Shown here in pieces: positions 1 through 64,000 of a stretch of DNA of 64,000 nt (position 1 is its first letter; the number at the start of each line of letters is the position of its first letter). The position numbers were made by a program, and so were the translations under genes. The DNA is from Coraliomargaritaceae bacterium. GTDB lineage: Bacteria; Verrucomicrobiota; Verrucomicrobiia; Opitutales; Coraliomargaritaceae. The DNA lies in contig CBFHKU010000006.1 of the NCBI GenBank assembly GCA_965656495.1, positions 1 through 64,000 of the forward strand, written 5' to 3'. A model generated the notes under the pieces. That model did not search any database. It had not been told where the DNA came from and saw only the letters and a list, made by a program, of their open reading frames with translations.

Positions 1-344
1 TCCACCGCTTTGGATTCTTCTTCGCCGACGGGGTCGAGGCGTTCCTCGGGGGCGGTTTGGGTTTCTCCGGCGCGGGGGACGACCTGACGACGGATGGGGT
101 CGGCGGGATCGGCGGGATTGATGAGGTTGAAGAAGTAGGGGGTGATCGCGAGGGCGAGTTTCTGGTTGGCGAAGCGGCAACCGGCACGCTCATCGGGGTC
201 GAGTTCGAGGTATTGTTCCAAATCCCCGAGGGAGGTGAGGCGGTTTTTGAGCTGCCACTTCCAGTCGTTCCAGTGGGCGGGGTCGACATGGGCCCAATGG
301 CCTTGTCCGGAATGCCAATTTTCTAAGGCGTCGTTTGGAAACAT
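1..344 (-). CDS. KamA-family radical SAM protein (lysine 2,3-aminomutase/EpmB-like), N-terminal part; runs off the window edge
   Basis: Manual translation from the ATG at 344 gives MFPNDALENWHSGQGHWAHVDPAHWNDWKWQLKNRLTSL...LAITPYFFNLINPADPADPIRRQVVP...DPVGEE. WNDWKWQLKNR, ITPYY/F and DPIRRQ are hallmark KamA N-terminal motifs. Absent from the ORF track because no stop lies in the window. Confidence 0.9.
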   Translation of the reverse strand, partial: MFPNDALENWHSGQGHWAHVDPAHWNDWKWQLKNRLTSLGDLEQYLELDPDERAGCRFANQKLALAITPYFFNLINPADPADPIRRQVVPRAGETQTAPEERLDPVGEEESKAV

Positions 345-396
345 GGGAGGAACGAGGATTGTAACGAAATTAGAGCTTGTTTAAAACGCATACACG

Positions 397-414
397 TATT
401 GATATATTTGAATA
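397..414. promoter_or_regulatory. Candidate ArsR/SmtB operator (imperfect AT-rich palindrome)
   Basis: TATTGATATATTTGAATA matches its reverse complement at 14/18 positions. It lies just upstream of the arsR ATG (420), in the divergent kamA/arsR intergenic region. Confidence 0.45.
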
Positions 415-419
415 AGTCA

Positions 420-734
420 ATGCAAACTGAGGAAGCAGTCACAGAGATGGAAACGATGGCCCGTCAATTTTGGGCGATTGGGGATCCGGTGCGATTACGG
501 ATTCTTCGGATGCTGCCATCGGAGCCGAGTTGTGAGGAGGCCTGCAATGTTTCAAAGATCGCGGAGCGGATCGGGCTTTCGCAGCCGTCGACCTCGCATC
601 ATTTGCGGGTCTTGCGGCAGGCGGGAATCATCACAAACAAGAAGATGTGTCGGGATATGATTTACTGGGTACGTCCGGAGGTGTTGAGCGAGTTGCAGGC
701 GGAGCTGGCATCGGTTCTGGAGGGCGATGGGTAG
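420..734 (+). CDS. ArsR/SmtB-family metalloregulator
   Basis: AIGDPVRLRILRML...CNVSKIAERIGLSQPSTSHHLRVLRQAGII winged-HTH signature. The ATG at 420 is preferred over the track's TTG at 399. Confidence 0.9.
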   Translation: MQTEEAVTEMETMARQFWAIGDPVRLRILRMLPSEPSCEEACNVSKIAERIGLSQPSTSHHLRVLRQAGIITNKKMCRDMIYWVRPEVLSELQAELASVLEGDG

Positions 735-737
735 GGG

Positions 738-2474
738 ATGACTAAGACGGAAATAGTCACGGCGCTGGAGGAGATCGCGGTTTTATTGGAATTGCGGGGT
801 GAGAACCCCTTCAAGATTCGGGCGTATCAAACCGGGGCGCGGGCGCTGGAGACCTTGGAAGGTGATTTGGATGCGCTGTTGGAGGCGGATGAATTGGGAA
901 GGGTGCCGGGGATTGGGTCGGCGCTGATTGAGAAGGTGGCGACATTGCGAACGAGTGGGGCGTTGCCGTTTTTGGATGATTTGCGAGCCTCGGTGGAGCC
1001 CGGCTTGATTGAAATGTTGGAGATTCCCGGCTTGGGGGCGAAGCGGGTGCGCAAATTGAACGAGGCGCTGGGGATCGTGGGCATCGAGGCGCTGAAGGGT
1101 GCCTGTGAAGACGGCTCGGTAGCGGCCATCAAGGGATTCGGCGCAAAAACTGCGGAGAAAATCCTGAGCGGGATCGCGCAACGGGCGGCCTATGCGAAAC
1201 GGCATTTATGGTGGAAAGCGGATGCGGTGGCGGGTCCGATTCTGGAGGGTTTGCGCGGCCTTCCGGAGGTTAAGCGGGCGGAGATTGCGGGGAGCTTGCG
1301 GCGTTTGAAGGAAACGGTGGGGGATTTGGATTTTGTGGTAGCGGCCTCGGAGGTCGAACCGGTGATGGCGTGGTTTGTTTCGCAGCCTGCGGTTGAATCG
1401 GTGACGGCGCAGGGCACCACGAAATCGAGTGTGCGACTGGAGGGCGGCTTGCAGGCGGATTTACGGGTGGTGCCGGAGGAACAATTTGCCTTTGCGCTGC
1501 ATCATTTTACGGGATCGAAGGAGCACAATGTCGCTCTGAGGCAACGGGCGCTGGCGCGGGGTTACAGTTTGAGCGAGTGGGGCCTGACGAAGAAGGGTGA
1601 GGCGGATGCGAAGCCTGAGGGGCATGGAATCGAGACCGAGGCGGGCTTGTTTGAATTTCTGGGCTTGGCGGAGATCGCGCCGGAGTTGCGCGAGGGGATG
1701 GGCGAATTGGAAGCGGCGGAGGGCGGCGCGATGCCGGAGCTCTTGAAGCCGGAAAAAGTGAAGGGGGTTTTTCATAATCACACCGATGCCTCGGACGGGC
1801 GGGACAGCTTGGAGGCGATGGCGCAGGCGGCGGGGGAACTGGGGTTTGAATACCTCGGCTTGGCGGATCATTCGAAAGCGAGCTTTCAGGCAAATGGGCT
1901 GGATGACCGCCGGGTGCTCAAGCAGCTCGAAAAAGTCCGCGCCTTTAATGCCACCGGTTCCGGTGCGGCGCATCTCTTTGCGGGGATTGAGTGTGATATT
2001 TTAAAGGATGGTTCACTGGATTTGGAGGATGCGACGCTCGCGGCCTTGGATTACGTGGTGGTTTCGGTGCATTCGGCCTTTGGGATGGGTGAGGCGGACA
2101 TGACGTCGCGGGTGATACGTGCGCTGGAGCACCCCGCGACCACGATGCTGGGTCACCCGACCGGGCGCCTGCTCTTGCGGCGGGAACCCTACGCCATCGA
2201 CTTGGCAAAAATCATTGATGCCGCCATTGCGAATCGGGTGATCATTGAAATCAATGCGAACCCGCAACGGCTGGACCTCGACTGGCGCCTGTGGCGGCGG
2301 GCGGCGGAGCGCGGACTGCATTGCGCGATCAATCCCGATGCGCATAGCACCGGGGGCTTGGAGTATTATCTGGCGGGGGTGAATATTGCGCGGAAGGGCT
2401 GTTTGCCGGAGGAACAGGTCTTGAATTGCCGCGACCGGGCGGGGGTGGAGCGCTGGTTTGCGGAGCGCCGCTAG
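738..2474 (+). CDS. polX: DNA polymerase X with C-terminal PHP domain
   Basis: ENPFKIRAY, HhH motifs (PGIG, IPGLG), AGSLRR...GDLD catalytic motif, HFTGSKEHN, then PHP HNHT..SDG, DHS, GHPTGR and PDAH motifs. Confidence 0.95.
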
Positions 2475-2620
2475 GGAGTTCGATACGTGCTTGAAATTGA
2501 GCGAATTAGGGATTTAATGCAGTAACATCAGATTGTGTGCTTTTGCTTCAAAGGTAGGCGATTTGACCTAAGAGGGCAATTTACCCCGGTTGTCTTTACT
2601 ATTGATATAGCACAAGACTT

Positions 2621-4114
2621 ATGGACTGGAACTCACTCACCGTGATCTTTGTAGTGGCGGGTGCCTCGACGGCAGTGACTGCATTGTTGCTGCGGCGGTA
2701 TTACCTGACCCTCCTGCAGGCGCGTGAACAAACCGGAGTGGTGAAAGCGAGAGAAGCGGAGCTGGCCTTGCGGGAAAAGGAATCGGCGCTGGAGGTAAAA
2801 TTCCGCAGCAAAGAAGCGGAACAGGATTTGCAGGGGCGCGAACTGGCGCGGCTTGAATCTCAGCTCAATTTGGAACGTGAGAAGTTGACGCGCAAGGCAC
2901 AGGAAATTGAGGACGCGCAACAGGAAATGGAATCGGGCGACAAAGAGGCAGAGAAGACCCGCCGCCTGTATCGCATGAAGCTGCACCAAATCAGCCAAAT
3001 GGATGCGGCGGAAGCGCGGGAAATATTACTCAAGGACACGCGAAGGGAATGTGAAACGGAGCTGCGGTCTTTGCGGCAGGAATATCTAGGGGAGAGCGAG
3101 TCCTCGATAAAGGAGGAAGCGCAACGTATTTTACTGGCGGCGATGCAACGCATCACCAGCAAGCCGATGCACGATGCCACTGCGACGGTGGTGGCTCTCC
3201 CGGAGGAAGCGCTCAAGGGACGCATCATCGGGAAGGACGGCCGCAACATCCGCACCTTTGAACATGCCACCGGGACAACGCTCTTGATCGACGAGGCCCC
3301 CGACTCGGTTTTGATTTCGAGCTTTGATCCGGTGCGTCGCGAGATTGCCCGGATTGCACTGGAGGCCTTGTTGCGGGATGGCCGCATCCAACCCGCGAGT
3401 ATTGAGGAGGCAGTGCTTGCGGCGGAGGACGACATGGGTGCGAATATTGTGCAGATCGGTGAGACCGCACTGCGCCGTCTGCGTCTCAGCACGATGCACC
3501 CCGAAATCGTGGGCTTGTTGGGCAAGTTGAACTATCGGCTCTCAAACAATCAGAACACCCTCGAGCATTCCATTGAGGTTGCGAATATCTGTGCCCTGCT
3601 TGCCTCGGAGGTGGGTCTGGACCCCGTCATTGCGAAGCGGGCGGGATTATTGCACGACCTCGGCAAAGCGGTGGACGAGGACTACGCCAGCAGTCACGCC
3701 ATTGCGGGGGCGGACATCGCGCGGCGTTGTGGCGAGGGCGCGCAGGTGGTGAATGCGATTGCGGCGCACCACAAGGAAGTGCCGGCGGAAAGCGTCTATG
3801 CGGGGCTGGTGATGGTGGGTGATTCGCTCTCAGCGGTGCGACCGGGGGTACGCACTTCTTCGATTGATAGTTTCATCGGGCGGGTGCGGAGTATTGAAGC
3901 GATTGCGAAAGAAGAAAAAGGGGTGAGTGATGCCTTTGCGATTCAATCCGGCCGGGAGGTCCGGGTGATTGTGGACCCCGGTAGTGTCACAGACGAGGAT
4001 GCCCGACAAATCGCACGCCGCATTCGCGGTCGGATTGAGAGCGAATTGAACTATCCGGGCAGTGTAGAAATCACGGTAATCCGCGAACAAAGGTTTACAG
4101 AAACGGCGGTGTAG
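2621..4114 (+). CDS. rny: Ribonuclease Y
   Basis: N-terminal TM helix, coiled coil, KH domain ([13 protein letters not shown]), HD domain (HSIEVA...LLHDLGK) and C-terminal [10 protein letters not shown]...YPG. Confidence 0.93.
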
Positions 4115-4175
4115 GGTAAGGCATACGCTTGCTATGGTTTTAAAAATGCGATACAGAAGGGGATAAATTTAAAAA

Positions 4176-5363
4176 ATGAATCAGCAACGGATAAGGTATT
4201 GGACATTAATGGTATTGCTCCCACTGAGCATCGCCGCAGCGACCAAGGAGGTACAACTAAAGAGCGGGGAACGTCTCTTGGGGGAAGTGCTGCCCGGCTC
4301 GGATGCACAAACCCTGCACCTGCGGTCTAAGGTTCTGGGCGATTTAAAGCTACCCCGCAGTTCCATTGCTTCGACCAAGGACTTGCCCGTGCCGCAACCT
4401 GCGGTAGCCGCCAAGCCCGCACCGAAACCTGCACCCGCACCGAAACCCGCGGTAGCCGCGAAACCCGTGCCGCAACCTGCGGTAGCCGCCAAGCCCGCAC
4501 CGAAGCCTGCACCCGCACCGAAGCCTGCGGTAGCCGCCAAGCCCGCACCGAAGCCTGCGGTAGCCGCGAAACCCGCACCGAAGCCCGCACCGAAGCCCGC
4601 ACCGAAGCCAGCAGTCGCGCAAGCGGAGCCCAAAGCGCCGATGCATTTGCGTATTTGGAAGCATATTAAAGAATTCAAAACCCCGCCTTCATGGAGCGGG
4701 AATCTGCGCCTGGGGCTCAATATCAACACCGGGAACAGTGATTGGACCGAGCAGTATGCGCGCGGGCAATTGTCGATACAACCCAAGGGCAGCAAGAATT
4801 TTTACCGTTTTGGCGGTTCCTACAGCTTCCGCGAAAACGAATACAGCAATGGAACCACGCGGGTCACGAGCGACAAGTATGACCTTTCTGCGCTGTATCG
4901 CCGCAGTTTTTCAAATTCGTGGTTTGTCCAAAACGCCCTCGGTTACCGGATCGATAACGTTAAAGGAATTGAACATGAGACCAAGTATTCGCTGGGTGCG
5001 GGTTATAAATTCAAGTTCTACAAAGATAAAATGGAGGTCAACCTCGGCAGTGGTATTGGTTTTGAGGATTACAAGGCGCGCAATCCCGCCGATCTGCGCA
5101 ACGGGCAGAACCAAATTGCGAATGTCTTTCAGGAATTTACCTGGAAAGTATCAAAGCGCTCCACCATTTCCCAAAAGTTTAATTACTTTCGCAACATCAA
5201 GGATGCGGATTTATATGATTACAATTTTACCGCAGCGTTTCGAACACGCTTAACCGATGTCTTCGGGCTGGAGCTTTCCTACCGCAAAGACTTTGACAGT
5301 GAAGTCGGTGGAAAAAAGAAGGACGACAGCCAGTGGCGCAGTGCCTTCGTGGTTTACTTCTAG
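4176..5363 (+). CDS. DUF481-like outer-membrane beta-barrel protein with Pro/Ala/Lys-rich linker
   Basis: Signal peptide, small N-domain (LKSGERLLG), PAVAAKPAPK repeats, barrel starting WSGNLRLGLNINTGN, and C-terminal aromatic OMP signature (VVYF). Confidence 0.75.
   Translation: MNQQRIRYWTLMVLLPLSIAAATKEVQLKSGERLLGEVLPGSDAQTLHLRSKVLGDLKLPRSSIASTKDLPVPQPAVAAKPAPKPAPAPKPAVAAKPVPQPAVAAKPAPKPAPAPKPAVAAKPAPKPAVAAKPAPKPAPKPAPKPAVAQAEPKAPMHLRIWKHIKEFKTPPSWSGNLRLGLNINTGNSDWTEQYARGQLSIQPKGSKNFYRFGGSYSFRENEYSNGTTRVTSDKYDLSALYRRSFSNSWFVQNALGYRIDNVKGIEHETKYSLGAGYKFKFYKDKMEVNLGSGIGFEDYKARNPADLRNGQNQIANVFQEFTWKVSKRSTISQKFNYFRNIKDADLYDYNFTAAFRTRLTDVFGLELSYRKDFDSEVGGKKKDDSQWRSAFVVYF
4386..4620 (+). repeat. 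Coding tandem repeat (78-bp unit plus nested 12-bp units) encoding PVPQPAVAAK/PAPK
   Basis: cccgtgccgcaacctgcggtagccgccaagcccgcaccgaa recurs at 4386 and 4464, followed by repeated (aag)cccgcaccg units. Confidence 0.9.
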
Positions 5364-5377
5364 CACAAAAAAACCCG
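5364..5377. repeat. Half-site T0: left arm only of the tRNA-Asp terminator repeat; distal boundary of the island
   Basis: CACAAAAAAACCCG directly after the DUF481 stop codon is identical to 5777-5790 and 10421-10434, but no right arm follows. Confidence 0.7.
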
Positions 5378-5460
5378 GCAATTTTAGTGGATCAATTAAA
5401 ACTTGAACACTCCATTACCTCGGAGAAGAGGAAGGGCTTGAGCTTTGGGGCCGAAGAGTT

Positions 5461-5490
5461 TTACTACAGAGGCAGCGAGACACGGAGGAG
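5461..5490 (+). repeat. Left inverted repeat flanking the GxxExxY remnant
   Basis: The reverse complement of gaggcagcgagacacggaggag (5469-5490) matches ctcctccgtatctccgtgcctc (from 5677) at 19/22 positions. Confidence 0.75.
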
Positions 5491-5504
5491 TGATAGGTTT
5501 GGAA

Positions 5505-5638
5505 TTATAGGACGAAGCGCTTGATTCCATCTTTCAAAATGGACACATTAAAATTCATCAGTAGTCCCACCCGGCCCCTAATAGCGGTGCACTTCAATTG
5601 CAGCACCAATGATCTTCTTCAATCAGTGGTTCGGTCAT
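5505..5638 (-). pseudogene. GxxExxY (PD-(D/E)XK_3) nuclease pseudogene with frameshift, nonsense codon and internal deletion
   Basis: The minus strand reads MTEPLIE /+1 shift/ KIIGAAIEVHRY*GPG, fused directly to VGLLMNFNVSILKDGIKRFVL*. These match the N- and C-terminal consensus of GxxExxY proteins (IIGAAIEVHRxLGPGLLE ... GLLINFNVxxLKDGIKR). The catalytic middle is missing. Confidence 0.85.
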
Positions 5639-5675
5639 GATGAGGCATAGTTTTAATTCCATATGCCAAGCAAGC

Positions 5676-5719
5676 CTCCTCCGTATCTCCGTGCCTCCAG
5701 CGAAGCGGGTGGTTAAAAA
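5676..5719 (-). repeat. Right inverted repeat flanking the GxxExxY remnant
   Basis: The minus strand reads TTTTAACCACCCGCTTCGCTGGAGGCACGGAGATACGGAGGAG: an AACCAC head plus a purine-rich ~9-nt periodic body. Confidence 0.75.
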
Positions 5720-5778
5720 TCAGAGCACTGAGGGCCTTACCTATTTGAGCGGGGTTCAGGGGTCGGGGCTGGCTGACA

Positions 5779-5813
5779 CAAAAAAACCCGCGGGCGGGAT
5801 GCCGGCGGGTTTT
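5779..5813 (-). terminator. Intrinsic terminator copy T1
   Basis: Minus-strand RNA AAAACCCGCCGGC-AUCCC-GCCCGCGGG-UUUUUUU, 20 nt downstream of the 5834 stop. Confidence 0.85.
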
Positions 5814-5833
5814 ATGTGAAGTAGTGTAGGATC

Positions 5834-7690
5834 TTAAGCTTTACGCTTTTTATAGGCGGCGAAGCCGGAGAGGAGGAGTCCTAGCAAGAGGGCGTAGGTT
5901 GAAGGTTCGGGAACCATGACGTAGGTGTAAGTGCCGTCGAAGATCGATTTCCATTTGATTTGGTAATTATCAACGGTGGCGAGGGTATAGGTGCCACCGG
6001 TTTTTTCCTCGACCCGGAGATTGGTGTCATCAAGGAGTCCAAAGAGGGTGGTGGGGTCGATGTAGTTACCTTCAATTTTGAGGATGTTCTCATCGGCGAT
6101 ATAGATGTCGGAGAGGTCGAAGGTAGAACCGGCGTCGAACTGGAGGGTATTGCCGGTATTGCCGTCCACCGAGCCGATAAAGACGTCTTTGGCGATGAGG
6201 GCACCTTCAATGATGAGGGCATTGCCATCGGAGCCGACATTTTTACCGACGTAAACGGCTTTGCCGGTGCTGGTGACATCGGCGCTATCGCCCGCCGAGA
6301 GGGTAAGTTTATTGTTGTCGGTGTTTTCGCCGACTATCCAGTCCTCTCTCGATTCAAAACTGAAGCCCTTGATGACTTTATTGTCACCGCCACCATCCAC
6401 CTTGATGAGGGCGTCAATCTCACCGGTGTAAACGGTTTCTTTGGAATAGGTACCGATAAAAAAGCGATTGCCCTTGAGGATCACGGAATAGCCAAATTGA
6501 CTGTTGGCGGTGGCATCGGAGTTGGTGATCTTGACGTTTTCGGTGACGACTCCGGTGGCGGAGTCGAGATCGTGGAAGAGGTAAACACTACCGGCATTAA
6601 CAAGGTTCCCATGATCATCTCGAGGAGCGCCGACGAGGGCGCTGTCACCATCAAGGCTATTGGATTGCCCGAACCAATCGTCTGCTTCGGCATCGGAGGC
6701 GGTGAGTTTAGCGTTTTCGGTGACGGTGCCGGTGGCGGTGTCGAGATCGCGGTAAAGATACGACGAGCCTGCTTTAGTTATCCCTCCGGGGCTATTAAAT
6801 CGGGCGCCAACAAGGGCGGATGAGCCGGAAAGGCTGGAGGCGTGCCCAAAGCGATCGTTTTCGGCGGCATCGGAGGCGGTGAGCTTGACGTTTTCGGTGA
6901 CGGTGCTGCCCTGGGCGGCGGCGTCGAGATTGCGGAAGAGGTATGCCGCGCCGGCAAATGTAAATCCTCCATGGTCTGCACCGTCCGCGCCGATGAGGGC
7001 GGTATCACCGACGAGGCTTATGGATTTACCGAAATAATTTTCTGTGGCGGCATCGGAGGCGGTGAGCATGGCGTCTTCGGTGACGGTGCCGGTGACGGTG
7101 TCGAGATTTCGGAAGAGGTATCCCGTGCCGGCATTCGTTTTGCCTACATGGTTATCTCCATACGCAGCAACGAGAGCGATGTTGCTCGAAAGACCTAAGT
7201 TAAAGCCGAAATAATCGTTTTGGTCGGGATTGGAAGCGGTAAGCTTGGCGTCTTCGGTGACGGTGCCGGTGGCGGTGTCGAGATTCCTATAGAGATATGC
7301 CGAGCCGGCAAAACGAATGCTTCCATTATTATCTGAATGTGCGCCGACGAGGGCTCTGTTACCCAAAAGGCCTACGTCTGCGCCGAAACCATTACCTTGG
7401 GCCGGGTCAGAGGCGGTGAGCTTGATGTTTTCGGTGATGCTTGGATTCGGGTTGGTGTCGATATCACGGAAGAGGTAGGCGGAGCCGGCATAATCAAAAC
7501 CAGCATGGGCATCATTTCGCGCACCCACGAGGAGGGAGGAGCCATCTAAGCTCAGTGCTCCACCGAAATAATCTCCGGCTTCGCCATCAGAGGCGGTGAG
7601 TCTTTCGACGGCATCCAAATGGGCGGTGAGAAGGCAAATCAAAGCGAGCAGTCCGCCGAATCGTTTACTGTGTATGGGTTGAAGATTCAT
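5834..7690 (-). CDS. PEP-CTERM surface protein with seven FG-GAP (integrin-alpha-like) propeller repeats, paralogue A
   Basis: Signal peptide; 7 x LTASD..D.FG...L.G..ALVGA....AG.AYLFR.LD; a beta-rich C-terminal region; VPEPSTYALLLGLLLSGFAAYKKRKA sorting signal. Confidence 0.92.
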   Translation of the reverse strand: MNLQPIHSKRFGGLLALICLLTAHLDAVERLTASDGEAGDYFGGALSLDGSSLLVGARNDAHAGFDYAGSAYLFRDIDTNPNPSITENIKLTASDPAQGNGFGADVGLLGNRALVGAHSDNNGSIRFAGSAYLYRNLDTATGTVTEDAKLTASNPDQNDYFGFNLGLSSNIALVAAYGDNHVGKTNAGTGYLFRNLDTVTGTVTEDAMLTASDAATENYFGKSISLVGDTALIGADGADHGGFTFAGAAYLFRNLDAAAQGSTVTENVKLTASDAAENDRFGHASSLSGSSALVGARFNSPGGITKAGSSYLYRDLDTATGTVTENAKLTASDAEADDWFGQSNSLDGDSALVGAPRDDHGNLVNAGSVYLFHDLDSATGVVTENVKITNSDATANSQFGYSVILKGNRFFIGTYSKETVYTGEIDALIKVDGGGDNKVIKGFSFESREDWIVGENTDNNKLTLSAGDSADVTSTGKAVYVGKNVGSDGNALIIEGALIAKDVFIGSVDGNTGNTLQFDAGSTFDLSDIYIADENILKIEGNYIDPTTLFGLLDDTNLRVEEKTGGTYTLATVDNYQIKWKSIFDGTYTYVMVPEPSTYALLLGLLLSGFAAYKKRKA

Positions 7691-7807
7691 CTTATAATTG
7701 GGTTTTATATGTGTATCAATATCCTTAGATATAATGGTATATACAGACCAATTGTAATATTAGAATAGTCAACAGATAAATTTTCATAATTCTTGTCATA
7801 GTGTTGC

Positions 7808-7914
7808 TGAGCTTCGGCCCTTCGACCCTTCGGCAAGTTCAGGGTGATACACCTTTTGACCCTTTGGCCCTTCGACAGGCTCAGGGTTCTTAACTCTTGG
7901 ACAAGCTGAGGGTT
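7808..7914. repeat. Cluster of three REP-like palindromes (CCCTTCGACAaGCTCAGGG type)
   Basis: acccttcggcaagttcagggt (7825-7845), gcccttcgacaggctcagggt (7867-7887) and aactcttggacaagctgagggtt (7892-7914), plus stuttered CCCTTCG heptamers. Confidence 0.7.
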
Positions 7915-7926
7915 CTCTTTGGGGAG

Positions 7927-8033
7927 GGGGTGGCTCGCCCGCCCGGATTTGTGGTAGGTGGGGCGCGGCGATGGAGGACGCGGGTTGGGAGGGTGGCGCA
8001 AAAAAACCCGTCGGCGTGGTACCGGCGGGTTTT
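7927..8033. repeat. ~103-bp junction repeat ending in terminator copy T2
   Basis: Aligns by eye with 10021-10123 (ggctcgcc...ggcgcggcgatggaggacgcgggttggg...ggtggcgcaaaaaaacccgtcggcg). Hairpin at 7999-8033. Confidence 0.9.
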
Positions 8034-8053
8034 ATGTGAAGTAGTGTAGGATC

Positions 8054-9907
8054 TTAAGCTTTACGCTTTTTATAGGCGGCGAAGCCGGAGAGGAGGAGTC
8101 CTAGCAAGAGGGCGTAGGTTGAAGGTTCGGGAACCAAGACGTAGGTGTAGGTGCCGTCGAAGGTCGATTTCCATTTGTCTCCGTAATTATCAACGGTGGC
8201 GAGGGTGTAGGTGTCACCGGTTTTTTCCTCGACCTGGAGATTGGTGTCATCAAAGAGGGCGAAGAGGGTGGTGCTGTCGCTGTAGTCGCCTTCGATGACG
8301 AGGCGGTTGTCCCAGGCGAGGAAGATGTCGGCGAGGTCGAAGGTGGCCCCGGCTTCGATTTGGAGGGTATTGCCGGTATTGCCCGCGACCGATCCGATAT
8401 AGAGGTCATTGGCAACGAGGTCGCCCTCGAGGACAAGGGTGTTGCCATCGGAGCCGGCATTTTGCCCGATGAGAACGGATTTACCGGTGCTGGTGACATC
8501 GGCGCGGTCGCCGGAGGAGAGGGTGAGCCGATTGTTATCGGTGTTTTGACCGATGACCCAGTCCTCTTTGGATTCAAAACTGATGCCCCGGATTACGTCG
8601 GTGCGATCACCGTCGTCCATGGTGGTGAGGGAACTGATCGTGCCGGTATAGGCTTTGCCATTTGCTCCGATGATAAAACGATTGCCCTTTACACTCACGG
8701 AATAGCCGAACCGATCGTTAGCGGCGGCATCGGAGGCGGTGATCTTGACGTTTTCGGTGACAGTACCGGTAGCGGAGTCGAGATTGCGGTAGAGGTAGGC
8801 CGCGCCGGGAGGAGTATTCCCGAGCTCAGTACGAGGCGTGCCGACGAGGGCGGTGTTCCCGTCGAGGCTTGCGGAGTGGCCGAACCAATCACTCACAGCG
8901 GCATCGGAGGCGGTGAGCTTGACGTTTTCGGTGACCGTGCCGGTGGCGGTGTCGAGATTGCGGAAGAAGTAGGCCGCGCCGGTACTAGAAACCCCCCCGT
9001 GGTCAGCTTGATACGCGCCGACGAGGGCATTGTTCCCGTCGAGGTTCACGAAATTGCCGAAATTATTGTGATTGGCGGGATTGGCGGCGGTGAGCTTGAC
9101 GTTTTCGGTGACGGTGCTGCCCTGAGCGGCGGTGTCGAGATCGCGGAAGAGGTATGCCGCGCCGGCACCAATATTCGCCCCGTGGTTAGCACTACTCGCG
9201 CCAACGAGGGCGTTGTTCCCGTCGAGGCTTGCGGAGGAGCCGAAACTATCGTAATTGGCGGCATCGGAGGCGGTGAGCTTGACGTTTTCGGTGACCGTGC
9301 CGGTGGCGGTGTCGAGATTGCGGAAGAGGTATGCCGCGCCGACATCATCATTCCCCCCGTAGTTAGCACTACTCGCGCCGACGAGGGCGTTGTTCCCGTG
9401 GAGGCTTGCGGAGGAGGCGAAACTATCGTAATCGGCGGCATCGGAGGCGGTGAGCTTGACGTTTTCGTTGACGGTACCGGTAGCGGTGTCGAGATTGCGG
9501 TAGAGGTAGGCCGCGCCGGCATTAGAAACCCCCCCGTGGTCCGCATATGTCGCGCCGACGAGGGCGTTGTTCCCGTGGAGGCTTGCGGAGGAGCCGAAAC
9601 TATCGTAATTGGCGGCATCGGAGGCGGTGAGCTTGAGGTTTTGTATCGTGGGTGCGGCGGTGGTACCGGTAGCGGAGTCGAGATCGCGGAAGAGGTATGC
9701 CGCGCCGGCTTCAGAAAGCCCCCCGTGTTCAGCACTAATCGCGCCGACGAGGGCGGTGTTCCCGTCGAGGCTTGTGGACCAGCCGAAACCATCGTATGCG
9801 GCGGAATCGGAGTCGGTGAGCACGGCGGCGTGCAAGTGGGCGCTGAGGAAGCAAAACGCCGCGAGGCTGCCGCCGAGGTATTTACGATATGTCTGTCTTG
9901 TATTCAT
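8054..9907 (-). CDS. PEP-CTERM surface protein with seven FG-GAP propeller repeats, paralogue B
   Basis: Same architecture as 5834-7690. Internal repeats are near-identical at DNA level (~174-nt period), and the PEP-CTERM tail is identical to that of paralogue A. Confidence 0.92.
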   Translation of the reverse strand: MNTRQTYRKYLGGSLAAFCFLSAHLHAAVLTDSDSAAYDGFGWSTSLDGNTALVGAISAEHGGLSEAGAAYLFRDLDSATGTTAAPTIQNLKLTASDAANYDSFGSSASLHGNNALVGATYADHGGVSNAGAAYLYRNLDTATGTVNENVKLTASDAADYDSFASSASLHGNNALVGASSANYGGNDDVGAAYLFRNLDTATGTVTENVKLTASDAANYDSFGSSASLDGNNALVGASSANHGANIGAGAAYLFRDLDTAAQGSTVTENVKLTAANPANHNNFGNFVNLDGNNALVGAYQADHGGVSSTGAAYFFRNLDTATGTVTENVKLTASDAAVSDWFGHSASLDGNTALVGTPRTELGNTPPGAAYLYRNLDSATGTVTENVKITASDAAANDRFGYSVSVKGNRFIIGANGKAYTGTISSLTTMDDGDRTDVIRGISFESKEDWVIGQNTDNNRLTLSSGDRADVTSTGKSVLIGQNAGSDGNTLVLEGDLVANDLYIGSVAGNTGNTLQIEAGATFDLADIFLAWDNRLVIEGDYSDSTTLFALFDDTNLQVEEKTGDTYTLATVDNYGDKWKSTFDGTYTYVLVPEPSTYALLLGLLLSGFAAYKKRKA

Positions 9908-10020
9908 TGTATTTTTCTAAAAATTTACGTATATATTATTTAATTTAACTTAAATCAGGTTTTAGCATTATTATAAAATCAGAAAAAAGCAATAAATAAA
10001 ATTTATTCAATTATTAAAGC

Positions 10021-10123
10021 GGGGCGGCTCGCCAGTCCGGAGCTGGTTGCAGGTGAGGCGCGGCGATGGAGGACGCGGGTTGGGTGGTGGCGCAAAAAAA
10101 CCCGTCGGCGGGATGCCGGCGGG
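10021..10123. repeat. ~103-bp junction repeat ending in terminator copy T3
   Basis: Second copy of 7927-8029. Core CAAAAAAACCCG at 10093-10104. Confidence 0.9.
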
Positions 10124-10243
10124 ATCCAGCGGGGCGGTGTAAGCGAAAATAAAAGGGACGAGACCGCTTAAGAGGCTACGGCGTGCATGTACGCGGGGGG
10201 GGGGGGTATCATTATATCCATGCAGATTCAAGTAATGTTTCAT
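10124..10243 (-). pseudogene. 5' stub of a secreted-protein gene with a C12 homopolymer tract, truncated at T3
   Basis: MKHYLNLHGYNDTPPPRVHARRSLLSGLVPFIFAYTAPLD (basic then hydrophobic, signal-peptide-like) follows an AT-rich promoter-like region and runs straight into the T3 hairpin. G12 lies at 10195-10206 on +. Confidence 0.55.
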
Positions 10244-10422
10244 GAAATTTATATAAAAGGCAAAATATTTATAATAGAATCATAAATCACTTATTTATTT
10301 ATTTTTTAATGTCAAGTGATTTAATTTTAATTCTCCGGTAATTTCTTGATTATGGACGGCGAAGGTGAGCGTAGTGGGGTGGTCGGGTTTCAGGGTCGCG
10401 TCGGAGGGTCACAGTGGGGACA

Positions 10423-10455
10423 CAAAAAAACCCGCGGGCGTGGTACCGGCGGGTT
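10423..10455 (-). terminator. tRNA-Asp intrinsic terminator (T4)
   Basis: Minus-strand RNA AACCCGCCGGU-ACCAC-GCCCGCGGG-UUUUUUU, starting ~8 nt after the tRNA CCA. Confidence 0.88.
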
Positions 10456-10463
10456 GCTTGCAA

Positions 10464-10541
<78 letters not shown>

Positions 10542-10628
10542 TTGAAGAAAGAGTAAGCCGGAGAACGTAGGGCTGGAGCGGCTCAAGTCAAGCGATGTTT
10601 TTTTGAAAATTTTTCGGGGTGAATGGAA

Positions 10629-11759
10629 TCAGGATTCGATGCGGGCTTGATGGAGTTCGCGGGCGAAGGCGGCAACCACGCCGCTCCAGTCGAGGGTTTC
10701 GGCGGTCTGGCGAGCGGCGGTGCGGATGGCGGGCCAGTCGGAGCGTGATTGGAGTGTGGCGTCCAGTTGGGCGAGGTATTGTTGGGCTTGGTCGAAGGGG
10801 GCGAGGTAGCCGTTGCTGGCGTGCCGGATGTGTTGTTGGGGGGCAGCGTAGTCGTAGGCGAGGGTGACGAGTCCGGAGGCGAGTGCTTCGATGACGACGT
10901 TTCCAAAGGTTTCGGTGACGCTGGGGAAGATGAAGAGGTCTCCGGAGGCGTAGTGGCGGGCGAGGTCTTCGCCTTTTTGCATTCCGGCAAAGATGAACTC
11001 GGGGTGTTGTTTTTGGAGTTGTGGTCGCTCGGGGCCATCGCCGACGAAGACGCAGGCGGCGTCGGGTACTTGGGCGCGGACGCGGGCGAAGGCTTCGAGG
11101 GCGAGGGGGATGTTTTTTTCGGCGGCGATGCGGCTGACGAAGATGGCGGCGATTCCGGTCTGGGGGTCGATTCCCCAGGAACGTCGCAGTGTGGCGTCGC
11201 GCTTGGATGGATGGAATAAGTTGGCATCAACGCCGCGCCCGAGGAGGCGCAGGTTTTGAATACCGAGGGCCTCGAGTTGTTGGATGACTTGGGTGGAGGG
11301 AGCGAAGGTGCGGCGGGTGCGGTTATGGGTGCGGCGGAGGAAAGTGCTGACGAAGGTTTTGAGAAGCGGCATTTTATAGTGGCGCATGTATTCGTGGAAG
11401 TTGGTGTGGAATCCGCTGGTTACGGGGATGCCGAGGGCGCGCGCGGCGGCGATTGCGGAGAGGCCGAGGGGGCCTTCGGTGGCGACGTAGATGACGTCGG
11501 GTGGATCTTTTTTCCAGCGTTTGCGCAGCGAGCCTTTGCAGGGGAGTCCGAATCGCAAGCCATCGTAACCGGGGAGGGGCAAGCCTCGCACAATGCAGTC
11601 GCCGCTGGTGTGGTTTTTAAACGTTTCCGAGCGTTGGCGCGGGCGCACGACGGTGACGGGGTGTCCGCTTGCCCGCAGTCCTTCCGCCAGTCGCGAGAGT
11701 GTCATGGCAACTCCATTGACTTCAGGTGGATAGGTTTCGGTTACAATGCAGACTTTCAT
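10629..11759 (-). CDS. GT4 glycosyltransferase (MgtA/Agt-like, probable glycolipid synthase)
   Basis: Start re-assigned to MKVCIVTETYPPEVNGVAMTL. ATEGPLG, FHTNF, VSRIAAEKN and FPSVTETFGNVVIEALASG motifs. Confidence 0.88.
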   Translation of the reverse strand: MKVCIVTETYPPEVNGVAMTLSRLAEGLRASGHPVTVVRPRQRSETFKNHTSGDCIVRGLPLPGYDGLRFGLPCKGSLRKRWKKDPPDVIYVATEGPLGLSAIAAARALGIPVTSGFHTNFHEYMRHYKMPLLKTFVSTFLRRTHNRTRRTFAPSTQVIQQLEALGIQNLRLLGRGVDANLFHPSKRDATLRRSWGIDPQTGIAAIFVSRIAAEKNIPLALEAFARVRAQVPDAACVFVGDGPERPQLQKQHPEFIFAGMQKGEDLARHYASGDLFIFPSVTETFGNVVIEALASGLVTLAYDYAAPQQHIRHASNGYLAPFDQAQQYLAQLDATLQSRSDWPAIRTAARQTAETLDWSGVVAAFARELHQARIES

Positions 11760-11834
11760 TAGGCTTGTTCCAGTATTGCTATAATGGAATGATGTGATTG
11801 AGATTTCAAACTCAGCAGGAATAGACAAGTCAAA

Positions 11835-12722
11835 GTGACGAAGAGCATGCATATAATCAGTGGGCCGACTGCGGTGGGGAAGACGGAATATGCGTTGCGG
11901 TATGCGGAGGCGCACGATGCGGAGATTGTATCCTGTGATGCGTCGTTGGTATATCGTGGGATGGATATTGGGACGGCGAAACCGAGTGCGGCGGAGCAGG
12001 CGCGGGTTCGGCACCACCTGATCGACCTGCAAGCGGTGGATGTTCCATTTGATATCGTGGCGTATGAGTCGCTGGCGCGGGAGGTGGTGAGGGAGATCAC
12101 GGCGCGGGGGAAGTCGGTGTTGGTAACGGGGGGGAGTGGATTTTATTTAAAGAGTTTTCTGGCGCCGGTAACGGATGGGATTGTGGTGACGGCGGAGTTG
12201 CGAGCGGAGGTGGAGGGGCTTTATGGGGAAGGAGGCTTGCGCGGGTTGTTGGAGGCGCTGCGTTCTTGTAGTGGGGATGATTTGGGAAGCCTGGACTGCC
12301 AGAATCCCCGGCGGGTGATGCGTGCTTTGGAGCGTTGTTTGGCAACGGGGCGAAGTGTATCGGAATTGCAGGCGGAATTTGCGGCGCGGCCCGAGCCTTA
12401 TGGGGACTACAAGAAGCACTTAATACTTTTGGAGCGGGAGGCGGAGGCATTGCGCGAGCGGGTGGTGCAACGGGCTAAGGCGATGTTGGGGAATGGTTTG
12501 ATCGAAGAGGTGGCGGGTTTGCGGGAGGAGGGGATTGAGCGGAACCCGAGTGCGGCGAGCGCGATTGGTTACCGTGAAACGCTTGCGTATTTGCGTGGGG
12601 AATTGGAGCGCCGTGAATTAGGGGGCGCGATTATTCAAAACACGATGCATTTGGTTAAAAAGCAGCGCACCTGGTTCCGCAGCCAAATCCGGAAGCCGGA
12701 TGTCTCGATTGTTTTAACCTGA
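11835..12722 (+). CDS. miaA: tRNA dimethylallyltransferase
   Basis: GPTAVGKT, CDASLVYRGMDIGTAKP, GGSGFY, NPRRVMRALE, AIGY and KKQRTWF motifs. Confidence 0.96.
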   Translation: MTKSMHIISGPTAVGKTEYALRYAEAHDAEIVSCDASLVYRGMDIGTAKPSAAEQARVRHHLIDLQAVDVPFDIVAYESLAREVVREITARGKSVLVTGGSGFYLKSFLAPVTDGIVVTAELRAEVEGLYGEGGLRGLLEALRSCSGDDLGSLDCQNPRRVMRALERCLATGRSVSELQAEFAARPEPYGDYKKHLILLEREAEALRERVVQRAKAMLGNGLIEEVAGLREEGIERNPSAASAIGYRETLAYLRGELERRELGGAIIQNTMHLVKKQRTWFRSQIRKPDVSIVLT

Positions 12723-12789
12723 CTGTCACGGAGGTTTTAAGGCAAGGGGTTGACAGTTATAAAGATGCCGCCTAATTGTTAGAACCCAG

Positions 12790-13392
12790 ATGGGCACTGG
12801 ATTGAAATACAGAGTTTTGGTTTTAAACCGGCTTTGGCAGGCAGTGAACATCGTGGGTGTGCCGCGCGCTTTTAGCCTTTTGTTGCAGGACCACGCGCAA
12901 GTCATCAATACGGGTGACGGGAGTTTTGAGCTGCTGAATTGCGAACGCTGGTTGGCGCATTCTGCGGAAGATACACCGGGGGATGATGAAGCTTTTGTAC
13001 AGACGGTGCGCCTGCGGATTCGGGTGCCGAAAGTGTTGCTCTTGCGGGGGTATGATCGTTTGCCGGTGCAGGAAGTGAAGTTCTCGCGCGAGAGTCTTTT
13101 TGAGCGGGACAATTACCGCTGTCAGTATTGTGGCAATGCCTTTGAAGCGGAGAAGCTCAACATGGATCATGTCATTCCGCGGGACCGGGGGGGCCGCACC
13201 AGTTGGGAAAACATCGTAACCTCGTGCATTAGTTGTAATTCGAGGAAGGCGAACCGCTTGCCGCACCAGGCGGAGATGCATTTGATTCGCAAGCCCGAGC
13301 GCCCGCGCTGGCGTCCTTTTATCAGTTCTCTGATTGGTCAGGATTATGACCCGGAGTGGGATCACTTCATCAAGCTCAAGCAGGTGGGTTAG
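12790..13392 (+). CDS. HNH endonuclease (McrA-like, Zn-binding)
   Basis: VLVLN..., RDNYRCQYCG, DHVIPRDRGG..SWENIVTSCISCNSRK. Confidence 0.92.
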   Translation: MGTGLKYRVLVLNRLWQAVNIVGVPRAFSLLLQDHAQVINTGDGSFELLNCERWLAHSAEDTPGDDEAFVQTVRLRIRVPKVLLLRGYDRLPVQEVKFSRESLFERDNYRCQYCGNAFEAEKLNMDHVIPRDRGGRTSWENIVTSCISCNSRKANRLPHQAEMHLIRKPERPRWRPFISSLIGQDYDPEWDHFIKLKQVG

Positions 13393-16112
13393 TTATTCCC
13401 GCCGGGGAGGAGGTTTCGCGGATCGTAGATTGAGCGAATGGATTGATCCTGGAGGGTGCCTGAAACGCGGAACTGCATGAGGTAATTGAGGGGGTTGATT
13501 GCGTCGGTGATCCTCCAGAGGGGGTTGAATTTTTTATTAAGGTTGCCGATGAGGTTGACGCCGACGACGAGGTCGAGGGCTTGGTCTGCCATTTGCAAGG
13601 TGCCGTTGGCTTCGATTTTAGCTTGCGGGCCGTTTATATTCAAGGGGCTGAATTTCATGAAGCCATCTGCGAGGGCGAAATCGCTGGCCATTTGATTCAA
13701 GGTTAAGGAGGTAAAGCCGAGGGGGGTTTTTTCGAGAATCATGGAAAGGGGGCCGAGTAATTGAATTTGGGCAAGGTTCTCGTGCTGAAGGGTGAAGCGG
13801 CCAAAGCCCCGGTGGGTATAAAAATCATCAGCGGGGCCAACGGATTGGAGTTTTAAATCAAGGATGCCGTTCTTTTTTGAGGGTGCTGGCGGGGGGGCGG
13901 TTTCGGGGGGTGAAGTCGTTTCAAAATCCATCAAGAGCGCCCGGGCGGTTGGGTAATCGGCAGCCTTGAGGTCGAGATCGAGGCGCAAGCGGGGGTGACC
14001 GGAGATCGGTGCCTCGGAGTGATCGATTGCGCCGGTACCGCTGCCGCCCGCGATGCCAAAATCGAGTTTGCGTAGCCTGATACGTGTATCGCGGGCATGG
14101 AGTTGGAAGCGCAGATGTTGGAGGTTGACCTGATGGAATGAGAGGGGCGCGTCGGCATCGACTTGGAGGTAGAGATGGCTGAGGTCTTTGAATTGGGGGT
14201 AAAGGTCTTCGCGGAATTGGGTGGCGTGTAAATGCAACTGCGGGGCATGTGAGGATTGGAAGGCATCCAGGTTTTGGGCGGTTTTTGGCGGGAGGAGTTG
14301 GCGGAGTTTATGGAGGGGCAGGACTCCCTGCAGGTCGTATCGGATCGCGGCGGAGGCGGGGATTTCGTCCGGGAAGCCGGTAAAGTGAATATCGCCCTTG
14401 ATCCAGTGGGCGCCGCTGCGGGCATCCAGTTTATGAATTTCGGTATAACGGTTACGGCCGCGCAGGGTGAGTTGTCCTTCTTGGATGGGGACATTATGGT
14501 ATGCGAGTTTGCTGGCCTCGAATTGACCGTAGTAGAAGTCGGTGGAGAACTTGTCGGTTTTGCCGTAAACGACGCAGTCGCCCTCGACGCGGCTTTGTTC
14601 ATTAAATGAGAGATCCTCGTTGAAGATGTTCTTCCACCAGGGCGGCATGAAGGGGTTGTATTGATTGGGGATGAGTTGGCCCTTGGTGCTGAGGGCGTAG
14701 GTTTTGGTGTGAAAGTTCTGGGTATAGGAGAGCTCGAGTGATTGTGTGCCGCGTTTGAAGTGGAGGGGTTTGATTTCGAGTTGGTTGGAGTCGTAGGTAG
14801 CGTTGATGCTGGCGACTTCAAAGTTCACGCCATTGAGGCTGGGTTGAATAAAATGAGCAAAGGTGTGGGCGCGGGGGTTTTCAAAATTTGACGCCCAGCG
14901 GAGGGTGGTTTTGCAATGGGCGGGGCCGTTGAGAAGGAGCTCCGGCAGATCTTGGGTCTCCGTCTCCGGCAGGAGGAGGGCGGGGTTGAAGTTTCCCCGG
15001 AGCGTGCCGGCGCCCGAATCATCTTGGGTATTGAGTTGGCCGGCAAAAGCGATGAAGCCGCCCAGGCCGTGTGCATATGCCTCAAGCCGGATGGATTCGG
15101 GTGCGGCGTGATGCAGTTTTAGGGCGGCGTTGTTGAAGTGTTTACCAAAGCCTGAGATTTGGTCGGCACGGACTTGAAAGGCCGGCCATCGGCCGGAGGC
15201 AAGGGCAAGGGCTTCCGGCGCATTGATCTGCCCGGCGGCGTGCTCGATGCGAATGGCATAATCCTTCAGGACGAAGCGATCGGCTTGAAAATGGGGTGCT
15301 TGATGGAAGGTGATTCCATCTTGCGTGAAGGAGGCGCGGGCGTGAACTTTGATGTTTTCGAATGCGATGGCCTCGTGCTGTAAACTGGGCGTGGCGAAAT
15401 CGAAGGTTAGGCTGAGGGGTGGATTGGGCTGGCCCTGTAGTGTATCGTCTTTTTTGAGATGGAGGCAAAGGAGGGGGTCTTGGGTTTTTTGAAGGAAGGG
15501 TTCGATTTCAGGGCGATTTTGGAGGCTTTTGAGGAATGTCTCGAGGGGGTCGCTGGAGGGGGTTTCGGGATTGCTGAGGTTTTGGAAGTCGGCGGTGTTT
15601 AAGCGGGCGCTCCCTTTGATGCGCAGGCTACCGTGTTCTGCGGTTAGGGCCTTGAGGTGTAGTTCGCCGGCGCGGGGGTTTAGTTCGAGGGAGAGACCGA
15701 GTTTGGTAAGGGCGGGGCGCGGGGGCTCGCTGGTGTCTTGCTCGCTTGGGTGAAAAAGGGTGCCACGGTAGACCGATAATTTGAGCCCTAATGGTGTGCG
15801 AAACGACGGTTCAAGGCGCAGGTGTTCCGCCTGTGCGATAAGTTTGCCCGGTTCCCCCTTTAAAAGGCGCGCTTCCTCAACCTGAAGCACGCCGTTGGGG
15901 TTCAGGTAAAAAGCGTCTCCCTGAATGTGGTATTGCTCGTGCGGGTGTTGCTGCAGCCAGTTATTTACGGCAGTCGTCGGCAAGGGGAGGTGCCCGAGGG
16001 TGATGAGGCAATAGGCGATGAGCCCCTGCAATAGGAGAACGGCAACAAGGAAGGCCTGAAGTAGGAAAGCTCCAGTGCGAGCGATAAGTTTTATCAGTTT
16101 GGGGAGCGACAT
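13389..16112 (-). CDS. AsmA-like/YhdP-type membrane-anchored beta-taco protein
   Basis: N-terminal TM anchor, long amphipathic beta region, and AsmA-like C-terminus (FRVSGTLQDQ). Confidence 0.7.
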   Translation of the reverse strand: MSLPKLIKLIARTGAFLLQAFLVAVLLLQGLIAYCLITLGHLPLPTTAVNNWLQQHPHEQYHIQGDAFYLNPNGVLQVEEARLLKGEPGKLIAQAEHLRLEPSFRTPLGLKLSVYRGTLFHPSEQDTSEPPRPALTKLGLSLELNPRAGELHLKALTAEHGSLRIKGSARLNTADFQNLSNPETPSSDPLETFLKSLQNRPEIEPFLQKTQDPLLCLHLKKDDTLQGQPNPPLSLTFDFATPSLQHEAIAFENIKVHARASFTQDGITFHQAPHFQADRFVLKDYAIRIEHAAGQINAPEALALASGRWPAFQVRADQISGFGKHFNNAALKLHHAAPESIRLEAYAHGLGGFIAFAGQLNTQDDSGAGTLRGNFNPALLLPETETQDLPELLLNGPAHCKTTLRWASNFENPRAHTFAHFIQPSLNGVNFEVASINATYDSNQLEIKPLHFKRGTQSLELSYTQNFHTKTYALSTKGQLIPNQYNPFMPPWWKNIFNEDLSFNEQSRVEGDCVVYGKTDKFSTDFYYGQFEASKLAYHNVPIQEGQLTLRGRNRYTEIHKLDARSGAHWIKGDIHFTGFPDEIPASAAIRYDLQGVLPLHKLRQLLPPKTAQNLDAFQSSHAPQLHLHATQFREDLYPQFKDLSHLYLQVDADAPLSFHQVNLQHLRFQLHARDTRIRLRKLDFGIAGGSGTGAIDHSEAPISGHPRLRLDLDLKAADYPTARALLMDFETTSPPETAPPPAPSKKNGILDLKLQSVGPADDFYTHRGFGRFTLQHENLAQIQLLGPLSMILEKTPLGFTSLTLNQMASDFALADGFMKFSPLNINGPQAKIEANGTLQMADQALDLVVGVNLIGNLNKKFNPLWRITDAINPLNYLMQFRVSGTLQDQSIRSIYDPRNLLPGGNN

Positions 16113-16141
16113 CTCCAGCTTATAAATGGCTTGTGATAAGT

Positions 16142-18025
16142 CTAGAGGGTGGGTTCGGGAGATGGAACCGGCTCGGGGAGCGGTGGCGGGGTGATGGGTT
16201 CTCCTTTGGCCTCGGGCGGCAGGGGCATTGGTTGCATGTATGGATGCAGGGCCTCGATCATCGCCTGGGTCAGTTCAAAGGTGCAGTTATGGGCGGGGGA
16301 GCCGCCGATTTGAAGGGTGGCGCCAAGTCGCTTTGTCAGGGCGTAACGCTGGGTGGTTTCGCGGCCCCCGTTTCCGTCGGGAAGCATAAGGGTGATTTCA
16401 AGATCGAAGTCCCATGCCGGCTGGGGGGTCTCTTCTTTGTATTCATTATCCCGATACGTTTTTACACGGAAGTTTCTCAGGGATTCAAGTAATGGCGCGG
16501 CTTCGGCGCGACCTGCTTCGGACTGCAGATCTATTTGTCGGGTGGAGAGGGAGGAATCTCGGGGGGTGAGTTTTAGTGCGGTGATACGAGCGGCGACCGG
16601 CATCGCTTCGAGGGTTTTTTCGTAATACGCGGCGGGGTTGAGGCTGAGTTGGGCAAGGAGGGGTTCGCGTTGCACTTCATAAACAAAAGGACTGCCGGAG
16701 ATTTGGGCGAAGAGTCGTTCTTTATCGTCCAAGGGGTAGGCGAAGGCGAGGGTGCGGGGTGCTTGGCCGGAGAGGGTCAATTCCACTTCGCGCTGGGGGT
16801 TGTTGAGCCGGAGTTGGCCGAGGTCGGCGGGGGAAGGGTTATCCATCGCAAAGTCGAGGGCCCGCAACTGGGATAAAATGCGTAAGAGGGAATCGACATG
16901 GGCGGCATCGGCGCGGCGGGGTTGGATCTCGCGGCCGGGGATGGTCGCGACGACTTGCCAGTAGCCGGTTTCCAATTTTTGCAGGCGCAGTTCGCTCTCG
17001 TTCTCCCGAATGACGAGGGAATCGACCGCCTCGGTTTGGAATTCAAAGAAATCGCGCTTGCGGAGGTCCTGCTGGGCTTGACGAAGGGCGTCAATGGTTT
17101 GAACCGGAATGGTAAAGACCGTGGGCAAATTTTCGAGTCGGGCAAAATAGGTGGCTTCGCCCTGGGCGGAGGGGTCGGGGTTGCCGACCAAGAGGGTTCG
17201 CTCCCGTTTGTTGCCATAAAGGGTGATGCGTGCGGAGGGGGCATCGAGCCCCTGGGCGACGGGGTCACTGGAATTATCCTCAACAAAGCGGACGACCTGC
17301 ATGGAGCTGAGGGCATGGATGGTGCCCTCGACGAGGGCGGGGTCTGCGCTGGCGGTAATGGGAGCTTCGAATTGCCAAACGTTGTCGGCCTTCGAGAGTC
17401 GAACCTTGAGGCTACCCGCGCCGGCGGCGCTTTTCATCTCAAGGCCAAGGGCATCGATTTCAAAGACGGGGAGATTGAAGATATCGCGGGCACGCAAGGC
17501 CTCGAGGTCGAGGAGGAGGCTATCGATGCTGCTGCGGTTGACGACGTAGATGGTGTCGGCTTCGGGGCCGAGGAGGTAAAGTTGGTTGCCGATTTCGGTA
17601 GGGGTACCGATAGTGAGGGAACGGGTGCCCCGGTCATGAGTGAGCTGGATGCGAAGGAGGGGTTTTTCGAATCCGTAGTCTGCGAGGGTTTGCCCGGATT
17701 CACGAATGGCGGCGACGGGGAAGGAGGTGTCTTCCTCGATAAATTGTAATTGGTTGAGAATGCGGTTGACGGAGAAGTAATTGGCGGGCCACTGGAAGGG
17801 TTGGGTGATTTGCCAGCTTTCACCGTTGCGACTGAGGGTATGGGGAAGGCTGATGGCTCTTCCAGAGAGTTCGATTTGCTGGGCTCCCGCGACTTCCTCG
17901 CGAATATTTTCAGCGAGACGGAGGGCTTTTTTATCGGCCTGCAGGTCTCGTTGGTTGAGATAGAAGATGAGGGAGAAGGTAATCGCGTTGAGCGCGAGGA
18001 GGGCGAGAGTGAATTTTATACGCAT
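16142..18025 (-). CDS. DUF4340 domain protein (Gld-like ABC system accessory)
   Basis: Start MRIKFT. Repeated W.I..P...AD, YGF..P and LxIG modules; located in the GldA/F/G-like operon. Confidence 0.8.
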   Translation of the reverse strand: MRIKFTLALLALNAITFSLIFYLNQRDLQADKKALRLAENIREEVAGAQQIELSGRAISLPHTLSRNGESWQITQPFQWPANYFSVNRILNQLQFIEEDTSFPVAAIRESGQTLADYGFEKPLLRIQLTHDRGTRSLTIGTPTEIGNQLYLLGPEADTIYVVNRSSIDSLLLDLEALRARDIFNLPVFEIDALGLEMKSAAGAGSLKVRLSKADNVWQFEAPITASADPALVEGTIHALSSMQVVRFVEDNSSDPVAQGLDAPSARITLYGNKRERTLLVGNPDPSAQGEATYFARLENLPTVFTIPVQTIDALRQAQQDLRKRDFFEFQTEAVDSLVIRENESELRLQKLETGYWQVVATIPGREIQPRRADAAHVDSLLRILSQLRALDFAMDNPSPADLGQLRLNNPQREVELTLSGQAPRTLAFAYPLDDKERLFAQISGSPFVYEVQREPLLAQLSLNPAAYYEKTLEAMPVAARITALKLTPRDSSLSTRQIDLQSEAGRAEAAPLLESLRNFRVKTYRDNEYKEETPQPAWDFDLEITLMLPDGNGGRETTQRYALTKRLGATLQIGGSPAHNCTFELTQAMIEALHPYMQPMPLPPEAKGEPITPPPLPEPVPSPEPTL

Positions 18026-18029
18026 GATA

Positions 18030-19511
18030 CTAGCGGCGGCGGATGAGTGAAATGATGATGCCAAGAGCAGCGGCGGTGATTGGAAGGATGGCAAAATAAC
18101 CGAGGAGTCGATTTAGGTCGCTCTGGCTCATGACGAGCTGGTAGCTGTTTATTGATTGGGCGGGGATGTTGAGGAAAACGTTGCGATCGAGCGCCCAGTT
18201 AAGGGTGTTAATGAGGAGGGTATAGTTCCCGTAGATTTGGAAGCGGTTGTTGGCGAGGAAATCGGCATTGCCGAAGCAGACCAAACGCCCTGCGGAGATC
18301 GAAAGGCCGAGGGCGGAACTGGTGCTGCGCTGGGAGGCGACTGCGAGGCTCAGGGGGCCGGGGAGGTCGCGGTCGGCATCAAAGGCGAGGGGGCGTTGGG
18401 TACGGTAGTCTTTCTCTGCCCAGCTTTTTTGGGAGGTGCCGATGAGGTAGCGCAAACTCAGGCTTTCGTCGGCGAGGCTGGCGGGGTCAATGCGAACCGG
18501 GCGCGATTGCCCGAAGTAGGCGGTGGCGTTGTAATCATAGAGCAATTTACTGATGGGGTGTTCGCTGAAATGGCGCACGATCATATCGCCTTCCTGGGAG
18601 CGGTAGTTGGGGTCGATATCAACTGCGATGTGATCTTCGACGAGGACGCCCCAGTCATACAAGAGGTCATTGAGGCCGTGCTTACGGCCCGGTTCGAGGG
18701 TGAGCAGGATGCGGCCATTGCGGGAACTCATGTAGCGGCGCAGTTTTTCGACCTCGGCGGGGGTGAGGGCGGCCTGCGGGGCGAGGGCGAGAATCAGGGC
18801 GGCGTCTTCGGGAACGGCGGGCACGCGGGTAAGGTCCAGCTCGCGCAAGGTAAAGCCGCGTTCCTTGAGGAAGCTTTCCATGAGGGAGAGTCCGCGGGTG
18901 GGATGGACGTCCCCGATGCGCATCTCGCCATGCCCGGTGAGGAGGTAAAGGACGGGGCTCTCTTCGTTGGAGACTTCCAGGATGGCGGAGGTAAGAACGC
19001 GTTCACCGCAAAAGCTGTGCCATTGTCCTTCTTCCGCTTCATAGAGTTCGGGTAATTCAATGGATCGGGTGCGCTCGTTGGCCGCTACAATGATGACGTT
19101 TTCTCGCTCGATATTGTAGGTTTGGACGAGTTCGCGGGTACGTTTGCGCTGGCGGAGGGCGTCCACGTATTCCACGCGGACGAGTGGTTCGCCCTGGCGC
19201 ATTGACTGGGCTTCGTATTCGAGGAGGAGCTTGCCAAGATCGTTGCGGATGCGCTGGAGTTCGGGGGCATCGCTGTCGGGCGCGATCGTGACAATGATGT
19301 CAATGGGCGCTTGAAGTTGTTGCAGGTATGCGCGGGATTCCGCGCCGAGGCTGAACTGGCGGTGCTGGGTGAGGTCGAAGCGTTTAAAATAGTGCGCGGC
19401 GAGGTAGTTGAGCGCGAGGATGAGGCTGATGCCGAGGAGGATTTGAGCGCCTCGGTTGAGGGCGCGCAAGCGGCGGGCGATCCGGAACTCATTGAAACGT
19501 GCGGTTTGCAT
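18030..19511 (-). CDS. GldG-family ABC transporter auxiliary component
   Basis: RFDLT...FSL, YLLTGHGE, GRLVCFGNADF..N and N..NW motifs; N- and C-terminal TM helices. Confidence 0.88.
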   Translation of the reverse strand: MQTARFNEFRIARRLRALNRGAQILLGISLILALNYLAAHYFKRFDLTQHRQFSLGAESRAYLQQLQAPIDIIVTIAPDSDAPELQRIRNDLGKLLLEYEAQSMRQGEPLVRVEYVDALRQRKRTRELVQTYNIERENVIIVAANERTRSIELPELYEAEEGQWHSFCGERVLTSAILEVSNEESPVLYLLTGHGEMRIGDVHPTRGLSLMESFLKERGFTLRELDLTRVPAVPEDAALILALAPQAALTPAEVEKLRRYMSSRNGRILLTLEPGRKHGLNDLLYDWGVLVEDHIAVDIDPNYRSQEGDMIVRHFSEHPISKLLYDYNATAYFGQSRPVRIDPASLADESLSLRYLIGTSQKSWAEKDYRTQRPLAFDADRDLPGPLSLAVASQRSTSSALGLSISAGRLVCFGNADFLANNRFQIYGNYTLLINTLNWALDRNVFLNIPAQSINSYQLVMSQSDLNRLLGYFAILPITAAALGIIISLIRRR

Positions 19512-20275
19512 TATGCTTTGGCCTCAATGACAAGGGTGGATAAGCCGAGGAGGAGCATCCCGGAGCTTAGATAATAAAAGAAGGGGCGGGTATCGATGAT
19601 TCCACGGGCAAAATCATCGAGGTGGCTGAAGATTTGCAGATAATCAACGGAGAGGTGAATCCATCCCGGGAGCTCGACTCCGCCCTGACTCAGCGAGCCG
19701 AGTTGTTGTCCTCCGACAATTACAATGAACAGGAGGGTGAAGGAGAGCATTCCGGCAACCAATTGGCTGCGGGTAAGGCTGCTGGTAAAGATTCCAATCG
19801 CAATGAAGAGCGCGCCGCTGACCGCGATAAAGAGGAAGCTGCCCAGGAGGGGTGCGCTACTGAGGAAAATGTTGCTGTCGTTACTCTCGCGGAGGAGGTT
19901 TTCGGCGATCAGGGGGAATCCGAGGGTGGCGAGCCAGAGGAGGAGATAAAAACAATACGCGCCGGCAAATTTACCCAGGACGAGGGCAATGCGGGAAGTG
20001 GGGGTGGTCAGGAGGGTATCGAGGGTGCCGAGGTTACGTTCTCCCGCGATGCTGCGCATGGTAAGGAGTGGCACGACGAAGAAAGTGGGAATCCAAAAAC
20101 TTTTGAAGAATTGCACGGTGGGCAACTCATCTTGCGGGGTTGTGATCATCTCGCGGAGGATCGCCCAATACATAAAGCCCATGAGGCAGAGAAAGAGGCC
20201 GCCCGCCAGATAGGTGGTGGGGCTAATCAGTAGCATTCGCAACTCGTGTTTAAAAAGGATCCAGAAATGTCGCAT
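19511..20275 (-). CDS. ABC-2/GldF-like permease
   Basis: PLLTMRSIAGER..GTLDTLLTTP...VLGKF, SSLTRSQLVA and F.RGIID motifs. Confidence 0.9.
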   Translation of the reverse strand: MRHFWILFKHELRMLLISPTTYLAGGLFLCLMGFMYWAILREMITTPQDELPTVQFFKSFWIPTFFVVPLLTMRSIAGERNLGTLDTLLTTPTSRIALVLGKFAGAYCFYLLLWLATLGFPLIAENLLRESNDSNIFLSSAPLLGSFLFIAVSGALFIAIGIFTSSLTRSQLVAGMLSFTLLFIVIVGGQQLGSLSQGGVELPGWIHLSVDYLQIFSHLDDFARGIIDTRPFFYYLSSGMLLLGLSTLVIEAKA

Positions 20276-20289
20276 GGCGGGCTTAATCT

Positions 20290-21306
20290 TTAGGCGGAGG
20301 CGGAGGCGGAAGCGGAGGCAGTGGCAGTCTGCGGTTCAATGGTTTCTTCCCAGGAGCGTTTGGTTGCGGCGAGAAAGATGGCTTCGAGATTTGGGACCTC
20401 CGGCGCGAGGCTGTGGAGGCAGATCCCCGGGGCATTACTCAGGGCGTTCATGATGGCAGGGCCCGCTCCCTCGGCGTTTTCTGCGACCAGTTGCATTTCT
20501 TGTAAGGTGTCGTCGAGCGATTCGCAACGGACCAGTTCGCTTGCAATTCCCTTGGCTTTTAAAGTTTCCAATACCGAGGCTTTTTCACCTGAGAAGCGCA
20601 GGCAATAACGGTCGCCCGGTAAAAATTCCTCGCGCAGGGCGGTATGGGTACCCGCCGCGACCACGCGGCCCCGGTTGATAATGACGACGCGGTCGCAGGA
20701 GCGCTCAATCTCGGGAAGGATATGGCTGGAGAGGATGACGGTCATGCGTCCCCGGAGGCTGTTGATTAAGTCCCGAATGCTTTGGATTTGATGGGGGTCC
20801 AGGCCGATGGTGGGCTCATCCATGATGATGACTTCGGGATTTCCCAGCAGGGCATCTGCGATGCCGACCCGTTGGCGGAAACCTTTTGAGAGGGTGCCGA
20901 TGATTTTGCGGCGGGCGGTACGGGCGAGGTCGCAGGTCTCCATCGCATCTTCCACCGCAGCGCGTATTTTTGCGCTGGGGACTTCCTTGAGGCGGGCGCG
21001 AAAGCGCAGGTATTCCACGACCCGCATATCATTGGGGAGCGGATTATTTTCGGGCATATAGCCGATGCGGCGCTTCACTTCGTGGGGGTTGCCCGCAACG
21101 GAGATGCCTCCAATCCAGGCGGAACCGCTCGTTGCGGTCAGGATTCCGCTCAGGATGCGCATGGTGGTGCTTTTACCCGCCCCGTTGGGGCCGAGGAATC
21201 CGACAATTTCCCCTTTTGCGACGGTAAAGCTGATGTTTTTAATAGCCCACGCCGCACCGAATCGGCGGGAGAGATTTTTTACGCGAATGCTGATGTCTTG
21301 ATCCAT
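20290..21306 (-). CDS. ABC transporter ATP-binding protein (GldA-like)
   Basis: GPNGAGKST, LSKGFRQRVG, MDEPTIGLDP and SSHILPE motifs. Start re-assigned to MDQDIS. Confidence 0.93.
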   Translation of the reverse strand: MDQDISIRVKNLSRRFGAAWAIKNISFTVAKGEIVGFLGPNGAGKSTTMRILSGILTATSGSAWIGGISVAGNPHEVKRRIGYMPENNPLPNDMRVVEYLRFRARLKEVPSAKIRAAVEDAMETCDLARTARRKIIGTLSKGFRQRVGIADALLGNPEVIIMDEPTIGLDPHQIQSIRDLINSLRGRMTVILSSHILPEIERSCDRVVIINRGRVVAAGTHTALREEFLPGDRYCLRFSGEKASVLETLKAKGIASELVRCESLDDTLQEMQLVAENAEGAGPAIMNALSNAPGICLHSLAPEVPNLEAIFLAATKRSWEETIEPQTATASASASASA

Positions 21307-21454
21307 GCGGTGAGCCAGAAAAAAAGAAGAAAGGCAGAATGGTAACGTTTTGAAGTAAATTCGCGCATTCAGCAAGCACGCACATGCCCGCCTCTTTTAT
21401 GTGAAAAACGTTTCTTCTTTTCTTTCGCTTGAGATTGGTAGAGCTTGTCATGCA

Positions 21455-22615
21455 ATGATTGAAGATAGCGCAGGCTTGGAAAAAGCATGCCGGGCCGCCG
21501 TGAGTGCTGGCGTGGTAGGTATTGACACTGAATTCGTTTGGAACAGGACCTTTTACCCTTCTCTGGGGGTGGTTCAGATGGGCTACCCGGACGGGGAGGC
21601 GGTGTTGATTGACGCGCCCAAGATCGAGGACTGGTCGTCTTTTGGGGAATTGATGCAGGATGCGGGCGTGATAAAAATTCTGCATGATGCGCAACAGGAT
21701 TTGACGATTTTGCAGCGGGCTTGTGGGGCATACCCCCGCAATATTTTTGATACGCAGCGCAGTGCGGGTTTCATCGGGAAAACGGCGACGATTTCGCTGC
21801 GCGATGTCTTGAAGCAATTATTGAAGGTACGCCTCGACAAAACCGAAACGCAGTCGGACTGGTTGGCGCGACCGCTGACGGAGGCACAGGTGCGGTATGC
21901 GGAGGACGACGTGCGCAATTCGGTGCGACTGATGGAGTGTATTTTGAAGCGGGCGGATGCCTTGGGACGCCGCGAATGGATTGCGGATGAGATGCGCAGC
22001 TATGAGCGGGAATCGCTTTATGATGAAAGCGATCCGGATTTGACGATGCCACGGGTGCGGGGCAGTGGCGCCTTGACCCAGCAACAGCGCAATATTTTAC
22101 GAAGTTTGGCCTCATGGCGCGAACTTGCGGCGCGGAGGCGGAATCTCCCGCGCAGTTTTATATTATCGGACGATGCGCTGGTAGTGTTGGCAAAAAAGAC
22201 GCCTGCTACAAAAGAGGCGTTAAAGCCCATCAAGGGATTGACTGAACGCACTCTTGAGCGCAACAGGGACCGCATCTGGACGGCGATCGAGCGGGGAATC
22301 GCGGGCGATTTGCCGGAGTTGAAGAATGGCGCGAACGCTGGAATCAGCCCCGATGAAGGCTATGAGGCGCGGGTGGATTTTGCGTTGGCCTACCTCAAGG
22401 GTATTTGCCTGAACTCAAAGATTGATCCTGCTCTGGTGGGCAACCGTGCGGAAATCACGGCGTTTGTTTTGGATGCGGCGAACCCGGAGGTGGGAGCGCA
22501 CCGGCTTTTGAGTGGCTGGCGGGCGGGCTTTTGCGGCGAGGCATTGCTGGATTTATTGCAGGGTCGCGGGAGCCTCAGGATTGATTGCGAGACGAATTTG
22601 CCTGTGCAAGGGTAG
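21455..22615 (+). CDS. rnd: Ribonuclease D (DEDDy exonuclease plus HRDC)
   Basis: GIDTEF, KILHDAQQD, IFDTQ, SDWLARPLT..Q..YAEDD and WRE..AR..NLPR motifs. Start re-assigned to MIEDS. Confidence 0.9.
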   Translation: MIEDSAGLEKACRAAVSAGVVGIDTEFVWNRTFYPSLGVVQMGYPDGEAVLIDAPKIEDWSSFGELMQDAGVIKILHDAQQDLTILQRACGAYPRNIFDTQRSAGFIGKTATISLRDVLKQLLKVRLDKTETQSDWLARPLTEAQVRYAEDDVRNSVRLMECILKRADALGRREWIADEMRSYERESLYDESDPDLTMPRVRGSGALTQQQRNILRSLASWRELAARRRNLPRSFILSDDALVVLAKKTPATKEALKPIKGLTERTLERNRDRIWTAIERGIAGDLPELKNGANAGISPDEGYEARVDFALAYLKGICLNSKIDPALVGNRAEITAFVLDAANPEVGAHRLLSGWRAGFCGEALLDLLQGRGSLRIDCETNLPVQG

Positions 22616-22621
22616 GCGAGC

Positions 22622-23089
22622 CTAGTGTTCGTGAGCGGGGATGGGGTAGTAGGCGCGCAAAGCCTGAATGCTCTCGCGAAGCACTTGGGCGGCATCGGCG
22701 CTGGCTTTTTGTTTGGCTTTCATCGCGGCGAGGATCACGGCATGGTGCCTTGCGAGGCGAGTGGCGTAGTCGTCCTGTCCGGGTTTGACGCGTTGGGTCA
22801 GGAAATAATTGCTGAGGGTCTCAATGATGCGTTGCGCGTGAAGTTCTTTGTTCTGTACCCAGCGGACGCTCTGGTTGAGGGACTGGGCATCTGTTTTTCC
22901 GGCGAGGGAAGCGAGGGAAGTGACGGCTTTTTGGACGGTGGCGGCGTCTTCCAGCATGGAGGTGACCCGGGCAGCGTCATCGTAAATTCCGCAGGGAACC
23001 TGGCAATGCGCCTGAGCATGGCTCACGAGGGAGAAAAAGACTGCGGTTAAAAATAAAAATTTAGTGAAGGTGTGGTGTAGTGATTGCAT
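22622..23089 (-). CDS. sodN: Nickel superoxide dismutase precursor with Sec-type signal peptide
   Basis: Ni-hook HCQVPCGIYD directly after AQA; RWV.NKE.HA, YFLTQRVK and AMKAKQ motifs. Confidence 0.92.
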   Translation of the reverse strand: MQSLHHTFTKFLFLTAVFFSLVSHAQAHCQVPCGIYDDAARVTSMLEDAATVQKAVTSLASLAGKTDAQSLNQSVRWVQNKELHAQRIIETLSNYFLTQRVKPGQDDYATRLARHHAVILAAMKAKQKASADAAQVLRESIQALRAYYPIPAHEH

Positions 23090-23098
23090 GGTGTAGTG

Positions 23099-23806
23099 TT
23101 AGAGGAGGTAGCCCTTTTTGGCAATAGTGATGACAAATTCACCTTTTTGGCTCGCCTGTGCGACTCGTTCTCGAACCTCGGAAGCGGGGCCGCTGTGAAC
23201 GGTTTCGTGGAGTTTGGTCAATTCGCGGCCTACACTGATGGCACGATCCGCGCCGAGTGTTTCGACGAGATCATCCATACATTTGGCGATGCGGTGGCAG
23301 GATTCGTAGAGGATTATTGTGTATTCAAAATCTTGATACTGATTAAAAAATCGGAGGCGTGCGGCGCGTTTGGGTGGGAGGAACCCGACAAAGAGAAAGC
23401 CATCGCTGGGGAGTCCGGAAAGGGCGAGGGCGGTGACGGCGGCGCAGGGGCCGGGCACTGCGGTAACGGGGAGCCCTAATTGGCGGCAGGCGCGTACCAA
23501 GCGAAAGCCGGGGTCGCTGATTGCGGGGGTTCCGGCATCGGCAACGAGGACAAGTTTTTGACCGCCGGCGATTCGATCTGCGAGGGGTTGCGCGAGGGTT
23601 TTCTCGTTTTCGTTGCGGTAGGAGAGGAGTTCGGGCTTGGGGTCAATGCCGAGTTTGGCGAGGAGTTTACCGGTTACGCGGGTGTCTTCGCAGGCAATGC
23701 AATCCGCCTGAGACAGCGCTTCTTGGGCACGGGTTGAGATATCGCCGAGGTTCCCGATGGGGGTGGCTACCAGAATGAGGCAACCGGCATTGGACGGGTT
23801 CGGCAT
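23099..23806 (-). CDS. rsmI: 16S rRNA C1402 2'-O-methyltransferase
   Basis: VATPIGNLGDIS.RA, CEDTR, DAGTPAISDPG, YES.HR and RELTKLHE motifs. Start re-assigned to MPNPS. Confidence 0.95.
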   Translation of the reverse strand: MPNPSNAGCLILVATPIGNLGDISTRAQEALSQADCIACEDTRVTGKLLAKLGIDPKPELLSYRNENEKTLAQPLADRIAGGQKLVLVADAGTPAISDPGFRLVRACRQLGLPVTAVPGPCAAVTALALSGLPSDGFLFVGFLPPKRAARLRFFNQYQDFEYTIILYESCHRIAKCMDDLVETLGADRAISVGRELTKLHETVHSGPASEVRERVAQASQKGEFVITIAKKGYLL

Positions 23807-24005
23807 AGCGGGCAGCGTGGACTTAGTAGCTGGCTCCCCCGCCACCCATACCGGGGGCGCCGCCTTCCCAGCTTTTGGGACGGCCCCAAGGGATATTTTG
23901 TTCATCGACATCACTGTCGAGGCAGGCGGTGAGACCTAAAGTGCCAAGGCTGAGAATCAGAAGTAGTAAGAGACGGATGAGTTTTTTGAGGTGCATGTTA
24001 TTTGA

Positions 24006-24821
24006 TTAATGAACGATGGTAACAATCGTGCCGGCGTCAATGCGCTCGGCGTTGAAATCGGCGAGTAAGCTGGCAACGGTATAGGAATCGGTGACTTTGA
24101 AAATGCGGGCCTTACCTAAAAGTTGGCCATTTGAAAGGATTCGCACCTCGTGCCCGGCTTCCAGTTCCAAAGCGGACATTTTGGAGAACACGACAATGCG
24201 GTTTTTGCGGTTGATGGAAGCAATTTCTGTGCGGGAGCTATTTTCCCCTGGTGCGGGTTTGTAATTTGGGTCGAGGAGGGCGCCGGTTTTGCGAGCCGGG
24301 GTTTTAAGTGAATCTTCAATTGAAGTGCGGAGGGATAATTCGCGCTCAAGGGCTGCGCTCAAGCGTTTGTTTTCGGAGCTAAGGGAATCGATGCTGGCCT
24401 CAAGGCGTTCGATTTGAAGGGCTTGGCTAGTGCTGGATGTTTTGAGTTCGGCATTCAGCAATTTATCGCGCAACTGAACCAGCTCGGTATTGAGTCCAAG
24501 TATTTGCGATTCGGCGCGTTCCAATTTGGCGGCCATCATGGTGGCGTTTTGAAGATGGGATTGGAGGCTTGCCTGAGCTTCGCTTAGTGTTTGTTTCGCA
24601 TTAGCAAGGGCATTGCGTTCGCTAAGGATTTGTTCCTCCAGTTTTTGAATGGCGAGCACCGCGTCATCCAATTCCTTGACCAAGGCTTCATTGGCGCGTT
24701 GGGCAAGGAGCACTTCTTTGGCCTTATCCGCCAAGTTGTTGCGCGCCACAAAATAAATAAGGATGGAGCAGATTGCAGCGGCAAGGGCGACGAGGCGGAG
24801 AATGAAAGAAAGACGGTGCAT
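24006..24821 (-). CDS. Membrane-anchored coiled-coil hypothetical protein with small C-terminal beta domain
   Basis: N-terminal TM helix, ~150-aa heptad-rich region and beta-rich tail. Confidence 0.7.
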   Translation of the reverse strand: MHRLSFILRLVALAAAICSILIYFVARNNLADKAKEVLLAQRANEALVKELDDAVLAIQKLEEQILSERNALANAKQTLSEAQASLQSHLQNATMMAAKLERAESQILGLNTELVQLRDKLLNAELKTSSTSQALQIERLEASIDSLSSENKRLSAALERELSLRTSIEDSLKTPARKTGALLDPNYKPAPGENSSRTEIASINRKNRIVVFSKMSALELEAGHEVRILSNGQLLGKARIFKVTDSYTVASLLADFNAERIDAGTIVTIVH

Positions 24822-24848
24822 GGTTGTAATGTGAGTTACGATTGCAAT

Positions 24849-26423
24849 TTAAGCGGCGTGAAAGGTGGTCGCTTCGAGGTCCGCCTCGGGTTGGATGCGG
24901 ATGCCACGGTCGTTGGCGGCAAGGCGGTTAAGGATTTTATAGAGGGATTCCGCGTCGGCGGGACGACCGAGGGCTTCCGCCAACTGTGGAGCGGTGAAAG
25001 ATTTTCCGGGTTGGGCGCGCAGGAGCTGGAGCGCGGCGCTTTCTAATTCCAAAACGGCGGCGGCGGCTTTTTTCCCGGCTTCAACGCCGGGCTGATGGTA
25101 GGCGTTGATGTTCACGAGGCTGGCATAAAGCCCGACGGCACGCTCAAAGAGGGCAATCAGTTGACCGACCGACTCGGGGTTTACTTCGTCGAGCGTGAGG
25201 GTGATGGACTGGCGGCCTTTTTCATAAAGGGCATCGCGTGTTCCCAGATAGAAACCTTGTAGGTAGTCACCGGTGGTGATCGCGTCCTCTACCTCCAAAG
25301 AATCTCCGGCGCGGTCCTTGAGGACTTCAATGAAGGTCACAAAGAAGTTATGGACGCCCTCCCGGAGCTGCTGGACATAGGCGTGCTGGTCGGTGGAGCC
25401 TTTGTTTCCATAGACGGCGATGCCTTGTTGCACGGGCTTGCCATCGAGGTCGGTGGCTTTGCCGAGTGATTCCATGACGAGTTGCTGGAGGTATTTTGAA
25501 AAAAGCATGAGGCGGTCCTTGTAGGGCAGGACCACCATGTCTTTTGAACCCGCGCCGTCGGTGGCGAAATACCACATGAGCGCCAAAAGGGCGGCGGGGT
25601 TTTGCAAGGTTTCGCGCTTGCGGGTGGCGGCGTCCATTGCGGCGGCGCCTGCCAGCATGCGGTCAATCTCAATGCCCTGTAGTGCGGCGGGGAGGAGTCC
25701 AACTGCGGCGAGCTCCGAGGTGCGTCCGCCGACCCAGTCCCACATTGGGAGCCGGGTAAGCCAGCCCTCTGCTTTGGCGAGGGTGTCCAATTTCGAGTCG
25801 GCGCCGGTAATGGCAATGGCGTGTTGCGCGAAATCGAGATTGGCGGCGCGGTAGGCTGCCTGTGCTTCGAGCATCCCATTGCGGGTTTCGGCAGTGCCGC
25901 CCGATTTTGAAATGACCAAAGTCAGGGTTTTACCGAGTTGCCCGTCCAGCGCCGCAAGGGTGCGGTCCATTCCGTCCGGGTCGGTGTTGTCAAAGAAGTG
26001 GAGTTTAAGTTTATCGCGTTTGGGGCAGCCCAGGGCGTCGGCGACAAACTGAGGGCCGAGCGCGGAGCCGCCGATTCCGATAATGAGGCAATGCGCGAAT
26101 GGGCCGTCAGTACCCTGCATTTCACCGGAATGAACGCGGGCGGCGATACGGTGGATTTCGGCGAGGCATTCCTCGATGGCGGCACGCATTTCAGGCTCGG
26201 GGGCGAGGCTGGCGTCGCGCAACCAGTAATGGCCCACTTGGCGGTTTTCGTCGGGGTTGGCGATGCTTCCTGCCTCGAGTTCTGCCATTGCAGCGAAGGC
26301 GTCCTGCATGCGGGGTTCCATCGCGCCGAGGTAGTCATCGGGGAAATCGATACGGCTGATATCGAGCGCGAAGCCCAGATTTTGGAGGCGGAGGTGGTAT
26401 TGTTTGTAACGTTGCCAGGACAT
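24849..26423 (-). CDS. pgi: Glucose-6-phosphate isomerase
   Basis: [41 protein letters not shown] and QPGVEAGK motifs. Confidence 0.97.
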
Positions 26424-26447
26424 AAATGGGAGCCTGCTAAAAGGCGT

Positions 26448-28160
26448 TTAGAGGTTTTTATCGGTGACGGCGCCTTCGGAGGCGGTGGCGACAAGGGCGG
26501 CGTATTTGCCGAGGACGCCGCGCCGGGTGCCCGGGCCACGGGGTTTAAAGGCCGCCATACGGCGGTCGTATTCGGCGGGTTCAATACAGAGGTTGATGGT
26601 GTTGGTGACGGCGTCGATTTCGATGGTGTCACCGTTTTCGACGATCCCGATAGGGCCGCCGCATGCTGCTTCGGGCGTGATATGCCCTACGTCAAAGCCA
26701 TGACTCCCGCCGGAGAAACGCCCGTCGGTGATGAGGGCGACGTCCTTGATGAGGCCGCGGCCCGCTACCGCGCTGGTGGGGGAGAGCATTTCGCGCATCC
26801 CCGGCCCGCCGACCGGGCCTTCGTTGCGGATGACGACCACGTCGCCTTTCACGACGTCGCCGCGCAGGATGCCAACAAGGGCTGCTTCCTCGCCCTCATA
26901 AACTTTGGCGCAGCCTTTGAAATAGAGTCCTTCCTTGCCGGTGATTTTTCCAACTGCGGCTCCTGGCGCAAGGTTGCCACGCAGGATGCGCAAGTGGGTG
27001 CTCTCTTTGATGGGGTCATCCCAGGGGCGAATGATGTCCTGCTCCTCGGGGTAGGCGCCGTAGGGCGGCTCCTCTGCGAGGGATTCCGCGATGGTTTGAC
27101 CGGTCACGGTGAGGCAATCGCCATGGAGCAGGCTGCGGTCGAGGAGCAATTTCATCATGGGGCGGATGCCGCCGATTCGGATGAGGTGGCTCATGTTATA
27201 TTTTCCGAAGGGTTTAACGTCTGCAAGGAGGGGGATGCGTTCACCAATCGTGGCAAAATCGTCGATGCTGAGTTCGACTTCAGCGGCGTCCGCGATGGCA
27301 AGGAGGTGCAGGATAAGATTGGTGGAACCCCCGAGGGCAAGGCAGGTAGTGATGGCGTTTTCAAAGGCCTTACGGGTCATTATATCGCGGGGCTTCAGTC
27401 CCGATTCCAGCATTTTTACAACGGCGGCGCCGGCTTCTTCGCAATCGCGGCGCTTGGCCTCGCCCACCGCGACTTGGGCGCTACTGCCCGGGAGACTCAT
27501 GCCAAGGGCTTCGATGGCGCTCGCCATGGTATTGGCGGTGTACATGCCGCCACAGGAGCCGGGGCCGGGGATGGCGTATTTTTCGACTTCCTTGAGTTCC
27601 TCGTCCGTTAATTCGCCCTTGGCGTGTTTGCCCACCGCTTCAAAGACCGAGACGATGTCCATCGGCTTGCACTCTTCTTTGTCCTCCGGCATGAAGCCCG
27701 GCAGGATTGTACCGCCATAAACAAAGACGGCGGGGCGGTTGAGCCGCGCAATCGCAATCATGGCGCCCGGCATATTTTTATCACAGCCGCCGATCGCGAC
27801 CAAGCCGTCAAAACCTTCGGCAGCGCAGGCGGTTTCGATGGAATCCGCAATGACGTCGCGGGAGACGAGGCTGTAGCGCATGCCTTTGGTTCCCATGCTG
27901 ATGCCGTCCGTGACGGTAATGGTGTTAAAGCTGACGGCGCGTCCCCCGGCGGCATTGATGCCATTGGAGGCATGTTCCCCGAGTTCCCCTAGGTGGACAT
28001 TGCAGGGGGTCATATTGCTGGGGGAGCTCGCAACTGCGACCTGCGGTTTTTTAAAATCGGCATCATCAAAGCCAACTGCGCGCAGCATGGCGCGGGCGGG
28101 CGCGCGGTCTGGGCCGTCAACAACGACGGAGGAATGGGGGCGAGTGTTCTTATCAGGCAT
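26448..28160 (-). CDS. ilvD: Dihydroxy-acid dehydratase
   Basis: TPCN.H, GGCDKNMPG, CGGMYTANTM, GGSTN, GPGMREM and TDGRFSG motifs. Confidence 0.97.
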   Translation of the reverse strand: MPDKNTRPHSSVVVDGPDRAPARAMLRAVGFDDADFKKPQVAVASSPSNMTPCNVHLGELGEHASNGINAAGGRAVSFNTITVTDGISMGTKGMRYSLVSRDVIADSIETACAAEGFDGLVAIGGCDKNMPGAMIAIARLNRPAVFVYGGTILPGFMPEDKEECKPMDIVSVFEAVGKHAKGELTDEELKEVEKYAIPGPGSCGGMYTANTMASAIEALGMSLPGSSAQVAVGEAKRRDCEEAGAAVVKMLESGLKPRDIMTRKAFENAITTCLALGGSTNLILHLLAIADAAEVELSIDDFATIGERIPLLADVKPFGKYNMSHLIRIGGIRPMMKLLLDRSLLHGDCLTVTGQTIAESLAEEPPYGAYPEEQDIIRPWDDPIKESTHLRILRGNLAPGAAVGKITGKEGLYFKGCAKVYEGEEAALVGILRGDVVKGDVVVIRNEGPVGGPGMREMLSPTSAVAGRGLIKDVALITDGRFSGGSHGFDVGHITPEAACGGPIGIVENGDTIEIDAVTNTINLCIEPAEYDRRMAAFKPRGPGTRRGVLGKYAALVATASEGAVTDKNL

Positions 28161-28288
28161 ATTAAATACTATTCATAGTGAGGAAGCGTATGGAAAGGCA
28201 ACCCCGCAAATCCATGAGCAAGGGTAATAAGGCGGCTGTTTTTTACTGTTCATACTCCAAAAGTTCGATTTGTTTATTCAACAAGCCT

Positions 28289-29074
28289 ATGGAATTTGAC
28301 CTAAACAAAACGCTCGAAGCGCTGCTCCTTTCAACTGCAGAACCGATTACCCTGAAAACTCTGGGGGAGGTCTTTGCGCGCTATCACCGCGAGCAAGCGG
28401 AGGCCGCCGAGGCGGAGGCCGATGCGGAGGAGGTGGATGCCCTGCCCGCGTTGATCAAGGCGGCTGAAATCCGCGAGGCGCTGAACGCGCTGATGGAGGC
28501 GGCAGAGGCGGAGGATAAAGCCTACCGCATCGTAGAGGGGCCGAACGGCTATCAGATCATGACCGCGCCGGTGCATGCGGAATTTGTACGCTTGCTGCGA
28601 AAGGAGCCGCGCCCCCTCAAGCTCAGTCCGGCGGCGCTGGAGACGCTTTCGATTGTGGCGTACCGCCAACCGGTGACCCGGGCGGAGATCGAGGCGATTC
28701 GCGGGGTTTCGGCAGATAGCGCCTTGAATCGTTTGATTGAGCATGAATTGGCGCAGGTTACGGGGCGGGCGGAGTTGCCCGGTCGACCCATCCAGTATGG
28801 CACCACCGATCATTTCCTGGAATTTACCGGTCTGCGTGAATTGGACCAGTTGCCCGCCTCGGATGTTTTGAGCCATCACCAGATTGATGACTGGATGCGC
28901 GCGGGAGAGAACCCTGCCCCTGAGCCGACGGACGGTGATGTGGGGCTGGCGGAGGAACCGCGTCCAGATGAATTGCCTTTGAACCAAGAATATGCCGAAA
29001 TTGAGTGGCAAAAGGAAAACACCGAAAGCGATGCGGCCGAGGTCGTCGCTGAACCCCCTGAAGAGGAGCATTAA
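28289..29074 (+). CDS. scpB: SMC-Scp complex subunit ScpB
   Basis: LS.AALETLSIVAYRQPVTRAEIEAIRGV and GRP..YGTT..FL motifs. Start re-assigned to MEFDL. Confidence 0.95.
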   Translation: MEFDLNKTLEALLLSTAEPITLKTLGEVFARYHREQAEAAEAEADAEEVDALPALIKAAEIREALNALMEAAEAEDKAYRIVEGPNGYQIMTAPVHAEFVRLLRKEPRPLKLSPAALETLSIVAYRQPVTRAEIEAIRGVSADSALNRLIEHELAQVTGRAELPGRPIQYGTTDHFLEFTGLRELDQLPASDVLSHHQIDDWMRAGENPAPEPTDGDVGLAEEPRPDELPLNQEYAEIEWQKENTESDAAEVVAEPPEEEH

Positions 29075-29075
29075 T

Positions 29076-30164
29076 ATGTCAGACGCAATGAACGAAAAAC
29101 TCCGCTCGCACCGTGAGGCCATCGATGCAATCGACCGCGAGATGGTGCGTCTGCTGAATGAGCGGGTTCAAGAAGCCGGTGCGATCGGGAAGATCAAGCA
29201 CGAGAACGGGGCGCCCTACTACGATCCTTCACGCGAGGCGCAGGTCATGGAAAAAATCGCGGCGCTGAATGAAGGCACCCTCAGTGCTGCGGCGCTGCGG
29301 GCGATTTACCGGGAGGTGATTTCCGCCTCCATTGCCCTTGAGAAAAAACTGGTGATTGCATACCTCGGACCGGAGGCGACCTACACGCATCAAGCAGCGG
29401 TGCGCAATTTCGGGGTGAGCCTGGACTATCGTCCCATGACAACCATCGCGGATGTCTTTGCGGAAGTAGAGCGGGGTGAGGCGGATTATGGAGTCATCCC
29501 CATTGAGAATTCGACGGAGGGGGCGGTCTTTCACTCGATGGATATGTTGGTGGATTCGGAGCTTTCGATCTGCTCGCAGGTTTACCTGCCGATTGAGCAT
29601 TGTTTGATTTCGCAGTCGCCGCTTTCGGAGATCCGGGAGGTGCACTCGAAGGATCAGGCGCTGGGGCAGTGTCGGGAATGGTTGCGGCGCAATTTGCCGG
29701 AGGCGCAACTGGTGGACACCTCCAGTACGGCACATGCGGTTAAGTTGGCAAAGTCCAGCCGGGTGGTGGCGGCGGTCGCGAGTGAGTTGGCGGCGGAGCT
29801 GTATGACCTGCCGGTGGTTCAGCGCGGGATTCAAGACAAGACCGATAACGTCACCCGATTCCTGGTGGTGGGCAAAACCGAGGCGCAGGCCCTGGGGAAG
29901 GGACAGGACAAAACCAGCCTGGTCTTTTCCTTGAAGGATGAATGCGGCGCGCTCGAGAAAGCCCTCGAAGCATTTGCGAGCCGGGGTATTAATTTGAGTA
30001 AAATCGAATCGCGCCCGAGTCGCCGCAAAGCCTGGGACTATTATTTCTTCATCGACCTCATTGGGCATCGCGCCGACCCGGAGGTACAGGCAGCGTTTAC
30101 GGAATTGGAGGGGCACTGCTCCTTCGTAAAATGCCTGGGGAGCTACCCAAATAGCGCGCGCTGA
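29076..30164 (+). CDS. pheA: Chorismate mutase/prephenate dehydratase (P-protein)
   Basis: R..ID.ID CM domain, YLGPEATYT, PIENSTEG, NVTRF and INLSKIESRP ACT domain. Start MSDAM. Confidence 0.96.
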   Translation: MSDAMNEKLRSHREAIDAIDREMVRLLNERVQEAGAIGKIKHENGAPYYDPSREAQVMEKIAALNEGTLSAAALRAIYREVISASIALEKKLVIAYLGPEATYTHQAAVRNFGVSLDYRPMTTIADVFAEVERGEADYGVIPIENSTEGAVFHSMDMLVDSELSICSQVYLPIEHCLISQSPLSEIREVHSKDQALGQCREWLRRNLPEAQLVDTSSTAHAVKLAKSSRVVAAVASELAAELYDLPVVQRGIQDKTDNVTRFLVVGKTEAQALGKGQDKTSLVFSLKDECGALEKALEAFASRGINLSKIESRPSRRKAWDYYFFIDLIGHRADPEVQAAFTELEGHCSFVKCLGSYPNSAR

Positions 30165-30310
30165 GCCCATGCGCCCATCCCCGGGCAAAAAAACCTTTAT
30201 AAACGCGGCTTGTGCTTTGCCTCCAAACGTGCAGCCTCCCGCCATTACTTCCGCTCTGTTATTATTTAATCTTGGGTTGGGGGAATGGATATTCAACCTA
30301 GACTCAACTT

Positions 30311-31819
30311 ATGCAGACTAAATTTTCCGACCTTGGGCTATGCCCGGAGCTACTTGAGGGGATCCAGCGGCTGGGCTTCGAGTCGCCTTCTCCCATTCAG
30401 GCGCAGACCATCCCGGTTGCTTTGGCGGGTCAGGATATCGTGGGGCTTTCGCAAACCGGATCCGGAAAAACGGCGGCCTTTGCTTTGCCCGCCTTGAACG
30501 GAGTGGATGTTGCGAAGTTTGAGACTCAGGTTTTGGTGCTGTGCCCGACCCGCGAACTGGCGGTGCAGGTGTGTCAGGAAATCCACCGGCTGGGTGCGGC
30601 GCTGCCCGGCTTGAATGCCATTCCGGTTTACGGGGGCGCACCGATGGACCGCCAGATCAAGGCGCTGCGTCGCGGGGTGCACGTGGTGGTGGGAACCCCG
30701 GGGCGTTTGATGGATCACATGAAGCGCGGAAATTTCAAGGGCGAGTCGGTACAGATGTGCATTCTTGATGAGGCGGATCGCATGCTGGATATGGGCTTCC
30801 GCGATGATATGGAGGTGATTCTCGATGCGCTGCCAAAGGAACGCCAAACTTTGTTTTTCTCGGCGACCATGAACAAGGGGGTCGGTGGCCTGATAAAAGC
30901 CTTCAGTCGCGACGCGCAGCAAATTTCCATTGAGCGCCAGGCCTTGACGGTGGACACGATTGAGCAGAGCTATTACGAGGTTCGCAATCGTTCGAAAATT
31001 GAAGTGATGTGCCGTTTGCTGGATTTGGAGGCGGCGCCCCGGGGGATCGTATTTTGTAATACCAAGCAGATGGTGGAGGAGGCTTCCGCCGCGCTGGTGG
31101 CGCGGGGTTATCTCGCCGACCATATTCACGGGGACATCCCGCAGCGCTCGCGGGAGCGGGTCTTCCGGAAGTTCAAGGAGGGGGAATTGGAAATGCTGGT
31201 GGCAACGGATGTCGCGGCGCGGGGTCTGGACGTGGACGATGTGAGCGTGGTATTCAACTACGATTTGCCCTACGACCCGGAGGATTACGTGCACCGCATT
31301 GGGCGGACCGGTCGGGCGGGGCGTTCCGGTAAATCCATTACCTTTGTTTACGGGCGCGACATTTATCGTCTGGAAGCGATCGAGCGTTACACGCGGCAAC
31401 AGATTCCGCGTTGCCGGATTCCCACTCAGGAAGAAGTGGAGGGACACAAGGCGGATAAGGTCTTTGACCGGGTGCGTGATTTACTGGACTCAGGCAAGGC
31501 AGGCAGTTACGGGCATTTGGTGGACCGTCTTCTGGATGCGGGGCATACGCCCACCGATATCGCGAGCGGGCTGTTTCATCTTCTCCGGGAGGATGACAAG
31601 CGGGAGAGTGTCACGATCGCGGAGGATTCGGAGCCATACAGTGACCGTCCGCAATCGATTGGTGCCGGCAAGAAGCCGTATCACAAACGGAAGGGCGGCT
31701 TCAAGCACGGCTACAAAGGCAAAGAGGGAAAAAAATTTGGTGGCAAAAAGAATTTCAAAGGCTCGGGAGGCGGTAAAGCCCTTGGCCCGAACCGCCGATT
31801 CAAGCGCCCCAAAGATTAA
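30311..31819 (+). CDS. DEAD-box RNA helicase (DeaD/CshA-like)
   Basis: Q motif, QTGSGKT, PTRELA, TPGR, DEAD, SAT, ARGLD and [10 protein letters not shown] motifs; Lys/Gly-rich tail. Confidence 0.96.
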
Positions 31820-31823
31820 TTTT

Positions 31824-34214
31824 CTAAAGGGCTTTGGTCGCCATGCGGGGTTCTTCTTGTGGTGCGAGTTGTTGTACCCAGTCTGCAATAATGCGGGCAG
31901 TTTCTCGCAGATAGATATCAAAGCTTTCCTCTTCTTCCTCATCCATCTCCTCCTCGGTCTCGACTTCGGTCGTTTCAGTTTCGGAGGGGGCTACTTCGGC
32001 CTCGGGATCCGCACTTAGGTTTTCTGCGGAGATCGCTTCCTGCTCTTCGCTGATTTTGGTAAGGAATTCCTGAGTGGGGTAGTTGTTTTCGCGGAGCGCC
32101 TCAAAGGTATCGTTGAGTTCCTTGGCGTAGGCTTCGTCTTCGATTTTGCGAGCGACTCGTTTAGCGAGGTTGATGGAGATGGCCTTTTGTTCGTAACGTT
32201 CCTTCCGCCAAGCGATTTGTTTCTTGAGGAAGTCGAATTCTTCAAGGGTTTCCTGTCGTTGTTCGCTCGCTTGACCGAGGCGTTCGAAGATGGCGGGGTC
32301 GTCGGCGCTGACAACGCCGAGGCTTGCCCAGTCCATATCAGAATCAAGGGCAGGGATTTGGTTCCAGGGGAGGGCGTGCGGCAGGTCGGATTCGCCGATG
32401 GGCAGGAATTCGTTGCTGGAGGGCAGGGCAATGTGTGAGGGCACGCCCTTGAGTTGGGTGGAGGTGCCTCCGGGCAGGTAGAATTGCTTGATGGTTATTT
32501 TGCTGGCAACGGGTCGGGTGGTCGAGGTGGGTTGGTTAAATTGCGGTAGGAAGCTGAAGAGCGGACGGCTGTTCATGTGGTAGACTTCCTGCACGGTTCC
32601 TTTTCCGTGAGTAGAGGAGTTGCCGATTATGAGGGCTCGCCGGTGGTCGCGCAACGCACCCGCGACAATCTCAGAGGCAGAGGCGCTGAAGCGCGAGGTG
32701 AGGACTGCAAGGGGGCCATCCCAAAGGAGGCGCGGGTCGTTGTCCGGCAAAACGTCAATACGACCGGTTTTGTCGCGCACCTGAACGACCGGGCCGGTGG
32801 GGATAAAGAGTCCCGCAACGCGAACCGCTTCGGTGAGCAGGCCGCCGCCGTTATTGCGGAGATCCAGAATAATGCCCTCCACACCACCGTCTTTCAATTT
32901 GTTGAGTAGTTCCGCGATATCGGCAGAGGATGTGGTGAGATTGTCACCCAGTCCGATATTGCCGTAGAAGGAGGGGAGTTGGATAACGCCAATTTTGCGC
33001 ACCTGATCCGCGCCGGTGGGTACTTCGATTAATTGAGCGGTGGCGAGATTGGCGGTGAGTTTGACTTCCCCGCGGACGATCGAGACCACTTTGCGCACCG
33101 AGGGGTCGGTATCGGCGGGATGAATGAGGAGGCGTACGGTGGTGCCTTTTTCGCCTTTGATTTTACGGACAACATACCGGAGTTGCATATCGATGATGTC
33201 CTCAAATTCACCGTCATCCCCTTGGGCAACGCCAAGGATTTCATCGCCAGCCTCAAGTTTGCGGGAGGCCTCTGCCGGGCCGCCCGGAAGGATGTCTTTT
33301 ATGGTGCAAATCCCGTCCTCATCCTGCAGGAGGGCACCGATTCCGACAAAGGAGTTTTGCACCGAGGAGTTGAAATTTTCAAGGGTATCGGCAGATAGAA
33401 ATGAGGAGTGCGGGTCAAAGAGTTGTGTCATGGAGTTGACGTAGGCTTCCTGAACTTCGGCGGCTTCACGTTTTTGGATGAGCCCGAGGCGTCGCTCGTA
33501 ACGGCGGTGAATTTTCGCTTTTGCCTGCTCAAGCATATCGGCATAATGCGCGGGGTCGTTGAGGAGGCGCAGCACTTTTTCCGGATCAAAGCTCTCCTCG
33601 GCGTCGTCTTCATCGAGAGTTATCTCATGCGTCAGTTGTTGCAATTCACGGGAATCCAGTTTCTCAAGGTCGCTTTCAGAGGCGAGGGAAAGCATTTCGT
33701 TGAGGAGTTCGTATTTGATTCGCCGTTCCCAAAGGGCATCTGCCTCCTTGGTGTCGGTGGGCCAAGGGGCATCCTCGCGGTCGGTGTAGAAACTTTCATC
33801 GATGCTGAAGTCGAGGTCGCTTTCCAGACGTTCATAAATCCATTGGGTGCGGGCCTCCATGTTTTGGCGGAAGGCTCTGAATATTTCAAAGGCGGCGTAG
33901 AGGTTGCCTTTTTGAAGAAAGGCTTCCATCGCGTCGGCAAATCGGAAGTGAAATTCGTCCAGTTCGCTTTGGAGAAAATACATCCGGCTGTAGTCAAAAC
34001 TTTTGACATAGGCGTCGATGATTTCACGCCCATCGAGTTCGCCGATGGTATCGCGGAGGTAGTGGCGATTGTTGATGGTATTGACGACCCAGCGGGTTTG
34101 CTCGCTCATTTCAGTGCTTGGAGCGAGAGGGGTTTCCGAAGCGGTGACGAGGAGGGGAAGGATGCTGAGCGCCGCGGTGGCAAGGCTCCGGTTTAAGGAT
34201 AAGAAGGCTTTCAT
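31824..34214 (-). CDS. prc: Carboxy-terminal processing (tail-specific) protease, S41
   Basis: [38 protein letters not shown] and STQ.KGV motifs. Confidence 0.92.
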
Positions 34215-34244
34215 GTGGTGAGCGAGTGGTTGAGTTGTGGTGCG

Positions 34245-35144
34245 CTAGGAGAGGTCTTGGTGGGCGCGCTGTAGGGTTTCTTTTTCCTTATCGTTAAGGG
34301 CATTGAATCCGTGCGCGCTGATTTTATCGAGGATGCGGTCCACTTCTGGCGTGGTTTTTTGAGCAGAGGGGCGATTGACGGTGTATTTTGCGGCAGCTTT
34401 ATTTTTGCGGCGGGTGAACCATTTTGGTAATTCGATTCCGGCGTTATTTGAAGCAGGCCCTGAAAATTTCAACTTGTCGGCATAACGGTAGTAGAGAAAA
34501 CCAAAGAGGATTCCGCCCAAGTGCGCGGAGTGCGCAATTCCCGGACCCGCCTTGCCGAGTTCAAGAAAGAGGAGGCCAAAAATCGAGAATGCGAAGGCGA
34601 TCCTCAGGAGATATTTGGGCTTGATGGAAACGGGAATGACGAAAAATAGGAGCAGGGTGATGGTATGTTCCGGGTGGCGCAGACAGAAGAGGGCAACGAG
34701 GGCTGAAACGGAGGCAGACGCGCCGATGACCACTACCGGAGAGTTGTAGTGAAAGATGAGATAAAGGAGGCCGCCGCTGAGGGCCCCGCCGAGATAAAGG
34801 ATGAGGAAGGGTTTCTGACCGAGTTGTGGCTCGAGGATGCGCCCCAGAAAGAAGAGGCCGGCCATGTTGCCGATGATGTGCAGGATATTGTTGAGGCTGT
34901 GCAGGAAGCCGTAACTGAGGAGGGTCCAGACCTTGAGCTCCTGAAAATGAAGCCCACTGAGCGCAAACCATTCGTTGAAGAAATTCTGAGTGAGACCGGT
35001 ACCTCGGGCTCCGGGGAAGAAAACATGCAGGAGGTGTTGCAGGACAAAGACCACCAGGGTTCCGATCAAGAGGGTGTTGGTGACGCGGTGCGGTGATTTT
35101 TCAGGCTCGCGGGGCGTCCGCATGTATGGTCGGTCGTAAATCAT
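34245..35144 (-). CDS. Rhomboid intramembrane serine protease
   Basis: FLH...HI.GNM, GASA catalytic Ser, AHSAHLGG, and C-terminal VDRILDKIS..G...L...EK domain. Confidence 0.93.
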   Translation of the reverse strand: MIYDRPYMRTPREPEKSPHRVTNTLLIGTLVVFVLQHLLHVFFPGARGTGLTQNFFNEWFALSGLHFQELKVWTLLSYGFLHSLNNILHIIGNMAGLFFLGRILEPQLGQKPFLILYLGGALSGGLLYLIFHYNSPVVVIGASASVSALVALFCLRHPEHTITLLLFFVIPVSIKPKYLLRIAFAFSIFGLLFLELGKAGPGIAHSAHLGGILFGFLYYRYADKLKFSGPASNNAGIELPKWFTRRKNKAAAKYTVNRPSAQKTTPEVDRILDKISAHGFNALNDKEKETLQRAHQDLS

Positions 35145-35259
35145 TGGAAGGAAGTTATAGCTTAAAAGCGGTGTTTGCCAAGTAGCGAGACCCTAATGCT
35201 TGCCATGAGGTTCCTTTCTTCCCGCTTGACTTGGTGCTTTTCTGTGTAGCATTTAAGGT

Positions 35260-35496
35260 ATGGCAGAAAAAGATGAAAAATGGCCTGAAAATATAAAAGG
35301 CAAATTCTACGTGGACGAGCAATGCATCGACTGTGATCTGTGCCGCGAAACCGCGCCGGACAACTTCATGCGTTACGAGGATGGTGGCTATTCCTATGTG
35401 TACAAGCAGCCGGAATCGGAGGCGGAAGCAGCGCTCTGCCAGGAGGCCCTGGAGGGCTGCCCGGTGGAGGCTATCGGAGAAGACGGCGAGGACTAG
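35260..35496 (+). CDS. Ferredoxin (single 4Fe-4S cluster)
   Basis: CIDCDLC...AP and CPVEAI motifs. Confidence 0.93.
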
Positions 35497-37034
35497 GCCT
35501 CGATTGCGTCTTCCAGGATCTTGAAGAGCTCGTCTTCGCTGACGCGGCGCTGCTCGCAGGTATCGCGATCGCGGAGGGTGACGGTGCCGTCTTTCTCGAT
35601 GGTATCGAAATCGATCGTAATCCCGAAGGGGGTCCCGATTTCATCCTGACGCCGGTAACGACGCCCGATAGCACCGGAGGCGTCGTAGAAGACGTTCCAG
35701 CGGCGTTGGAGTTTGCGGTAGAGCGCCTCGGCGCGTTCAACGAGTTCCGGTTTGTTTTTGAGGAGGGGGAAGACCGCGGCCTTGTAGGGCGCAATGCGTG
35801 GGCTGAACTTCAAGAGGGTCCGTTTTTCGGTTTTGCCTTTATCGTTTGGAACTTCGTCCTCGCAATAAGCGGCAGTCAGGACCGCGAGGAGGGTGCGGTC
35901 CACGCCGAGGGAGGGTTCAATCACGTGAGGGACAAATTTTTCTTTGGAAGCCTCGTCAAAGAACTCCATGGATTTCCCGGAGAATTGCTGATGTTGCTTG
36001 AGGTCGTAGTCCGAACGGCAGGCGATTCCCCAGAGTTCCTGTTCGCCGTGGGGGAAATGGAACATGAGGTCGGTGGTGGCCTGTGAATAAAAGGCGAGTT
36101 TGTCCTCGGGGTGGATATCCTCGGTGATGGATTCGCGGGGCAGGCCGATCGCAACGAGCCACTCGATACAGGTGTCCAACCATTCGCGGTGGAGGCTGCG
36201 CCAATCGGCGGAGGGCGCGATGAAATATTCGATTTCCATTTGCTCGAACTCGCGGGAACGGAAGATGAAATTGCGCGGGGTGATCTCGTTGCGGAAGGCT
36301 TTGCCGATTTGGGCAATGCCGAAGGGGAGTTTGACGCGGCCGGTATCAACGACGTTTTTGTAATTGGCAAAGATTCCCTGCGCGGTCTCGGGTCGGAGGT
36401 AAGCGGTGGCAGAATCGTCTGCGAGGGGGCCGACTTTGGTTTCAAACATGAGTTTGAATTCGCGCGGTTCGGTAAGGGTGCCGGGCTCGGAGGCCTCGGG
36501 CCCGATGGTTTGGGCGCGTTCGGCTTCGGTGCTCTCGGTGAACTCCCGGGCTTGATCTGCGAGGGCGGCTTCGTCGATCGTCGCGGTTTTATCGCCCGCG
36601 CGGTCACGAATTTTTTTTGCGAGCTTGAGGCATTCGGCGGAGTCGGTGCCTTCCATGAAGGCGATGAAACCGGCGGGGATTCCATTGAGCAAGACCGGTG
36701 CGTAAAAGAGCTGGTCGGCGCGGTAGCGGCTTTTGGATTCACGGCAATCCACCATGGGGTCCGAGAAGCCATCGACGTGGCCGGAAGCCTGCCAAATGCG
36801 GGGGTGCATAATGATGCTGGAATCAAGGCCGACAACGTCATCGCGTTGTTGGACAAAATGGCGCCACCAGGCTTGCTTGATGTTGTTGCGGAGTTCAACG
36901 CCAAGGGGGCCGTAATCGAAAAATCCGTTGTAGCCGCCGTAGATTTCGGACGATGGGAAGATGAACCCGCGTCGTTTGCAAAGACCGACGAGTTCGTCCA
37001 TGAGGGCGGTATTGGCAGCAGCTGGAGCGTTCAT
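35493..37034 (-). CDS. glyQS: Glycine--tRNA ligase, alpha2 type
   Basis: [50 protein letters not shown] and [14 protein letters not shown] motifs. Confidence 0.96.
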
Positions 37035-37114
37035 AGGCGCTTGAAAGAAGCATCGTGTGCGGGAACGGTCAAGAATAGGTTGCAGGGCAGGGTGGAATAC
37101 TCAAGCTGGCGTTC

Positions 37115-37828
37115 ATGAGCAAGGCGGTGACAAAACCGGGTAAATCGGGCGCAATCCATGATCTGAGTATTTGGCAGCGGGCTTTGTTGCGTGTGCTGGT
37201 GGGGGTGATGCGCCTTTGGGCGTCGACTTTGCGCCTGCAGGTTCCGGCGGAATGCCACACTTTTTTGGAGGCCTTAAAGGAGCGCCCCGGCTTGGTGGTT
37301 TTATGGCACAATCGCTTGTTTATGGGGCCGGATCTCTTGCACCGATACGGGCTCAAGGGTGAGATGGCGGCCTTGGTGAGTGCGAGCGGGGATGGTGCCT
37401 ACATGAGTGCGGTGCTGGAACTTTTTGGCATTGCGCCGGTGCGGGGCTCACGCAACCGACGGGGTCGGGAGGCGTTGCTGGAATTAGTAACGGCGCGACA
37501 GGCGGGGAAGAGTATTCTGATAACACCGGACGGCTCGCGTGGGCCGGTCTATGTAATGAAGCCCGGGGCGGCAGTGCTGGCGCGGGAGACAGAATCTGAC
37601 GTCTATCTGCTATCAATCAACTTCCGCCGCGCCTGGCGTTTGCGCAGCTGGGATCGTTTTTACCTCCCGAAACCATTCAGCCAGGCGGAAATGCGGGTGC
37701 AGTGCGTGCCTGCGATGGAATTGACGGCGGCGACCAGTTGTGAGGCCGCCACCGAGATGCTGGAGGGTGCTTTAAATGACCTTACCGAAGATGCGATTCT
37801 GGGTAAGGGTGCAGACGCTGAGTCTTAG
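37115..37828 (+). CDS. DUF374 lysophospholipid acyltransferase-superfamily protein
   Basis: LWHNRL, LVSASGDG, VRGS, ITPDGSRGP and SWDRF.LPKPFS motifs. Confidence 0.88.
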   Translation: MSKAVTKPGKSGAIHDLSIWQRALLRVLVGVMRLWASTLRLQVPAECHTFLEALKERPGLVVLWHNRLFMGPDLLHRYGLKGEMAALVSASGDGAYMSAVLELFGIAPVRGSRNRRGREALLELVTARQAGKSILITPDGSRGPVYVMKPGAAVLARETESDVYLLSINFRRAWRLRSWDRFYLPKPFSQAEMRVQCVPAMELTAATSCEAATEMLEGALNDLTEDAILGKGADAES

Positions 37829-38296
37829 CTACCAAGCAAAGGTCGGTGAACTGATCGACTCCTTCCCTGCGGCAATCTTGAGGTTGCTGCCTTCAGACCA
37901 CAGTTCATCGTTGATGAGGAATTTGAATTCGATCTGCTTTGCAGGATAGTGCGTCGTGAAGCTCCACTCGTAGGGGGAAATGTTTTCCATGAGGATGCCG
38001 TGCTCCCAATCGAGTCCGCCGTTTTCGCCGCGAATGTAGAGTTGGTTGCCGAAGCCGACATCAACACGGGCAATGATGCGGGTCATGGTCAGCTTCTTTG
38101 CGGCGGTTTTTTTGACGACTTTCTTGGCAACCTTTTTCGCGGGAGCCTTTTTGGTGGCCTTCTTTTTAACGGGTGCTTTTTTAGCGGGAGCTTTCTTCAC
38201 CGGCGCTTTCTTTGCGGGAACTTTTTTTGTTACAGCCTTTTTCGCGGGCGCTTTCTTGGTGGCGACCTTCTTGGTGGTTTTCTTTTTAATTGGCAT
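37829..38296 (-). CDS. Histone-H1-like Lys/Ala/Pro-rich protein with C-terminal CBM20/CBM48-like beta-sandwich
   Basis: ~70 aa of KKAPA/KKAPV repeats, followed by DVGFGN.LYIRG...L.W..G..M...W...IEFKFLIND..W..G.N. Confidence 0.7.
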   Translation of the reverse strand: MPIKKKTTKKVATKKAPAKKAVTKKVPAKKAPVKKAPAKKAPVKKKATKKAPAKKVAKKVVKKTAAKKLTMTRIIARVDVGFGNQLYIRGENGGLDWEHGILMENISPYEWSFTTHYPAKQIEFKFLINDELWSEGSNLKIAAGKESISSPTFAW

Positions 38297-38408
38297 AATG
38301 ATAGTCCTTTCTGATGCAGTTGCGTTGAACAGAAGAAATACTGAATAGCATATTATGAGCCAAAACAGGAGCTTATAATCATCCTGATTGTATCAAATAA
38401 TAGTAAAT

Positions 38409-39047
38409 TCAATCGCCCCTTAGCAAATAGATCACCTCGTTTGCGAGATTTTTGGCGTGATCGCCGATGCGCTCGATTGACTTGGAGATCAAGACCGCGT
38501 CGAAACGAGAGGCATCGGAAAGCTGCTGCTGCATGGACTCGGCGGTCAGGGTTTCGTAATGGTGCTTGTTGAGGGCGTCAATTTCCTGATCCATCTTAAT
38601 CACGGCCTCCGCTTTTTCGATATCCTCCTCAACGAAGCAGGTGATGGCGTCATGCAATAGATTGCAACTGAGGCGACTCATTTCCCTGAATTTAAGGGGT
38701 TCGCTGAGGCGGCCTTCACGGATAAGGATGTCGCGGGCTTTCCGTGCAATGGTGTGGGCTTCATCGCCGACCCGCTCAAAATCGTGACTCGCTTTGAGGG
38801 CGACCAGAATGAGGCGGGCGTCGGTTGTGACAGGAGAGCGCAGGCTGATGTAGCGCATACAGGCATGCCCGATTTCTTTCTCCAGATCGTCGATGGCATC
38901 ATCCAGCGCGAGGACGCGGTCTGCCATTTCGAGGTCACCCTTCAGGAGGCTTTCAACCGAGAGCCGGGCGGCGTCATTGGATTTCTCGCCAAGGAGGGTG
39001 AGCTTGTTTCTTAGTTCTTGAAGTTCGTCGTGAAAATAGCGCTGCAT
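38409..39047 (-). CDS. phoU: Phosphate signalling protein PhoU
   Basis: Two PhoU repeats (DD.ID.LE...FERVGD; D.EID...IERIGDHAKN), downstream of pstB. Confidence 0.95.
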   Translation of the reverse strand: MQRYFHDELQELRNKLTLLGEKSNDAARLSVESLLKGDLEMADRVLALDDAIDDLEKEIGHACMRYISLRSPVTTDARLILVALKASHDFERVGDEAHTIARKARDILIREGRLSEPLKFREMSRLSCNLLHDAITCFVEEDIEKAEAVIKMDQEIDALNKHHYETLTAESMQQQLSDASRFDAVLISKSIERIGDHAKNLANEVIYLLRGD

Positions 39048-39078
39048 AGTCTTTGCTTTAAAAAATTTCTATTGGGAT

Positions 39079-39888
39079 TTATCCAAAACGCCCGGAGACG
39101 TAGGCTTCGGTCTTTGGGTTTTCAGGATTCATGAAAATTTGTTCGGTGGGCCCATACTCAATGAGTTTGCCTAAATAGAAGAAGGCGGTGCGGTCTGAGA
39201 GCCGGGCGGCTTGTTGCATATTATGGGTTACGATTACTATGGTATATTCTTTTTTGAGTCCATGAATAAGTTCCTCGACTTTGGCGGTGGCGACCGGGTC
39301 CAGGGCGGAACAGGGTTCATCCATCAGGATAATCTTTGGTTTAACGGCGAGGGCGCGGGCGATGCAAAGGCGTTGTTGTTGCCCCCCTGACATCCCGAGC
39401 GCACTGTCACCGAGGCGATCCTTGACTTCGTCCCAAAGCGCTGCGCCGCGCAGGCAGCGTTCCACCACTTCATCGAGTTCGCTTTTGCGCTTGATGCCCT
39501 GAATGCGGAGACCGTAGGCGATGTTGTCATAGATCGACTTGGGGAAGGGGTTGGATTTTTGAAAGACCATCCCGACGTGTTTGCGTAGTTCGATGACGTC
39601 GACATCGCGTTTGTAGATATCGATATCGCTGATTTTGATTTGCCCACCGAGGATGCGGGTGTTGTCGATGAGGTCGTTCATCCGGTTGAAGCAGCGGAGG
39701 AAGGTGGACTTGCCGCAACCCGAAGGGCCGATGAGGGCGGTCACTTCTTTTTTATTGATATCCATTGAGATATCGAAGAGCGCCTGAGTGGAGCCGTAGG
39801 CAAAACTGAAATCGCGGGTTTCAATAATTGCTTTTGCCTTTGGGGCAGGGTTGGGCTTTGGGCTTTCGGGTTGGATTGCGAGGTTCAT
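39079..39888 (-). CDS. pstB: Phosphate ABC transporter ATPase
   Basis: [45 protein letters not shown] and VTHNMQQA motifs. Start MNLAI. Confidence 0.97.
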
Positions 39889-39926
39889 GTTATGGACGGT
39901 TGAAATATTACGGGAGGGCTCTTGGT

Positions 39927-41129
39927 TTACCATTTATATTTGGAGCGAACGCGGATGCGTAGGAGAATGCTGCTGAGGGCAAAGAAGCCTACAATGAAAA
40001 GGAAGACGAAGGCGGTGCCGTATTGCATGTCGCGGGTGTATTCGTTTTGGGGGATCTTGGAACTGACGACATAAATATGATAGGGGAGCGCCATGACGCC
40101 CTGGAAGAAGAAATCGGTGGGTTGTTCGAGGCCTTCCCAGGGGAGCTGGTCGCGCAGGGCGTAGGCGGCGGTAAACATGATGGGGGCGGTTTCGCCGGCG
40201 ACGCGCGCGATGCCCATGATCGAGGAGGTTAGGATTCCCGGCAGGGCGTAGGGCAGGACATTGGTGCGGATGGAGGTCCATTTGGTTGCCCCGAGCGCGA
40301 GGGAGCCTTCGCGGAAGCCGCGCGGGATGGCGCGCATGGATTCCTCGCTGGCGGCGATGATGACGGGGAGTGCCATGATCGCGAGGGTAAACCAGCCCGC
40401 AATCATGGAGACGCCCCAGCCAAAGAAGAGGACGAACATACCAAAGCCGAATAGCCCGAAGACAATGGAGGGCACCCCGGAGAGATTGAGAATCGAGAGG
40501 CGGATCGCCTGCAGGGTTTTGCCGGGGCGACTGTATTCGCTGAGATAGATGGCGCAGAGGAGGCCGAGGCTCAAGGCGATGGCGATGGAGCCGAGCACCA
40601 GCAGGCAGGTTCCAATGATGGCGGGGCCGATTCCGCCGCCGCTGTAGGCATAGGTTTGGTGTTTAAACTGAGAAAGGTCAGGCGTTTGGGCGAGGGCACG
40701 GTATTCGTCGTCGCTATACTTGAGCCGTTCCGCTTTGCGCTGGGCGTCCCATGTCTCTATTTCTGCCTGAAGTTTACTTATATCTTCGGTGTAACCGGTC
40801 CGTTGCTCGGTGTCATTGCTTCCGAGTGCCTTGCGCTTTGTTTCCAATTGCAGGATTTGGATGCGGCGTTTCTGGATTTCGTTGTAAGGCTCAAGGGGCT
40901 CAAAGACATGCAGGGTTTGCGGTTTTTCGGTGAGGAACTGGGTGTTGATGAAGGGTGCCTTGCTTTGAAAGAGGGCCTTCGAACCGTTCGCGGCGATATC
41001 TATAAAGATATAGGCTGCCGCAAGGATGACGCAATAGGTCATCAAGCGGAAGAGATTTGCCACGATTACCTCGATGGTTTTCTTCCGGGAGGAGCGTATT
41101 GCGAAGCGGTGTAATTTGGGTTTTGCCAT
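39927..41129 (-). CDS. pstA: Phosphate ABC transporter permease PstA (with extracytoplasmic insertion)
   Basis: [38 protein letters not shown] and ARVAGETAP motifs. Confidence 0.95.
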
Positions 41130-41146
41130 GCTCGATTCAAGAGGGG

Positions 41147-42955
<1,809 letters not shown>

Positions 42956-43081
42956 GGGCGTGCGGTGGAGGCGCTTTGAGCCTTTGGGAATGATTTCATA
43001 GCCGGATGGTTTCGGTCGTCGGGTTTGCGTTGGAGAATCCGTTTAAAGGATATGCATGTCTTCGCGCCTCAAGCCAAGCAA

Positions 43082-43117
43082 ACAAGCGGCGCAGAATTGA
43101 ATTTATGCGCCGCTTGT
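43082..43117. other. pstS-pstC intergenic stem-loop (probable mRNA stabiliser or partial terminator)
   Basis: Perfect 12-bp stem ACAAGCGGCGCA / TGCGCCGCTTGT, 18 nt downstream of the pstS stop. Confidence 0.65.
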
Positions 43118-43135
43118 CGTGGGAAAGGTTTTTGT

Positions 43136-43966
43136 TTAGTAAATTGGGAGAAAGTGCACCTGGCTCACAATAGCCTGACCTTCGGGGCTCATGGTGAAGC
43201 CGATAAAGTCATTGGCATTGGCGCTCAGGGCAGCATTGCCGTCGATCAGATAATAGAGTGGGCGAGCCAAGGGGTAATCTGACGCGTCGGGGTTGATGCC
43301 TTCGACCGGCAGAACTTTAATGCCGGGGGTATTGATGTAGGCGAGACCCACATAACCAATTCCATAGGGGTTTTTGGCTACTTCCGACGCGATCTGCTCA
43401 TTGCCCGCCATTTTTTGGGTTTCTGGACCGTAGTCGCGGGAATGCATGCCCATCTTTTGGAAGACCGCGTAGGTTCCGGAGGAAGTATTGCGGGTGTAGG
43501 CGGAGATCGTGCCGGCCTCCATCGAGATTGCGGACCAGTCCGTTACGTCACCGGAAAAGATCAGCTCGATTTCTTCGAGGCTAATGGATTCAAGAGGGTT
43601 GGCCTCATTCACAATGATAGCGATACCGTCTTTGCCCACCGTCAAGGCTTTCATATCGACGCCCTTCGTTTTGGCTTGGGCGATTTCCTTTTCCTTGGGA
43701 TCGCGGGAGGACATGCCGATTTCTGCGGTTGCATCAATGACGGAGGCGACCCCGGTAGAGGAACCCTCGGCGGCGATTTCAAAGGCGATTTCGCGTCCCT
43801 GCGCCTTGAGCTTGGCTTTGAATGCCTCTGCCAGTTGCGGCACCATCTTGGCGCCCAAAGTGTCGGAACCTTTTATGACGAGATTCTCCATAGCGGGGAG
43901 CGAGCCCGCAGTTAGAAAGGCTAATGCGATAAGTTTGAACTTATTCATGACAGTGCTGGTTTTCAT
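43136..43966 (-). CDS. pstS: Phosphate ABC transporter substrate-binding protein
   Basis: Signal peptide, IKGSDT, GSSTG, IGMSSR, RNTSSGT, IGYVG and YPLARPLY motifs. Confidence 0.95.
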
Positions 43967-44041
43967 TTCTATTTTTATTGTGATTGTGTCAGGTGACGGG
44001 TTGATGGCAGCAGTATCAGGTAATGCCCATAAAATAGTTTT

Positions 44042-44075
44042 AGAATGTTGGGTTATTGTGGCTTTTTTGTTACAG
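44042..44075 (-). promoter_or_regulatory. Pho-box-like direct repeats upstream of pstS
   Basis: The minus strand reads CTGTAACAAAA-AAGCCACAATA-ACCCAACATTC, with an 11-nt period. Confidence 0.65.
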
Positions 44076-44324
44076 TAAGGTGAAGTTTGCCGAATTTAAC
44101 CCCTGATAATTTTCCAATTTGCCCCAAATTTAGAACTAAAAATGGGGTAGCGCATCGATTTGCCGCGAAACTATCACGACGCTGAAAAAAGACGGTAAGC
44201 TTCATATGAAGTTTTGCCACATGAGCTGATTGGGATCATGATTCATTCAATATGTTTAAGAAAATAGCATGAATTGGCGATATAACGCATTTTAATGTTA
44301 CGAAAAAGGCGCTAATTAACGTTT

Positions 44325-44357
44325 CTGTAACAAAAAAGAGCACTTATTTGTCACAAT
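44325..44357 (+). promoter_or_regulatory. Pho-box-like direct repeats upstream of the porin gene
   Basis: CTGTAACAAAAAAGAGCACTTATTTGTCACAAT. The first 14 bp are identical to the pstS box, in inverted orientation. Confidence 0.65.
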
Positions 44358-44410
44358 CTAGGGTTAAATGTTGAATTGCTGCGAGCCGCAGCAGCTAACC
44401 ACCATCAACT

Positions 44411-45589
44411 ATGAAACAAATAATACATATAATCTTTGGCATAATGACTTTTACATTGGCGTCTTATGCCTCAAGCAATGATGCCCTCCTTGAGCTACTT
44501 GTTAAGAAAGGAGTCCTCACCGATCAGGAGGCCGGTGCCGTCCGCGAGGAGCTACGGGCCGAAAAGGCTTTTGTGGTCAAGGCGAAGGGCAAGGAAACCG
44601 TGGAGCTTGTTTTCAGCGGTCGTTTGCAGGGGCAATTCGATAGCCTCTCTATGACCGGCAAGCCCGGAACCTCGCACTTCTATTTCCGCCGGCTATTTTT
44701 TGGTGCCAAAGCCAACCTTCAGAACGGCTTCTTCGCGGAGGCGGTGCTCGACCTCGCCCGCGACGGTGACGCCGGCGGTGATTACGGCGTTAATCTCGAT
44801 AAAGCAGTCGCGGGGTACAAGTTGCATCCCGCGCTCACCGGAATCATCGGTTACCAGAAAGTGCCCTTTGGTTTTGAGGAAACGGCGTCCTCCGCCAAGA
44901 TTCCCACCATCGAGCGCTCCGTCGCTAATCGTTTCTTTGCCGATGATATTGATTTCTCGGCCCGCCACGCGGGTTTTCACTTTAAGGGTGATTTGGGCGC
45001 GGGTATGAGCTACGCTGCCGCAGTGGTGAATGCCGCTCAAGGCGAGGGATCCCGCTTGCTGGGTAGCGCTGAGACCTGCAACGACCTCGCCGCATTCGGG
45101 CGCCTCCAATGGATGGGGGATGGCTTAACACTTGGGGTTGACGGCGGCTTTCAACCGAATAACGCCAAGCTTAGTCCGGTCAGCAATGCCGTAAAAGCGG
45201 TCACGGGCTACGTGAATTACAAGGCTCAGGGTTGGAACTTATTAGGCGAATATTTCTATGGTGACATGGAGGAAGCCGGCGATGCCAAGGGCTATGCCCT
45301 ACGCGCCTCCTATCGCAATGGAAAGTTCGAGCCCGTGATCCGCTACTCCCATCTCGAAAATTCCAAATTCCAAATCGACAGCGACGAGTTGATCCGCCGT
45401 GCCCCGAAAGGCGGTACCCTCAGCGGTGAGGATAACTCCATCGATTCATACTACGCGGGCCTCAACTATCACCATAACGAGGCCGTCCAGATCATGCTGG
45501 GGTATGAGAACGCCACCGCCCAAAACGATTCCAATACTCCGGATGTCGATATCGACGGTTTCCGTGCCCGCGTGCAAGTCCTTTGGTAG
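44411..45589 (+). CDS. Phosphate-selective porin (OprO/OprP-like)
   Basis: Signal peptide, LL.LLV.KGVLT N-domain, SGRLQ, FRR, KVPFGFEE..SS....IERS motifs and C-terminal W; divergent from pstS. Confidence 0.85.
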   Translation: MKQIIHIIFGIMTFTLASYASSNDALLELLVKKGVLTDQEAGAVREELRAEKAFVVKAKGKETVELVFSGRLQGQFDSLSMTGKPGTSHFYFRRLFFGAKANLQNGFFAEAVLDLARDGDAGGDYGVNLDKAVAGYKLHPALTGIIGYQKVPFGFEETASSAKIPTIERSVANRFFADDIDFSARHAGFHFKGDLGAGMSYAAAVVNAAQGEGSRLLGSAETCNDLAAFGRLQWMGDGLTLGVDGGFQPNNAKLSPVSNAVKAVTGYVNYKAQGWNLLGEYFYGDMEEAGDAKGYALRASYRNGKFEPVIRYSHLENSKFQIDSDELIRRAPKGGTLSGEDNSIDSYYAGLNYHHNEAVQIMLGYENATAQNDSNTPDVDIDGFRARVQVLW

Positions 45590-45622
45590 TTCATAATAAA
45601 TAGGATAAAACGACAAAACCCG

Positions 45623-45655
45623 GCCCGGAGCATCCTGGATGCTCCGGGCTTTTTT
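45623..45655 (+). terminator. Intrinsic terminator after the porin gene
   Basis: GCCCGGAGCATC-ctg-GATGCTCCGGGC-TTTTTT. Confidence 0.9.
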
Positions 45656-45774
45656 GTGCCCCCACGCCGTGATTTGCACCCATTGCCCGAAATTTGTCCG
45701 CCCCGGCATCAATTCATGCTTGGCGTAGCCGCTAAAGTTGCTATCGCTTAATTTTTCACCCCTAGCTACTACAA

Positions 45775-46887
<1,113 letters not shown>

Positions 46888-46952
46888 TCCCGCCAGACCC
46901 GCTACACACTCCGGGCTTGCTTTTTAAGTCCCTAAGGCTCAGGGTTTTCAGC

Positions 46953-47344
<392 letters not shown>

Positions 47345-47350
47345 ACCTTT

Positions 47351-47612
47351 TTTAACGCAGAGCGCCGGAGGATATGTCTATTTGAAACGCAGAGAAGCGG
47401 AGGAGCTGAGGGGGATTTTTTATTATGAAACGCAGAGAAGCGGAGGAATGGAGGATGGTCTTTTGATTGAAACGCAGAGAAGCGGAGGAGCTGAGGAGTG
47501 GGGATTATATTTGGGCAGAGAGGACTGGAATTTGAAAGAAGATTACCATCCTCAGCTCCTCCGCTTCTCTGCGTTTCATTTAATATCAACTCCCCCGCTC
47601 CTCTGCGTTTAA
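47351..47612. repeat. Cluster of AACGCAGAG-type repeats (4 direct, 2 inverted)
   Basis: TGAAACGCAGAGAAGCGGAGGA occurs exactly at 47383, 47426 and 47468, and inverted at 47557-47578. Degenerate outer copies lie at 47354 and 47590-47612. Confidence 0.93.
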
Positions 47613-47684
47613 CATAATCCCGCAGATATGCGCTTGACAGCCCGCCTTCCAGACGGCTTTTTCTTCCGTTCAACTTTAAAACTT

Positions 47685-47942
47685 ATGGCTAATTCCAAAT
47701 CAGCTCAAAAATACATTCGCAAGACCGAGACCCGCACGCTTCAGAACCGTCAGGTCAAGAGTCGCCTCAAGACCCTTTCCAAGAAAGTGTCCACTGCTGC
47801 CGAATCCGGTGACAAGGACGCCCTTGCGGAAGCGACCAAAGGTTATATTTCCGCCTTGGACAAAGCTGGAAAAACCGGTCTGGTGCACGCCAATAAAATT
47901 GCCCGTCACAAGGCACGTTGCGCGAATCTCACCTCTGCCTAG
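47685..47942 (+). CDS. rpsT: 30S ribosomal protein S20
   Basis: MANSKSAQKYIRK...N...KSRLKT..K and LDKA.K.G.VH.NK.AR.K motifs. Confidence 0.96.
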   Translation: MANSKSAQKYIRKTETRTLQNRQVKSRLKTLSKKVSTAAESGDKDALAEATKGYISALDKAGKTGLVHANKIARHKARCANLTSA

Positions 47943-48028
47943 CCGAGCCATTGTTGGTCGCGACGGTAACGCCACTGCCCTCGGATTCGCTTGCCGAACC
48001 GGGGCTTTTTTGTAGCTCTAAATAAACC

Positions 48029-48841
48029 TTGAATGCGACCCCCGATAATTCCTCCGCCCACGCGGCTCTGGGTTTCCCGCCACCCTTCCTCGGGCCGGAG
48101 CCCTTTCGCCTGCCCATCCTGGCTTGCACGGATGATTGGCTTGCCCTTGCCAAACCCGCCGGGGTCGCGATGCGCGAGCACCCCTGGAGCCTCGACTTCC
48201 CCAACCTCGACCACGCCCTCAATGAACAACTCAAAAACGAGAAACCCGAACTCTTGCGGCTGGGGGCGACCTGCTTCGGTTCGATCCACGCCCTCGATCC
48301 TGAAATCAGCGGGGTGGCGCTCTTCGGCTTGAACCGTCCCGCCATCGCCCGCCTTCGCGAGCAATACGGTGACGGGCGAATCGAAACCCGCATCCATTTC
48401 GTCGCCCGCGAGGACGGGGGTGCCGAGACCCGCTTAATAGATGCACCCCTCTTGCCGCACAACACCAAGCCCAAGATGATTCCCTCCACCGCCAAGGGCA
48501 AAAAATGCGCCACCCATTTCACCCGTCTCGCCAACGCAGGAGCATGGAGTCTTTGGGAGGCCCGCGCAGGATTTTCGCGTCCGCATCAGGTGCGTGCCCA
48601 CGCCGCCCTCGCAGGTGTCCCCATCATGGGCGACAGCCTGTATGCGGGGCCATCCAGCCCCAGTCCCACTGAGCTGGGCCTCGAACGCCGCCGTAATGGC
48701 GCCGCCACCAAGCCCCTCTTTCAAGGACTCGCCGCACACCTGCATACCCTCCAGCTCACCTCGGATCAAACGCCCATTGCCGCCCCCCGCCCGCGGCGAC
48801 TCGATACCTGCCTCCGCCGCCTCGGACTTCAAGCCGATTGA
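48029..48841 (+). CDS. RluA-family pseudouridine synthase-like protein (divergent)
   Basis: KPAG, IHALDPEISGV (canonical HRLD..TSG), R.HQVRAH..G.PIMGD.LY and H...L motifs. The start is uncertain (TTG). Confidence 0.8.
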   Translation: MNATPDNSSAHAALGFPPPFLGPEPFRLPILACTDDWLALAKPAGVAMREHPWSLDFPNLDHALNEQLKNEKPELLRLGATCFGSIHALDPEISGVALFGLNRPAIARLREQYGDGRIETRIHFVAREDGGAETRLIDAPLLPHNTKPKMIPSTAKGKKCATHFTRLANAGAWSLWEARAGFSRPHQVRAHAALAGVPIMGDSLYAGPSSPSPTELGLERRRNGAATKPLFQGLAAHLHTLQLTSDQTPIAAPRPRRLDTCLRRLGLQAD

Positions 48842-48922
48842 ATTAAGCCTTAAAAAAGCTTTACAAAGCGCACGCAATATGAGTTGTTTGAGGTTTTCCG
48901 CAAAATCACCGCAATTTTAAAC

Positions 48923-49018
48923 ATGGGTAACCTTAAAAAGAAACGCCGTCTCAAGATGAACAATCACAAGCGCCGCAAGCGCTTGAAATCCAACCGCCAC
49001 AAAAAGCGCACCTGGTAG
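48923..49018 (+). CDS. Small basic protein, AURKAIP1/COX24 (bS22/mS38-like) family
   Basis: Manual translation [31 protein letters not shown] (31 aa) matches the MGSxxKKRRKxMxKHKxRKxL pattern; followed by a terminator. Confidence 0.88.
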
Positions 49019-49063
49019 TGTTCTGATTCCGGCACCCGCTTGGCGGGACGTCGATATACTTTC

Positions 49064-49094
49064 AAAGACCCGGCCCTCAAGGCCGGGTCTTTTT
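49064..49094 (+). terminator. Intrinsic terminator
   Basis: AAAGACCCGGCC-ctcaa-GGCCGGGTCTTTTT. Confidence 0.88.
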
Positions 49095-49245
49095 CGTGCC
49101 CAAACCCCCAAGAAAAATACGTATAAATCCGATAATTTACATAATAAACATACATGCCCACAATATAAATATAAGCATTGACTTTTATTTAAATAATTAG
49201 AATTTAGCAATATGCCTTATTCTGGCTGAACTATAAATCCAAATT

Positions 49246-50012
49246 ATGAATATGAAATTACACACCAAAATCATTTCGTTGTTGCTCGTCGCTGGTCTCG
49301 CCAGTGCCGGCGCTCAATCGACTGGTAGTTCTGCCAGCGATTACTATGTAAAGGGCTCTTTCGGTATTGCCGACCCACAGGAAAAGGGACTCCTTGAGAG
49401 CCTTGGTGGGAAAAAATTGGGAGCACTCAGGCCTACTCCTTTGAAGTAGGAGCCTTCTTAAGCGAAAACCTGAGTTTTGGCTTTGAGTATTCTTTTTTTA
49501 ATACCGATGCGAACTTAGGGGGAATGATAACTGCCCCGGTGTTGGCTAATCCTGATTTTGCTGAATTAGTAGATGGGCTCAACGCCGCACTCAACAGCAT
49601 GGGCTATGGCGACTGGGTTCCGGGGCCTATTTTGTTTAAAGAAAAACTTGATGTGGATCGTTTTATGTTTGTCTTCAACTATGATTATAAGCTCAGCTCG
49701 GATTTCACTCTCTTTTTTAACGGGGGTCTTGGTGTTCTGAATGCTGAGCATACACTATATATTAACCTGAAGACAGAGGGAGCTGCTGGTGCCCCCCCCG
49801 TGGACGCCTCTAGCAAATCAAAGTCGGATGAGACTGTTTTTGCTTACCAGCTTGGCGCAGGGCTTGGGTATCATTTTACCGAAACGGTGAGTCTTTATGG
49901 TCAGGTCCGTTATCTCGCATCCATGGATATCGACTTCAATCACGATGGGTACAAATATGATGCCAAGGGCTCGGCTATAGCCTACGAGCTTGGTCTGCAA
50001 TACCGCTTCTAA
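49246..50012 (+). pseudogene. Opacity/OmpW-like 8-stranded outer-membrane beta-barrel, split by a 1-nt frameshift
   Basis: Signal peptide and YYVKGSFG in the first frame. From ~49419 an overlapping frame reads GSTQAYSFEVGAFLSENLSFGFEYSFF, contiguous with ORF 49524-50012 (FAYQLGAGLGY...LGLQYRF). Confidence 0.8.
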
Positions 50013-50042
50013 GGCGCTTTCGTGTTAGTTTGCGCTTTTATT

Positions 50043-50074
50043 AAGGGCGTGGTGCTTCGGTGCCACGCCTTTTT
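50043..50074. terminator. Terminator hairpin between convergent genes
   Basis: AAGGGCGTGGTGC-ttcg-GTGCCACGCCTTTTT. Confidence 0.8.
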
Positions 50075-50085
50075 ATTATTCATTG

Positions 50086-50727
50086 TTAGGGGCGCTTCCG
50101 GAGGATCGCGAGGGCGAGCGCTGCGCCTCCAAAGAGGAGGGCGTACGTCTCCGGCTCAGGGATGACCGTTACGCGAAAGTAGCGCCAAAGAATGTGCTGA
50201 TCGACCGCATCCGGGTCATTGCCAACATCAGGGTAGTTCGGGTTTATGGAGGTCAGAGTGAGGTCGGTGTTGGCCGCTACTTCAAAGCGGTTCGTGAAAT
50301 GGTAGTCGCCCACTGTGTTCGTGCTTTCCGTTGTGGTGCTCGTGCCGTCGCTCAGGCGAATCTGCTCGTCGCCATCAAAGGGTGTAGAGACGGTGCTGAT
50401 GGTATAGCTCTCGAGGCGTATGCGTTTATTAAACCGGAAGGTCATGGTAAATCCATCGGTCTCTTCCAGAACCCCGAGGCCAACAGGTCCTTCCTGAGGA
50501 TTTGCATTTATAAAAAATCCGACATCAGCCTCTTGATCTCCGCTATTCTCCCAGGGGTCATTGGTGTTCATATCCATTGTAAGGCCACTCACAGTGTCGG
50601 TGAATTGGTGGCTGGTGGCGCCATTTGTTATCTGGGACAGATCAAAACTCACAAGCATGCTTTGAGCCACAGACTCCAAACCACCCAGCAATGCCAAAAC
50701 TCCAAAGGGAAGACCATAAAATTTCAT
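50086..50727 (-). CDS. PEP-CTERM secreted protein
   Basis: Start MKFYGLPFGVLALLGG (signal peptide); C-terminal IPEPETYALLFGGAALALAILRKRP. Confidence 0.88.
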   Translation of the reverse strand: MKFYGLPFGVLALLGGLESVAQSMLVSFDLSQITNGATSHQFTDTVSGLTMDMNTNDPWENSGDQEADVGFFINANPQEGPVGLGVLEETDGFTMTFRFNKRIRLESYTISTVSTPFDGDEQIRLSDGTSTTTESTNTVGDYHFTNRFEVAANTDLTLTSINPNYPDVGNDPDAVDQHILWRYFRVTVIPEPETYALLFGGAALALAILRKRP

Positions 50728-50851
50728 ATTATGTATAAAATACTTAATTAAAAAAATATAAACATTTAAATATAAAATTTTATTTTTTAAACCCAGCTTA
50801 CCCTTCAACGAGTTAAGAGTGTCCTTTCATTAACAGGAGAGGGGGCTTAGA

Positions 50852-51086
50852 AACGCGGTGTTTTGTGGATTAACGCGGAGGAGCGGAGGGGCGGATGTGT
50901 TCTGGAACGCGGTGTTTTGTGGATTAACGCGGAGGAGCGGAGGGGCGGAGGGGCGGATGTGTTCTGGAACGCGGTGTTTTGTGGATTAACGCGGAGGAGC
51001 AGAGGAGCGGAGGGGGCGATTGTGTTCTGGAACGCGGTGTTTTGTGGATTAACGCGGAGGAGCGGAGGAGCGGAGGGGCGGAGGAG
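50852..51086. repeat. Tandem repeat, 4 units of 54-63 bp with a variable internal 8-bp microrepeat
   Basis: AACGCGGTGTTTTGTGGATTAACGCGGAGGAGC starts at 50852, 50906, 50968 and 51031. The number of GCGGAGG(A/G) copies varies between units. Confidence 0.95.
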
Positions 51087-51147
51087 GCCTACATTTTCGT
51101 GAGATTCGTTTGATTCGTAGTTTCCTGCTTTTGAGTTGCTCGCAGTT

Positions 51148-51843
51148 TCAGAGCGGCGTTTCTGGATAGGGCAGAAAGTCTGTTACGGCGCGGAGTTGCG
51201 CTTCCATTTGGTCGGCGCGGCGTAGTTGTAGATCATCGGGATGAATTGAGATGCGGAGTGGTTTACCGGAACTCTGGGCGGTGCGTGCCTGCATGGCGTT
51301 CCAGCATTTAAGAAAGGTCGCGCGAAAGGCGGTATCGGCCTCGTAACCGGTGAGGGGGAGGGTTTGGAAAAAGGGATCGCTCGGTGGAAAGATGAGCCCG
51401 CGGGTGGTTTCAATGCAGGCATAAGGGGAGTCTTTTAAACGCGTGGCGGGGATTGCGCCGAGCGCCCAGGCGGGTGGCACGTAGAGATGGGGAGCGGGGA
51501 GGCCGTTCTGGGGGAACCAATCATAGGCGCGGCGGAGGAGTGCCTGGATTCCGGTGGCGTCGAGCGCGAGGTGTTCGGCGACGTTGCGGGAAAGGAGGGC
51601 GGCATGGAGGCGGTGGAAAAGGCGGCGGGGGCGGGTGTGGTGATGCCAACCGTGGGCTGCGAGGGGATGGCCTAGGTTTGAAAGTTCGCGGAGGCGTTCG
51701 AGTTCTGAGGGCTGCCAGTCTTTTCCGGGGACCACGAGGAGGGTAACGGGTGGTACGCCGAGGTCGGCGAGCCATTTGAGCAGGGTCTCGACTCGCTCCA
51801 TTGTTTCCGGCATGCAGTCGTGAATCGAAACGAGTGCTTTCAT
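51148..51843 (-). CDS. DUF2334 / NodB-like polysaccharide deacetylase family protein
   Basis: Start MKALVSIHD (ATGA overlap with the upstream GT4); LLVVPG, HGWHH, AE, PPAW and RISIHP.D motifs. Confidence 0.82.
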   Translation of the reverse strand: MKALVSIHDCMPETMERVETLLKWLADLGVPPVTLLVVPGKDWQPSELERLRELSNLGHPLAAHGWHHHTRPRRLFHRLHAALLSRNVAEHLALDATGIQALLRRAYDWFPQNGLPAPHLYVPPAWALGAIPATRLKDSPYACIETTRGLIFPPSDPFFQTLPLTGYEADTAFRATFLKCWNAMQARTAQSSGKPLRISIHPDDLQLRRADQMEAQLRAVTDFLPYPETPL

Positions 51844-52958
51844 GGGCGGGGCGGGTTCGCGTATTTTGCGAGGACTCCGGCCCATTGCGCGAGGGTCGCT
51901 TGGTTGAGTTGCTCGGCGGCGCGGCGGGCCGCTGCGGCGGTGCGTTGCCAATATTCAGGGGCTTGTTCGAGGCAGGCTTGGATTGCTTCGCTCAGGCTTT
52001 GGCCGGGTTGGAGGGCGATGAGCCCGTCTTTGAGCTCCGGCCAGTCGTGGATTCCAGCGTTGGCGGAGACCAATGCAGGTCGCCCGCGGGCCATCGCCTC
52101 AAGGGCGACTGAGCCAAAGGTTTCGAGCTTGGAGGGAAGCAAGAGGCAACTGGCGCCGTCGATCAGCTCGATGAGTTGTTCACGGGTCAGCCAGCCTTTG
52201 AAGTGGACGTTTTGAAGTCCGGCGGCTGCTTGTTCGAGCTTGGCGCGTTCGGGGCCGTCGCCCCCGATGTCAAATTGGATATGGGGGAAATCGGCGGCGG
52301 CTTCGATGATGCGATCGACATTTTTTTCGGCGGCGAGCCGGCCTGCAAAGCAGATACGTTGGACGCGTTCGGATGGGGGGACGGGGGCTTGTTCGAGGAA
52401 ACGGCGCTGGAGGGGGGTACCCATAACCTCGGTGGTGCGGGCTCCGAGTGCTTCGACGTCTGAACGGAGTTTGGAATTGTTCACGAGGACGGTGGCGCTG
52501 GACTTGCAGAGGATGCGGTTGACGTTGCGAAGGTAACCGTTGACGACTACGCGGGTGAGGGGTCGCCAATAGATGCGTGCGAGTTGTTCAAAGTCGGTAT
52601 GGAAAGCGGTGATGAAGGCGGCGCGGTGGCGCTTGGCGTGGTAAAGGCCGAGGAGTCCAAAGGGCCCGGGGGTCACGGCGACTACGAGGTCTGGACGGAG
52701 GGCCTTGCAGCCTTTTGCGATTCGGAAGGGGTCTGGGGTAATGAGGCGTTGGGAGGGGTCTCCCGGCATGGGTATCGAGAAGCGGAGGTGGCGCGCCTTT
52801 TCGAGTGGTTGAAACATTTCAAGCGTCTCCACGTAGGGCTCAAGTTGGCCGAGAAGGTCGTGGTAATAGGCTCCGGTGCCGTTGCGTTCGGGGAAGGAAT
52901 CGGAGAAGAAGGCGACGCGCAAGTGGCGGGCAGGACTGGCGGAATCATGTGTCATCAT
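51840..52958 (-). CDS. GT4 glycosyltransferase
   Basis: SDSFPERNG, TPGPFG, FHTDF, AGRLAAEKN, GDGPER and PS.LETFG.VALEAMARG motifs. Confidence 0.9.
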   Translation of the reverse strand: MMTHDSASPARHLRVAFFSDSFPERNGTGAYYHDLLGQLEPYVETLEMFQPLEKARHLRFSIPMPGDPSQRLITPDPFRIAKGCKALRPDLVVAVTPGPFGLLGLYHAKRHRAAFITAFHTDFEQLARIYWRPLTRVVVNGYLRNVNRILCKSSATVLVNNSKLRSDVEALGARTTEVMGTPLQRRFLEQAPVPPSERVQRICFAGRLAAEKNVDRIIEAAADFPHIQFDIGGDGPERAKLEQAAAGLQNVHFKGWLTREQLIELIDGASCLLLPSKLETFGSVALEAMARGRPALVSANAGIHDWPELKDGLIALQPGQSLSEAIQACLEQAPEYWQRTAAAARRAAEQLNQATLAQWAGVLAKYANPPRP

Positions 52959-54126
52959 GTACGTGTGCCGCTTGAACGCGAATACGACTATTTAATAGTG
53001 TGTGGTAGGAGGGCTTAAGGTAAACCCCGATTTCAGAAATTTTTTCGTGGCGGGCTGTGTCTTGATAGCGGTGTTGGGTTTGATGATTGGCTTTTAATTG
53101 ATCCAGTTGTTTGCGCAAGGGGTCATTCGGCTGGATTCGGAGTTGTTGGAGCGCCGCACTGAGGAGGGGCTTGGGTGCGTTGCGCAGGTCGGCTTGGTCG
53201 ATGAGGGCGACTTCCCCGGGCGGGGCGTTTTTGATGAATCGAAGGAGCGCTTCGTAGTTGTGCTTAAAGATGGATTCGAAAAGCCGGGCGGTGATTTTTC
53301 CGGAGGGGTCGGTTCCAAAGAGGCGGCGGGCGGGCGCGAGGGAGCTGAGTTGAGAACGAAGGGCTTCAGAAGGTTCACGCACGCAAAGGAGGAATTTTGC
53401 ATCGGGGAAGCGCTGGCGCAGGGCAGGGCACCAGGAGGCGAAGGCGGCGTTTTTGGAGAGGAAGCGGCGTCCCTTGCCGGAGGCGTAGAGATGGCGGCGG
53501 ATGCAGGCCCCGTAGAAGTCGAGGAGGCGTTTGCGTTGGGTTTGGGGGAGGGTATCGAGGGCGGCGGTTTGTGCGAGGTAGCGGGAATCGGGGAATGCGA
53601 GGAGCAGGATGAGGGAACTGGCGGCGGGCAGGAGCCAGAGGTAGTCTTCTTCTGGAGCGTCGGGGGCTACCGCGTGGATTTGGTTGAAATCACCGGCAGC
53701 ACGTTTGGTGAGGGCATGAATTATTTTTGCGAAGGGGGAACCGAGTTTCGCGTCGAGAGCGAGGGCAAGTTGAATGATTTTACGGGCGGTGATGGAGGGT
53801 GCGAGGACGGCTTCCCAAGTGCTGACGGTGGTGAATTGTATGGAATCATGTGCGAGGGTGCGGTGCACAAAAGTGGTACCACTGCGGGGGATGCCGGTTA
53901 TGAAAACGGGTGCTTCAACTTTGACCTTTCGGTAATTTGGAAAAAGCAGTTCATCGAGAAAGAGTCCCAGCCAGTGGAGCGATTGCACCGCCAGAAGAAA
54001 GGGAGCGAGGAGAAGAAAGAGGATGCGCCGCCAGTTGAGGGGTGCCCCCCGCTTTGGCTCTGGCCTCAGGGCGCGGAACCACCACTTAAGGTACCGCGCC
54101 AAGCTCTGGAGGCAAAGCAGGAGCAT
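52945..54126 (-). CDS. PAPS-dependent sulfotransferase family protein (membrane-associated)
   Basis: PVFITGIPRSGTT 5'-PSB loop, PEED, LSKN, RFPDAKF..VREP....S 3'-PB motif and an N-terminal hydrophobic segment. Confidence 0.85.
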   Translation of the reverse strand: MLLLCLQSLARYLKWWFRALRPEPKRGAPLNWRRILFLLLAPFLLAVQSLHWLGLFLDELLFPNYRKVKVEAPVFITGIPRSGTTFVHRTLAHDSIQFTTVSTWEAVLAPSITARKIIQLALALDAKLGSPFAKIIHALTKRAAGDFNQIHAVAPDAPEEDYLWLLPAASSLILLLAFPDSRYLAQTAALDTLPQTQRKRLLDFYGACIRRHLYASGKGRRFLSKNAAFASWCPALRQRFPDAKFLLCVREPSEALRSQLSSLAPARRLFGTDPSGKITARLFESIFKHNYEALLRFIKNAPPGEVALIDQADLRNAPKPLLSAALQQLRIQPNDPLRKQLDQLKANHQTQHRYQDTARHEKISEIGVYLKPSYHTLLNSRIRVQAAHVHDDT

Positions 54127-54573
54127 TCAGTTATCGAAGACCAGCTTCTTGGAGAGAATGTAGTTGAATCCGAGCCCTGCCATACCGCCAATCCACACCC
54201 CGAGGAGGGGAAGGGTCGCGGAGGCTGCAATCTCTCCGCCCATTTCGAGCCCGACCTGCAGTACGAGCGAGTATACCGAGATATTGATGCCTGCGCCCAC
54301 GGCATGGACGCTGTAATGCCGAAGAAGGGAGTGCCACAGGGCGCGTCCGGTTTCGAGGTGGTGAAAGGTGAAATAACGATTCAGGACATAGCCTGCAGCC
54401 ATTGCGGCGGCCAAAGAAATCGCACGCCCCAGATAGGGGTTCACCCCAAGCCCTAGGAGGGCATACAAAACAAGCGCGTCAATGAAGGAGATACTGACCC
54501 CTACAGTGGCGAATCGCGCGAAGGTGGCGCGATGGCTTTCGGAGCGATGGATTTTCCCGAGTAACTTGCGCAT
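54127..54573 (-). CDS. GtrA-family 4-TM protein
   Basis: RFATVG....D, Y.LNRYFTF and NY.LSKKLVF motifs. Confidence 0.88.
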   Translation of the reverse strand: MRKLLGKIHRSESHRATFARFATVGVSISFIDALVLYALLGLGVNPYLGRAISLAAAMAAGYVLNRYFTFHHLETGRALWHSLLRHYSVHAVGAGINISVYSLVLQVGLEMGGEIAASATLPLLGVWIGGMAGLGFNYILSKKLVFDN

Positions 54574-54657
54574 GGCCTTTTGAAATTTTCGCTTATAAAA
54601 TAGATTTGAACCTCGGCGTCAAATGGGAATCGGCAGACTTCGAAACTGATTCAGGAT

Positions 54658-54948
54658 TCAGGCCTTGAGATCCCGCAGTAATTTGAGGTCGGCAACAAAA
54701 GGACCGGCGGGGAGGAGGCTGGCGAGCAGGAGCAGGGCGGTGGTGCGGGATTTCCAATAGCCCTTCCATTGAAGGAAGGCCGCCAAGCCGACATAGAGCA
54801 TCCACAGCACCCCATGCGCCATCCCGATTTGTTGCACCGCCGCAGGTTCGTCCCATAGGTATTTCAAAGGCATGGCGTAGCCCAGTAGGAGGAGGAAGGA
54901 CAGCGCTTCCAAAAAACCGGTTACACGCAATATTTTGAGAGAAGCCAT
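54658..54948 (-). CDS. DUF3817 membrane protein
   Basis: LEALSFLLLLGYAMPLKY, GMAHG.L and ASLLP.GPF motifs. Confidence 0.88.
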   Translation of the reverse strand: MASLKILRVTGFLEALSFLLLLGYAMPLKYLWDEPAAVQQIGMAHGVLWMLYVGLAAFLQWKGYWKSRTTALLLLASLLPAGPFVADLKLLRDLKA

Positions 54949-54950
54949 CG

Positions 54951-55520
54951 TCAGCTGCCCGGTTTAGTCGCGGGAGTCCCTTGCAGCTCCGGCGGTAGCG
55001 CATCGGCGGGGTAGGTGGGGAAGCTGAGCTGCGCGAGGCTGTGGTGCGGGATGTCAAAGGTGGTAGCACCTGCGCTGCGGTCTACGATCACGCCGACCGC
55101 GACGGGTTCCGCGCCATGTGCCCGGCATTGTGCCAGCGCTTCAACGACCCGACCACCGCGCGTGATGACGTCCTCCACGATTAGGACCTTTTCGCCCGCT
55201 TCGAATTTGAAATTGCGCCTCAGTTCGAGTTTATCATCCACTTTCTCTAGGAACAGGAAACGGGTTCCCAGTAAACGTGCCACTTCCTGCCCGATGACGA
55301 GTCCTCCCATGGCCGGGCCAACCACGGTGGTCGCACCATAGCCCTTGAGGTCTGCAACCAGCATCTCAGCGAGGCGGGTGACTTGGTCGATGTATTGACA
55401 GACCTGAGCGCATTGGAAGAAATGGGCGCTGTGTAGGCCGGAGCGCAGGACAAAATGTCCTTCCAGGAGTGCGCCGCTTTCGCGGAAAATGCTGAGTACT
55501 TCCTCTTCTCGTTCGTTCAT
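54951..55520 (-). CDS. pyrE: Orotate phosphoribosyltransferase
   Basis: ALLEGHF.L.SG.HS, GPAMGG and PRPP loop VEDVITRGG. Confidence 0.94.
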   Translation of the reverse strand: MNEREEEVLSIFRESGALLEGHFVLRSGLHSAHFFQCAQVCQYIDQVTRLAEMLVADLKGYGATTVVGPAMGGLVIGQEVARLLGTRFLFLEKVDDKLELRRNFKFEAGEKVLIVEDVITRGGRVVEALAQCRAHGAEPVAVGVIVDRSAGATTFDIPHHSLAQLSFPTYPADALPPELQGTPATKPGS

Positions 55521-55575
55521 GTGCCCACACTGGCGAAGATGCGAGCAGCTGTGAAGCGGGAAATATAAAATTTAA

Positions 55576-55599
55576 AGAGACACCCAATAGGGATGTCTC
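55576..55599. other. Hairpin between the small lipoprotein gene and pyrE
   Basis: AGAGACA-CCC-aata-GGG-a-TGTCTCT; followed by T-rich sequence on the minus strand. Confidence 0.45.
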
Positions 55600-55628
55600 T
55601 GAAGCGTTCAGGTCACCGAGGGGACGTG

Positions 55629-55799
55629 TTATTTATAATCGTCCGGATCAATAAGACCGCTGTCATTGCTATCGAACGGCTTCATTTCCATCCAGCCCTC
55701 CTCTTTATTTGCGGAGCTGTCTGTTGCGATGTAGCAGCCGGAAACAAGTAATAATGTGCCGGCGGTGATAATTACAAATGGAAGAAATAACTTACTCAT
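55629..55799 (-). CDS. 56-aa lipoprotein with a C-terminal EF-hand-like loop
   Basis: Manual translation MSKLFLPFVIITAGTLLLVSG-CYIATDSSANKEEGWMEMKPFDSNDSGLIDPDDYK*. Lipobox VSG-C; AT-rich upstream region. Confidence 0.75.
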   Translation of the reverse strand: MSKLFLPFVIITAGTLLLVSGCYIATDSSANKEEGWMEMKPFDSNDSGLIDPDDYK

Positions 55800-55923
55800 A
55801 ACCTAAAAATATACTAAATAGTTTAATAAAGTAAACTAAAATTTATAAAATATTAGCTGATGCCCTAATCGTGCTTGTGGCTTGTGCTGTGCCCCGTCTT
55901 AGCCCTATTTTGAGCAGCGTTTC

Positions 55924-57069
55924 ATGTTTTCACTGCTATACCGTCATCTTCTTCGGGAAATCTCGACTGCCACTGCCTTGGCAATGGGATTATTCGTTTT
56001 TGTTCTGTTGTTGGGTAACGCCATGGGGGATATCTTTGGGCTAATGTTTGCGGGGAAGTTGGATGCGGTTTTATTTTTCAAATTGTTGGCATTATTGATT
56101 CCCTATGTGACGGCTTATGCGCTGCCGCTGGGGATGTTGACGGGAACCTTGATGGCCTTGGGGCGATTATCTGCACAGCATGAGATTACCGCGATGAAGT
56201 CGGCGGGGCTTGGAATGGCACAACTTGCGAGTCCGGTCTTTTTTCTTTCCTCGCTGGGAGTAGTGGCGGGATTGGTTGTAAATTTGCAATACGCGCCGCA
56301 GTCGCGTGCCGCCTACAAAAATCTGATTGCCTCGGCAGTGACAGAAAACCCGCTTGGTTTTATCGAAGCGCGTCGCTTCATTAATGAATTTCCCGGCGCG
56401 GTAATTTATGCCGGCGAGCGGGAGGGTTCCCGCTTGGGTGATGTATGGTTTTGGAAACTGGATGACTCCAAGCAGGTAGAGCTATTTATCCGCGGTCGTG
56501 AGGGGCAGGTCGAATACCGGGAAGCGGAAAATGCGCTGGTTCTGACTTTGTTGGATGGGACGACGGAGCAACGAAAAACTGCGGGCGATGGGGGTTCCGG
56601 GGCGGCGGAATTCAACATGCTGGATTTTGGAGAGCTTTCTTTTGAATGGTCGCTCGACTCGGTTTTTGAAGCCCGCGCGGCGCGTCCCACCAAGCTCAAG
56701 AATATGACTTTTGCGCAACAAATGGCGCAGCGGGAAAAGTTGAAAGCGGAAGAGGTTGCGGCGGACACGGGGCTTTCCCAGGAACGCCTGCAGGTGCAAT
56801 TCTACATTCAGCAAAATTGTGCCTATGCATTTTCGATTTTCTCGCTCGCGATTTTTGGAGTGCCGCTCGCCATTCGCGTTGGGCGGCATGAAAGCTACTC
56901 CAACCTGGCGCTCGCGCTGGTGGTGGCGCTGGTCTTTTATGCCCTTATGATTGCGGTCAGTTGGTTGGAGGGGCAAGTCTGGTTGCGCCCGGACCTGCTG
57001 ATCTGGTTGCCCAATCTCATCTTTCAGTCTCTGGGCATCTATCTTCTGGCGCGCGTTAACCGACATTAA
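55924..57069 (+). CDS. LptF/LptG-family LPS export permease
   Basis: RHLLRE, LP.G.L, GRLS...EITAMKSAG, G.PLA and WLPN motifs. Confidence 0.92.
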   Translation: MFSLLYRHLLREISTATALAMGLFVFVLLLGNAMGDIFGLMFAGKLDAVLFFKLLALLIPYVTAYALPLGMLTGTLMALGRLSAQHEITAMKSAGLGMAQLASPVFFLSSLGVVAGLVVNLQYAPQSRAAYKNLIASAVTENPLGFIEARRFINEFPGAVIYAGEREGSRLGDVWFWKLDDSKQVELFIRGREGQVEYREAENALVLTLLDGTTEQRKTAGDGGSGAAEFNMLDFGELSFEWSLDSVFEARAARPTKLKNMTFAQQMAQREKLKAEEVAADTGLSQERLQVQFYIQQNCAYAFSIFSLAIFGVPLAIRVGRHESYSNLALALVVALVFYALMIAVSWLEGQVWLRPDLLIWLPNLIFQSLGIYLLARVNRH

Positions 57070-57071
57070 TC

Positions 57072-58394
57072 ATGCAAGTACGGTTATTGGAAGGTCGTTG
57101 GACTGCGGAAGATCTGTTATTGCGGCTAGAGGGGCAGGATCGTCCCTTTGCCTTGGATAGTGCGCAATCGAATGACGGCTTGGGAGAATGGAGTTTTTTT
57201 GGCGCGAATCCCTTTGAATTGGTAACAGGGGATGCGGGTTTGGGAGCGTTGCGGGCGGCGATGCAGCCCTATGCCCGCCAGCCGAGTGGCGAGATCCCCT
57301 TTACCGGAGGTGCGGTGGGTTATTTGGCGTATGACTACGGGCGTCGGCTGGAACGCATTCCGGAGCAGACGGTGGATGACCGGGCGATTCCGGATCTTTG
57401 CTTCGGGCTCTATGACGGGATTGCGGCTCTGGAGCATCAAACCGGGAAGCTGTATTTAATCGCGTTGGGGATTCGGGCTCCGGAGGAGTCGGTCTTGCGC
57501 GAACTGGAGGCGACTCTGCGAGCGGCGAGACCCGAGCCGGCATGGAAGCTGCCGACCCGCGAGCCTTGGGAATGGAATGGATCGGAGGCTGATTTCATGC
57601 GATCGGTGGAGCGCATCAAGGGTTACATCGCGAGCGGAGATGCTTATCAGGTGAATTTGTCGCGGCGGGCGCGGTGCCGTTATGAAGGGGCGCCGATGCA
57701 ATTGTATCGTGCGCTGCGGCGGGGGAATCCCGCGCCTTACGGAGCGTATCTGGACTGCGGCAACTGGCAGTTAATTTCAACCTCTCCGGAGCAGTTTTTG
57801 CGCAAGACAGGGCGGGAACTTTGCACACGACCGATCAAGGGGACGCGTCCGCGTGGGGTCGGCAGTCAAGAGGATGCGGTTCTTGCGGCAGATTTGGAGG
57901 GCTCGGAGAAGGAGCGTGCGGAGTTGTTGATGATCGTGGATTTGGTACGCAATGATCTCGGTCGGGTCGCGGAGTATGGCTCGGTGCAGGTGGAGCAATT
58001 GTATCATCAGGAATACTATGCGCGAGTGATGCACCAGACCGCCCAAGTGCGGGCGCGATTGGCGGAGGGCAAGGATGTTTTTGATTGCGTGGAGGCGCTC
58101 TTTCCCGGGGGTTCGATAACGGGTGCGCCCAAGATTCGTGCGATGGAAATCATTGAGGAGTTGGAACCGACCCGGCGCGGGGTTTATTGTGGTTCGATGG
58201 GTTATATTGGTTTTGATGGGGAGGCCGAGTTGAACATCGCGATTCGCAGTTTGCATTTAAAAGATGGCTGGCTGGATTATCAAGTGGGCGGAGGTATTGT
58301 ATGGGATTCCGACCCGCAGGCGGAGTTACAGGAAACCATCGACAAAGGTCGCGCCATTCACGAAACAATCGAAGCATTATGTCAGCCATCATAA
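57072..58394 (+). CDS. pabB: Aminodeoxychorismate synthase component I
   Basis: PFTGGAVGY..YD, GD.YQVNLS, SPE.F, TRPIKGT, KERAELLMIVDL.RND and FPGGSITGAPK motifs; in the folate cluster. Confidence 0.92.
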   Translation: MQVRLLEGRWTAEDLLLRLEGQDRPFALDSAQSNDGLGEWSFFGANPFELVTGDAGLGALRAAMQPYARQPSGEIPFTGGAVGYLAYDYGRRLERIPEQTVDDRAIPDLCFGLYDGIAALEHQTGKLYLIALGIRAPEESVLRELEATLRAARPEPAWKLPTREPWEWNGSEADFMRSVERIKGYIASGDAYQVNLSRRARCRYEGAPMQLYRALRRGNPAPYGAYLDCGNWQLISTSPEQFLRKTGRELCTRPIKGTRPRGVGSQEDAVLAADLEGSEKERAELLMIVDLVRNDLGRVAEYGSVQVEQLYHQEYYARVMHQTAQVRARLAEGKDVFDCVEALFPGGSITGAPKIRAMEIIEELEPTRRGVYCGSMGYIGFDGEAELNIAIRSLHLKDGWLDYQVGGGIVWDSDPQAELQETIDKGRAIHETIEALCQPS

Positions 58395-59194
58395 AAATCG
58401 CAACGGGCGGGAGTCTTGAACTGGAACCCGGTGATGGCGCTTTTGCCTACGGGGAGGGTCTGTTTGAAACGATCAAGTTGAGGGCGGGCGGGTTGTGTTT
58501 TTGGCGGGGGCACTGGGCGCGGCTGGCGGCCTCTGCGGAAGCGCTGGGCTTTGTCCTCCCGAAAGAAGAGGCGGTGCTGGAGGCCTTGCGTGAATGGTTG
58601 GCGGCAGAGGGGCGCGAGTCGGGCATTGTGAAGCTGTCCTTAGTGCGGCAGGGCGAGGGCTGCGTGCTGTATATTTATGGGCGCAGGGAAGCGGACCCCG
58701 TTGCCGGGCAGGTGCGCCTCCAGTTGGAAAAGGAGACGCGGCTGAATCCGTACTCCTTGCTGGCGGGGCACAAATCGCATAATTACATGGAGGCGATGAC
58801 GCTGTGGCGCCGGGCACGGGCTGCGGGGTTTTACGATTGCCTGCGCTTGAATGCCACCGGTCATTTGGCGGAGGCCTGTGTTGCGAATCTCTTTTTCCTG
58901 AAGGCGGGGGTGGTTCACACTCCGGCGTTGGCGAGTGGGATTTTGCCCGGGGTCATTCGCGCGGAAGTCCTGCGTTTGGCGGCAGAGGAGAATCTGGAAA
59001 CCCGCGAGGGGGATTATGTTCCCGGGGATCTCGCGGATGCGGAGGCGGTTTTTTTGACGAATTCGGTAGCGGGGATTGTTCCGGTGGAATTGGTGGAAGC
59101 GGTTTTTGAAAGCGGTGGTTTAGAGCAGGGGCAGGTGGATTCATTGCGGGCGCGGCTTGCCTTGGCGGAACAAAGCGCTTCTGTAATTCCCTGA
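58379..59194 (+). CDS. pabC: Aminotransferase class IV, probable 4-amino-4-deoxychorismate lyase
   Basis: YGEGLFET, H..RL..S, HKS.NY, EA..ANLF, LPGVIR and FLTNS motifs. Start MSAII. Confidence 0.85.
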   Translation: MSAIIKIATGGSLELEPGDGAFAYGEGLFETIKLRAGGLCFWRGHWARLAASAEALGFVLPKEEAVLEALREWLAAEGRESGIVKLSLVRQGEGCVLYIYGRREADPVAGQVRLQLEKETRLNPYSLLAGHKSHNYMEAMTLWRRARAAGFYDCLRLNATGHLAEACVANLFFLKAGVVHTPALASGILPGVIRAEVLRLAAEENLETREGDYVPGDLADAEAVFLTNSVAGIVPVELVEAVFESGGLEQGQVDSLRARLALAEQSASVIP

Positions 59195-60036
59195 TGTCTG
59201 CTGCAAAAATATTCCACACCTCCCGCCGGGATTTGCCTTTGGGTCAGCGGACATATTTGGCGGGCATTTTGAATTTAACCCCGGATTCTTTTTCGGACGG
59301 AGGGGATTACGATAATCAGGAGGCGGCACGGGCGCGTTTTCATGCGATGACGGCGGCGGGCGCCGAGCTTATCGATATAGGCGGGGAATCCACTCGCCCG
59401 GGTTTTGAGCCGGTCTCGGAGGCGGAGGAGTTGGAGCGGGTGGTGCCTTTTATTGAGCGGGTTCGGGGTGAGACCTCGGCCTTGATTTCGGTGGACACCT
59501 CCAAGAGCGGGGTTGCTGCCGCCGCGCTGGCGGCAGGTGCGGATATCGTGAATGACATTTGGGGTGCACAGGGCGATCCGGCGATGGCAGAAGTGATGGG
59601 TGCGGCGAAGGCAGCTTGTATTTTGATGCATAATCGTCCCGCCGAGGCGGCGGGGGAGGGAGATGTGATTGAGTCCATTTTGGAATTTTGGGAGGTTTCG
59701 GTGGCACGGGTTTTGGCGGCAGGGGTGGCCGCGGAATCCATCATTCTTGATCCGGGACTGGGGTTTGGAAAAACCTACGAGGAGAACTGGGAAATCATGC
59801 GGCGGCTGGAGGAATTACATGCGGCGGGCTACCCGCTCTTGCTGGGGGCCTCGCGGAAATCGATGTTGGCGCGGTTGTTGCAGATCGAGGATCCAAAGGC
59901 GCGGCTGAGCGGAACCCTGGGCACAACGGCGCGGGCGATTCAGGCTGGTGTTGCTTTTTTACGTGTGCACGATGTGCGGGAAAACCGCGAATGCGCGGAT
60001 GTTTTGAATTACTGCTGCCATGAAAAAAAGAACTAA
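59194..60036 (+). CDS. folP: Dihydropteroate synthase
   Basis: GILNLTPDSFSDGG, DIGGESTRPG, DPGLGFGK, SRKS and RVHDV motifs. Confidence 0.97.
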   Translation: MSAAKIFHTSRRDLPLGQRTYLAGILNLTPDSFSDGGDYDNQEAARARFHAMTAAGAELIDIGGESTRPGFEPVSEAEELERVVPFIERVRGETSALISVDTSKSGVAAAALAAGADIVNDIWGAQGDPAMAEVMGAAKAACILMHNRPAEAAGEGDVIESILEFWEVSVARVLAAGVAAESIILDPGLGFGKTYEENWEIMRRLEELHAAGYPLLLGASRKSMLARLLQIEDPKARLSGTLGTTARAIQAGVAFLRVHDVRENRECADVLNYCCHEKKN

Positions 60037-60388
60037 GATTGAATTAAAGGGCTTGGAATTTTTCGCGCACCACGGGGTCTTGCCGGAGGAGGCAAAACTC
60101 GGGCAGCGTTTCTCGGTGGACGTGGTTCTGGAGTTGGATCCTGAAATGAGTTTTGAAAGTGATGCGGTGGAATCGACCGTCAATTATGCGGAGGTCTACG
60201 CTCTGGTGGAGCGGATTTTTACGGGCGAGCGCTATCATTTGATTGAAAGGGCAGCGGAGGTCATTGCGGAAGGGGTACTCGCGGATTTTGAGAAGGTGCG
60301 TGAAGTGGGGGTCAAGGTATGCAAGCCCTCCGCGCCGATCCCCGGGATTTTTGAGTATTGCTCGGCGGAGGTGTGGCAATGCCGTTAA
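60020..60388 (+). CDS. folB: Dihydroneopterin aldolase
   Basis: F.AHHGV..EE..LGQRF.VD, TVNY, LIE and KPSAPI motifs. Confidence 0.96.
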   Translation: MKKRTKIELKGLEFFAHHGVLPEEAKLGQRFSVDVVLELDPEMSFESDAVESTVNYAEVYALVERIFTGERYHLIERAAEVIAEGVLADFEKVREVGVKVCKPSAPIPGIFEYCSAEVWQCR

Positions 60389-60891
60389 CGCGAGCCTTCG
60401 TGGCTTTTGGGAGTAACGTGGGCGATCGTTTGGGAACGATGCAGGCGGCGTTGCGTCACTTGACGGAGGATGGGCAAACGCGCTGCCTCAAGACGAGTCC
60501 GGTGTATGAGAATCGGGCGGTGGGCATGGGCGAGGCCGCGCCGTTTTTGAATGCGGTGGTTGAATTTGAAACGGTATTGGATGCGGATGCCTTACTGGAG
60601 GCCTGTCTGTCGGTGGAGGCGATGCTGGGCCGTGAGCGGGCGGGTTCGTGGAAACCGCGCACCATTGATTTGGATGTGCTGCTTTTTGGGGCGGAGCGGC
60701 GGGAGGACGCGCAGCTTGTTTTGCCGCATCCACGTATTGCGGAGCGGGATTTTGTGGCGCAACCGTTATTGGATATCGCACCGGATTTGGAAATTGAAGG
60801 GCGTGGAATCGGTGCAATCGTAGCGGGGTTGCCGGAGTTTGAACTTGTGCTTTACGCGGCGCAACTGGAGGCGCAGTCTGCGGAAAGATGA
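60379..60891 (+). CDS. folK: 6-hydroxymethyl-7,8-dihydropterin pyrophosphokinase
   Basis: GSNVGDR, FLNAV, PRTIDLD.L and PHPR..ER.FV..PL motifs. Start MPLTR. Confidence 0.96.
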   Translation: MPLTRAFVAFGSNVGDRLGTMQAALRHLTEDGQTRCLKTSPVYENRAVGMGEAAPFLNAVVEFETVLDADALLEACLSVEAMLGRERAGSWKPRTIDLDVLLFGAERREDAQLVLPHPRIAERDFVAQPLLDIAPDLEIEGRGIGAIVAGLPEFELVLYAAQLEAQSAER

Positions 60892-61184
60892 AACCAGAGG
60901 TGGAGATTGAATATTGCCCCGGTTGCCGCTGGTTGATGCGGGCGGCATGGACGGCGCAGGAATTGTTGACGACTTTTGAAGCGGAACGGTTAGCGGTGCG
61001 TTTGCGGCCCTCGGAAACGGGGGGACGTTTCACGGTTCGTTTGTCGGGTGAGGTTGTTTGGGACCGGGCGGCGGAGGGTCGTTTCCCGGAAATGAAGGAA
61101 TTGAAGCAGTTGTTGCGCGACCGGATTGCGCCGGAGCGGGATTTGGGGCACAGCGATCGAAAAGAGGGGAGCCGCGATGCCTGA
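60888..61184 (+). CDS. SelT/SelW/SelH (Rdx) family protein, Cys form
   Basis: IEYCPGCRW..RAAW.AQELL.TF and FPE.KELKQ..RD.I.P.RDLGH motifs. Confidence 0.93.
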   Translation: MKPEVEIEYCPGCRWLMRAAWTAQELLTTFEAERLAVRLRPSETGGRFTVRLSGEVVWDRAAEGRFPEMKELKQLLRDRIAPERDLGHSDRKEGSRDA

Positions 61185-61899
61185 TCCGGTGGATGCGATG
61201 GTGCGGGCGGCGCGGGAACTCGCCGATGGAGTGGACGCCCTGGATTTTGCGCCGCCAACGGAGGTGGTTTATAATCCCTTGCGGTATGCCTGGGCGGCGC
61301 ATGAGCAATACCTGCGCCTGCACGCGCGGGGAAAGAAACGGGTGATTTTCCTGGGGATGAACCCCGGGCCGTTTGGGATGGCGCAATGCGGGGTGCCGTT
61401 TGGCGAGATTGCGCTGGTGCGCGATTGGGTGGGGGTCGAAGCTCCGGTTGAACAACCACCGGTGGTGCACCCGAAGCGCCCGATCGAAGGGTTTGCCTGC
61501 CAGCGCAGCGAGGTGAGCGGGCGCCGTTTATGGGGTGCCTTCAAGGATCGTTTTGGCACGGCGGAAGCGTTTTTTGCTGATCATTTCGTGGCAAATTATT
61601 GTCCTTTGGTTTTCATGGAAGCTTCGGGAAAAAACCGCACCCCGGACAAACTGCCGGCTTCGGAGGCGGAGGCTTTGGGCTCGCTTTGCGCCGCGCATTT
61701 GCAGGCGGTGGTTGCGGCGCTGGAGCCGGAATGGGTGATTGGGGTCGGTGCGTTTGCGGAGCAGCAGGCGGCGGAGGCGCTGGCGGGTGGTGCTGCGCGG
61801 GTGGGTCGAATCCTGCATCCCAGTCCTGCGAGTCCGGCGGCGAATCGTGGCTGGGCGGAACAGGCGAGTGCGCAACTGGAGGCCTTGGGCATCTGGTGA
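61177..61899 (+). CDS. SMUG1-type (family 3) uracil-DNA glycosylase
   Basis: VYNPL.YA, GMNPGPFGMAQ.GVPFG, SEVSGRR.W, NYCPL, N.TP and HPSPASP motifs. Start MPDPV. Confidence 0.93.
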   Translation: MPDPVDAMVRAARELADGVDALDFAPPTEVVYNPLRYAWAAHEQYLRLHARGKKRVIFLGMNPGPFGMAQCGVPFGEIALVRDWVGVEAPVEQPPVVHPKRPIEGFACQRSEVSGRRLWGAFKDRFGTAEAFFADHFVANYCPLVFMEASGKNRTPDKLPASEAEALGSLCAAHLQAVVAALEPEWVIGVGAFAEQQAAEALAGGAARVGRILHPSPASPAANRGWAEQASAQLEALGIW

Positions 61900-61969
61900 A
61901 AGTGAAGCCTCCATGCATTTAAAATTGTCAACTTCCGGGAAGTGTGTCGTATATTTTATTTTTTAAGTT

Positions 61970-62359
61970 ATGCAAATTACTCTACTCAAATCGAAGCTGT
62001 TGCGTGCAGAAGTGACGGATCGGGCCCTGCACTACGAGGGAAGTTTGGCAATCGACGCAGATTTTATGCAGGCGGTGGGCTTGCGGCCCTATGAGAAAAT
62101 TTTGGTGGGCAATATCAGTAACGGGGAGCGTTTTGAAACCTATGCGATCGAGGCGCCGAGTGGTTCGCATTGCATCGCCCTCAATGGTGCGGCGGCGCAC
62201 AAGGGTGAGTTGGGGGATTTGCTGGTGATTATGGCATTTGGCATGTTTGAGGCGGAAGAGGCGGAACACTGGAAGCCTCGGGTCTTGCTCCTTTCTGAGG
62301 GCAACCGGAGTGCGGTACTTCAGGAAAAAGTACTGCTTGCGAAGGACATTATACAATAA
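61970..62359 (+). CDS. panD: Aspartate 1-decarboxylase
   Basis: LKSKL.RA.VT, YEG-S self-cleavage site, NGERFETY and LNGAAA motifs. Confidence 0.96.
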
Positions 62360-62744
62360 GAAGGGACGAGCTCAGATTCTACAGACGAAACAGCGGGAAG
62401 CCATTTTGAAGGTTTTGCAGGAGGCAAAACGCCCGCTTACGCGCGACGAAATCTTATCTTTGGCGCGTAAAAAGATTCCACGCTTGGGGTTTTCCACTGT
62501 TAATCTCGCGATTCGCAAATTTTCGGAGGAGTACGATCTAGTCGGGGTGGATTTTCCGGGGCAACCACGCCGCTATGAATTGCCTGCGGATAGGGAGCAC
62601 CCGCATTTTATTTGCCGGAAGTGCAATCGGGTTTATGATTTGGATTGTGTGATGCAGTTACCACCGCTGCGGGCGCCGAAGGGTTTTGTGGTTTCGGGTG
62701 GGGAAGTTATCTATACGGGTATATGCAGGGCATGCAATCAATGA
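62337..62744 (+). CDS. Fur-family transcriptional regulator (start uncertain)
   Basis: [29 protein letters not shown] and G.C.AC motifs. There is no ATG near the expected start; candidates are TTG 62337 or ATT 62376. Confidence 0.82.
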
Positions 62745-63616
62745 AGCGAATCCTACTGCGCCTGTTGTTCTTGAGTCTGACGCCTTCAATTGCCTGCGCA
62801 CTCGCAAAAGCGGAGGCGCCGAGTGCGAATGAGCCGGTTCAACGTTTGGTTAGTCTGGCGCCAAGTATCACGGAAGTTGTTTATGCGCTAGATGCAGAGG
62901 ATCGGTTGGTGGGGCGTTCAAAAAATTGTGATTTCCCGGCGGTTGCTTTGGCGGTGGAATCGGTCGGGCGAATCGATATGCCGAATCTGGAAAAGATAGT
63001 TTTGCTTGATCCGGATCTGGTCGTGATGACGAATTTAACGCCGGTGGATGTCATGCGCCGCTTGGAGGATTTGGGGATGCGGGTGGTACGTTTGAGGGCG
63101 GACCGGCTGGAGGATATTACGGAAGCGTTGCGGCGTTTAGGGGCGTTGCTGGGTCAGAATGCGGAAGCGGAGTGGATGGTGGGTTTATTTGCGGGGGCGT
63201 TGGCTGACTTGACGGCAAAGGGCGAAGCTTATGATGGGGCAGCTCCGCGTGCCTGTGTTTTATATGGATGTGACGCGCCGTATTTCAGTGCGGGAAAGGG
63301 GACTTTCCCGAGTGCTTTACTGGAGCGGGCCGGGTTTAGTAATATTGCGAAGGCGGCACCGGTAGCATGGCCGCAGTTGAATTTGGAATGGTTGATTCGC
63401 CAGGATCCCGAAGCCATTTTTATCGCGGGATATGGGGAGGCGGAATCGGGGGAGTTGGAATTGGAACGCCTGCGGTCGAGTGCGCTATGGAATCAGGTTT
63501 CGGCAATCCGGAACGGGCGGGTTTATTTCATTGGGAACAATGCCCTCTCGGTTCCGGGATTTCGGGCGATTGACGCACTGCATCGATTTTCAGAAGTGCG
63601 GGCTGAATTTCCCTAA
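62741..63616 (+). CDS. BtuF-like helical-backbone metal/cobalamin ABC substrate-binding protein
   Basis: Signal peptide [31 protein letters not shown]...DPE.I and W..V.AIRNGRVY motifs. Confidence 0.9.
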   Translation: MKRILLRLLFLSLTPSIACALAKAEAPSANEPVQRLVSLAPSITEVVYALDAEDRLVGRSKNCDFPAVALAVESVGRIDMPNLEKIVLLDPDLVVMTNLTPVDVMRRLEDLGMRVVRLRADRLEDITEALRRLGALLGQNAEAEWMVGLFAGALADLTAKGEAYDGAAPRACVLYGCDAPYFSAGKGTFPSALLERAGFSNIAKAAPVAWPQLNLEWLIRQDPEAIFIAGYGEAESGELELERLRSSALWNQVSAIRNGRVYFIGNNALSVPGFRAIDALHRFSEVRAEFP

Positions 63617-63687
63617 GGGAATCCTTGCGCTCGTCGTTCGATTCTCATTATAAGCGATCTGGATCAAGAGCTTTAATCGTTAAATTT

Positions 63688-64000
63688 ATGGATAAAAAAC
63701 TACAAGCAGGAGTGAAGGCACGTTTGGATGCGGTTGAAGGGATGTTGCCCGAACTGGAGCAATTTTTAATGGATTTACAGGCAGGGGATTTTGGAATTGA
63801 GACAAAGACCAATGCCTTTGACCTCGTGACGGAGGGTGATGTCGCGAGTCAGGCGCGGCTCGTCGAATTCATTGAGGGGCAGTTTCCGGATGACCAGATC
63901 ATCGGGGAGGAAGGCGGCGAACAGGATATGGTTCCGCAGCAGGGGTTTTGCTGGGTTCTGGATCCGATTGACGGGACGACCAATTTCGCGAATCGCATCC
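63688..64000 (+). CDS. Inositol monophosphatase family protein (SuhB-like), 5' part; runs off the window edge
   Basis: Manual translation MDKKLQ...DLVTEGD...FPDDQIIGEE...WVLDPIDGTTNFA. Confidence 0.92.
   Translation, partial: MDKKLQAGVKARLDAVEGMLPELEQFLMDLQAGDFGIETKTNAFDLVTEGDVASQARLVEFIEGQFPDDQIIGEEGGEQDMVPQQGFCWVLDPIDGTTNFANRI

What the first reader, a model, noticed from the sequence alone, without database searches (positions are those of the whole stretch)
5364..10460. Integrase-free cassette-like array built inside the tRNA-Asp terminator
Seen: the 12-bp core CAAAAAAACCCG occurs five times in direct orientation (5366, 5779, 7999, 10093, 10423). The last copy is the real tRNA-Asp terminator, three are full hairpin copies, and the first is a bare half-site abutting the DUF481 stop codon. 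Deleting everything between the first and last cores would restore a simple DUF481 -> terminator <- tRNA-Asp junction. The cores delimit four modules: 413 bp (GxxExxY remnant), 2220 bp (FG-GAP PEP-CTERM A), 2094 bp (paralogue B) and 330 bp (poly-C stub). All are co-oriented with the tRNA; three have an AT-rich promoter-like region, and all have a GC-rich end. No tRNA 3'-end duplication and no recombinase are visible in the window. Known: tRNA islands normally duplicate the tRNA 3' end, and integron attC sites are hairpins with extrahelical bases. Inference: the terminator hairpin itself may serve as the attachment site for serial capture of surface-protein cassettes by a trans-acting recombinase.
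Basis: partly seen in the sequence, partly recalled or inferred. Interest (0 to 1): 0.85.

Follow-up and report, generated by a model that had tools for sequence, protein, structure and literature searches.

The report
Terminator-bounded gene islet behind tRNA-Asp
A marine bacterium has stacked a few acquired pieces of DNA, including two variable cell-surface protein genes, behind one of its tRNA genes; the joints are copies of the tRNA's short stop-signal hairpin instead of the usual piece of the tRNA itself, an odd variant of a common kind of genomic island whose enzyme, if there is one, was not found.

Summary
In detail: five cores, four full hairpins, none elsewhere in the genome. It is a real insertion hotspot: 5 of 6 congeners have the empty DUF481-hairpin-tRNA-Asp site, and the sixth has a different 735-bp insert between two hairpins. 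The interpretation needs trimming. The 'half-site' is a deletion scar of a full hairpin. A and B are paralogues with homologous leaders and a 115-nt identical 3' tract, so they are not independent captures. Flank linkage puts exchanges around the hairpin loop, not in the 12-bp core. Eight other tRNAs in this genome carry nearby repeats that keep the tRNA tip; here three different upstream flanks lack it. No integron integrase, IS1182 transposase or orphan recombinase was found; ComEC and DprA are present. Best reading (0.5): an additive tRNA islet whose hairpin copies act as short-homology joints for host recombination. Rivals: eroded classical att sites (0.22) and a true terminator att site for a trans recombinase (0.2), hinted at by freely assorting 5-bp loops. 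The scan already noted similar integrase-less tRNA arrays on other DNA, described there as tip-plus-terminator repeats.

The parts
4176..5363 (+). DUF481 outer-membrane protein gene; conserved flank of the site
   Evidence: Pfam DUF481 E 1.5e-25; abuts the hairpin in 5 empty congeners
5364..5377 (.). Truncated hairpin (T-tract plus part of one arm); remnant of the native, displaced terminator
   Evidence: G006 has a full hairpin here; the window equals G006 minus about 400 bp, joined at a 2-nt microhomology
5369..5392 (.). Block shared with the interior of the G006 insert (21 of 24 nt, last 17 identical)
   Evidence: score 38, best of 300 shuffles 33; unique in own genome at up to 2 mismatches
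5469..5697 (-). Internally deleted GxxExxY (PD-(D/E)XK) gene remnant between REP-like inverted repeats (5469-5490 / 5676-5697)
   Evidence: five intact GxxExxY genes elsewhere in the genome
5777..5813 (-). Hairpin copy H3 (native-type arm, loop type 2); probable terminator of gene A
   Evidence: bridged by contigs in runs X4, X8, X10, X17
5834..7690 (-). Gene A: 618-aa FG-GAP x7 PEP-CTERM surface protein
   Evidence: three database alleles differ at 2-3 residues
7691..7810 (.). AT-rich promoter-like stretch of A (26% G+C)
   Evidence: function inferred
7817..7963 (.). REP-like repeat inside leader A; 74% copy at C1:144134-144274, its motif at 9 places genome-wide
7997..8033 (-). Hairpin copy H2 (variant arm, loop type 1 as at the tRNA); probable terminator of gene B
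   Evidence: bridged by a 797-nt contig without differences in X4
8054..9907 (-). Gene B: 617-aa paralogue of A (62% identical); repeat region hypervariable between alleles
9908..10092 (.). AT-rich stretch (15% G+C) and GC-rich leader B, homologous to leader A
10091..10123 (-). Hairpin copy H1 (variant arm, loop type 2)
   Evidence: bridged by contigs in X4 and X8
10124..10422 (-). 330-bp stub: GC-rich end, AT-rich stretch, short reading-frame start with a C12 run (G12 on +, 10195-10206); no family match
   Evidence: no match in 100 other family genomes
10421..10455 (-). Hairpin H0, the working tRNA-Asp terminator (native-type arm, loop type 1)
10464..10540 (-). tRNA-Asp(gtc)

Best explanation
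An additive, integrase-free islet behind tRNA-Asp. SHOWN: the ancestral site is DUF481-hairpin-tRNA; DNA was inserted so that hairpin copies bound each piece; content differs between species and strains; the distal hairpin later lost one arm by deletion; A and B are paralogues that have recently exchanged 3' ends. INFERRED: once the first insertion left two hairpins in direct repeat, the roughly 33-bp GC-rich repeats became joints for the host's own recombination: unequal crossing-over or slippage between copies, and uptake of a neighbour strain's version of the locus, anchored in the conserved tRNA region and finished at a hairpin microhomology (homology-facilitated illegitimate recombination). 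This adds or removes units at hairpin edges without copying any tRNA sequence and without a dedicated recombinase. The hairpins persist because they terminate the tRNA and the two PEP-CTERM genes; the likely benefit is variation in a surface beta-propeller protein.
For: Empty site in 5 of 5 congeners with DUF481 assembled; different insert in G006. Three different upstream flanks abut a hairpin with no tRNA tip, whereas 8 other tRNAs of this genome carry tip-bearing repeats within 8 kb, so wholesale tip erosion at this one site is unlikely. A and B: homologous leaders (p=0.001) and 115 identical nt (5802-5916 = 8022-8136) ending at the loop, a sign of homologous exchange at these joints. B allele P0002 lost one repeat and has 62 of its 65 changes in the repeat region, so recombination is active here. 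H2 shares its loop with H0, and one X8 contig joins leader A to a hairpin placed at 10423 while most of B is uncovered in that run, as expected if stub+B comes and goes between these two copies. No candidate recombinase: PF00589 finds two Xer-sized genes conserved in congeners and two island integrases beside tmRNA and tRNA-Ser; no integron integrase. ComEC and DprA in 5 of 5 genomes tested. HFIR at 3-10 bp is described in PMC6382021 (passages).
Against: It does not explain the first duplication. 10-33 bp repeats are poor RecA substrates (own knowledge), and HFIR is rare (1e-2 to 1e-3 of homologous transformation, PMC6382021). Plain unequal crossing-over between H1 and H3 predicts loop type 2 at H2, but H2 has type 1, so an extra exchange is needed. 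The X8 evidence is one contig with 18 loose letters, and the gap in B cover could be a diverged allele such as P0002. Competence was not shown, only two genes. Only two filled loci were read in full.
Confidence: 0.5

Rival explanations
1. Classical accretion at the tRNA 3' end (CIME-type tandem): visiting elements integrated at the tRNA tip, each displacing tip+spacer+terminator; integrases and tips were later lost, terminators kept.
For: The same genome does this at other tRNAs: Gly keeps an 11-nt tip plus half a terminator, and His has a distal copy of the congener-type downstream sequence with only a degenerate 8-9-nt tip. In G006 the distal hairpin has the 8-nt loop of the empty G003 site and a 5-nt tRNA-end match at about the right distance (p 0.05 and 0.10), while the tRNA-proximal hairpin has a 7-nt loop. 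H1 starts with 8 nt identical to the tRNA end. PMC2612704 notes that such repeats can vanish (passages).
Against: No significant tip at H1, H2, H3 (p 0.15-0.92); three separate flanks would each have to erode to within 2 nt of the hairpin, while tips survive at 8 other tRNAs. No viral contig with this tRNA-Asp end plus hairpin among 29 pattern hits.
Confidence: 0.22
2. One reading: the terminator hairpin is a true attachment site. Its 8-bp inverted arms bind a trans-acting tyrosine recombinase and the 7-bp spacer (2 constant + 5 variable bp) is the overlap, tolerant of mismatch as with IntDOT; cassettes enter as circles, mainly at the tRNA-proximal copy.
For: The repeat is exactly the hairpin with sharp edges against 3 upstream and 4-5 downstream flank types. 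The two loop types alternate along the array and assort independently of both flanks, all four arm/loop combinations being present. IntDOT needs only 1-2 bp of identity in the overlap (PMC2817482, abstract). A mismatch in the stem is kept in the empty sites of G001, G003, G005 and in G006 while loops vary.
Against: Alternation of two loop types over four sites has a 1-in-3 chance. No orphan recombinase in G000 or four congeners; no mobile element carrying the hairpin among 3 viral and 56 metagenome hits, which are unrelated terminators; no circle joint. Loops in empty sites are 7-10 nt long, which does not suit a fixed overlap. Only one cargo type is an intact gene.
Confidence: 0.2
3. A hairpin-targeting transposase that duplicates the whole palindrome on insertion (a behaviour I recall for some IS1182-family elements) made the copies; the modules are decayed or non-autonomous elements.
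For: Would give tip-less, sharp-edged hairpin duplications. Recalled only; three searches or reads did not confirm the behaviour.
Against: No PF13751 match in 4 of 4 genomes; no terminal inverted repeats at module ends among the 25 longest of 33 inverted pairs; a target duplication should give identical flanking copies, but neighbours differ in loop or arm. The one IS110 in G000 has flanks unrelated to the hairpin.
Confidence: 0.05
4. Chance likeness of generic GC-rich terminators, or misassembly.
For: Similar perfect hairpins occur in unrelated bacteria (56 metagenome loci). No listed contig bridges the G12 run to H0.
Against: No other copy in the genome at up to 1 mismatch; the half-site, H3, H2 and H1 junctions are bridged by contigs from up to 4 studies; G006 repeats the architecture.
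Confidence: 0.03

Closest known systems
CIME / site-specific accretion tandems at tRNA or tmRNA ends (PMC5704250, passages; Dehalococcoides ssrA islands, PMC3146451, passages)
   Same: Stack of integrase-free units behind a tDNA, each bounded by a direct repeat of the target; strain-variable cargo; 15 of 31 ssrA islands also lack an integration module.
   Different: There the repeat is the gene's 3' end (20 bp of ssrA) and the integrases are known; here it is the terminator only and no integrase is linked.
tDNA-targeted genomic islands as defined by Islander (PMC4383910, first third of the text and passages) and tRNA-SSR islands of Burkholderia (PMC2612704, passages)
   Same: Foreign DNA 3' of an intact tRNA, empty site in relatives.
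   Different: No displaced tRNA fragment and no integrase, so Islander's filters would reject it.
Additive flexible genomic islands of Alteromonas (PMC4119200, passages)
   Same: A tRNA acts as target for cassettes that are added or lost between strains of a marine bacterium.
   Different: Much smaller; bounded by terminator copies, not tRNA-end repeats.
Integron cassette arrays / CALIN (own knowledge; integron features as in PMC4119200)
   Same: Co-oriented units separated by imperfect hairpins.
   Different: No IntI, hairpins only about 23 bp of stem-loop without attC boxes, and units appear to carry their own promoters.
CTnDOT / IntDOT overlap with mismatch tolerance (PMC2817482, abstract)
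   Same: Inverted arms around a 7-bp spacer with 2 constant and 5 variable bases (the 7-bp and 5-bp figures for IntDOT are recalled).
   Different: Resemblance of geometry only; no integrase, arm-type sites or conjugation genes.

Membership tests
tDNA-targeted integrase island (Islander definition) | Intact tRNA at one end, empty site in relatives | tested here: met
tDNA-targeted integrase island (Islander definition) | Displaced tRNA 3' fragment at the far end | tested here: not met
   none in the window; borderline 5-nt trace in G006 (p 0.05-0.10)
tDNA-targeted integrase island (Islander definition) | Tyrosine integrase inside the island | tested here: not met
CIME / accretion tandem | Integrase-free units bounded by direct repeats of the target site | tested here: met
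CIME / accretion tandem | Repeats are att sites of an identifiable integrase, with a mobilising element known at the same site | tested here: inconclusive
   none found in 7 congeneric genomes or in viral contigs; few strains available
CIME / accretion tandem | Excision and cis-mobilisation | not testable with these tools
   only assembled contigs were available
Integron / CALIN | Integron integrase in the genome | tested here: not met
   TIGR02249 over cut-off in 0 of 5 genomes
Integron / CALIN | attC anatomy (long hairpin with R and L boxes; definition recalled) | tested here: not met
   short stem-loop read directly; no attC model was run
REP / RAYT system | Hairpin dispersed through the genome, Y1 transposase beside it | tested here: not met
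   4 copies, all here; two Y1 genes on other contigs
Xer / pdif module | Full 11-6-11 dif-like sites at module ends | tested here: not met
   an 11-mer beside H2 and H3 resembles a XerD arm (consensus recalled) but has no XerC arm; the same 11-mer lies inside a coding gene; the chromosomal dif was not identified
IS1182-like palindrome-duplicating IS | Transposase and terminal inverted repeats | tested here: not met

The most novel reading that the evidence does not exclude
An intrinsic terminator doubles as a site-specific attachment site: a recombinase supplied in trans exchanges strands across the hairpin's 7-bp loop region, tolerating mismatched 5-bp coupling sequences, and stacks self-promoted surface-protein cassettes behind tRNA-Asp without touching the tRNA gene; such arrays would be invisible to island finders that look for tRNA fragments, integrases or attC.
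Probability: 0.2. Interest if true: 0.8.

Novelty: new variant of a known kind. Interest (0 to 1): 0.42.

Why it matters
Under any reading it shows that tRNA islets can be delimited by terminator copies alone, so fragment-based island finders miss them, and it marks a locus that varies a PEP-CTERM surface propeller in a small-genome marine Opitutia lineage. If the hairpin is a real att site it would be a new targeting rule for cassette capture. On present evidence it is more likely an unusual-looking case of ordinary tRNA-hotspot accretion plus host recombination.

Tried and rejected
Rfam: only the tRNA passes. Hairpin patterns: 1 hit in genome contigs, 3 in viral and 56 in metagenome contigs; the viral and metagenome hits are unrelated terminators, each single-copy, with no further homology to the locus. 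tRNA-Asp end plus hairpin start: 29 viral hits, none a tRNA or tip; 80 of 120 or more genome hits were listed and read, 2 were tRNA-Asp, neither with a duplicate. Phage blastn gave only tRNA matches among the 20 of 933 records listed. FG-GAP protein: no viral locus, three distant genome loci, no match at E<=1e-40 in 6 congeners and only large multi-domain homologues in 5 of 100 family genomes; donor not found. G006 insert: no match in 250 other order genomes including G000 (35; loci could not be cut out); stub: none in 100 family genomes. XerD-arm lookalike rejected. Homology of stub leader and module-1 leader, suspected by eye, not significant (p=0.19). The X10 joint 5392->10423 is not counted as an excision: it fits the G006-type insert of a 92%-identical relative in that run. 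Missing cover of B in X8 and X17 is not counted as proof of deletion. IS110, Y1 and resolvase genes show no link to the hairpin (54, 55, 57, 60; Y1 and resolvase flanks were not read). Paper searches found no description of terminator-only cassette arrays; the library lacks most subscription papers and no supplements were read, so this is no proof of absence. No structure was predicted.
Full report
Setting. The window is contig C6:1-64000 of a 2.06-Mb genome. The stretch is held by marine and aquatic metagenomes of six studies. A public record titled as an Opitutia MAG carries the same type of hairpin; the placement in Opitutia rests on that and on gene content.

Observation. All coordinates check out. 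The repeat is really the whole terminator: T-tract, two 8-bp arms and a 7-bp spacer, about 33 bp. Four full copies exist in the genome, all in this 5-kb interval. Cargo: a GxxExxY remnant, two FG-GAP x7 PEP-CTERM genes, 62% identical, and a stub with no family match. Contigs from four studies bridge the half-site, H3, H2 and H1 between them, so the array is not a misassembly; one of these runs may be the source sample, and no listed contig crosses the G12 run.

Relatives. DUF481 was found in 27 of 41 genomes. I fetched the downstream DNA for 17. All 5 congeners have DUF481 stop, one hairpin, tRNA-Asp; the 12 members of other genera do not have tRNA-Asp there. The sixth congener, G006 (92-95% identical in the flanks), has two full hairpins 735 bp apart around unrelated DNA. 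So the site is a real hotspot and the insert is bounded by hairpins.

The half-site. G006 has a full hairpin against the DUF481 stop, and about 400 bp further in carries the 17 nt that follow the half-site in the window (p=0.003). The window's half-site is therefore best read as a deletion that removed one arm, the loop and about 390 bp, joined at a 2-nt microhomology. It also suggests that G000 and G006 share one ancestral insertion.

Where exchanges map. Aligning ten hairpins: the dinucleotide next to the 12-bp core travels with the leader (native type at H0 and H3, variant type at H1 and H2), so exchanges lie on the loop side of it and not in the core. The two loop types alternate along the array and follow neither flank. 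A and B have homologous leaders and 115 identical nt that end at the loop (mismatch offsets 22 and 138). Simple unequal crossing-over between H1 and H3 does not give H2's loop; an exchange with H0 does. In run X8 one contig joins the last 18 nt of leader A to a hairpin placed at 10423, and 8389-9039 of B has almost no cover, which fits loss or absence of stub+B between H0 and H2. A diverged B allele would also explain the gap: P0002 keeps B's first 30 and nearly all of its last 200 residues but has 62 changes and one repeat fewer in the propeller.

Context in the genome. Of 36 tRNA and tmRNA genes, 8 have a direct repeat that includes the tRNA tip within 8 kb, several around small cargo without an integrase. 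Relatives are empty or partly filled at Gly, Met, Pro and His. At Gly the distal copy is an 11-nt tip plus half a terminator; at His the distal copy has the congener-type downstream sequence and only a degenerate tip. So tRNA-end accretion and erosion are routine here, which favours rival 1. Against it, Asp is the only site with clean terminator-only copies, at three different flanks. The survey covered all of G000 but only 40 + 20 + 6 fetched regions of congeners: 114 tRNA rows, 7 dropped for short flanks; downstream-only hits at Cys and Arg(acg) are a tandem unit and a short repeat, not terminator copies by eye.

Enzymes. G000 has four PF00589 matches: two of about 316 aa with counterparts in congeners (read as XerC/D by size and conservation) and two island integrases next to tmRNA and tRNA-Ser. 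No integron integrase, no IS1182-type transposase, one IS110 with unrelated flanks, two Y1 genes, one resolvase near the tmRNA island. ComEC and DprA are present in 5 of 5 genomes. A visiting element could still have supplied an enzyme.

Mechanism. I commit to hairpin copies acting as short-homology joints for host recombination (0.5), with eroded classical att sites (0.22) and a true terminator att site (0.2) as live rivals. The empty and alternative states, the deletion scar, the paralogy and the flank linkage are shown; the enzyme and the order of events are inferred.

Literature seen. PMC4383910 (first third and passages), PMC4119200 (passages), PMC2612704 (passages), PMC3146451 (passages), PMC5704250 (passages), PMC6382021 (passages), PMC2817482 (abstract and outline), PMC3852290 (passages, not useful). 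Ten searches showed no terminator-only array; no supplements were read. attC anatomy, dif layout and IS1182 behaviour are recalled. Earlier notes of this scan describe integrase-less tRNA or tmRNA arrays in other genomes; I did not test them, and they gave the leads to the ssrA-island and CIME papers.

Verdict. Real, strain-variable tRNA islet; a new variant of a known kind; interest 0.42, or 0.8 if the hairpin proves to be an att site.

Noticed in passing
G000 C1:109848, C1:300184, C2:198584, C3:173940, C5:166075, C7:47234 (tRNA-Ser, Met, Pro, Met, Leu, His); also L279, L300, L274, L109: Gene-less units of about 80-170 bp right behind tRNAs: terminator or spacer, a GC-rich palindromic body, then a second copy of the last 18-24 nt of the tRNA. 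Shared between congeners at His, Met and Phe.
   Followed up: partly
G000 C6:84670-85400, C1:169050-173820, C2:196795-198660, C7:47234-48833: Small integrase-free tRNA islets (0.65-4.7 kb) bounded by tip-plus-terminator repeats, with cargo resembling HicAB, BrnT/CopG and ParE/Phd toxin-antitoxin pairs and an AAA ATPase (names by eye, not tested). The Gly islet is partly shared with G006.
   Followed up: partly
window 8054-9907 and P0002: Gene B varies almost only in its FG-GAP repeats (62 of 65 differences, one repeat lost), while three alleles of A differ at 2-3 residues; suggests repeat shuffling and diversifying selection on B.
   Followed up: partly
window 10195-10206: G12 run (C12 on the coding side) just after an ATG in the stub; contigs in X4 and X8 stop at or in it. 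Could be a phase-variable tract of a lost gene or an assembly weak point.
   Followed up: no
window 10629-11759: A family-4 glycosyltransferase gene lies upstream of tRNA-Asp in G000, G003 and G006, while in G001, G002 and G004 the miaA-like gene start follows the tRNA region directly.
   Followed up: no
G000 C1:4502-4673: Two orphan tRNA-Ser 3' fragments (23-26 and 19-21 nt) around a palindromic unit near a contig end, far from the tRNA-Ser genes in this assembly.
   Followed up: no
G000 C31 (1478 bp), ends on C13, C16, C18: An IS110-family element assembled as its own contig, with end copies at three other contig ends and shorter end-like copies on C16 and C7.
   Followed up: partly
window 4380-4625: Pro/Ala/Lys-rich low-complexity linker in the DUF481 protein built from 12-54-bp repeats; open-frame length varies from 347 to 396 aa among congeners.
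   Followed up: no
L018:5740-5830: Inside the G006 insert, a second unrelated hairpin with a long T-run sits just before the 17-nt block shared with the window; the insert has no long ORF and no match in 250 other genomes.
   Followed up: partly
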